Part shown: in pieces, positions 1 to 31,825 of the stretch | How positions within the stretch are numbered: position 1 is the stretch's first letter | Layout of the letters: each line of letters begins with the position of its first letter | Assembly: GCA_030613665.1 (NCBI GenBank) | Contig: JAUWLN010000001.1 | Coordinates: 1-31,825, forward strand | From: Dehalococcoidia bacterium | Lineage (GTDB): Bacteria; Chloroflexota; Dehalococcoidia; Dehalococcoidales; RBG-16-60-22 | DNA: 31,825 nt | Reading direction: 5' to 3' | Notes under the pieces: model-generated | What the model saw: only the letters and a program-made list of their open reading frames with translations | Told to the model about the DNA's origin: nothing | Database searches by the model: none | Program-made: the position numbers and the translations under genes

Positions 1-552
1 TATGGAGAAAAACTCCGCCGGGCTGGCCGCGTTGCGACTGAAAATACCCCTGATGGCGGAAGTAAGGACGTTGGCGCCCGGTTTCTTGATGCCGCGCATA
101 ATCATGCAGAGGTGCTCCGCCTGAATAACCACCGCCACCCCTGCCGGTTTAATGGCCTCCATAATGGTATCGGCAATTTCCGTGGTCATTCGTTCCTGAA
201 GCTGGGGTCGCCTGGAGATTACCTCCACCACGCGGGCCAGCTTGCTTATGCCGACTATCCGGCCTTCTTCATTGGGGATGTAGCCGATATGGGCCCCGCC
301 GTAGAAGGGCAGCAGATGGTGCTCGCACATCGAGTAAAACGGGATATCCCGCAGCACCACCATCTCACGGTGGCCGAGCTCGAAGCCGACCTTTAACTCC
401 GCCTTGGGGTCCTGTTTCAGGCCGCTAAACAGCTCGGCGTACATCTCGGCGACCCGTTCCGGCGTATCTAATAGACCTTCTCGCTTCGGGTCTTCCCCTA
501 TGGCTTCTATAATGTCCTTAATCGCCTTCCTGATTTTGGCCTCGTTAAACAT
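1..552 (-). CDS. folE: GTP cyclohydrolase I (3' end runs off the window; missed by the ORF track)
   Basis: Manual translation of the minus strand from ATG 552 (AGGAGG RBS 5 nt upstream): [38 protein letters not shown]...[12 protein letters not shown]...[10 protein letters not shown]...[10 protein letters not shown]...[14 protein letters not shown]. These are the CEHH and HLCM zinc motifs of FolE. No stop inside the window. Confidence 0.96.
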
Positions 553-575
553 CATCGCCTCCTGAAACGAGCTGG

Positions 576-1631
576 TTATCCCCAGCCCAGCGCCTTCTCC
601 ATCTCCGTGATATCCGGCGGCAAATGGAGGAAGGGCGGGGCGTCTTTCAGAGCGGTATCGGTATCTTTCAGCCCGGTGCCGGTGATTACGCAGGCAACTC
701 TTTTCCCGGAAAAATCCCTTCCCTGACGGGAAAGTTTGACCAGTCCGGCAAAGGAAGCCGCTGATGCCGGCTCGCCAAATATGCCGGCTCTGGTGGAGAG
801 AAGCTTTTGAGCCGCCATGATTTCCGCATCGCTGACCGTGTCGATGATGCCACCGGATTCATCACGCGCGGCTACCGCTTTCTGCCAGCTGGCCGGGTTG
901 CCGATGCGTATCGCTGTAGCCACCGTTTCCGGCTTTTCAATGGGATGCCCGTGAACGATGGGCGCGGCACCTTCCGCCTGGAATCCCATCAGCACCGGCT
1001 TTTGACTGGCCTTCCCGAGTTCCTGGTATTCCTTAAAACCCTTCCAGTAGGCCGTGATGTTGCCGGCATTGCCTACGGGAATGAACAGGTAGTCAGGGGC
1101 GTCGCCCAGGATATCAATGATTTCAAAAGAAGCCGTCTTCTGCCCTTCGATGCGGTACGGGTTAACGGAGTTCACCAGTGTGACCGGGTGCTTCTCGGTA
1201 AGCTCGCGTACAATCTGCAGCGCCTGGTCAAAGTTGCCGTCGATGGTCAGGATTTTGGCGCCGTAGACAATCGCCTGCGCCAGCTTGCCGAGGGCGATTT
1301 TGCCCTCGGGCACAACAATGATTGCCGTCAGGCCGCAGTAGGCAGCGTAGGCAGCGGCGGAGGCGCTGGTATTTCCGGTGGAGGCGCACATGATGGCCTG
1401 GCTCTTCTCTTCAATTGCCTTGGCCACGGCCACGACCATGCCCCGGTCCTTGAATGAGCCGGTGGGATTACACCCTTCCAGTTTGAAGTAGAGCTCCCCA
1501 CAGCCGATTTCCTTCGCCAGCGGGTCGCACCTGACGAGCGGGGTATCTCCTTCCCCCAGAGAAAAGAGCGGCGTTTTGGGGGTGATGGGGAGGAGGTCTT
1601 TGTATTTGTAGAGGACGCCTGTTTTCACCAT
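576..1631 (-). CDS. thrC: Threonine synthase (fold-type II PLP enzyme)
   Basis: [18 protein letters not shown]-lysine motif, [36 protein letters not shown]; lies directly downstream of hom. Confidence 0.95.
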
Positions 1632-1659
1632 CGAACGGAACTCCTGGTTTGAATTTCGG

Positions 1660-2964
1660 TTAAATTTCTTCCACGCGGATGAAGTTGCTTATCTCCCTGA
1701 CCGCCTCGAGCTGTTCAATATGATGCAAAGCCTGCTGCATCGCTTTCTCGGTCGATGGGTGGGTGGTCAGGACGATTTCCGCCGTCTGGGCGGTGTCATC
1801 TGTTTCCTTCTGAATCGCCGAGGCGATGCTTATCCTGTTGTCGCCCAGTATTTTTGAAATCTGGGCCAGCACACCGGGACGGTCGGCGCAGTTCAACCGG
1901 AGGTAATACTGGGTTTCAATCTCATCCATGGGCTTGAGCCGTTTTCCTGACTCCGGTTTCCATTTCAGCCGGTTGCCTACGCCAGAGATGATGTCCTGTG
2001 CCGAGGCCACGACATCGGCGACCACGGCGCTGCTGGTAGCCAGCGGACCGGCCCCCTGCCCGTAGAAAAGCACCTTGCCGATGAGGTCGCCTTCCACCAG
2101 AATGCCGTTGTAGACGCCGTCGACCTTGGCCAGAAGCGAGTCCTCCGAGATGAAAACCGGGTGTACCCGGACTTCAATGGAATTATCAATGCGTTTAGCA
2201 ATGGCCAGGAGTTTAATGGCAAAGCCCAGTTCCCGGGCGTAGCGGAAATCGCGGCTGCCAATACGGGAAATACCTTCCCGGTAAATGTCCTCCGGCTTGA
2301 CCACGGTCTGAAAGGCCAGCGAGGCCATGATGGCCAGCTTGTAGTTGGCGTCAATACCCTCGATGTCATTGACGGGATTGGCCTCGGCATAGCCCAGTTC
2401 CTGGGCGCTCTTCAGTGCTGTGGGGAAGTCAATGCCTTCACGCGCCATGCGGGTGAGGATGTAATTGGTCGTCCCGTTGATAATGGCGTAAATGCCGGTA
2501 ATATCATTGGCCACCAGGTCATGCTGGAACGGCGTAATCAGCGGGATGCCGCCGCCGACGCTGGCCTCGTAGCGCAGTCCAACCCCATGCTGCTGGGCCA
2601 GTGCCTGCAGTTCGGCACCGTGCTTGGCAATAACTTCCTTGTTTGAGGTTACCACGTACCTGCCGCTGGTGATTGACCGTTTCAGAAAGTCCCGGGCCGG
2701 GTTCTCGCCACCGATTGCCTCTACTATAATGTCGATGCCCGGGTCATTGAAAAACTCGTCATCGTCCGTGGTGAAAAGGGCGGTGGGTATTTCTTTAGCC
2801 AGTGGCCTCTTCAGGTCTTCGGGCAGCACTTTTATCTTGCGCAGGACCAGGGAGCAGCCAGCCTGCTCGGCGAGCATTTCTGCTTTTTCCGTCAGGACCC
2901 TGGCCACCTGCCCCCCGATTATTCCCAGTCCCATCAGGCCAATGCCAATGCTTCTCTTTTCCAT
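1660..2964 (-). CDS. hom: Homoserine dehydrogenase with C-terminal ACT domain
   Basis: GLMGLGIIGG Rossmann motif, VVTSNK, YEASVGGGIP, NGTTNYIL, AQELGYAEANP.NDIEG.DA..KL, ACT motif DRPGVLAQI. Start set at MEKRSIG (ATG 2964), because the ORF-track start overlaps the upstream gene. Confidence 0.95.
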   Translation of the reverse strand: MEKRSIGIGLMGLGIIGGQVARVLTEKAEMLAEQAGCSLVLRKIKVLPEDLKRPLAKEIPTALFTTDDDEFFNDPGIDIIVEAIGGENPARDFLKRSITSGRYVVTSNKEVIAKHGAELQALAQQHGVGLRYEASVGGGIPLITPFQHDLVANDITGIYAIINGTTNYILTRMAREGIDFPTALKSAQELGYAEANPVNDIEGIDANYKLAIMASLAFQTVVKPEDIYREGISRIGSRDFRYARELGFAIKLLAIAKRIDNSIEVRVHPVFISEDSLLAKVDGVYNGILVEGDLIGKVLFYGQGAGPLATSSAVVADVVASAQDIISGVGNRLKWKPESGKRLKPMDEIETQYYLRLNCADRPGVLAQISKILGDNRISIASAIQKETDDTAQTAEIVLTTHPSTEKAMQQALHHIEQLEAVREISNFIRVEEI

Positions 2965-2989
2965 GCCGCCTCTTACCTCGCTACTTGTT

Positions 2990-4249
2990 TTAGCCTCTGG
3001 CTGCCTGCTCAATCGCCCAGGATTTTTTCTCAGCATCAAGAGAGTTAATGATTTCGTTGCCCTCGTCGTCTAACAGCGCTGCCATCCACTCATCAAAGGC
3101 TTTGGTCTTCAGGTAGTCCCTGTATTCGGTAGAGATGCGCCTGTCGGCATCCTGGGCAGGAATCTCTATCAGCCAGTAACCGCCCTTGGTTGTTGTCGTT
3201 TCATCACGCAGCGGCTCGCTTATCACGCCCGGTTCCGTTTCCGCAGCATGGGCATATTCATCAACCAGCCCGCTCATCTCACCCGGTGAAACCAGGTATT
3301 CCCCTTCATCGGAGGCAGCGCCTTGCATCTGGGAATGTTCTACCGCCAGGGGACCCCACTCCTCTCCAGCCTCCAGTTGACGTTTGATGTCTTGTGCCTC
3401 TTCTTCGTTGCTGAGGAGCATTACCTGAATATGGGTTTCTTCTTCCTCTTCATCCCTGTCCAGGACTCTGACCAGCCAGTAGCCGACCCATTTCTGGGCT
3501 TCGTCATCGTAAATTGGCTGGCTCAATTCCCCCACCCTTTGACTGAAAATATCATCGACAATTGAAGTCTGCAACATCTCTTGCAGAATAACTCTGGGTA
3601 CCCAGCCCAGGTCGCCCCCTCTACTTCTGGAAACTGGCTCAAGGCTCAACTCTTCGGCAAGTTCGCCGAAGTCTTCTCCATCTTCCAGCCGGCTCCTGAT
3701 GTCCAGAGCCTGTGACTCGCTCTCCAGCATCATTGCCGTTACCTGCCTCTGTTCGGCAAACAGGGGTACCTGGGAGTCGAAATGTGCACTCAGCAAGCGG
3801 TCGGTTAACAACTGCTGCCTGATCAGGTTACGATAGACCTCTTTATCAGGCAGGTCGTTTTCTCTGAGTTCCTTTACAACGTCTTCGTCGGCGATGCTGA
3901 ACCCAAGTTCCAGGGCGCCCTGTCTGAGGAGTTCATAGCGCTGTATATTTTGCAGGGCGCTATCGGCAACATATGAGAGGTCAGATACCGAATGATAAGC
4001 GCCTTCCAGTTTCAACATTTCCACATAATAATCCATGGCGAATTCAGTGCCATTCACCTTGATGACCGTCTCTCGCATTGGCTTGAACTGGCCGAGATAC
4101 CAGCCAATGCCCGCGACGGCAAGCGCCAGAACGATGACGAAGATGCCCGACGCCATGATTATGCGCTGTCGTTTTTTCTGCCGCTCCCAGCGTGAAATCT
4201 GTCGCGGCGTCAGTATATGCTGTGGTTTCTCCGGTTTTTTCTTGGACAA
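2990..4249 (-). CDS. Membrane-anchored PrsA/SurA-like foldase with two parvulin (PpiC-type) domains
   Basis: Basic N-terminus, TM segment (IIMASGIFVIVLALAVAGIGWYL), SurA_N-like helical region, then GEDFGELAEELSLE..S..RGGDLGW and a second LEAGEEWGPLAVEHS...GEY domain; TTG start. Confidence 0.8.
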   Translation of the reverse strand: MSKKKPEKPQHILTPRQISRWERQKKRQRIIMASGIFVIVLALAVAGIGWYLGQFKPMRETVIKVNGTEFAMDYYVEMLKLEGAYHSVSDLSYVADSALQNIQRYELLRQGALELGFSIADEDVVKELRENDLPDKEVYRNLIRQQLLTDRLLSAHFDSQVPLFAEQRQVTAMMLESESQALDIRSRLEDGEDFGELAEELSLEPVSRSRGGDLGWVPRVILQEMLQTSIVDDIFSQRVGELSQPIYDDEAQKWVGYWLVRVLDRDEEEEETHIQVMLLSNEEEAQDIKRQLEAGEEWGPLAVEHSQMQGAASDEGEYLVSPGEMSGLVDEYAHAAETEPGVISEPLRDETTTTKGGYWLIEIPAQDADRRISTEYRDYLKTKAFDEWMAALLDDEGNEIINSLDAEKKSWAIEQAARG

Positions 4250-4292
4250 GTCTACACCCTTCTTTTCATCATAATGACGAAATACTCTTATA

Positions 4293-4321
4293 TTTATAAC
4301 GTAAAAGCGTCATCTTTTCAA
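4293..4321 (-). promoter_or_regulatory. Putative sigma70 promoter of the foldase gene
   Basis: Minus strand TTGAAA (4321-4316), 17 bp, TATAAA (4298-4293), about 45 nt upstream of the start codon. Confidence 0.5.
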
Positions 4322-4366
4322 ATGTGAACTGGGACCGTCTCTACCGGCAACTGTATCGACGGTGCA

Positions 4367-5075
4367 TTAACCTACAATCAGACAATATATTTTAGCGCAT
4401 CTGCAACAGAATTTTAATGGCTGATTAGCCGCGGTCAGACGCTTGTAAATGGTTTTGAGCCCTGCCAGTTTGACGTCACCAAACCCGATTGCCTCAGTCT
4501 TATAGATGGCGAAGGTTAAAAGATAGGCGAGCAAAAGGAATAGAAATCCCATCGCTCCTCCCATCAAGCTGCTGACAATGCCCCCCCCAGGGCCAGGCAA
4601 AGTTCAGGGCAATCAGCTCTGGCGGAGGTTGAAAGATGGCAATGACCGGTGCCAGCGCCATCGCGGGGTAGGAAATCTTATTCAGTATAAGCTGGTGTTC
4701 CAGGTCGATGAAGCCGATGACGAGAAACAGGCAGCCGTAGAAGACGATGACGGCGAACGAAACGCTTAATCCAAAATACCAGTCGCTCAGGCCGAAATAC
4801 CAGTAGCTCAGGGCAAAAAGCAGGCCCGTGCCCAGTTCCACCCAGAAAGGCCTCCAGGGAATGAGCGCTCCGCAGTACCGGCAGCGGCGGCGCAGCCACA
4901 GGTAGCTGAAAACGGGTACCAGGTCGGCGGGTGACAGCCGGTGCTGGCACGAGTCGCAGTGTGAAGGCGGACGAAGTATAGACCTGTCCGCGGGCAGGCG
5001 GTCGATGCACACGTTCAGGAAACTGCCCAGGACCGTGCCGAATAGGGCGAAGATGATAACCAGCGCGGTATCCAT
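4367..5075 (-). pseudogene. pilD: Prepilin peptidase (A24, PilD-like), frameshifted in a G8 tract and C-terminally abnormal
   Basis: ORF 4500-5075 has GSFLNVCIDRLP, CxxC...CxxC (CDSC, CRYC) and IDLE. ORF 4367-4600 carries the second catalytic motif GFGDVKLAG. The frames join by removing one G from G8 at 4581-4588. Sequence after KLAGL does not resemble the usual TM/PFGPFL end. Confidence 0.85.
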
Positions 5076-5083
5076 TTTGACGT

Positions 5084-5112
5084 ATTCTGAGCGTTTTTCC
5101 TCCGTTCGTCAA
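5084..5112 (-). promoter_or_regulatory. Putative sigma70 promoter, possibly giving a leaderless pilD mRNA
   Basis: Minus strand TTGACG (5112-5107), 17 bp, CAGAAT (5089-5084), 8 nt, ATG (5075); no SD in between. Confidence 0.45.
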
Positions 5113-5115
5113 GCT

Positions 5116-5154
5116 ACAAAAGAATTGTCCCCTCCCGGGAGAGCGGAAGGGGAC
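5116..5154 (-). terminator. Putative intrinsic terminator after pilT
   Basis: Minus strand GTCCCCTTCCG-CTCTCC-CGGGAGGGGAC, an 11-bp stem with one G-U pair, followed by AATTCTTTTGT. Confidence 0.6.
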
Positions 5155-5230
5155 GTGAATAGAAGGAGACGACCGTGCATGAACACGGTCTGCATCAGCA
5201 TTACTTTTTGCCTGTCGGGCAGGCCTTACG

Positions 5231-6301
5231 TTATTCCACCTCCGCCTTGCCCATAAGCTTGGCTATTTCCTCGCGGTCGTTGCAGAAGGAAAAGAGGCTG
5301 TCGCTACTGATGACACCACTGCGGTGAAGGTTTATCAGGGCGTGGTCGAGCAGCACCATGCCCGTGTGGGTCTGCGTCACTATGGTATTGGGCAGCTGGT
5401 GGATTCTACCCTCACGGATGATGTTTTTGACTGCCGGATTGGCCATCATGATTTCGACGGCGGCAATTCTCCCCGTGCCGTCAACTCTGGGGACCAGCGA
5501 CTGGCATAAAATGCCGATGAGCAGGGATGCCAGCCGTGTCTGGGCGAGGTGTCGTTCGCGGGGGGGGAAAAGGTCGATGATTCGCTCCACAGCCTGCGCA
5601 GCGCTCGTGGCATGCCCGGTGGTCAGGACCAGATGGCCGGTCTCGGCCACGGTAAGCACGGCCGCGGCTGTTTCCAGGTCTCGCATCTCGCCCACCAGAA
5701 TGACATCGGGGTCCTGCCGCAGTATATGCTTCAGCGCATCCGCAAACGACAGGGTGTCCCCGCCCAGTTCACGCTGTGTGATGGTACACTTGTTGTTGAC
5801 ATAAACGTATTCAATCGGGTCCTCAAGGGTAATCACCCGCTTGCTATCCATTGAGTTCAGGTAATTTATCATTGCGGACAGCGTGGTGGACTTTCCGCTA
5901 CCACTGGGCCCGCTGACCACCACCAGCCCTCTGGGCTTCATGATAAGGTCCCTGCATACCTCAGGCAATCCCAGGTCTTCAAGCGTGGGAATGCCCAGGG
6001 GTATCAGCCTGATGGCGAGGGCAAGGGTGCCGCGCTGTTTGGACGCGTTGCAACGCATCCGGCCGACATCGGGCAGCGTGTAGCCGAAATCAAGTTCCAG
6101 GCGATTGTGAAAATCGGCTCTCTCTTTCTCCGATGTAATCTGCTCGAAGGCCTGCGCAATGTCATCGGGTATCAGAAGTGGCATGTCAGCCTCGGGCTGA
6201 AGCAGACCATCGATGCGAAAAATGGGAGCGTTATCTGCCACCAGATGCAAATCCGAGGCGCCTCTCTCGGCCGCTAATCGAACCAGGGCAAATATATCCA
6301 T
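5231..6301 (-). CDS. pilT: Type IV pilus retraction ATPase PilT/PilU family
   Basis: ASDLHL, Walker A GPSGSGKSTT, TLEDPIE, LRQDPDVILVGEMRDLET, TGHLV and AVKNIIRE (variant of AIRNLIRE). Start set at MDIFAL (ATG 6301), just after the pilMN stop. Confidence 0.93.
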   Translation of the reverse strand: MDIFALVRLAAERGASDLHLVADNAPIFRIDGLLQPEADMPLLIPDDIAQAFEQITSEKERADFHNRLELDFGYTLPDVGRMRCNASKQRGTLALAIRLIPLGIPTLEDLGLPEVCRDLIMKPRGLVVVSGPSGSGKSTTLSAMINYLNSMDSKRVITLEDPIEYVYVNNKCTITQRELGGDTLSFADALKHILRQDPDVILVGEMRDLETAAAVLTVAETGHLVLTTGHATSAAQAVERIIDLFPPRERHLAQTRLASLLIGILCQSLVPRVDGTGRIAAVEIMMANPAVKNIIREGRIHQLPNTIVTQTHTGMVLLDHALINLHRSGVISSDSLFSFCNDREEIAKLMGKAEVE

Positions 6302-6305
6302 GAGC

Positions 6306-7760
6306 TCACTCTCCCCCGCCAAGAATGACATTGAAATCCGTGTAACCCGCAACCGTTTTCCTGAGGTTGGTTATGGTGATGCTGGAGAACCGTTCGCTTT
6401 CCTCCAGTTCTCTCAGGTATGAAAGGACGTCCGTTTCGGATGGGGCACGTCCAGAGATAGTCAGGGTTTCCCGGTTCTGGTTGATACTGGTCAGGCTCAC
6501 CGTTTCCGGCAGGCTGTTGACCGTCACTATAAGGTTGCCATTTACCGCTTCGCTCTGCGTTTCCAGGCTCGATACGGCCAGGGCAAAATTACCGCCGGAG
6601 GCCTCGGCACTGGTGATTTCCTTCTGGAGTTCGGCAATGGCATCGGCGTATATCTGCTTCTGGGCCATTTTCTGCTGCAGGAGCTGATTGGTGGCATTCA
6701 ACTGGGTCCGTGTTTCGGCAATATCGGTGAATGTGCTTTGTGTTATAAATGCCAGGAATAGAAGCAGGCCGATGGCGACGACCGCGCCGGGCACTGCCAG
6801 GATTCTGGTGAGTGAAATGGGCTCCGGTTGATAAACCACGGGCAGTACGTTAAGCTCGTTGACCAGAAGCCCGGAGCCGTTTGTCGGGGCGATTTTCTTT
6901 AGAACCAGCCCCATGTTTGCCGTATAAAGATTCGGGTCAAGTCCATCCGGACTCTCGAAAGGCGGCGATAGAGGCAGAACCGGTCGGCTGAGCCCGTCTG
7001 ATAACGCCTGGCACTGTTCGGCTTCACCGGCCAGTTCCCCGGAAGTAAGCACGGGCAGTGTGGCGGCAAGAGGCGTTTCAGGGTTGTTGGTGTTGTAGAA
7101 TTCAATGGTCCGGCTCACGTCATCTTTTATCTGCGAAATCTTCTCTGGCCAGGATAGGGCTTCATTGGAGAAAGGCACGGTGCGGATGGGCTGTGGAATG
7201 CCGACGCCCATGATAACGATGTCAAACTCGTTGGGCTGAACATCCACGATGACTGCCATCGTGTCATTCACCATTCTGGCCAGGAGCATCGGTTTCAGGT
7301 CCATCAGGTCGGACTTGAGACCGGCCAGCCGCAGAGTGTTGAACAAAGCATCGGCGGCGGTGCGGGGGATGGCCACCAGGAAGACCTGAAGTTTTCCCTC
7401 CGGTGCGGGGATTGATTGCCATTGGAGATAAAGCTGCTCGGAAGAAACCGGCAGTACCCGGTTTGCCTCCCGCCTTACCGCCTCCTCCAGCATATCTTTT
7501 GGCATCTGAGGCAGGATAATCGGTCGGGTGAGGCAGTGCAGGCCGCTGATGCCAAGAGTAACCTTTTTCGAGCCTATCTTCCGGACTTTGAAAAGCTGCT
7601 TTATTTTAGCGGCAACCTCTTCCTGTTTCAGCACCACGGCATTTTTCACCATGCCCGGGTCCAAAGCTACATCCGCCCATTTCTTTATCCGTTTGCCGCT
7701 GGTTACCAGGAGACGGATGCTGGTATCATCGATGTATAAGGTGACTACTTTCTGTGCCAT
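6306..7760 (-). CDS. PilM-like actin-fold domain fused to a TM, coiled coil and PilN-like domain
   Basis: N-terminal VVTLYIDDTSIRLL (PilM-type), central IIVDVQ...DIVI, TM (ILAVPGAVVAIGLLLFLAFI), coiled coil, and C-terminal SLTSINQNRETLTISGRAPSETDVLSYLRELEESERF (PilN-type); sits inside the pil cluster. Confidence 0.8.
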   Translation of the reverse strand: MAQKVVTLYIDDTSIRLLVTSGKRIKKWADVALDPGMVKNAVVLKQEEVAAKIKQLFKVRKIGSKKVTLGISGLHCLTRPIILPQMPKDMLEEAVRREANRVLPVSSEQLYLQWQSIPAPEGKLQVFLVAIPRTAADALFNTLRLAGLKSDLMDLKPMLLARMVNDTMAVIVDVQPNEFDIVIMGVGIPQPIRTVPFSNEALSWPEKISQIKDDVSRTIEFYNTNNPETPLAATLPVLTSGELAGEAEQCQALSDGLSRPVLPLSPPFESPDGLDPNLYTANMGLVLKKIAPTNGSGLLVNELNVLPVVYQPEPISLTRILAVPGAVVAIGLLLFLAFITQSTFTDIAETRTQLNATNQLLQQKMAQKQIYADAIAELQKEITSAEASGGNFALAVSSLETQSEAVNGNLIVTVNSLPETVSLTSINQNRETLTISGRAPSETDVLSYLRELEESERFSSITITNLRKTVAGYTDFNVILGGGE

Positions 7761-7763
7761 CGC

Positions 7764-8321
7764 TTAGCTTTCCTCGTAGACATAAACTACCATCTGTATG
7801 CTGGCGGAGAGCGTTGTATTATCGGCCGGATAAGGTATCTGGACGTCAAATGAATTGACTTCGGTGATAGGATAGTCACCATTAAGTTCGGTGACGAAAT
7901 CAACCAGCCGGTTTAACTCTCCCTCGACACTGGCGGTGACCGGCAGGGCCAGGCAGGGAACACCTTCCAGAGTCACCTGGTTCGCGACCGAAGAGCTTAT
8001 GGCGGTGATATTCACGCTGTTGGCCTCGGCCGTGCTGAACAGCATATCACTGACGATGATGCTGTTCATCGGCTGGGAAAGCGTTTCCCGGGCAGTTTCA
8101 GACTGCGCCAGCGTTTTGTCCAGCTGCTGCTCAAGTTCCCCCGGTTTTTTCGCGAGCTGCTCGAGCTCAATCGAACTCAGCTTTGAATTGAGCAGGGTAA
8201 GCTCTTCCTTCAGCTGTTTCTCCACACCGGACTGCTGTGAGTAGACCGTCCACAGGCCCACCAGGCCGATGAGAAACAACCCGATGGAGATAAACACCCA
8301 GCTTTTTTTACTCAGTTTCAC
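7764..8321 (-). CDS. PilO/GspM-like membrane assembly protein
   Basis: N-terminal TM, coiled coil, then ferredoxin-like pattern LPVTASVEGELNRLVDFVTEL...ASIQMVVY; GTG start; adjacent to pilMN. Confidence 0.65.
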   Translation of the reverse strand: MKLSKKSWVFISIGLFLIGLVGLWTVYSQQSGVEKQLKEELTLLNSKLSSIELEQLAKKPGELEQQLDKTLAQSETARETLSQPMNSIIVSDMLFSTAEANSVNITAISSSVANQVTLEGVPCLALPVTASVEGELNRLVDFVTELNGDYPITEVNSFDVQIPYPADNTTLSASIQMVVYVYEES

Positions 8322-8344
8322 TCTTTACTCCGCAAAGTCGTCAG

Positions 8345-9199
8345 CTAATTGTGGATTTGCCATGACAGGATATGTGTATTCCCACCGCCTATCATTGCCT
8401 TGGTGATGATTTTAGCGGTGGTTTTACTGCTCTCCGGGTGGATTGCCGTCGCGGTAATTTCGTAAGAAGTGCCGGTTATTTCACCAACGGCACCGATGTC
8501 ATTTCTATTGGCGACCACCCAGGCATAATGGCCCTCCTGTTCTCCCGCACCGGTTATGTAGAAAATCTGAGTTTGCACCGGTTCGTCTTCGGAAACATAA
8601 GGATACGGCGGCCCGAGTTCCCAGCTCAGCAGATAAGCGCCCTGTGAATCCAGGATTTCATCCGGTTCATCTGTGGAGAGGTTTTCCGTAAAATCGGCCG
8701 CTGACCCTGCCTTATAGCTGTAGCCGATAGGAATCCTGGCCCCCACTTCCACAAGATGTATTGTGGGTGCCCCGGAGCCAGGTTGCCAGGTGACGGTAAT
8801 GGTATATTTATAGGCATTTTCTCCGCTATCCCAGGTGATATTGCCGGTAACGTCAAGGTAATCGCTGTGCTTGCCCGGCTCGATGAATTCACCGAGATAC
8901 AGCGTGTAGTTCCCACTGTCTACGGTCTGTATGTTAACCTGCATATCGTTGATATTGCCTGGCAGCTGGGTGGGAGGTGACTCGCCATTGGCCAGTGCCC
9001 ATAACGTTTCTTCCACACCGGCATCAGCGGCGTAGGTGCCCTTTGTTCCGCCCTCAAGCATTTGACTGGTTTTCGCGCTCGTGAAGGTCAGGTTCAGGCT
9101 CGGTACGATGGTCAGGCCACCGATAACCAGCATGGCTAGAACGATGGGAAAGGCTTGTCCTGCTTCACCTTTTAATATTTTCTTTAAAATCCTGAACAC
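8345..9199 (-). CDS. Large PilX/GspK-like minor pilin with an inserted beta-rich domain
   Basis: Class III-like leader KKILKGEAG|QAFPIVLAMLVIGG with no Glu5, YAADAGVE motif, C-terminal YEITATA...ILSW. Confidence 0.65.
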   Translation of the reverse strand: MFRILKKILKGEAGQAFPIVLAMLVIGGLTIVPSLNLTFTSAKTSQMLEGGTKGTYAADAGVEETLWALANGESPPTQLPGNINDMQVNIQTVDSGNYTLYLGEFIEPGKHSDYLDVTGNITWDSGENAYKYTITVTWQPGSGAPTIHLVEVGARIPIGYSYKAGSAADFTENLSTDEPDEILDSQGAYLLSWELGPPYPYVSEDEPVQTQIFYITGAGEQEGHYAWVVANRNDIGAVGEITGTSYEITATAIHPESSKTTAKIITKAMIGGGNTHILSWQIHN

Positions 9200-9212
9200 T
9201 GGCTTCTCTCCG

Positions 9213-9743
9213 TTAAATATTCGGTCGGTGTGTTACCCGATATTCCCTTATCTCTCTGGCCTCATCAACAAGCGAGGCGAGTTGTAACGTCAGTACCGGA
9301 GCTTGATAGTCTGCTTTACTGGTATTATCGGGGTCGCCGGGAGCATAATAAATGTGCAGGGCGATAAGGGTCTGTTCATTGGCGCCGGCGCTGCTCCAGT
9401 GACTTCGTTTCAGCTTGCCTATACCGTCGGTTAAATCCTCAAAGAAATAGGTTGCCGAGTGATATATTGCCTCGTCTTCGCTATCCCATACGGTCCAGTT
9501 GAAGACGAGGCAATCCGGCGATGTTAAATTGTCCGTTTCGATACTCTGCGCCATGCCGGCATCCCGGCTTATCCAGTACCCCGCATTCTGTACCTGGCGC
9601 ACCGCGTTCATATGAGAATTGTTCGTCTCCGTGCCCTTTAAAACCTGAAAGATAGTGATGGATGCCGCGCCGCTCACCAGCACGATAACAGCAACCGCCA
9701 CAATTAATTCGATTAACGTGTACCCTTTCTCACTGCGTATCAT
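9213..9743 (-). CDS. Type IV minor pilin (PilW-like)
   Basis: Prepilin cleavage/methylation motif SEKG|YTLIELIVAVAVIVLV followed by an amphipathic helix (VRQVQNAGYWISRD). Confidence 0.85.
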   Translation of the reverse strand: MIRSEKGYTLIELIVAVAVIVLVSGAASITIFQVLKGTETNNSHMNAVRQVQNAGYWISRDAGMAQSIETDNLTSPDCLVFNWTVWDSEDEAIYHSATYFFEDLTDGIGKLKRSHWSSAGANEQTLIALHIYYAPGDPDNTSKADYQAPVLTLQLASLVDEAREIREYRVTHRPNI

Positions 9744-10147
9744 CGGTCGACCTTATATCCTTGAAGAAAATAAACGTCTTCGCCGGAACGTTGAATGGAC
9801 ACCGTGATTTTCTGTATGCCATCATCCGGGGTGTGCACCGGCTCTACAGACACAACTGACGAATATTGCAGATAATCCTTTCCATCAGGAATCGGCGCTG
9901 CTGAATATGAGGTGGCGTTGTATGAGTAGCTGGCGTTTTTCACCCATTCCATATGGCTCTGGGCGAGGCTTTCAGCGGTTGTCCTTTCATCAACGATGAA
10001 GACTGACTTCGAGGTTGAAGTCAGGCCATTGAGAAAGGTGACGGAGACAACTCCGAGTATGGCCAGGGCGATAGCCGTTTCCAGGAAGGTTATACCCGGT
10101 TCCCGCCGATTCAACCCCATAATTTTTTGCCAGAATCTCATAATCAA
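9740..10147 (-). CDS. Type IV minor pilin (PilV-like)
   Basis: RREPG|ITFLETAIALAILGVVSVTFL with Glu5; C-terminal IQKITVSI..SG strand; 4-bp overlap with the next gene. Confidence 0.8.
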   Translation of the reverse strand: MIMRFWQKIMGLNRREPGITFLETAIALAILGVVSVTFLNGLTSTSKSVFIVDERTTAESLAQSHMEWVKNASYSYNATSYSAAPIPDGKDYLQYSSVVSVEPVHTPDDGIQKITVSIQRSGEDVYFLQGYKVDR

Positions 10148-10154
10148 TTTCCTG

Positions 10155-11364
10155 TTAAAACTCCTGTCCGTAGATGGAATACATGGCGGAAACGAGGGGA
10201 AGGGCGATGGCGGCGATGACCAGGCCGATAATCAGCGTCATAGCCGGCTGTATCAGCGAGATGAGGGAGCGGGTCTTGTCCTCGGCTTCAGCCTCATAGC
10301 TGCGGGCAACGGCGAGCAGCGTGACATCCAGGTTGCCCGTCTCTTCGCCGACCCTCACCAGCTGCACCATCATGGGCAGGAAAAGTTTGTTTTTGGTCAT
10401 GGGATGCGAGATGCCCTCGCCTTTTATCATGTCCTGCTGGACGCCGCTGAGAGCGTCGGATAACGCCCGGTTCCGGCTGCTCTGAATGAGCAGGGGGAGG
10501 ATTTCGGTCAGGGGGAGGCCGGTGCGGAATAACAGTGACATGCTCCGGCAAAGGCGGGCTAGCTCGCTCAGGTGGATTACACTCCCGAGCACCGGCAGAC
10601 GCAGGATGAGTCTGTCCCATTTGGCCCGGCCTTTCGGCGTTTTGATATAGAAGTAGGCCAGAACCAGGACGGCCAGCGTTCCCAGCATGAGATAGGCCCA
10701 AGTATTCCTTGAGCTTTCCGGAGAGGTCAATGAGCAGCCTGGTGGATGCTGGCATCTCAACGCCCAGTGAACCGTACATGGTGCCGAACTGGGGTAAGAC
10801 AAACGTAACCAGCACGACAATAACGACGACTGTCACCACCGAGGTGATTACCGGATACATCAGTGCGTTTTTAGTCTCCTTGGTGGTGGTGACCTCCTTC
10901 TCCATATAATCAGCCACCTGGTTGAGCACCGTCTCAAGGTCTCCGCTCTGCTCTCCCACGCCTATCAATCGGCAGTAAATAGGGGAAAAGACACGGGGGT
11001 GCTTGCCCAATGCCCTGGATAGCTGGTGCCCGGCGCGCAATTCCGAAATTACGTCGTCCAGGACCTTTTTCAATGCGCGGTTGGCCGCCTGCTCCTGCAG
11101 CAGTTCCAGTGAAGCGACGATATCAATGCCAGATTCCAGAAGCATGGCCAGCTGCCGGTATATCAGGATGATATCGCTCGGCTTTACCTGGAACAGACCG
11201 GCGGTCAGCTTTTCGACATTGAGAAAGGGGATGTACGGCTTGAGGTTGATTGCCTGATAGCCGGCATAGCCGAGCAGGTCATTAGCTGCCTCTTTACTTG
11301 TGGCCGGGAGTTTACCTTTAACTATCTCTCCCTTTTCGTTATAGGCAATGTACTGGAAAACCAT
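10155..11364 (-). pseudogene. pilC: Type IV pilus platform protein PilC/GspF, split by a +1 frameshift
   Basis: ORF 10294-11364 gives the N-half (RQLAMLLESGI, GEQSGDLETVL, ALMYP). ORF 10155-10820 gives the C-half (RLPVLG, GEETGNLDVTL, IQPAM). Removing one base of AA at 10700-10701 yields a continuous 402-aa protein (...KLKEYWAYLMLG...). Confidence 0.9.
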
Positions 11365-11429
11365 CTGTCTCTCCCCAGAGGTGCTCCTCCTCTATCTTGG
11401 TTGCGGCGAAATTTAAATGGGGTCTGCCG

Positions 11430-12965
11430 TCAGTCTACGGAGTAGGCGTTACGGAGAACTTCGGCCGGGGTGGTGAAATTCTCCTTGACCTTCAGCATCC
11501 CGTCTTTGACTAAAGGCACCATTCCCTCCTTAATCGCCTGGTTTCTGAGTCCGGCGGCGGTGGTGCCATTGAGTAACATCATGCGTATTTCATCACTGAC
11601 CTGTAAAATCTCAAATAGCCCGCTTCGGCCATGGTATCCGGTTTGGGAGCAGGACTTGCAGCCTTTGCCGTAAAGAAACTCCTGACGGTTTTCCTCCACT
11701 TCTTTCTCGTAGCTCATCTGCTCTACGAGCGGAACCGGGGTTAGCTGGGCGCAGTCGGGACAGACCCGTCGCACCATACGCTGGGCGATGACGCCGATGA
11801 GCGCCGAAGCGACCAAAAAGGGCTCGATACCCAGGTCAAGGAGGCGGAACACCACGCCCACGGCGTCGTTGGCATGTATTGAAGACAGTACCAGGTGCCC
11901 GGTGAGCGCTGACTGGATGGCAAGGCGGGCCGTCTCGGCATCGCGTATCTCGCCGACCAGGATTACGTCAGGGTCAAGGCGTAGTATGGACCTGAGTCCG
12001 CTGGCAAAGGTGAGGCCGGCACGTGTATTTACCTGAATCTGATTGATGTCCTGAAACCGGTATTCCACGGGGTCCTCAATGGTGATAATGTTCCTTCCGG
12101 TGCAATCAAGGCAGTTCACCGAAGCGTAAAGGGTAGTGGTTTTACCGGCGCCGGTAGGGCCACTGGCCAGAAGCATGCCGTACGGAGTTTTGAGCATCTC
12201 TTCATATTTGGCCAGGCTCTGGGGCATGAAACCCAGGTCAGACAGGTTCAGGATACCCTTGGATTTGTCCAGGAGCCTTAATGCCGCCATCTCACCGTAC
12301 ACGGTGGCCACCGTGCCGACGCGGATATCCATTGACTGACCACCCCGGGTACGTACTGCGAAATGGCCATCCTGCGGGCGATGATGGTCGGCAATATTCA
12401 TATTGGCCAGAATCTTGATCTGGGAAATGAGAGGGGTAGCCGTTGCCAGGGGCAAAGACAGCGTGTTATGAAGCGTGCCGCCGATGCGGTAACGTACCAG
12501 CAGCTTATCTTCCTGGGGTTGGAGATGTATGTCGGAGGCGCGAGCCTTAGCCGCCTCGTCGATGATAAGGGTAAGCGCCTTGGCCACCGGGGCATCGGTT
12601 ACCGTGTCCAGCTTGGCCGGCGCCTCGATTTCTCCGATTTCCTGCGAGATGCTGGAAATCTGCTTTTCAATCTCCTCATAGGACTGGTAGTTGAAATCAA
12701 TGGCATCCTGGACTTCTGCGGCACTGGCCTTCACCGGCACGATGTGCATATGGCTCCGCGCGGCCAGAGCCTCCAGCGCTATGATGTCGGAGGGGTTGAC
12801 CATGGCGACATGAAGCACGTTACCGCTTATTTCCAGAGGAATGGCAGAATGCTTCCTCGCCATAGTTTCTGGTATAAGGCGCAACGCTTCGGATTGAATC
12901 AGGTGCTTGCGAAGCCTGGTCCGTGGCGTCTCGGTTTGTGGTTCGGTAACAGATGTATCAGGCAT
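11430..12965 (-). CDS. pilB: Type IV pilus extension ATPase PilB/GspE
   Basis: T2SSE_N-like domain (LIPETMARKHSAIPL), ASDIHLQP, Walker A GPTGAGKTTT, TIEDPVE, LRLDPDVILVGEIRD, TGHLVLSSIH, zinc motif CPDC...GCKSC. Confidence 0.93.
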   Translation of the reverse strand: MPDTSVTEPQTETPRTRLRKHLIQSEALRLIPETMARKHSAIPLEISGNVLHVAMVNPSDIIALEALAARSHMHIVPVKASAAEVQDAIDFNYQSYEEIEKQISSISQEIGEIEAPAKLDTVTDAPVAKALTLIIDEAAKARASDIHLQPQEDKLLVRYRIGGTLHNTLSLPLATATPLISQIKILANMNIADHHRPQDGHFAVRTRGGQSMDIRVGTVATVYGEMAALRLLDKSKGILNLSDLGFMPQSLAKYEEMLKTPYGMLLASGPTGAGKTTTLYASVNCLDCTGRNIITIEDPVEYRFQDINQIQVNTRAGLTFASGLRSILRLDPDVILVGEIRDAETARLAIQSALTGHLVLSSIHANDAVGVVFRLLDLGIEPFLVASALIGVIAQRMVRRVCPDCAQLTPVPLVEQMSYEKEVEENRQEFLYGKGCKSCSQTGYHGRSGLFEILQVSDEIRMMLLNGTTAAGLRNQAIKEGMVPLVKDGMLKVKENFTTPAEVLRNAYSVD

Positions 12966-13135
12966 AAAATGCTAATTCTCCCGTCCGTCATTATTAATCC
13001 AGGTCACAGGAGTAATCTTATCTAGCCGAGTGGCAGTTGACAATAGCTCTTTGGTCATAGGTAATAAGACTTGCTCCGCCTTTTTATCCTTCATAGACAA
13101 AGAGGATACAGTTGAGAGGTTAAATAGAAGGTAAA

Positions 13136-13176
13136 AATACGGGTCAATTTTCTTAAGATTTTCTAAAACCCGTATT
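13136..13176. promoter_or_regulatory. Inverted repeat enclosing an 11-bp-period direct repeat upstream of pilB
   Basis: AATACGGGT (13136-13144), N23, ACCCGTATT (13168-13176). Inside: ATTTTCT at 13147 and 13158. A minus-strand TTGACC overlaps one arm. Confidence 0.45.
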
Positions 13177-13206
13177 CCGGGGAGGTTTTTTTGGAGACGG
13201 GGTGTT

Positions 13207-13248
13207 AATAATAAAGAGGCAGGAGAGAGGCAATGCCCTTCTCCTGCC
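13207..13248 (-). terminator. Intrinsic terminator after glxR
   Basis: Minus strand GGCAGGAGAAGGGC-ATT-GCCTCTCTCCTGCC followed by TCTTTATTATT. Confidence 0.75.
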
Positions 13249-13276
13249 CTTCTGTCTTAATTAAGAATCAGTTTGC

Positions 13277-14167
13277 TTATTTGCCAGCGACCTTGTGGTC
13301 GGCCAGCTTCTCCAGTGCCAGCACCAGAGCAGAATGGTCTAGGTCGCTATCGCCCTGGGCCGCGAGGGCGTTGAAAAGTTCCTGGGCTACGGCGCAACCC
13401 GGCAGGCTCATTCCCAGACTGCGGGCGCCCTGCAGGGCATTGTTCAGGTCCTTCTGCTGGTGGCGGATGCGGAAGCCCGGCTGGAAGGTGCGCTCAATAA
13501 TCCGCTTTCCGTGCAGGTCCATGATGCGGCTCTGCGCGAAGCCACCGAGCAGCGCCTCCCTTACTTTGGCCGGGTCGGCGCCCGCCTTGGAGGCGAAAAG
13601 CAGAGCTTCACTGATGGCCATGATGGTCTCGCCAACCACAATCTGGTTGGCCACTTTGCAGGTCTGACCGTCGCCGTTGCCGCCGATGTAGACTATGTTC
13701 TTGCCCATAAGCTCGAAGTAGGGCTTGATTTTTTCAAATACTTCCGGCTTACCGCCGACCATGATGGACAGGGTAGCGTTCTCCGCGCCAACCTGCCCGC
13801 CGGAAACCGGAGCATCCAGCATTTCCGCGCCCTTTTCCGCCAGCTTCTTGGCGAACTCCTTGGTGGCAATCGGGGAGATGGAGCTCATATCCACGACAAT
13901 CGAGCCTGATTTAACGCCTTCGCTGACGCCGTTTTTACCGAAGAGGGCGGTTTCCACGTCTGGCGTATCCGGCACCATCACGAAGACAATGTCTGATTTC
14001 TCGGCGACCTCTTTGCAGGTGCCGCAGGCAACGGCCCCCTTGCCCGCCAGTTCTTTGACCGGCGCATCAACCACGTCATAAATGTGAATCGTGTTGCCCT
14101 CCTCCATCAAATGACTGGCCATCGGTTTGCCCATTATGCCTACGCCAATGAATCCAAGATTTGCCAT
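13277..14167 (-). CDS. glxR: 2-hydroxy-3-oxopropionate (tartronate semialdehyde) reductase
   Basis: GFIGVGIMGKPMA, DMSSISP, LDAPVSGG..GA, CKVANQI, FQPGFRI..HQKDL; beta-hydroxyacid dehydrogenase family, next to hyi. Confidence 0.88.
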   Translation of the reverse strand: MANLGFIGVGIMGKPMASHLMEEGNTIHIYDVVDAPVKELAGKGAVACGTCKEVAEKSDIVFVMVPDTPDVETALFGKNGVSEGVKSGSIVVDMSSISPIATKEFAKKLAEKGAEMLDAPVSGGQVGAENATLSIMVGGKPEVFEKIKPYFELMGKNIVYIGGNGDGQTCKVANQIVVGETIMAISEALLFASKAGADPAKVREALLGGFAQSRIMDLHGKRIIERTFQPGFRIRHQQKDLNNALQGARSLGMSLPGCAVAQELFNALAAQGDSDLDHSALVLALEKLADHKVAGK

Positions 14168-14197
14168 AATATCTTTCCTCCTTTTATTTAAAGATAA

Positions 14198-14974
14198 TTA
14201 AAGATAAGGCTTGACCCATCCCAGGCCATCCTCAGTAACGCCGGACGGCTTGTATTCGCAGCCTATCCAGCCGGTGTATCCTGCCTCATCAATGCATTTG
14301 AAGAGATTGGGGAAGTCAATCTCGCCGGTGCCCGGCTCATGCCTGCCCGGCGCATCGGCAAGCTGAATGTGACCGATACGGTCTATGTTCTCCTGAATGG
14401 TTTTGGCCAGGTCACCCTCCATGATTTGCATGTGGTAGATGTCATACTGGAGGTAGAGGTTCGGATGACCGACTTCATCGAATAGCTTGAGCGCGTCCTG
14501 CGTGCCGACGAGGTAGAAACCGGGGACGTCTTTATCGTTGAGAGCTTCCACCACGCACGTAAGGCCCGCTTTCTGCAGGGCATCGGCGGCGAATTTCAGG
14601 TTGCTTACCAGGGTCTGGCGCACTTTGTCCGCCGGCGCATCTTTGGGGGTAAGGCCGACCAGGCAGTTTACGCGGGGGCATTTCAGCGCTCTGGCGTATT
14701 CAATGGCTTTCCCCACTCCCTCCTGGAACTCGCTCTCCCGGCCCGGCAGGCAGGCGGTGCCGCGCTCCCCGGCCGCCCAGTTTCCCGCCGGTATATTGTG
14801 CAGTATATATTCCAGGCCTAGTTTGTCCAGTTTGGCGGCGATTTCTTCCCTGGGCAATTCGTAGGGGAACTGGCATTCCACCGCTTTGAAGCCGGCTTTG
14901 GCGGCACTTTCAAAACGGTTCCCGAAACCGACTTCGGTGAAAAGCATGCTTAAATTGGCACAGAACTTGGGCAT
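14198..14974 (-). CDS. hyi: Hydroxypyruvate isomerase
   Basis: MPKFCANLSMLFTE, AGFKAVE..FPY, EALN..DVPGF, YDIYHMQIMEGDL, HIQLAD.PGRHEPGTGEI, WIGCEYKP. Confidence 0.92.
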   Translation of the reverse strand: MPKFCANLSMLFTEVGFGNRFESAAKAGFKAVECQFPYELPREEIAAKLDKLGLEYILHNIPAGNWAAGERGTACLPGRESEFQEGVGKAIEYARALKCPRVNCLVGLTPKDAPADKVRQTLVSNLKFAADALQKAGLTCVVEALNDKDVPGFYLVGTQDALKLFDEVGHPNLYLQYDIYHMQIMEGDLAKTIQENIDRIGHIQLADAPGRHEPGTGEIDFPNLFKCIDEAGYTGWIGCEYKPSGVTEDGLGWVKPYL

Positions 14975-15034
14975 AATAACCTCTCCTCTCGATGGCGTTT
15001 TATGGCGGCTGTATTTTCAGATTGTACAAAGAGG

Positions 15035-15063
15035 ATTATAGTCGAATGCAACACAGGTTGCAA
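15035..15063 (-). promoter_or_regulatory. sigma70 promoter of hyi-glxR with an overlapping palindrome
   Basis: Minus strand TTGCAA (15063-15058), 17 bp, TATAAT (15040-15035). TGCAAC-N4-GTTGCA at 15047-15062 overlaps the -35 and spacer. Confidence 0.65.
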
Positions 15064-15112
15064 GGGCAAGTGCCGGCAAATCTGATAATCTCTAAAAATA
15101 GAAATAGACAGT

Positions 15113-15784
15113 CTATTTTACCCTGACCACTATGATAATATCTCCCGGCTGGCCGTCGGTTACCTGACGGGCGTTGCGCAGTTTCACCCTGGAGCCGTTC
15201 CTTACCCCGGCGGGAATTTTCACCCTGAGCTTTTTCCCCCTCCGAACCAGGTCCTTTTCCAGTCCTTGAGCGGCCTGCTCTCCGGTGATGGCCACCTCAT
15301 AGCGCACTTCGGGGCGGCGCGCCGGTTGTGGCTTTGGCTGGCCAAATATCTCCTCCAGGTTGATGCCGCCCGGCGCCTCGAAGCGTACCCGTCTCCGGCC
15401 GCCGGAGCCTCGACTGAAAGTGCGGAAGGAGCATCCTCTGCCTTTGGACATATCGCCGAAGATATTGTTCAGGAAATCAAAGCCCAGGCCGGAGCCGCGG
15501 AAGTCCTTCATCAGGTCTTCAAAGGTGGTGCGGGTAAAAGGGCTGCCGAAGATGTCGCCGATGTTGCCGACGGTGCCGAACTGGTCGTACTGCTGCCGCT
15601 TCTGCGGGTCACCGAGAACGCCGAAGGCTTCATTGATTTCCTTGAACTTATCGTTGGCCCACTGCTCCTTGCCCGGGTTGCGGTCGGGATGGAACTGCAT
15701 CGCCAGCTTTCGATATACTTTCTTTATCTGCTCTTGGCGGGCAGTTTTCGGCACGACAAGAATCTGGTAGTAGTCCTTTGCCAT
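15113..15784 (-). CDS. Short class II J-domain protein (DnaJ/CbpA-like)
   Basis: KDYYQIL...HPD J-domain, G/F-rich linker, no zinc finger, single truncated C-terminal domain ([15 protein letters not shown]...GDIII). Confidence 0.88.
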
Positions 15785-15836
15785 AGCTTATTATTTACCT
15801 GTCCCGAGAGTATAAGTATATCACAGCACGAGACTC

Positions 15837-15865
15837 TTGTTCAGGGTGGGGGCAGGGGGTAGAAT
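15837..15865 (+). promoter_or_regulatory. Putative promoter of the 211-aa gene, back-to-back with an extended -10 for the J-domain gene
   Basis: Plus strand TTGTTC, 17 bp, TAGAAT (15860-15865). On the minus strand, TG-A-TATACT lies at 15823-15815. Confidence 0.45.
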
Positions 15866-15891
15866 GGGGTAGAGAGAAAGGACGGTGCACC

Positions 15892-16527
15892 ATGGCAGAG
15901 CAACTGGGTAAGATTGAGAAACCGGAAGCGAAAGAGTTCACCAGCAAGAAGAAGCTTTACCTCGTTCCGCTGCTTTTCTCGGGGGAAAATGCGCCGGAAG
16001 ATTATGCGGATAAGTACCGGCGCTACTGGCAGCAGGTCGGCGAGCATGTGGCGAACCTCGAGGAGAAGCTTGGTAAGGTGGGGCATATATATCACGAAGC
16101 GGTCTACGAGGCGGGCAAGAGCGGTTTCGAGGCAATGCAAAAACTGAATGCGGATAGCAGCCGAATCGCCGGGGAGAAAAGCGAGGGTGGCGCCCTGATT
16201 GAGGCGATTGAGGATAAAGCCCTGGCCGAGGAAAGCATGGACTGGGAGAGGTTTATCCTCATGGGCTTTCTCAGCCAGAAGGTGGCGCAGCAGGTCTCGG
16301 AACTGTATATCGAAGCGCTGCGCAAGCGCTACGAGCATATCGCCAGGCAGATTGGGGAGACACTCGGGGCGGACGAAGCAGGGCTGCTCTTCATCCGGGA
16401 AGGCCATATGGTGCAGTTCCCTGAAGATATAGAAGTGTTCAGCGTGGCACCGCCGACACTCGACGAAATTCACCGCTGGCAGCGGGAGCAACTGTCGGGA
16501 GGGAAGAAAGACGAGCCGGAAAAATAA
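15892..16527 (+). CDS. Hypothetical soluble protein (211 aa)
   Basis: Protein-like composition, AAAGGA RBS, divergent from the J-domain gene; no family recognised with confidence. Confidence 0.8.
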   Translation: MAEQLGKIEKPEAKEFTSKKKLYLVPLLFSGENAPEDYADKYRRYWQQVGEHVANLEEKLGKVGHIYHEAVYEAGKSGFEAMQKLNADSSRIAGEKSEGGALIEAIEDKALAEESMDWERFILMGFLSQKVAQQVSELYIEALRKRYEHIARQIGETLGADEAGLLFIREGHMVQFPEDIEVFSVAPPTLDEIHRWQREQLSGGKKDEPEK

Positions 16528-16556
16528 TCGCATTAACTATTTCCTGACCTGGTAAC

Positions 16557-17705
16557 ATGTCTGAGACCGTACAAAACCGATATCACTGGGTGATGCTTTG
16601 TTTAGCGTTTGGCATTGCCTTTCTAATGCCCCTGCTGAACTTTGGTACCGCCCCGATGGTTACCGCCATCATGGCAGAAATGAGCCTGTCACATGCTGAA
16701 TTCGGGCTCATTTTTTCAGTGGCCGTGTTTAGCCTCATGCTTTTCCGTGTGCCCTGGGGCCTGCTCGGCAACCGGATTGGCTACCGGAAAGCATTCCGGA
16801 TTGCCCTGCCGTTCGTAGCCGTTTTTGCCGTAATCAGGGCACTGGCACCGGACTACGCGACCTTTCTGATCAGCCAGTTTCTCCTCGGGGTAGCACTGGC
16901 CGCGGTGATGCCGTGCCTGCCGCTTCTTGTGAAGGAATGGGCTCCGCAGCGGCCTGGATTTGCCACCGGGATGTATATCTCTGGCTTTGCCGCCGGCAAT
17001 GCCACCGCCTTCGGCCTTACGCCTTATTTGCTGGAGATGCTTAACTGGCGTCATGTTTTGCTCACCTATAGTGGCCTGGTTATCATCATTACACTCCTTT
17101 GGTGGGCACTCGCCAGAAGCACCGCCGTAGCAACGTGCAGTTTTCAGCTAAGAAGCTTCATTGGGCTATTCAGAGAGAGGTGTGTCTGGGTACTGCTGAT
17201 ATTCATGATGGCCGGTGTAGGAAGCTATGATACTCTGGCCACCTGGCTGCCGAAAATACTTGTCGCTAAAGGGCTGCCCCTGAATCTGGCAACGCTGCTC
17301 CCCCTGGGATACTTGCTGGCGGCGCCTACAATCGGTTTTGTCCTGGACCGGTTCCGGAACACCAGAGCGGTTGTGGCGTTGCTGGGAATCATCGCTGCCA
17401 CGGCCATTGTTGGCATCAATTACGCCCCGTATTCTCTCCTCCTGCTCTGTATTTTTGTTACTGGATTTACCACGATGGGCGTACTTACTATTATTCTATC
17501 CGTGCCGACGCACCACCAGCGGCTGGCGCCGTTCGCGGCCAGCGTGGTCGGTCTTGTCTCTTCATTGGGGAACCTGGTCTCTCTGGTAATGCCGGCCATC
17601 TTCGGCTATCTGATTGACGTTACCGGGACGTTTCAGGCTTCGCTGTTCACCATCGCGGCCCTGGCCGGTATCATGCTTCTCGTTGGCTCCCGTATGAGCG
17701 AGTGA
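16557..17705 (+). CDS. Major facilitator superfamily transporter (CynX-like)
   Basis: About 12 hydrophobic segments, MFS loop motifs GLLGNRIGYRK and GFVLDRFRNTR. Confidence 0.88.
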   Translation: MSETVQNRYHWVMLCLAFGIAFLMPLLNFGTAPMVTAIMAEMSLSHAEFGLIFSVAVFSLMLFRVPWGLLGNRIGYRKAFRIALPFVAVFAVIRALAPDYATFLISQFLLGVALAAVMPCLPLLVKEWAPQRPGFATGMYISGFAAGNATAFGLTPYLLEMLNWRHVLLTYSGLVIIITLLWWALARSTAVATCSFQLRSFIGLFRERCVWVLLIFMMAGVGSYDTLATWLPKILVAKGLPLNLATLLPLGYLLAAPTIGFVLDRFRNTRAVVALLGIIAATAIVGINYAPYSLLLLCIFVTGFTTMGVLTIILSVPTHHQRLAPFAASVVGLVSSLGNLVSLVMPAIFGYLIDVTGTFQASLFTIAALAGIMLLVGSRMSE

Positions 17706-17728
17706 AGCCAACCTATCGGTTCTGGCTA

Positions 17729-17769
17729 TTGACCCCGTCGCCCCACCATGTTATAGTACAATTGTTCTA
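17729..17769 (+). promoter_or_regulatory. sigma70 promoter with an overlapping LexA-type (SOS) box
   Basis: TTGACC (17729-17734), 17 bp, TG-n-TATAGT (17752-17757). TAGTAC-AATT-GTTCTA (17754-17769) is one mismatch from a perfect AGAAC-N4-GTTCT palindrome. Confidence 0.75.
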
Positions 17770-17780
17770 TTAAGAAGGCG

Positions 17781-18977
17781 GTGTGGGAGATGGAGGTTGA
17801 AGATAAACTAAAGATATTGTCAGCGGCGGCGAAGTACGACATCTGCGGCTACAGCGGCGTGCGTGATTTCGTGTCCTCGCCGCGGCGTTTCATCCACCGC
17901 GCCGCGCTGCCCGGTGGCGGCTCAATCTGCCTGTTCAAGGTGCTGCTGACCAACGTCTGTATGAACGATTGTGCCTACTGTGTCAATCGTGTAACCAGGG
18001 ACTTTCCCCGCCGCGCCTTCCAGCCCGAGGAGCTGGCCCGAGCTTTCATGCAGCTTTATGAGCGGAGAATGGTAAGAGGGCTCTTTCTCAGCTCTGGAGT
18101 GGCGGATAACCCCACCCGCACCATGGAAGCCATGGTCAAGACGGTGGAAATCCTGCGTTACCGCTACGGTTTCAAGGATTACATTCACCTCAAAATACTG
18201 CCCGGGGCCTCGTTCGATTGTGTTGCCGAGGGCTGCAAGCTGGCCGACCGGGTCTCCGTGAATATGGAGGCTCCCACCGTCCAGCACCTGGCCAGGCTGA
18301 GCAAGCGAAAGGACCTCTACCAGAATATAGTGGAGCCTATGCGCTGGGTCAAAAAGCTGAAGGCGGCGGACGAAAGGCTGGCACCGTCCGGACAGACGAC
18401 GCAGTTTGTCGTTGGGGCGGCGGAGGAAAGCGACCTGGACCTGCTGCGCACGACCTCGGCTCTCTACCGTGAAGTGGAGTTGAGGAGGGTTTATTTCAGT
18501 CCTTTCCGGCCGGTCAGCGACTCACCGCTTGAGGGTAGACCGCCGGCCAATCCGCTGCGCGCCCACCGGCTATACCAGTCAGACTGGCTGCTCAGAATAT
18601 ACGGCTTCCCGTTAAAAGAGGTCGAGCTGGCGCTCGGGAAAAAGGGAGAGCTCTCGTTGCAGAAAGACCCCAAGCTGGTTATTGCCGAAAATCAGCCCTG
18701 GCTGTTCCCGGTGGATGTCAACCGGGCGAGCTATGAGGAGCTGCTGCGTGTGCCCGGAATTGGCCCCGTATCGGCACAGCGAATAGCCGAAGCAAGGCGG
18801 GAACACCGCATTGATTCCATGTTGTCGTTAAGAAAGATGCGGGTGGTGACATCTAGGGCTGCCCCTTATATCTGGTTTCAGGGCATGCTGGAATGGGAAA
18901 AGCAGGTCTCATTCATTCCTCATCTGGATGAACCGGAGGAGCCTGACCTCACGCTGGCTCAGGTTCTGAGTCCATAG
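17781..18977 (+). CDS. Putative DNA modification/repair radical SAM protein with C-terminal HhH (TIGR03916-like)
   Basis: KL.IL..AAKYD, KVLLTN.CMNDCAYC (CxxxCxxC), GLFLSSG, GQTTQFVVGA, REHRLYQ-like RAHRLYQSDWLLR.YGF, VDVNRASYEELLRVPGIGP. Start may be ATG 17790. Confidence 0.88.
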   Translation: MWEMEVEDKLKILSAAAKYDICGYSGVRDFVSSPRRFIHRAALPGGGSICLFKVLLTNVCMNDCAYCVNRVTRDFPRRAFQPEELARAFMQLYERRMVRGLFLSSGVADNPTRTMEAMVKTVEILRYRYGFKDYIHLKILPGASFDCVAEGCKLADRVSVNMEAPTVQHLARLSKRKDLYQNIVEPMRWVKKLKAADERLAPSGQTTQFVVGAAEESDLDLLRTTSALYREVELRRVYFSPFRPVSDSPLEGRPPANPLRAHRLYQSDWLLRIYGFPLKEVELALGKKGELSLQKDPKLVIAENQPWLFPVDVNRASYEELLRVPGIGPVSAQRIAEARREHRIDSMLSLRKMRVVTSRAAPYIWFQGMLEWEKQVSFIPHLDEPEEPDLTLAQVLSP

Positions 18978-19068
18978 CCTTTACAAGTTGTAAAAGACCC
19001 CGTTCCCGCCCGGGCTTTTTGGTGGACTTCGGTAAGAGCAAAGAGAACGGCAGCATCGGCTCAAAAGA

Positions 19069-19077
19069 TGGTACAAT
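19069..19077 (+). promoter_or_regulatory. Extended -10 promoter element upstream of the SIS gene
   Basis: TG-G-TACAAT, about 46 nt upstream of ATG 19124. Confidence 0.45.
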
Positions 19078-19123
19078 TATTTGGGAGTATGTCAGCGCTT
19101 ATATAAATAATCTGGAGGCAGAG

Positions 19124-19687
19124 ATGTCGATAATAAGTGATTACATAGATGGTCTGGGCGATTGTCTAAAAGCACTGCCAGAAGAGTCAATTACTGATAT
19201 AGCAGATATCATCTATAAAGCTTATCGGGAGAACAAACAGGTAATAATTATGGGTAATGGAGGCAGCGCGTCGACGGCCTCTCATTTTGCTCGTGACCTC
19301 AGGATAGGTTCAGCCGCGAAGGGGAAACCACGGGTCCGTGCTACGAGCATAACCGATAATATGGCGATGATTACATCGCTGGCCAATGACACTGGTTACG
19401 ATTCCATATTCAAAGAGCAACTGGTAAGCCATCTGGACGAAGGTGATGTGGTCATCGGGATAAGTGCTTCGGGCAATTCACCGAATGTGCTTGAGGCAAT
19501 GAAATATGCCCGCGATAGCGGGGCAATAACTATAGCTCTGACCGGTTTTGACGGGGGAAAACTGAAAGGGCTGGTTGATAAGGCAATCATAGTCGCCAGC
19601 CGGGATTACGGGCAGGTTGAAGACGTTCACCTGAGCCTGGACCATATGATTACCTGCTCGGTTAAGGCGATGATAGCCAGGGATTAA
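19124..19687 (+). CDS. SIS-domain sugar-phosphate isomerase, GmhA (phosphoheptose isomerase)-like
   Basis: GNGGSASTASHF, TSLANDTGYDSIF..QL, GISASGNSPNV, LTGFDGG, QVEDVHL..DH. Start moved to ATG 19124 (GGAGG RBS). Confidence 0.85.
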   Translation: MSIISDYIDGLGDCLKALPEESITDIADIIYKAYRENKQVIIMGNGGSASTASHFARDLRIGSAAKGKPRVRATSITDNMAMITSLANDTGYDSIFKEQLVSHLDEGDVVIGISASGNSPNVLEAMKYARDSGAITIALTGFDGGKLKGLVDKAIIVASRDYGQVEDVHLSLDHMITCSVKAMIARD

Positions 19688-19778
19688 AATATTTCCTTAC
19701 TCTCTCCTGAGACGATATTGTTTCCGGGACAGGTTAAATAGCACATAATAATTTGTAAATTGAAAGGCAGGGTGAACA

Positions 19779-20897
19779 ATGGCTAAACACAGAGTAGCGG
19801 TTATCGCCGGGGATGGCGTTGGCCCAGAGGTTATGGCAGAAGGCATAAAAGTTCTGAGTGCAGTTCAGGCGAAAGTAAAAAACCTGAGTCTTGAATATGA
19901 GCATTTCCCCTGGGGATGTGATTATTACCTGGCAAATGGAGAGATGATGCCTCAAAACGGATTGGAGATACTGAAAGGCTTTGATGCTATCTATCTGGGC
20001 GCCATCGGAGACCCGAGGGTTCCCGACCATATTTCTGTGAGGGACCTTGTTCTTAAAATTCGCATAGGCTTTGACCAGTATGCCAATGTCAGACCAATTA
20101 AACTCCTGGAAGGCGTATTCTGCCCTTTGAAAAACAAAACACCACAGGATATAGATTTCGTAGTAATACGCGAGAATACAGAAGGTTTTTATGCCGGTTG
20201 TGGGGGCAGATACCGGAAAGGTACGCCTGAGCATGGTAAGTATGCCGGGCTGAGGCAAGTTTTTTCTGATTCAGAGGAGGTAGTTGTCCAGGAAGGTGTG
20301 CTTAGCCAGATTGGAGTAGAAAGAGTGATAACGTTTGCCTTTGACCTGGCACGTAACAGGAAGAAGCACCTCACCTGTTGCACCAAGTCTAATGCCCTCA
20401 ACTACAGCATGGTCTACTGGGACGAAGTCTTCAGAAAAATTGCCCAGAGCTATCCGGATGTGAGGACCGACTTCGCAATGGTAGATGCAACCTGCATGTG
20501 GATGGTTAAAAATCCAGAGAATTTTGACGTCATTGTGGCAGAGAATCTATTCGGAGACATAATCACCGATTTGGGAGCAGCCATTCAGGGAGGTATGGGA
20601 GTTGCTGCCGGAGCCAACCTGAACCCGCATGGCCTCTCCATGTTTGAACCGATTCACGGTTCGGCTCCTAAATACACCGGTAAGAATGTCATAAATCCAG
20701 TTGCAACTATATGGGCGGGTCTTATGATGCTCGAAGAATTGGGTGAAAAGGAAGCGGCAACGCTGGTTACAGAAGCAGTAAAAGCAATGCTCAAAGAAGG
20801 CAAGTACCGAACAAAAGACCTGGGGGGTACTTCATCAACCAGCGAGGTCGGAGACGCCGTCGCTGACGCAATTGAGAAAACAAAAACGTGCAAATGA
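19779..20897 (+). CDS. Isocitrate/isopropylmalate-family decarboxylating dehydrogenase, tartrate/D-malate dehydrogenase-like
   Basis: IAGDGVGPEV, FPWGCDYY, FDAIYLGAIGDP.VPDHIS, FDQYANVRP, RENTEG, TKSNA...YWDEVF, NLFGDIITDL, FEPIHGSAP. The PWGCDY/VPDHIS/KSN motifs point to the TtuC/DmlA branch. Confidence 0.8.
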   Translation: MAKHRVAVIAGDGVGPEVMAEGIKVLSAVQAKVKNLSLEYEHFPWGCDYYLANGEMMPQNGLEILKGFDAIYLGAIGDPRVPDHISVRDLVLKIRIGFDQYANVRPIKLLEGVFCPLKNKTPQDIDFVVIRENTEGFYAGCGGRYRKGTPEHGKYAGLRQVFSDSEEVVVQEGVLSQIGVERVITFAFDLARNRKKHLTCCTKSNALNYSMVYWDEVFRKIAQSYPDVRTDFAMVDATCMWMVKNPENFDVIVAENLFGDIITDLGAAIQGGMGVAAGANLNPHGLSMFEPIHGSAPKYTGKNVINPVATIWAGLMMLEELGEKEAATLVTEAVKAMLKEGKYRTKDLGGTSSTSEVGDAVADAIEKTKTCK

Positions 20898-20922
20898 CAA
20901 TTCTATTGCGGAGGAAACGGCT

Positions 20923-22203
20923 GTGACTACTAAGAAGAAACTTACCGCCTCACCCGGCCAAGAATTCGGGTACTCAATCGATCGATTGAGTCGTATAAAT
21001 CAGGCAATGCAAAAATATATCAATCGTGGCGATATACCGGGCAGTGTTACCCTGGTGATGCGAAAGGGCAAGCTGGTTCACAATGACGCGCTTGGTTTCA
21101 TGGATATCGCTTCAAAGAAACCCATGTCCGGGGACTGCATTTTTCGTATGTACTCAATGACCAAACCGGTCACTGCTGTTGCCATACTCATGCTATACGA
21201 GGAAGGCAGTTTGATGCTCGATGACCCGGTGTCCAAATACATACCCGCCTTCGCCAATCCCGTGGTGATAGTGGTGCAGCCTCCGGAAGGCAAGGCCAGA
21301 TACTGGCCTCCAGGGCGTGTTTATACTGAGTCGGCAAGCAGAGAGATTACCATCAGAGATTTGCTCACTCACACTGCCGGACTGGCATCGCCCAGACTCA
21401 CACCCATTGCCTTTGTGAGCGCCCTTTCAGATGCTATCAAGGGGTCTTTGTTCTTTCCTCACGAAGATGGAACAGCGAGTCCCCGCATTTCAATACGGGA
21501 GACAGTAGAAAAACTGGCAAAAATACCGCTCAGTTTCCAGCCGGGAACAGGCTGGCAGTACGGGCACGAATATGACGTATTGGGTGTTCTGATTGAGACT
21601 ATCTCTGGGAAATCCCTTGAAGAATTCTTCCAGGAGAGAGTATTTGCTCCACTCAACATGGCAGAAACATCCTTCTTGCTTCCGAAAGAAAAGGTCAACC
21701 GCCTGGTTACGGCATATACCTGGGATGAATCCTGGAATCTCAGAGTTTATGACCACCCCCGAGACAGCATAAAGGTAGTGGGGCCAAAAGATGTGTTCTC
21801 CGGACTGGGAGATTATGGAGGGATTCTCTCCACGGCCTCTGACTATCTGCGATTTGCCAGGATGCTTCTGAATAGAGGTGAGCTTGATGGTGTCCGCCTG
21901 CTAAGCCCGAAGACGGTAGACCTGATGACCTCAAATCATACCGGCGGCTTATTCATTTACGCCCGAGGATATGGCTGGGGTTATGGATTTAGTCTTGGAG
22001 TGCGCACCGATCTGACTGAATCTGTCTCAATTGGCTCCGCAGGCACTTACGGTTGGGGTGGAGCCGCCTGCACGCAATTTTTTATTGACCCGAAGGAGGA
22101 ATTGGTTGCTCTTGCTCTCTCTCAGGTATTTGGTTTCGGATTCAAACCTGGTTTCCAGTTGGACCAGGAATTTGAAAAGGCTATATATGAGGCTCTACTC
22201 TAA
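20923..22203 (+). CDS. Serine hydrolase, beta-lactamase-related (class C/EstB-like) family, cytoplasmic
   Basis: FRMYSMTKPVT (SxxK), LLTHTAGL, FQPGTGWQYG, GGILSTASDY, YGWGGAA; no signal peptide. Start set at GTG 20923 (GGAGG RBS 8 nt upstream). Confidence 0.88.
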   Translation: MTTKKKLTASPGQEFGYSIDRLSRINQAMQKYINRGDIPGSVTLVMRKGKLVHNDALGFMDIASKKPMSGDCIFRMYSMTKPVTAVAILMLYEEGSLMLDDPVSKYIPAFANPVVIVVQPPEGKARYWPPGRVYTESASREITIRDLLTHTAGLASPRLTPIAFVSALSDAIKGSLFFPHEDGTASPRISIRETVEKLAKIPLSFQPGTGWQYGHEYDVLGVLIETISGKSLEEFFQERVFAPLNMAETSFLLPKEKVNRLVTAYTWDESWNLRVYDHPRDSIKVVGPKDVFSGLGDYGGILSTASDYLRFARMLLNRGELDGVRLLSPKTVDLMTSNHTGGLFIYARGYGWGYGFSLGVRTDLTESVSIGSAGTYGWGGAACTQFFIDPKEELVALALSQVFGFGFKPGFQLDQEFEKAIYEALL

Positions 22204-22328
22204 ATCAATCTCGGGCGGTCTGCTAACCTGCCCGCACAAATGATACTGGTTCTTAAGTGTTCAAACTAATCTCTTCTCATATTGGACTAAATTCTACAGA
22301 TAAAGAGGCCGCCGCCATCCTTCTATAT

Positions 22329-22589
22329 TTACCTCCTCACTGGTTTAATGATTTGATCCTTGCATTGGGGCCAGGGGATATCCATCACTGCTCCCCGCAA
22401 TACGTATAAGACGCATCTATCCAGGCTTCCCCCGGCTCTCATCTTTAACTTTTCGTACAGTTCTTCCGGGGTAGCTCTCTTCAGTTGTTCCGGCGTTTTA
22501 ATCCCGATGTCATACAATCCAGATGCAATAACAGGCCCGATATTTCGCAAAGATTGCAAACGCTTAATATCCCTATTTCGTTCGCTCAT
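22329..22589 (-). CDS. Small helix-hairpin-helix protein, Cdd1/TfoX-C-like
   Basis: LQSLRNIGPVIA..L..IGI.T.EQL....PEELYEKL...G...DRCVLYVLRGAV; GAGG RBS; extended -10 TGGTAGAAT upstream. Confidence 0.7.
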   Translation of the reverse strand: MSERNRDIKRLQSLRNIGPVIASGLYDIGIKTPEQLKRATPEELYEKLKMRAGGSLDRCVLYVLRGAVMDIPWPQCKDQIIKPVRR

Positions 22590-22920
22590 TCTTCCACCTC
22601 ATACTCCGGCACTTCACTTTCCAGGGGGAAAAGGTAAAGTTAGTCTACTCTGTTTAGCCAGATTCTACCACCCACCAAGACTATTGACCAATTCGTCAGA
22701 AAGTGAAATAAGGTAAAAAAGAAACAATTGTCAATGCGATGAGGCAATTCAGGCAGTTGCCGTAATTTTACGTAGATTTTACAGAGAGGTAAAACTGGGA
22801 TAATATTCGCCTTTTATCCTTGTTATTAGACTGTAGTGTCGGCGGGCGAGATTGATAAGTGGGCCCTAGTCAAAATTGGCTGCTGACCATGGTCAAAGAA
22901 GGAAAAAGGAGAAAAAGGAA

Positions 22921-24192
22921 ATGAAAATGAAGAAATGGCAGACTCTGGTAGTTACTGTGATGGCACTGTTGCTCGCTGTGTTAAGCCCGATGACGGCGCT
23001 GGCGCAAAGCGACGATGCGGAAGTGGAATCATCTGGCCCGAAAATTAAGGGGTCTCTGGCTATCGTCGCGCCAAGGATGAGCTTCGCTGGTCAGGAGATA
23101 TCCATGACCGTCTTCCTCAGGGCCGACCAGGAGCCTTTCCCCGGTGCCGGCATCTGGGCATTGACCCAGGACGAAGCTGACGCACTGAGAGCGGAAATTG
23201 AAGCGCTCAGGGAGGAAGGCAGCCTCGCCGCGGAGACGGACTATGAGGCAATGGTCGATGCCAGGGGCATTTTCCTGGGGCGAACCGATGGTGACGGCAA
23301 ACTTTTCCACACCTTCACGGAATCAAACGTGTATTTCCTGGTCGCCGTGAAGAAATGGTATTTCCCCGGCTTTACCAGAATAAATGTCCGTGATATGTCG
23401 AGGGCGCTGGGTATCGAAGCGCCAAGACGAGCCAAGCCGGGCGAAGAGATAACCATCACCACCTTTCAGCGCATCACCAATGACCCGGTGGAGGACGCCG
23501 GTATCTGGGCGCTTACCCGCGACAACGTGGAAACGCTGAGAGCGGAGCTGCAGGCGCTTAGAGAGGATACCAGCATCACTGCTGAAGAGAAGGACTACGA
23601 AGCAGTGGTCAGGGTCTATGGCTTCTTCCTCGGCCGTACCGACGAAGACGGTGAACTGAACTACGCCTTTGAGGAGGCCGGCGGTTACCTGCTGGTGGCA
23701 GTCAAACGGGGTTATCACCCGGGCTTTGCCCCCATCGGTGTCCGCAATATTCCGAATGCCCTCGCCCTTCAGGTGCCCTGGGTAGTTCCTCAAGGCGAGG
23801 ATGTCACCATGACCGTCTTTGACCGCATCAACCATAATCCTATGGAAGATGCCGGTGTCTGGGTACTTACCCGGGACAGGATGGAAGTGCTGAGAGAAGA
23901 GCTGCAGGCGCTTAAAGAGGACGTCAGCGTCACCGCTGACGAGAGAGACTACGAGGCATTGGTTGGTATCCATGGCGACTTCATCGGCCGGACTGATGAG
24001 AACGGCGAGCTGAACCATGCCTTTAACGAAGCCGGTGCATATCTTCTGGTAGCGGCAAAGAAGGGTTATATCCCGGGCTTTGCCCCGGTCTTCGTCAGGG
24101 GTACACCGGACCAAAGCATAGTACCGGAGGTCAATCGAGCGCCTCAGGGAGAAGAGCAGGTTACAGAAGAAGAGGAAGGTACTGAGGACTAG
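22921..24192 (+). CDS. Secreted protein with three ~118-aa tandem beta-sandwich-like repeats
   Basis: Sec signal peptide MKMKKWQTLVVTVMALLLAVLSPMTALA|Q from ATG 22921, three repeats sharing AG[IV]W.LT, DYEA, GRTD.DG.L, Y[FL]LVA.K..Y.PGF, and an acidic tail. Confidence 0.85.
   Translation: MKMKKWQTLVVTVMALLLAVLSPMTALAQSDDAEVESSGPKIKGSLAIVAPRMSFAGQEISMTVFLRADQEPFPGAGIWALTQDEADALRAEIEALREEGSLAAETDYEAMVDARGIFLGRTDGDGKLFHTFTESNVYFLVAVKKWYFPGFTRINVRDMSRALGIEAPRRAKPGEEITITTFQRITNDPVEDAGIWALTRDNVETLRAELQALREDTSITAEEKDYEAVVRVYGFFLGRTDEDGELNYAFEEAGGYLLVAVKRGYHPGFAPIGVRNIPNALALQVPWVVPQGEDVTMTVFDRINHNPMEDAGVWVLTRDRMEVLREELQALKEDVSVTADERDYEALVGIHGDFIGRTDENGELNHAFNEAGAYLLVAAKKGYIPGFAPVFVRGTPDQSIVPEVNRAPQGEEQVTEEEEGTED
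23053..24108 (+). repeat. Three intragenic tandem repeats (units start at 23053, 23404, 23758; ~351-354 bp)
   Basis: Repeated protein motifs and related DNA, e.g. GGGCGAACCGATGGTGACGGC / GGCCGTACCGACGAAGACGGT / GGCCGGACTGATGAGAACGGC, and CCCGGCTTT / CCGGGCTTT. Confidence 0.9.
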
Positions 24193-24255
24193 ACTTAGCA
24201 GCATCAATTAAAAACATAAGTGCCAGATAACAGTAAAAAAAAGTGAACGTTATGA

Positions 24256-24291
24256 GACCTGGGCCGGCTTGGAAAAGGGCTGGCCCAGGTC
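24256..24291 (+). terminator. GC-rich hairpin between the repeat protein and the response regulator
   Basis: Perfect 10-bp stem GACCTGGGCC / GGCCCAGGTC with no U-tail; may be a terminator, a stabiliser or a processing site. Confidence 0.5.
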
Positions 24292-24363
24292 AGCCATGCT
24301 CAGATACTTGATTTGAACTATGAGGTATAATATCAGGAAGACATTTCTTTTCAGGGACAGTCA

Positions 24364-25047
24364 ATGCCAAAGATTCTTGTAGTTGATGATGAGCCAAATA
24401 TTATTGAGCTGACCAAGCTCTACCTGGAACGGGAAGGGTACGAGGTTGAAGGGGTCTCCAGCGGGCAGGAAGCGCTGGCGAGGCGAAGTGCTTTCCGGCC
24501 GGACCTGATTATCCTTGACCTTATGCTGCCCGATATTGACGGATTTGAAGTTTGCCGGGAAATCAGGGCCAAAAGTGACATCCCGATTCTTATGCTCACC
24601 GCGCGGAAGGAAGATGTTGACAAGATAGTCGGGCTGGAGCTCGGTGCGGATGACTATTTCACCAAGCCTTTTAACCCCAGGGAGCTGGTGGCAAGGATAA
24701 AAGCCATACTGCGCCGCTATCAGGCCGGGCAGAAAGTGAGCGATACCATTAATATCGGCAACTTGCGCCTTGACCTGGCCTGTCACGAGGTTACCGTATC
24801 AGGGAAACCGGTGAAGCTCAGGACCAAGGAGTTTGCCCTGCTCTGCACCTTTGTCCAGAACCTGGGAGTGGTTTTCAGTCGCGATAAGCTCCTGGACCTG
24901 GTCTGGGGATATGACTACTACGGGGAAACGCGCACCGTGGATGTCCACATCAATCACCTGAGAGAGAAAATGACCGGCTCCAGTGTCAGTATTGAGACAC
25001 TCCGGGGCGCCGGATATAAAATGATAGTCAATGAGGATGATAAATGA
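24364..25047 (+). CDS. OmpR/PhoB-family response regulator
   Basis: KILVVDDE, PDLIILDLMLP (phospho-Asp), MLTAR, GADDYFTKPF, winged helix with VWGYDY.GETRTVDVHI..LREK. Confidence 0.95.
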   Translation: MPKILVVDDEPNIIELTKLYLEREGYEVEGVSSGQEALARRSAFRPDLIILDLMLPDIDGFEVCREIRAKSDIPILMLTARKEDVDKIVGLELGADDYFTKPFNPRELVARIKAILRRYQAGQKVSDTINIGNLRLDLACHEVTVSGKPVKLRTKEFALLCTFVQNLGVVFSRDKLLDLVWGYDYYGETRTVDVHINHLREKMTGSSVSIETLRGAGYKMIVNEDDK

Positions 25048-26456
25048 GCCTGCGCACGCGTCTATTTACCACTTACATTTTAGTCGTTGTCCTCTGTCTG
25101 GCCATTGTGGCCGTGGTCACCACCGCTCTGCTTCAGGGGCAGCGCGATAAGCTGACGATGCAGCGCCTGGACGATATGGCTCGCCCGATTCAAGTTCAGG
25201 TGCTCTCTCTTTTTCGCGGTCAGGTATCCGCGGGAGAGTTATTAGACAACTTAAAAGAGCAGGCCCAGCAAAACAATGTCTACATTATCCTGGGCGACGG
25301 GAAGGGAGATGCTGTCAGACAGGTAGCGCCTGGCCGCACTCCAAGGCTGATTGAGTTGCCCCCCGCTGCGCTTCCCCATGACCTCACCGGCTCCATACAG
25401 GGGACACTTGTCTCCTCAGCAGGAAAGACCTATATCTTCGCCGCCTATCCCCTGGTCAGACCATCCAGCACGCAGGAGGCCGCACTTTTTGAGACCATAG
25501 TCCTGGCCACTCCCAGGGCTGGGGCCTGGAACATCCTGGCCAGCTTGTTCCGACCCGTTTTTCTGGCCGGGCTTATTGCCCTTTTTGTTTCCCTGATAAT
25601 TGCTATCATATTCGCCCGCTCGATTTACCGGCCGGTAAATCGAGTTACCGCCGCTGCCGAGAGAATCGCCCGGGGTCAGTATGACCAGGAAATTCCGGAA
25701 ACCGGGCCGAGAGAGGTCAAGGGGCTGGCCAGGAGCTTCAACCAGATGGCAAGACAGGTGAAACACTCCCAGCAGCAACTTCGCCATTTCGTTGCCGATG
25801 TATCACACCAGTTGAAAACCCCCCTGACCTCAATTCAGGGATTTTCCCAGGCCTTGCTTGATGGCACGGCGAGTGATAAAGGCACGAAGCTAAAAGCGGC
25901 CACCATAATCAATGAGGAGGCAAACCTGATGAGGCGTCAGGTTGACGAACTTCTTGAGTTAGCCCGAATGCAGGCGGGACATCTTAAACTCTCACGGGAG
26001 ACGGTTAATGTTGGTGAACTTCTGGAGCACTGCCGCGAGATTTTGACGGTGCAGGCGGAGGAAAAGAAAATCGAAATTAAGATTGATGTTGCGCCAGCGT
26101 TGGCTGTAATCGGTGATGCTGACCGTCTGGAGCAGGTCTTCAGTAATATCCTGGATAACGTACTGAAAAACAGCCCCGCACAGAGCCTGGTTGAGATTGC
26201 CGCCCACAATCTGAAAGATGAAACGGTAGAAGTCAGGATAATTGACAGCGGGCCCGGGATACCACCGGAGCAATTAGCCTACGTATTTGAGCGGTTCTAT
26301 CAGGCGGGCGGAGTAAGAAGCGGCGCAGGGTTGGGGCTGGCCATAGCCAGGGAGATAATAACTGCGCATGGAGGAACTATAGAAGCGCAGAGCGAGCCCG
26401 GGGCTGGGGCTGAGTTTATCATCAGACTACCGGCTGGTCAGAGCCTTCAGGAATAA
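25044..26456 (+). CDS. Membrane sensor histidine kinase (2 TM, HAMP, HisKA, HATPase)
   Basis: Two TMs, HAMP (GPREVKGLARSFNQM), H-box VSHQLKTPLTSI, N-box NILDN, DSGPGI, FERFY, GAGLGLAI; ATGA overlap with the regulator. Confidence 0.95.
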   Translation: MSLRTRLFTTYILVVVLCLAIVAVVTTALLQGQRDKLTMQRLDDMARPIQVQVLSLFRGQVSAGELLDNLKEQAQQNNVYIILGDGKGDAVRQVAPGRTPRLIELPPAALPHDLTGSIQGTLVSSAGKTYIFAAYPLVRPSSTQEAALFETIVLATPRAGAWNILASLFRPVFLAGLIALFVSLIIAIIFARSIYRPVNRVTAAAERIARGQYDQEIPETGPREVKGLARSFNQMARQVKHSQQQLRHFVADVSHQLKTPLTSIQGFSQALLDGTASDKGTKLKAATIINEEANLMRRQVDELLELARMQAGHLKLSRETVNVGELLEHCREILTVQAEEKKIEIKIDVAPALAVIGDADRLEQVFSNILDNVLKNSPAQSLVEIAAHNLKDETVEVRIIDSGPGIPPEQLAYVFERFYQAGGVRSGAGLGLAIAREIITAHGGTIEAQSEPGAGAEFIIRLPAGQSLQE

Positions 26457-26522
26457 AGCCCTTCTGTTATTCTGCGCGTTTTGACATTTTGGGCTATTAT
26501 GCCATAACTGCAACGAGGGTTG

Positions 26523-27275
26523 CTAGAGCATTACTGTGCCGCCATCCGCGCTCAGGCTTTGCCCGGTCATATAAGACGATTTCTCGGAAGCCAAGAACAT
26601 CACCACCGAGGTTATTTCTTCAGGCTGGCATATTCTTCGCATCGGTGTTTGCGGCAGCATCTCCTCAATATAGTGAGGACTGTCTTTCATAAATTGTTTC
26701 GTCAGCCCGGCGTCAACAACTCCCGGACAGACTGCATTGACTCTTATGTTGTGCTCAGCAGTGAGAGCCGCTAATGACCTGGTCACCGAGATTACTGCCG
26801 CCTTGGACGCAGCATAAGGCGCTGCCTGAGGTGCTGCCCTCCTGCCCTGCTGTGAGGAAATATTTATAATTCTGCCGAACTTCTGATTTATCATGTACGG
26901 CAAAACCGCCTTACAGAGGCGTACTGTTACCATCAAATTAAGTTCCACGATTCGGTACCAGATGGACTCCGGTGTTTCCAGGAACGGCAAGACCTTATTC
27001 CAGCCAATGCTGTTCACCAGCACGTCTATTCTGCCAAATTTTTCCGCAATTCCAGCGATAGCATCCTGGACTTTTTCTTCTTTGGTGGCATCAATGACTA
27101 CCACAGAAGCCTTGCCTCCGCCTGATTCTATCTCACGGGCTACTCGTTGCGCTTCTTCCTCTGCGCTGTCCAGGATAATCGTTATGCCGCCTTCTCGCGC
27201 AAAGCCCTGAGCAATATTTGCGCCGATACCGCCAGCCCCTCCCGCAACCACCACAACCATGTCTTTAAATTCCAT
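26523..27275 (-). CDS. Short-chain dehydrogenase/reductase (FabG-like classical SDR)
   Basis: GGAGGIG, IDVLVNS, NISS, YAASK, IRVNAVCPG, TGQSLSADGG. Confidence 0.92.
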   Translation of the reverse strand: MEFKDMVVVVAGGAGGIGANIAQGFAREGGITIILDSAEEEAQRVAREIESGGGKASVVVIDATKEEKVQDAIAGIAEKFGRIDVLVNSIGWNKVLPFLETPESIWYRIVELNLMVTVRLCKAVLPYMINQKFGRIINISSQQGRRAAPQAAPYAASKAAVISVTRSLAALTAEHNIRVNAVCPGVVDAGLTKQFMKDSPHYIEEMLPQTPMRRICQPEEITSVVMFLASEKSSYMTGQSLSADGGTVML

Positions 27276-27434
27276 TATCTCTCCTAAAATACCAGGGTTA
27301 TCATTTCAGACACATGCGGAAAAATTCAATAACTGATTTAACCCTAACTTAAAAAGGCCGATAATTCAACATGGGCAGGTAAATAGTGTTGAGGGAGTGG
27401 CGGATAACTTCAGTCAGGTTATTTGATTCCTGGC

Positions 27435-27716
27435 CTATTCCTCGGCTTCATCTATCTCCAGGGCTATTGTAATATCATCTTTAACGATACCTGCTACCAG
27501 GACCTTTAGCCCTGCCTCGGGTTCCACTCTGATTAACGCTTCGCTCACATCGACAATCCGAATCTTATCATCGACAATTACTTTCCAGGTATGGCCATCG
27601 ATGGCCTTGATGACGCCATTAAAATCAATGACTGCTGCTTCCTCTTTGACAGCCTCGATTTCTACCTCAAGGGCGAGGACAGACGGATTAACCGGAAAAT
27701 CGATAGAATAATCGGA
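27435..27716 (-). pseudogene. Start-less 3' gene fragment encoding a DUF5666-like repeat (not in the ORF track)
   Basis: Open minus frame between TAG codons at 27717-27719 and 27435-27437: ...VLALEVEIEAVKEEAAVIDFNGVIKAIDGHTWKVIVDDKIRIVDVSEALIRVEPEAGLKVLVAGIVKDDITIALEIDEAEE*. It matches the F.G.I..I.G..W.V...V.V.....I......G..V.V.G......A.EI pattern. No 5' start codon. Confidence 0.6.
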
Positions 27717-28214
27717 CTAATAAACGCCAGCCTGAACGATAAATACTGGGAAGATAATATATCGCGACTTGATGCGAGGCTTGGCAGGAAGGTATTCCAG
27801 AAGGAGCTGGCAGCGGCCGTAAGTCTGGAGGCACAGGTAAAAATGCTCTCAAAGCAGATATCGGCGCTGGAGAGGATAATTGAACGCAAGGAGAATCAAG
27901 GCCGGCCCACCGATGCGGAAGAGGCCAGGCTGGCAGCGATTCACAATGCACTGCCAGCATTTCAAGAGGTTCTGGAAGACCTGGCTCAAACAGATAAGGT
28001 TCTTGCCGAAGTCGCCCTCGGTGATGCGAGGGATATGACGGTGAATAATCCCAAGTTTGAAAAGGCCTACAATCGTTACCTGGATAGGGCCGAGCAGCAG
28101 ATGAATAAGGCCATGGCAGCGCTCGAAGATGGCAAGTCAGCCAGGGCGATTAAATATTTTAAGAACGCCTGGTATTATGCCCAGAAAGCTATTAGATATG
28201 CGAGCAGAAATTAG
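27678..28214 (+). pseudogene. 3' fragment of an all-helical domain protein; the ORF-track N-terminus (27591-27677) is antisense to the DUF5666-like fragment
   Basis: From about 27678 the frame is strongly protein-like (INRKIDRIIGLINASLNDKYWEDNISRLDARLGRKVFQKE...AIKYFKNAWYYAQKA). The upstream 29 codons are Cys/Asp-rich, lack an RBS and are better explained by the opposite strand. Confidence 0.55.
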
Positions 28215-28459
28215 GTGTATCGGTCTGCCTTCAAAAGAGCAAAGCATTTCTTAATACCGGCGACCGAATAGCTATATGGTAGGTTCTACTGTGAGCATCC
28301 TTTCCTATGACTTGCCTCTGAAAACCGGTCCAGTCGAAATAGCAGATTGAGGGAAGGGGTGGATTTGCCAATTGCACATTTCAGACTATTGTTATGTGTT
28401 AAGCGGTTAAAAAATTCAGATTTTTGTTTCTTAGCTGAGCCTAATCGCTGAGCTTCAAA

Positions 28460-29230
28460 TTAAATGGTAATTCGCATACCTTCTTTAGCCAAGGTGACCG
28501 GAGTATTTAAAATCTGAGAGACTAGTGCCGCTTCCTCTTTGATCTCTTTTTCCAGAGACGGATTCATGTGCACAGCGATTACCGTGGGCAGATATCCCTT
28601 GAGCTCTTGAAACTGGACCAGCTCTTCATGGAGAAAAGCTGGAGTGAGATGTCCCGTCTTTCTGGCAAATTCATCATAGCTGTTAGATACAGTTACATCA
28701 ACAATTAGCACCTGGGGGGACAGGTGTTGCCAGCAGTGTGATAGACCAGGCTCGGTATCTGCGGTATAGAATATAGCTTTTCCTTTATCGTCTTTGATTT
28801 GATAGCCAACCGTGATACCCTGATGGTTTACCGGTATAGCAAGGACTTCATACACGTCTATCCTCTGCGTTTCATAAGGCTCAATAAATTTGAAATTGAT
28901 GGCTGGTTTTTCTTCGGCTGACTCCTGAAATTTGGGATAGAGCGTGCCGTTTAGCAAGTGGGTTTCAATTGCCTGGCATACGCTAGGGGTAGAATAGACA
29001 TCGATGCCGCCGCCATTTAGGGCCAGGTTCAGCGCCAGGGTCGGAATGTCCCGAATATGGTCATAATGTTGGTGAGTTAATATAACCGCTTCAAGTTTGG
29101 TCTGGTCTAGCACAGATAAACCTGAAGTCAACCCGCCAGCGTCTACCGCCAAGACACCATCGATAACTATTGAAACGCACCTTGCTCCCTTGGATTCAAC
29201 GTTGTGCGCTCCTAAAATGTGAATATCCAT
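28460..29230 (-). CDS. Metallo-beta-lactamase-fold hydrolase, class II cyclic-nucleotide phosphodiesterase-like
   Basis: MDIHILGAHN start (ATG 29230), LAVDAGGL, THQHYDHIRD (HxHxDH), VNH...VGY, YTADT, GHLTP, VHM. Confidence 0.78.
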   Translation of the reverse strand: MDIHILGAHNVESKGARCVSIVIDGVLAVDAGGLTSGLSVLDQTKLEAVILTHQHYDHIRDIPTLALNLALNGGGIDVYSTPSVCQAIETHLLNGTLYPKFQESAEEKPAINFKFIEPYETQRIDVYEVLAIPVNHQGITVGYQIKDDKGKAIFYTADTEPGLSHCWQHLSPQVLIVDVTVSNSYDEFARKTGHLTPAFLHEELVQFQELKGYLPTVIAVHMNPSLEKEIKEEAALVSQILNTPVTLAKEGMRITI

Positions 29231-29261
29231 GGATTTATTTCGATTTCCCCAATAAAATACA

Positions 29262-30434
29262 TTAATAGGCAATACTTTCCGTGTTTGAGGCTTTTTGCTG
29301 CCCTTTGTAACCGGAGGCAAATGCCTCCACTGCGAATGGGCAGAACTGGGTACCGGAACATCTGGTTAGTTCCTGGATAGCATAGTCCGCACTTAGTGCG
29401 GCGCGGTAGGAGCGGCCCGTGGTCATCGTGTCAAAGGCATCGGCAATAGCCAGAAGCCTGGCTCCTATCGGTATATCCTCTCCTTTAATGCCATCTGGAT
29501 ATCCACTGCCATCATATCTTTCATGATGATGCAGGACGAGTATTCTCGCCTTTTCTAAAAATGGTATGTCTTTTAAGATATTTGAGCCTATTCTGGGATG
29601 TTGCCGTATTATTTCCCATTCGTGCTCATCTAGCGGCCCTGGTTTGCTCAGTATCCCATCGGCAATGCCTATTTTCCCAATATCATGAAGAATGCCGGCA
29701 TATTCCAGAATTTCAAGCTCATCTCTGGGGAGTGAAAGAGACAGGCCCCCCATGAGAGTGTATTCCATCACGCGTTGAGAGTGGCCTCGGGTATAATGGT
29801 CTTTGGCGTCGATGGCCGCCGCCAGTGCTTTAATTGTGCTTTTATAGGCACTAAGTACGCTCTGGTGTAACTGAGCGTTTTCCAGGGCTATGGCCGCTGT
29901 TGGTGCCACTGAAGTTAGCGTTTCTAAATCCTGCTCATTGAAATCGCTGCCATCCGTTTTATTTAGCACTTCAATTACGCCGATTACTTTGCGATGCACA
30001 ATGAGCGGGACACAGATAATGGATTTTGTGATGAAGCCGGTAACTTCGTCAATGCTTCCGTTAAAACGCCAGTCAGTGTTGACGTCATTGATTATTATGG
30101 GCTCTTCATGTTGGGCAACCCAGCCGGCAATGCCAGATTTGGCATTCAGCTTCATTTTCCGCAACGCCTTTTCTGATTTACCTTCAGCAATCTCGAAGCG
30201 CAGTTCTCGCTCCTCATCATCGAAGAGAAGAACTGAAGAGGCGGTAGCCTTAAGCGTGCGCTGCGTCATCTGTGTGATTTCTTTCACCAATTGGCTCAGT
30301 TCTGATACCGAGCCCACTTTTTTGCCAACGGCATAGAGAAGGTCCAGCATAGCGCCGGCTTCTTGGGCGACCGTACCGTATTCGTGGTCTGGTTTTCCCT
30401 CTGGCCTTGATTGGTCAAATTCAAATCCGGTCAT
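29262..30434 (-). CDS. GAF + HD-GYP domain phosphodiesterase
   Basis: GAF (GIAGWVA...PIIIND, SIICVPL...VIGVIEVLNK) followed by KDHYTRGHSQRV, LHDIGKIGI, HHERYDGSGYPDG, IADAFDTMT..RSYR. Start likely MTGFEF (ATG 30434). Confidence 0.93.
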   Translation of the reverse strand: MTGFEFDQSRPEGKPDHEYGTVAQEAGAMLDLLYAVGKKVGSVSELSQLVKEITQMTQRTLKATASSVLLFDDEERELRFEIAEGKSEKALRKMKLNAKSGIAGWVAQHEEPIIINDVNTDWRFNGSIDEVTGFITKSIICVPLIVHRKVIGVIEVLNKTDGSDFNEQDLETLTSVAPTAAIALENAQLHQSVLSAYKSTIKALAAAIDAKDHYTRGHSQRVMEYTLMGGLSLSLPRDELEILEYAGILHDIGKIGIADGILSKPGPLDEHEWEIIRQHPRIGSNILKDIPFLEKARILVLHHHERYDGSGYPDGIKGEDIPIGARLLAIADAFDTMTTGRSYRAALSADYAIQELTRCSGTQFCPFAVEAFASGYKGQQKASNTESIAY

Positions 30435-30505
30435 ATTTTTGGTTTGGCTCTGATTTTCTCGATGGCATACGGCTTTCATTTTCAGAATTCTCCAGGCTCT
30501 TATCC

Positions 30506-31825
30506 TTATGAGTAGTACCAATATACGTCATCTGGTTTACCGGTATCATCATGCTTGCCTTTTTCGCCCGGCATTTCAGTCTCTATGATATTTTCTGGAT
30601 TTTTACCGCCAAGTATTTCAACGATGCTTATTTCGTTACTGGTGATTTTTTCATCATCAAGCTGTAGATCGAGGTGTATCAGCCAGCCACTTCCTTCCTG
30701 AGCATCCCAGTTGCCCTGGTAGTTAAATACCACCTCGCCCCCGGCTATACCTTTAATGTCGAAGCGGGCAACCCCTTCGGCCATATACCGCAGGGCAATA
30801 GTATATTCTCCGCTCATCGGTTCTACAATACTTATCGATTGCGTGTCTTCAGACGAGAAATATGATTGCGAGCCCAGAATTTGGTTATAGGAAAAACCGC
30901 TCTGTGAAATTCCCGTGCTGGAGCCTGTCGGATCGGTTACCGAGGCAACCGCCGGCATATCAACCGTGATGATGATTTCAGATTTGGGGGGAGGCGTTGT
31001 CAAAGGTTGAGAAGGTACTGTCCCGGTTTCCACCTGAGTCTCCTTGCTGGGCGGTAACTGCACCTCTTCTCCCTGCGCGATAATACTAACCAATCCTTCT
31101 GTGGTCGCTACCTTTGTTGCGCCAGTTGCTCCGACCTCAGTCGCGAACATCGTGCCCCGTACTACGGCGGTGGCGGACGGTGTCTCAATCTGGTAATGCG
31201 AGCCAGGGTCTGCCATTTTCACCACGCGACTCCAGGTCCTGCCCAGCCATTGCTTCAAAACAATCGTGGTTGCACGCTCCTCATTAAATTCGATTTGCTG
31301 GATTTCCACATCACTGTTTGGTTCGAGTTTGATGGTACTGCCCTCGAAGAAAGTAAGTAGAGCATGAGAGTCTGGGGCCGTCTTTATACGTGCGCCTGCA
31401 TTTAAGGTCATACCGTCATCACCTGTTTGTCTACCGGTCGCTCCTGATTTTTGAATCTCAACGCTGCCCGATAGTATGCTCAGGGTACATTGGGAGTTTA
31501 ATGCTGGCGGTGAGAAAAGGGAGCCAGGTATCCCGGTAAGGATAACGCTCAGGATAAGGATGAAGGTCAGGGCGACAGGAATAGCGACCTTTTTGGGGCT
31601 TATCACCTGCCATATAGCCGGCCATATTTGGCTCATCCCATGGGGAGGTGCTGGACGTTCTGGACTTTTCCGGCTTCCCTGGCGAATCTTTGCCATCAGG
31701 CGTGCTTTAGCGGCATTCCGGAAAGCATCCGACGGGGCCACTCTGGGCAAAGTGGTTAAACGGAGCGCTGTGTGCAGTAGCGGCGCCACCTGTTCTTTAA
31801 CTTCGGGGTATGATGACCGACATTC
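30506..31825 (-). CDS. Membrane-anchored FecR-domain protein with a Chloroflexi anti-sigma-like N-terminus (5' end outside the window)
   Basis: The frame stays open to the window edge (ECRSSYPEVKEQVAPLLHTALRL...PSDAFRNAAKARL), then a TM (VAIPVALTFILILSVIL), FecR motif (IKTAPDSHALLTFFEGSTIKLEPNS...IETPSATAVVRGTMF) and a further beta-rich domain. Confidence 0.8.
   Translation of the reverse strand, partial: ECRSSYPEVKEQVAPLLHTALRLTTLPRVAPSDAFRNAAKARLMAKIRQGSRKSPERPAPPHGMSQIWPAIWQVISPKKVAIPVALTFILILSVILTGIPGSLFSPPALNSQCTLSILSGSVEIQKSGATGRQTGDDGMTLNAGARIKTAPDSHALLTFFEGSTIKLEPNSDVEIQQIEFNEERATTIVLKQWLGRTWSRVVKMADPGSHYQIETPSATAVVRGTMFATEVGATGATKVATTEGLVSIIAQGEEVQLPPSKETQVETGTVPSQPLTTPPPKSEIIITVDMPAVASVTDPTGSSTGISQSGFSYNQILGSQSYFSSEDTQSISIVEPMSGEYTIALRYMAEGVARFDIKGIAGGEVVFNYQGNWDAQEGSGWLIHLDLQLDDEKITSNEISIVEILGGKNPENIIETEMPGEKGKHDDTGKPDDVYWYYS

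Follow-up and report, generated by a model that had tools for sequence, protein, structure and literature searches.

Two truncated surface-protein gene remnants joined head to head in a Dehalococcoidales genome: a probable deletion scar at a short microhomology

Organization of the locus

The window analyzed in this study, a stretch of 31,825 nucleotides, is the whole of contig C160 of the Dehalococcoidales MAG G000 (1.64 Mb, 196 contigs, 86% complete, 5.5% contamination). Two open frames on opposite strands abut in the interval flanked by an SDR gene (26523-27275) and an MBL-fold gene (28460-29320), both on the minus strand. The left one, on the minus strand, is what remains of the 3′ end of a lipoprotein-like gene (27435-27680, with the coding part at 27438-27680 and the stop codon at 27435-27437). 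The right one, on the plus strand, is the 3′ remnant of a large secreted surface-protein gene and carries its last 181 aa (27669-28214, stop codon at 28212-28214). At the join lies the nonamer CAAGGGCGA (27668-27676), which is read as Ala-Leu in the minus remnant and as Lys-Gly-Glu in the plus remnant. Gene callers report a chimeric 207-aa ORF on the plus strand (27591-28214), of which codons 1-25 run antisense to the minus remnant, whereas codons 27-207 correspond to the helical plus remnant. It is followed by a non-coding 3′ flank (28215-28383) with 92% identity to the sister species G004, whose synteny with the window stops at 28383.

The start of the neighboring MBL-fold gene is likely misplaced. 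The listed TTG start gives 286 aa, and the orthologues in G010 and G006 have 256-257 aa and start at the equivalent of MDIHILGAHN. Because these orthologues start there, the true start is probably the internal ATG near 29230, which would abolish the apparent overlap with the GAF/HD-GYP gene.

The minus-strand remnant

The minus-strand frame extends from stop to stop over 27435-27716 (93 aa), and the first ATG, GTG or TTG in it is a GTG at 27548 that leaves only 37 aa. Residues 13-93 of the frame (27680 down to 27438) match the last ~80 aa of four proteins, P0001-P0004 (339-344 aa), at 61-71% identity; these proteins came from a search limited to longer proteins, with identities of 64-78%, and against P0002 (residues ~256-339) the identity is 73%. 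These full-length relatives start with a signal peptide that has an SSC/lipobox-like motif; an N-terminal region of ~200 aa, a tandem pair of beta repeats (about 65-70 aa each) and an acidic tail follow. Compared with this ~340-aa family, the remnant lacks ~255 N-terminal codons and keeps the last 5 residues of beta repeat 1 (VLALE, from 27680), the linker, the full repeat 2 and the acidic tail. A 16-nt direct repeat with a spacing of 210 nt (27451-27466 and 27661-27676) marks both repeat ends. The alignment with P0001-P0004 thus agrees with the initial annotation, which had seen here the end of one repeat followed by a full last repeat and a stop.

The "DUF5666-like" label given to these repeats is unsupported, because no Pfam or NCBIfam model matches the family, either as the fragment or as its full-length relatives. 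The likeness to Pfam DUF5666 lies in the tandem beta-rich repeats of ~65-70 aa within a secreted or lipoprotein-like protein. In contrast to members of that family, however, the 81-aa fragment and all four full-length relatives give no DUF5666 match at E<=10, nor does the 93-aa frame at E<=1. The weak Pfam matches that do appear are all to families of small beta-barrels, KOW and SH3-like among them.

The lipoprotein-like family (P0001-P0004; L027 8001-9035, L028 2124-3143) is known only from metagenome contigs, and the gene was not found in the 15 other species of the genus. One further sequence deserves mention. P0005, a 185-aa fusion ORF (L056 42-599; ENA ERZ25073497, on a 1100-bp contig with a coverage of 1.7x), begins with the N-terminal ATP-pyrophosphatase portion of a GMP-synthase-like gene and continues into the last repeat of the lipoprotein-like family; its breakpoint and that of the window are only ~8 codons apart. 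The fusion is either an independent second truncation close to the repeat boundary or a chimera produced at low coverage.

The minus remnant could also be read as the lost C-terminus of the FecR-domain gene at 30509-31789, split off by a 2.85-kb insertion. The two lie on the same strand, and the FecR-domain protein ends shortly before the next gene. However, the full-length relatives of the remnant have their own signal peptide or lipobox and ~200-aa region with no FecR domain, the FecR protein has no similarity to P0002 (E 2.9), and the junction partner is homologous to a surface-protein gene right up to the join. We therefore regard such an origin as very improbable.

The plus-strand remnant and the 207-aa ORF

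The plus-strand frame is open for 225 codons (27537-28214), and the ATG at 27591 gives the 207-aa ORF. An exhaustive HMMER search of 1.84 billion representative proteins returned 393 homologues at E<=0.001, and all of them match from residue 26-27 or later (about 27666-27669). Full-length homologues that include the N-terminal MAIDGLDD, which would have refuted the initial reading, were looked for, and residues 1-25 are covered by none of the 393 representative matches, only by near-identical copies of the same chimeric ORF at the same locus.

In every long homologue the helical domain sits at the extreme C-terminus (e.g., residues 438-617 of 618 or 746-929 of 931). The homologues that carry it are secreted proteins, commonly of 600-1500 aa and up to about 3100 aa, and the relatives in congeneric or family genomes and in metagenomes are likewise secreted, with 628-820 aa or more. 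The domains ahead of the helical module include beta-helix/NosD, FN3, PKD, HYR and InlB-B-type repeats; the full-length examples L005 (628 aa) and L043 (820 aa) each have a signal peptide, a beta-helix and FN3/PKD domains. Short homologues that appear to stand alone are fragments of larger proteins.

Aligned with these relatives, the plus remnant lacks the entire N-terminal part of its parent, at least 400-700 aa, as well as the conserved domain start of ~20 residues (AR..K...I..LE.A). The earlier description of a helical C-terminal domain followed by a stop therefore holds for the anatomy, but the domain itself is truncated. The family-invariant residues of the helical domain are all retained, and AlphaFold2 (with a 31-sequence alignment) predicts a five-helix bundle with a pLDDT of 94.8. 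The domain has no PDB match by sequence or fold, no Pfam or NCBIfam model and no named cluster in the ESM Atlas; searches of the AFDB clusters returned only the same uncharacterised C-terminal module and weak DUF5667-like matches. As an observation in its own right, this ~200-aa five-helix module (27669-28211; L005, L006, L043, P0006-P0155) ends diverse secreted proteins, including an ExeM/NucH nuclease. It is a candidate surface-anchoring or sorting domain and deserves a family definition.

Signals for expression are poor on both strands. The ATG at 27591 has no credible RBS, because the AGG lies only 2 nt upstream, it falls within the antisense-derived sequence, and the promoter-like matches for the plus ORF are weak (9/12). 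The 207-aa ORF has no signal peptide, while all of its relatives belong to secreted proteins. Together with the minus strand, which offers only the 37-aa start, these observations are in line with the initial view that neither piece has a credible start, RBS or promoter. The initial impression that both pieces are C-termini of surface proteins also fits the two families, lipoprotein-like proteins and secreted beta-helix proteins. Judged from the sequence, the remnants are probably not expressed.

The junction

The head-to-head junction of two start-less 3′ ends, initially placed at about 27680, is real, and the strand switch can be located at 27668-27680. Plus-strand homology begins at K27 (27669) and minus-strand homology reaches V13 (27680), so the two overlap by 12 nt. 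These 12 nt, AAGGGCGAGGAC, are therefore translated as KGED in the plus frame and as VLAL in the minus frame, each in agreement with its own family.

Comparison with full-length homologues narrows the breakpoint further. On the strand that corresponds to the window plus strand, the closest lipoprotein relative, L028, reads ...TTC TAC CTC AAG GGC GAC... at the homologous site, the surface-protein relatives L003, L043 and L005 read ...GCC AAG GGT GA(A/T) GAC AG..., and the window reads TTC TAC CTC AAG GGC GAG GAC AGA. The same switch is visible after translation, where the antisense of the intact L028 gene gives ...FDFYLKGDNN and the window ...LDFYLKGEDRR. CAAGGG[C/T]GA is common to relatives of both families, and the crossover lies inside it, within 27668-27676. 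Reading from these relatives, we infer that the actual parent genes carried the nonamer as well. A short shared sequence at a join is a signature of RecA-independent illegitimate recombination.

The same junction in other assemblies

Other copies of the junction were located by exact look-up of the junction-spanning 207-aa chimeric ORF. Three further DNA assemblies contain it: a 4477-bp contig of ENA ERZ25749332 (L057; 99.84% identity, window 27490-31825), a 2232-bp contig of JGI 3300042086 (L058; 99.68% identity, window 27267-28837) and a 1045-bp contig from Logan SRR22302361 (L059; 99.90% identity, window 27481-28525). In addition, the NCBI MAG GCA_044240365.1 encodes a junction-spanning ORF (P0157) with 6 of 207 aa changed, flanked by SDR ORFs on one side and on the other by a partial gene on the minus strand, which takes the place of the MBL-fold gene seen in the window. 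All four DNA assemblies, and the ORF of the fifth, agree on one orientation and one join, although these are contigs, which drop rare variants.

Two irregularities were observed in these copies. In GCA_044240365.1, the SDR orthologue next to the remnants is split by the gene calls into two ORFs (87 and 140 aa), which reflects either a frameshift or an assembly error. The JGI contig (L058) follows the window at 99.7% identity as far as 28837; from there on (L058 1572-2232), midway through the MBL-fold gene, it diverges, as a result of either a strain-level rearrangement or a chimeric contig.

A misassembly had been suggested for the window, in which the assembler would have joined two unrelated places. 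A fragmented MAG with 5.5% contamination makes such an error conceivable. However, the junction recurs in the four other sources, which were produced by different pipelines, and the outer ends of the locus are adjacent in a different species, G004 (see below). On these two grounds a chimeric join is excluded for practical purposes. The 9-nt overlap was also judged too short for a join by a k-mer assembler.

The sister species and synteny

In G004 the SDR gene has 98% nucleotide identity to that of the window and the same outer ends are adjacent, without a 639-bp segment that includes the junction (27493-28131 when the window is aligned to G004:C82, L012). Of the minus and plus remnants, about 19 and 27 codons, respectively, are retained. 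Since G004 lives without these 639 bp, the DNA is dispensable.

The retained codons have diverged strongly. Between G000 and G004, the SDR gene gives a dN of 0.012 and a dS of 0.041, and the 26 shared codons of the plus remnant give a dN of 0.083 and a dS of 0.60 (dN/dS 0.14). Most of the mismatches, eight of 11, are found no more than 27 nt from the G004 deletion edge (window 28132-28158 versus L012 2468-2494). In this cluster the reading frame and similar residues are kept, and the dS is ~15x that of the SDR gene. A simple nested deletion does not explain the divergence of the 26 shared codons. The high divergence beside the deletion suggests either that this patch has a different ancestry or that repair at the deletion was error-prone.

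Beyond the equivalent of window position 28383, the G004 contig (L012 2690-3544) carries a string of gene fragments, including a tyrosine-recombinase-like piece (...GRRQIALSPSTTLALTEH...) and the C-terminus of a TauE/SafE-like membrane protein, which suggests that the locus is a "junkyard" of degraded mobile elements.

The neighbors found beside the SDR orthologue in G008 and G001, and beside the MBL/HD-GYP pair in G010 and G006, differ from those in the window. Given these unrelated neighbors in other species of the genus, the locus is a synteny break. No tRNA or att trace of an integrated element was found in the window or in G004, and the tRNA-Ala that adjoins the SDR gene in G008 has no match at the window locus.

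It has been considered whether the 207-aa chimeric ORF could be a young functional gene, that is, a cytoplasmic helical protein with an antisense-derived N-terminus which is expressed and kept in several populations in a new role. The ORF is open with the same start and stop in five assemblies, one of them differing at 6 residues, the invariant residues of the domain are all kept, and the truncated domain still folds in silico at the pLDDT given above. On the other hand, the ORF has no RBS, weak promoter-like matches and no signal peptide, unlike its secreted relatives. The first ~20 conserved residues of the domain are gone, most of the ORF is deleted in G004, and the short homologues that might have served as precedents are pieces of larger proteins. 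In our judgment a new gene of this kind is distinctly improbable.

Another proposal was that the two pieces are silent cassettes, of a shufflon-like or gene-conversion kind, which provide a variable surface protein with alternative C-termini and abut where crossover takes place. Both parent families are indeed secreted or surface proteins, and the occurrence of the helical domain on many N-terminal architectures shows that it is a mobile module over evolutionary time. However, the two pieces come from unrelated families and are not alternative ends of one protein, and the genome has no expression locus and no constant 5′ segment; searches with protein, profile and DNA queries revealed no additional copy of either remnant. 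The initial statement that no recombinase or clear repeat site is visible in the window also holds. Only imperfect repeats of 12-24 nt, at chance level, occur in 26800-29000, with none at the junction; no tyrosine or serine recombinase is encoded on the 31.8-kb contig, all PF00589 and PF00239 matches of G000 being on other contigs. The single orientation and join in the assemblies described above argue in the same direction, and G004 has simply deleted the region. Silent cassettes are thus a highly implausible explanation.

Origin of the junction

The locus is best explained as a non-functional rearrangement scar in which two unrelated truncated genes have their 3′ ends joined at a microhomology of ~9 nt, probably by one deletion; we assign this reading a probability of about 0.8. 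The initial annotation had listed an inversion or deletion scar among its possibilities, and a scar is supported by the two 3′ remnants, the join at a microhomology and the loss of most of both remnants in the sister species. The locus shows partial cover of the full-length homologues, missing translation signals and erosion in the close relative G004, all of them marks by which pseudogenes are recognized. Against a scar stands the fact that both frames are still open, with the 207-aa ORF intact in a MAG in spite of its 6 amino acid changes. This fits either a recent origin or weak selection.

The simplest course of events would be as follows. The ancestor of G000 and G004 would have carried, beside the SDR gene, a divergent accessory pair that consisted of a lipoprotein-like gene of ~340 aa on the minus strand and a secreted beta-helix surface-protein gene of roughly 600-900 aa on the plus strand. 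One deletion between direct copies of the nonamer, by RecA-independent illegitimate recombination, would have taken the spacer together with the promoters and 5′ parts of both genes. What is left has no start, RBS or signal peptide and is drifting and eroding, and G004 has since lost a further 639 bp. That the join arose by deletion and not in another way is what we infer.

One deletion between a divergent pair stays an interpretation because an intact ancestral pair of lipoprotein and surface-protein genes was not found in any genome or contig searched, and the full-length relatives occur in other contexts. P0002 and P0004 have unrelated neighbors, and a contig scan of the genomes with P0002 found nothing. 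The nearest surface gene of the full-length type, a 728-aa beta-helix/Flg_new_2 gene, is at another locus and in another context. A 59-aa ORF (P0159, ERZ24794666) lies 240 bp after it and is 90% identical to the end of the plus remnant, and this 728-aa gene is the best candidate for the parent type of the plus remnant.

The main alternative to a deletion is an inversion with breakpoints in two co-oriented genes, in which case the reciprocal junction of the two 5′ halves would lie elsewhere in the chromosome. An inversion predicts the head-to-head geometry of two 3′ ends, and the microhomology fits it as well as it fits a deletion. The search of G000 for the missing 5′ halves, which had been recommended as a check, found neither residues 1-255 of the lipoprotein nor any beta-helix N-terminal part resembling the one in P0160, an 816-aa relative that stands in here for the actual parent. 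With an assembly that is 86% complete and in 196 contigs, the reciprocal junction could be unassembled. However, the lipoprotein gene is also in no searched species of the genus, and a deletion requires only one event and no hidden partner. We consider an inversion unlikely, and a single deletion remains the preferred explanation.

Implications for annotation

The locus is an ordinary product of gene decay, and its relevance lies chiefly in annotation. Public protein collections contain the 207-aa ORF; both it and the 37-aa ORF called on the other strand ought to be marked as remnants and not as genes, and the locus should not be mistaken for a phase-variation system. It offers a clean, small case of gene loss through microhomology, at a variable surface-protein locus of the streamlined Dehalococcoidales genomes.

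Comparison with known systems

In the R64-type shufflon, the Rci recombinase acts with sfx repeats on alternative C-termini of PilV. The window resembles it in having start-less C-terminal segments of surface proteins which face each other on opposite strands. It differs in that a recombinase, sfx-like repeats and a constant 5′ segment are all missing, only one orientation is seen and the segments belong to unrelated families. Known microhomology-mediated gene remnants in bacteria share with the window the truncated start-less coding sequences, the join inside a short shared sequence, the continued erosion in a related lineage and a position among accessory genes where synteny breaks. In contrast to such remnants, those in the window are free of stops and frameshifts, and their join creates a 207-aa ORF.
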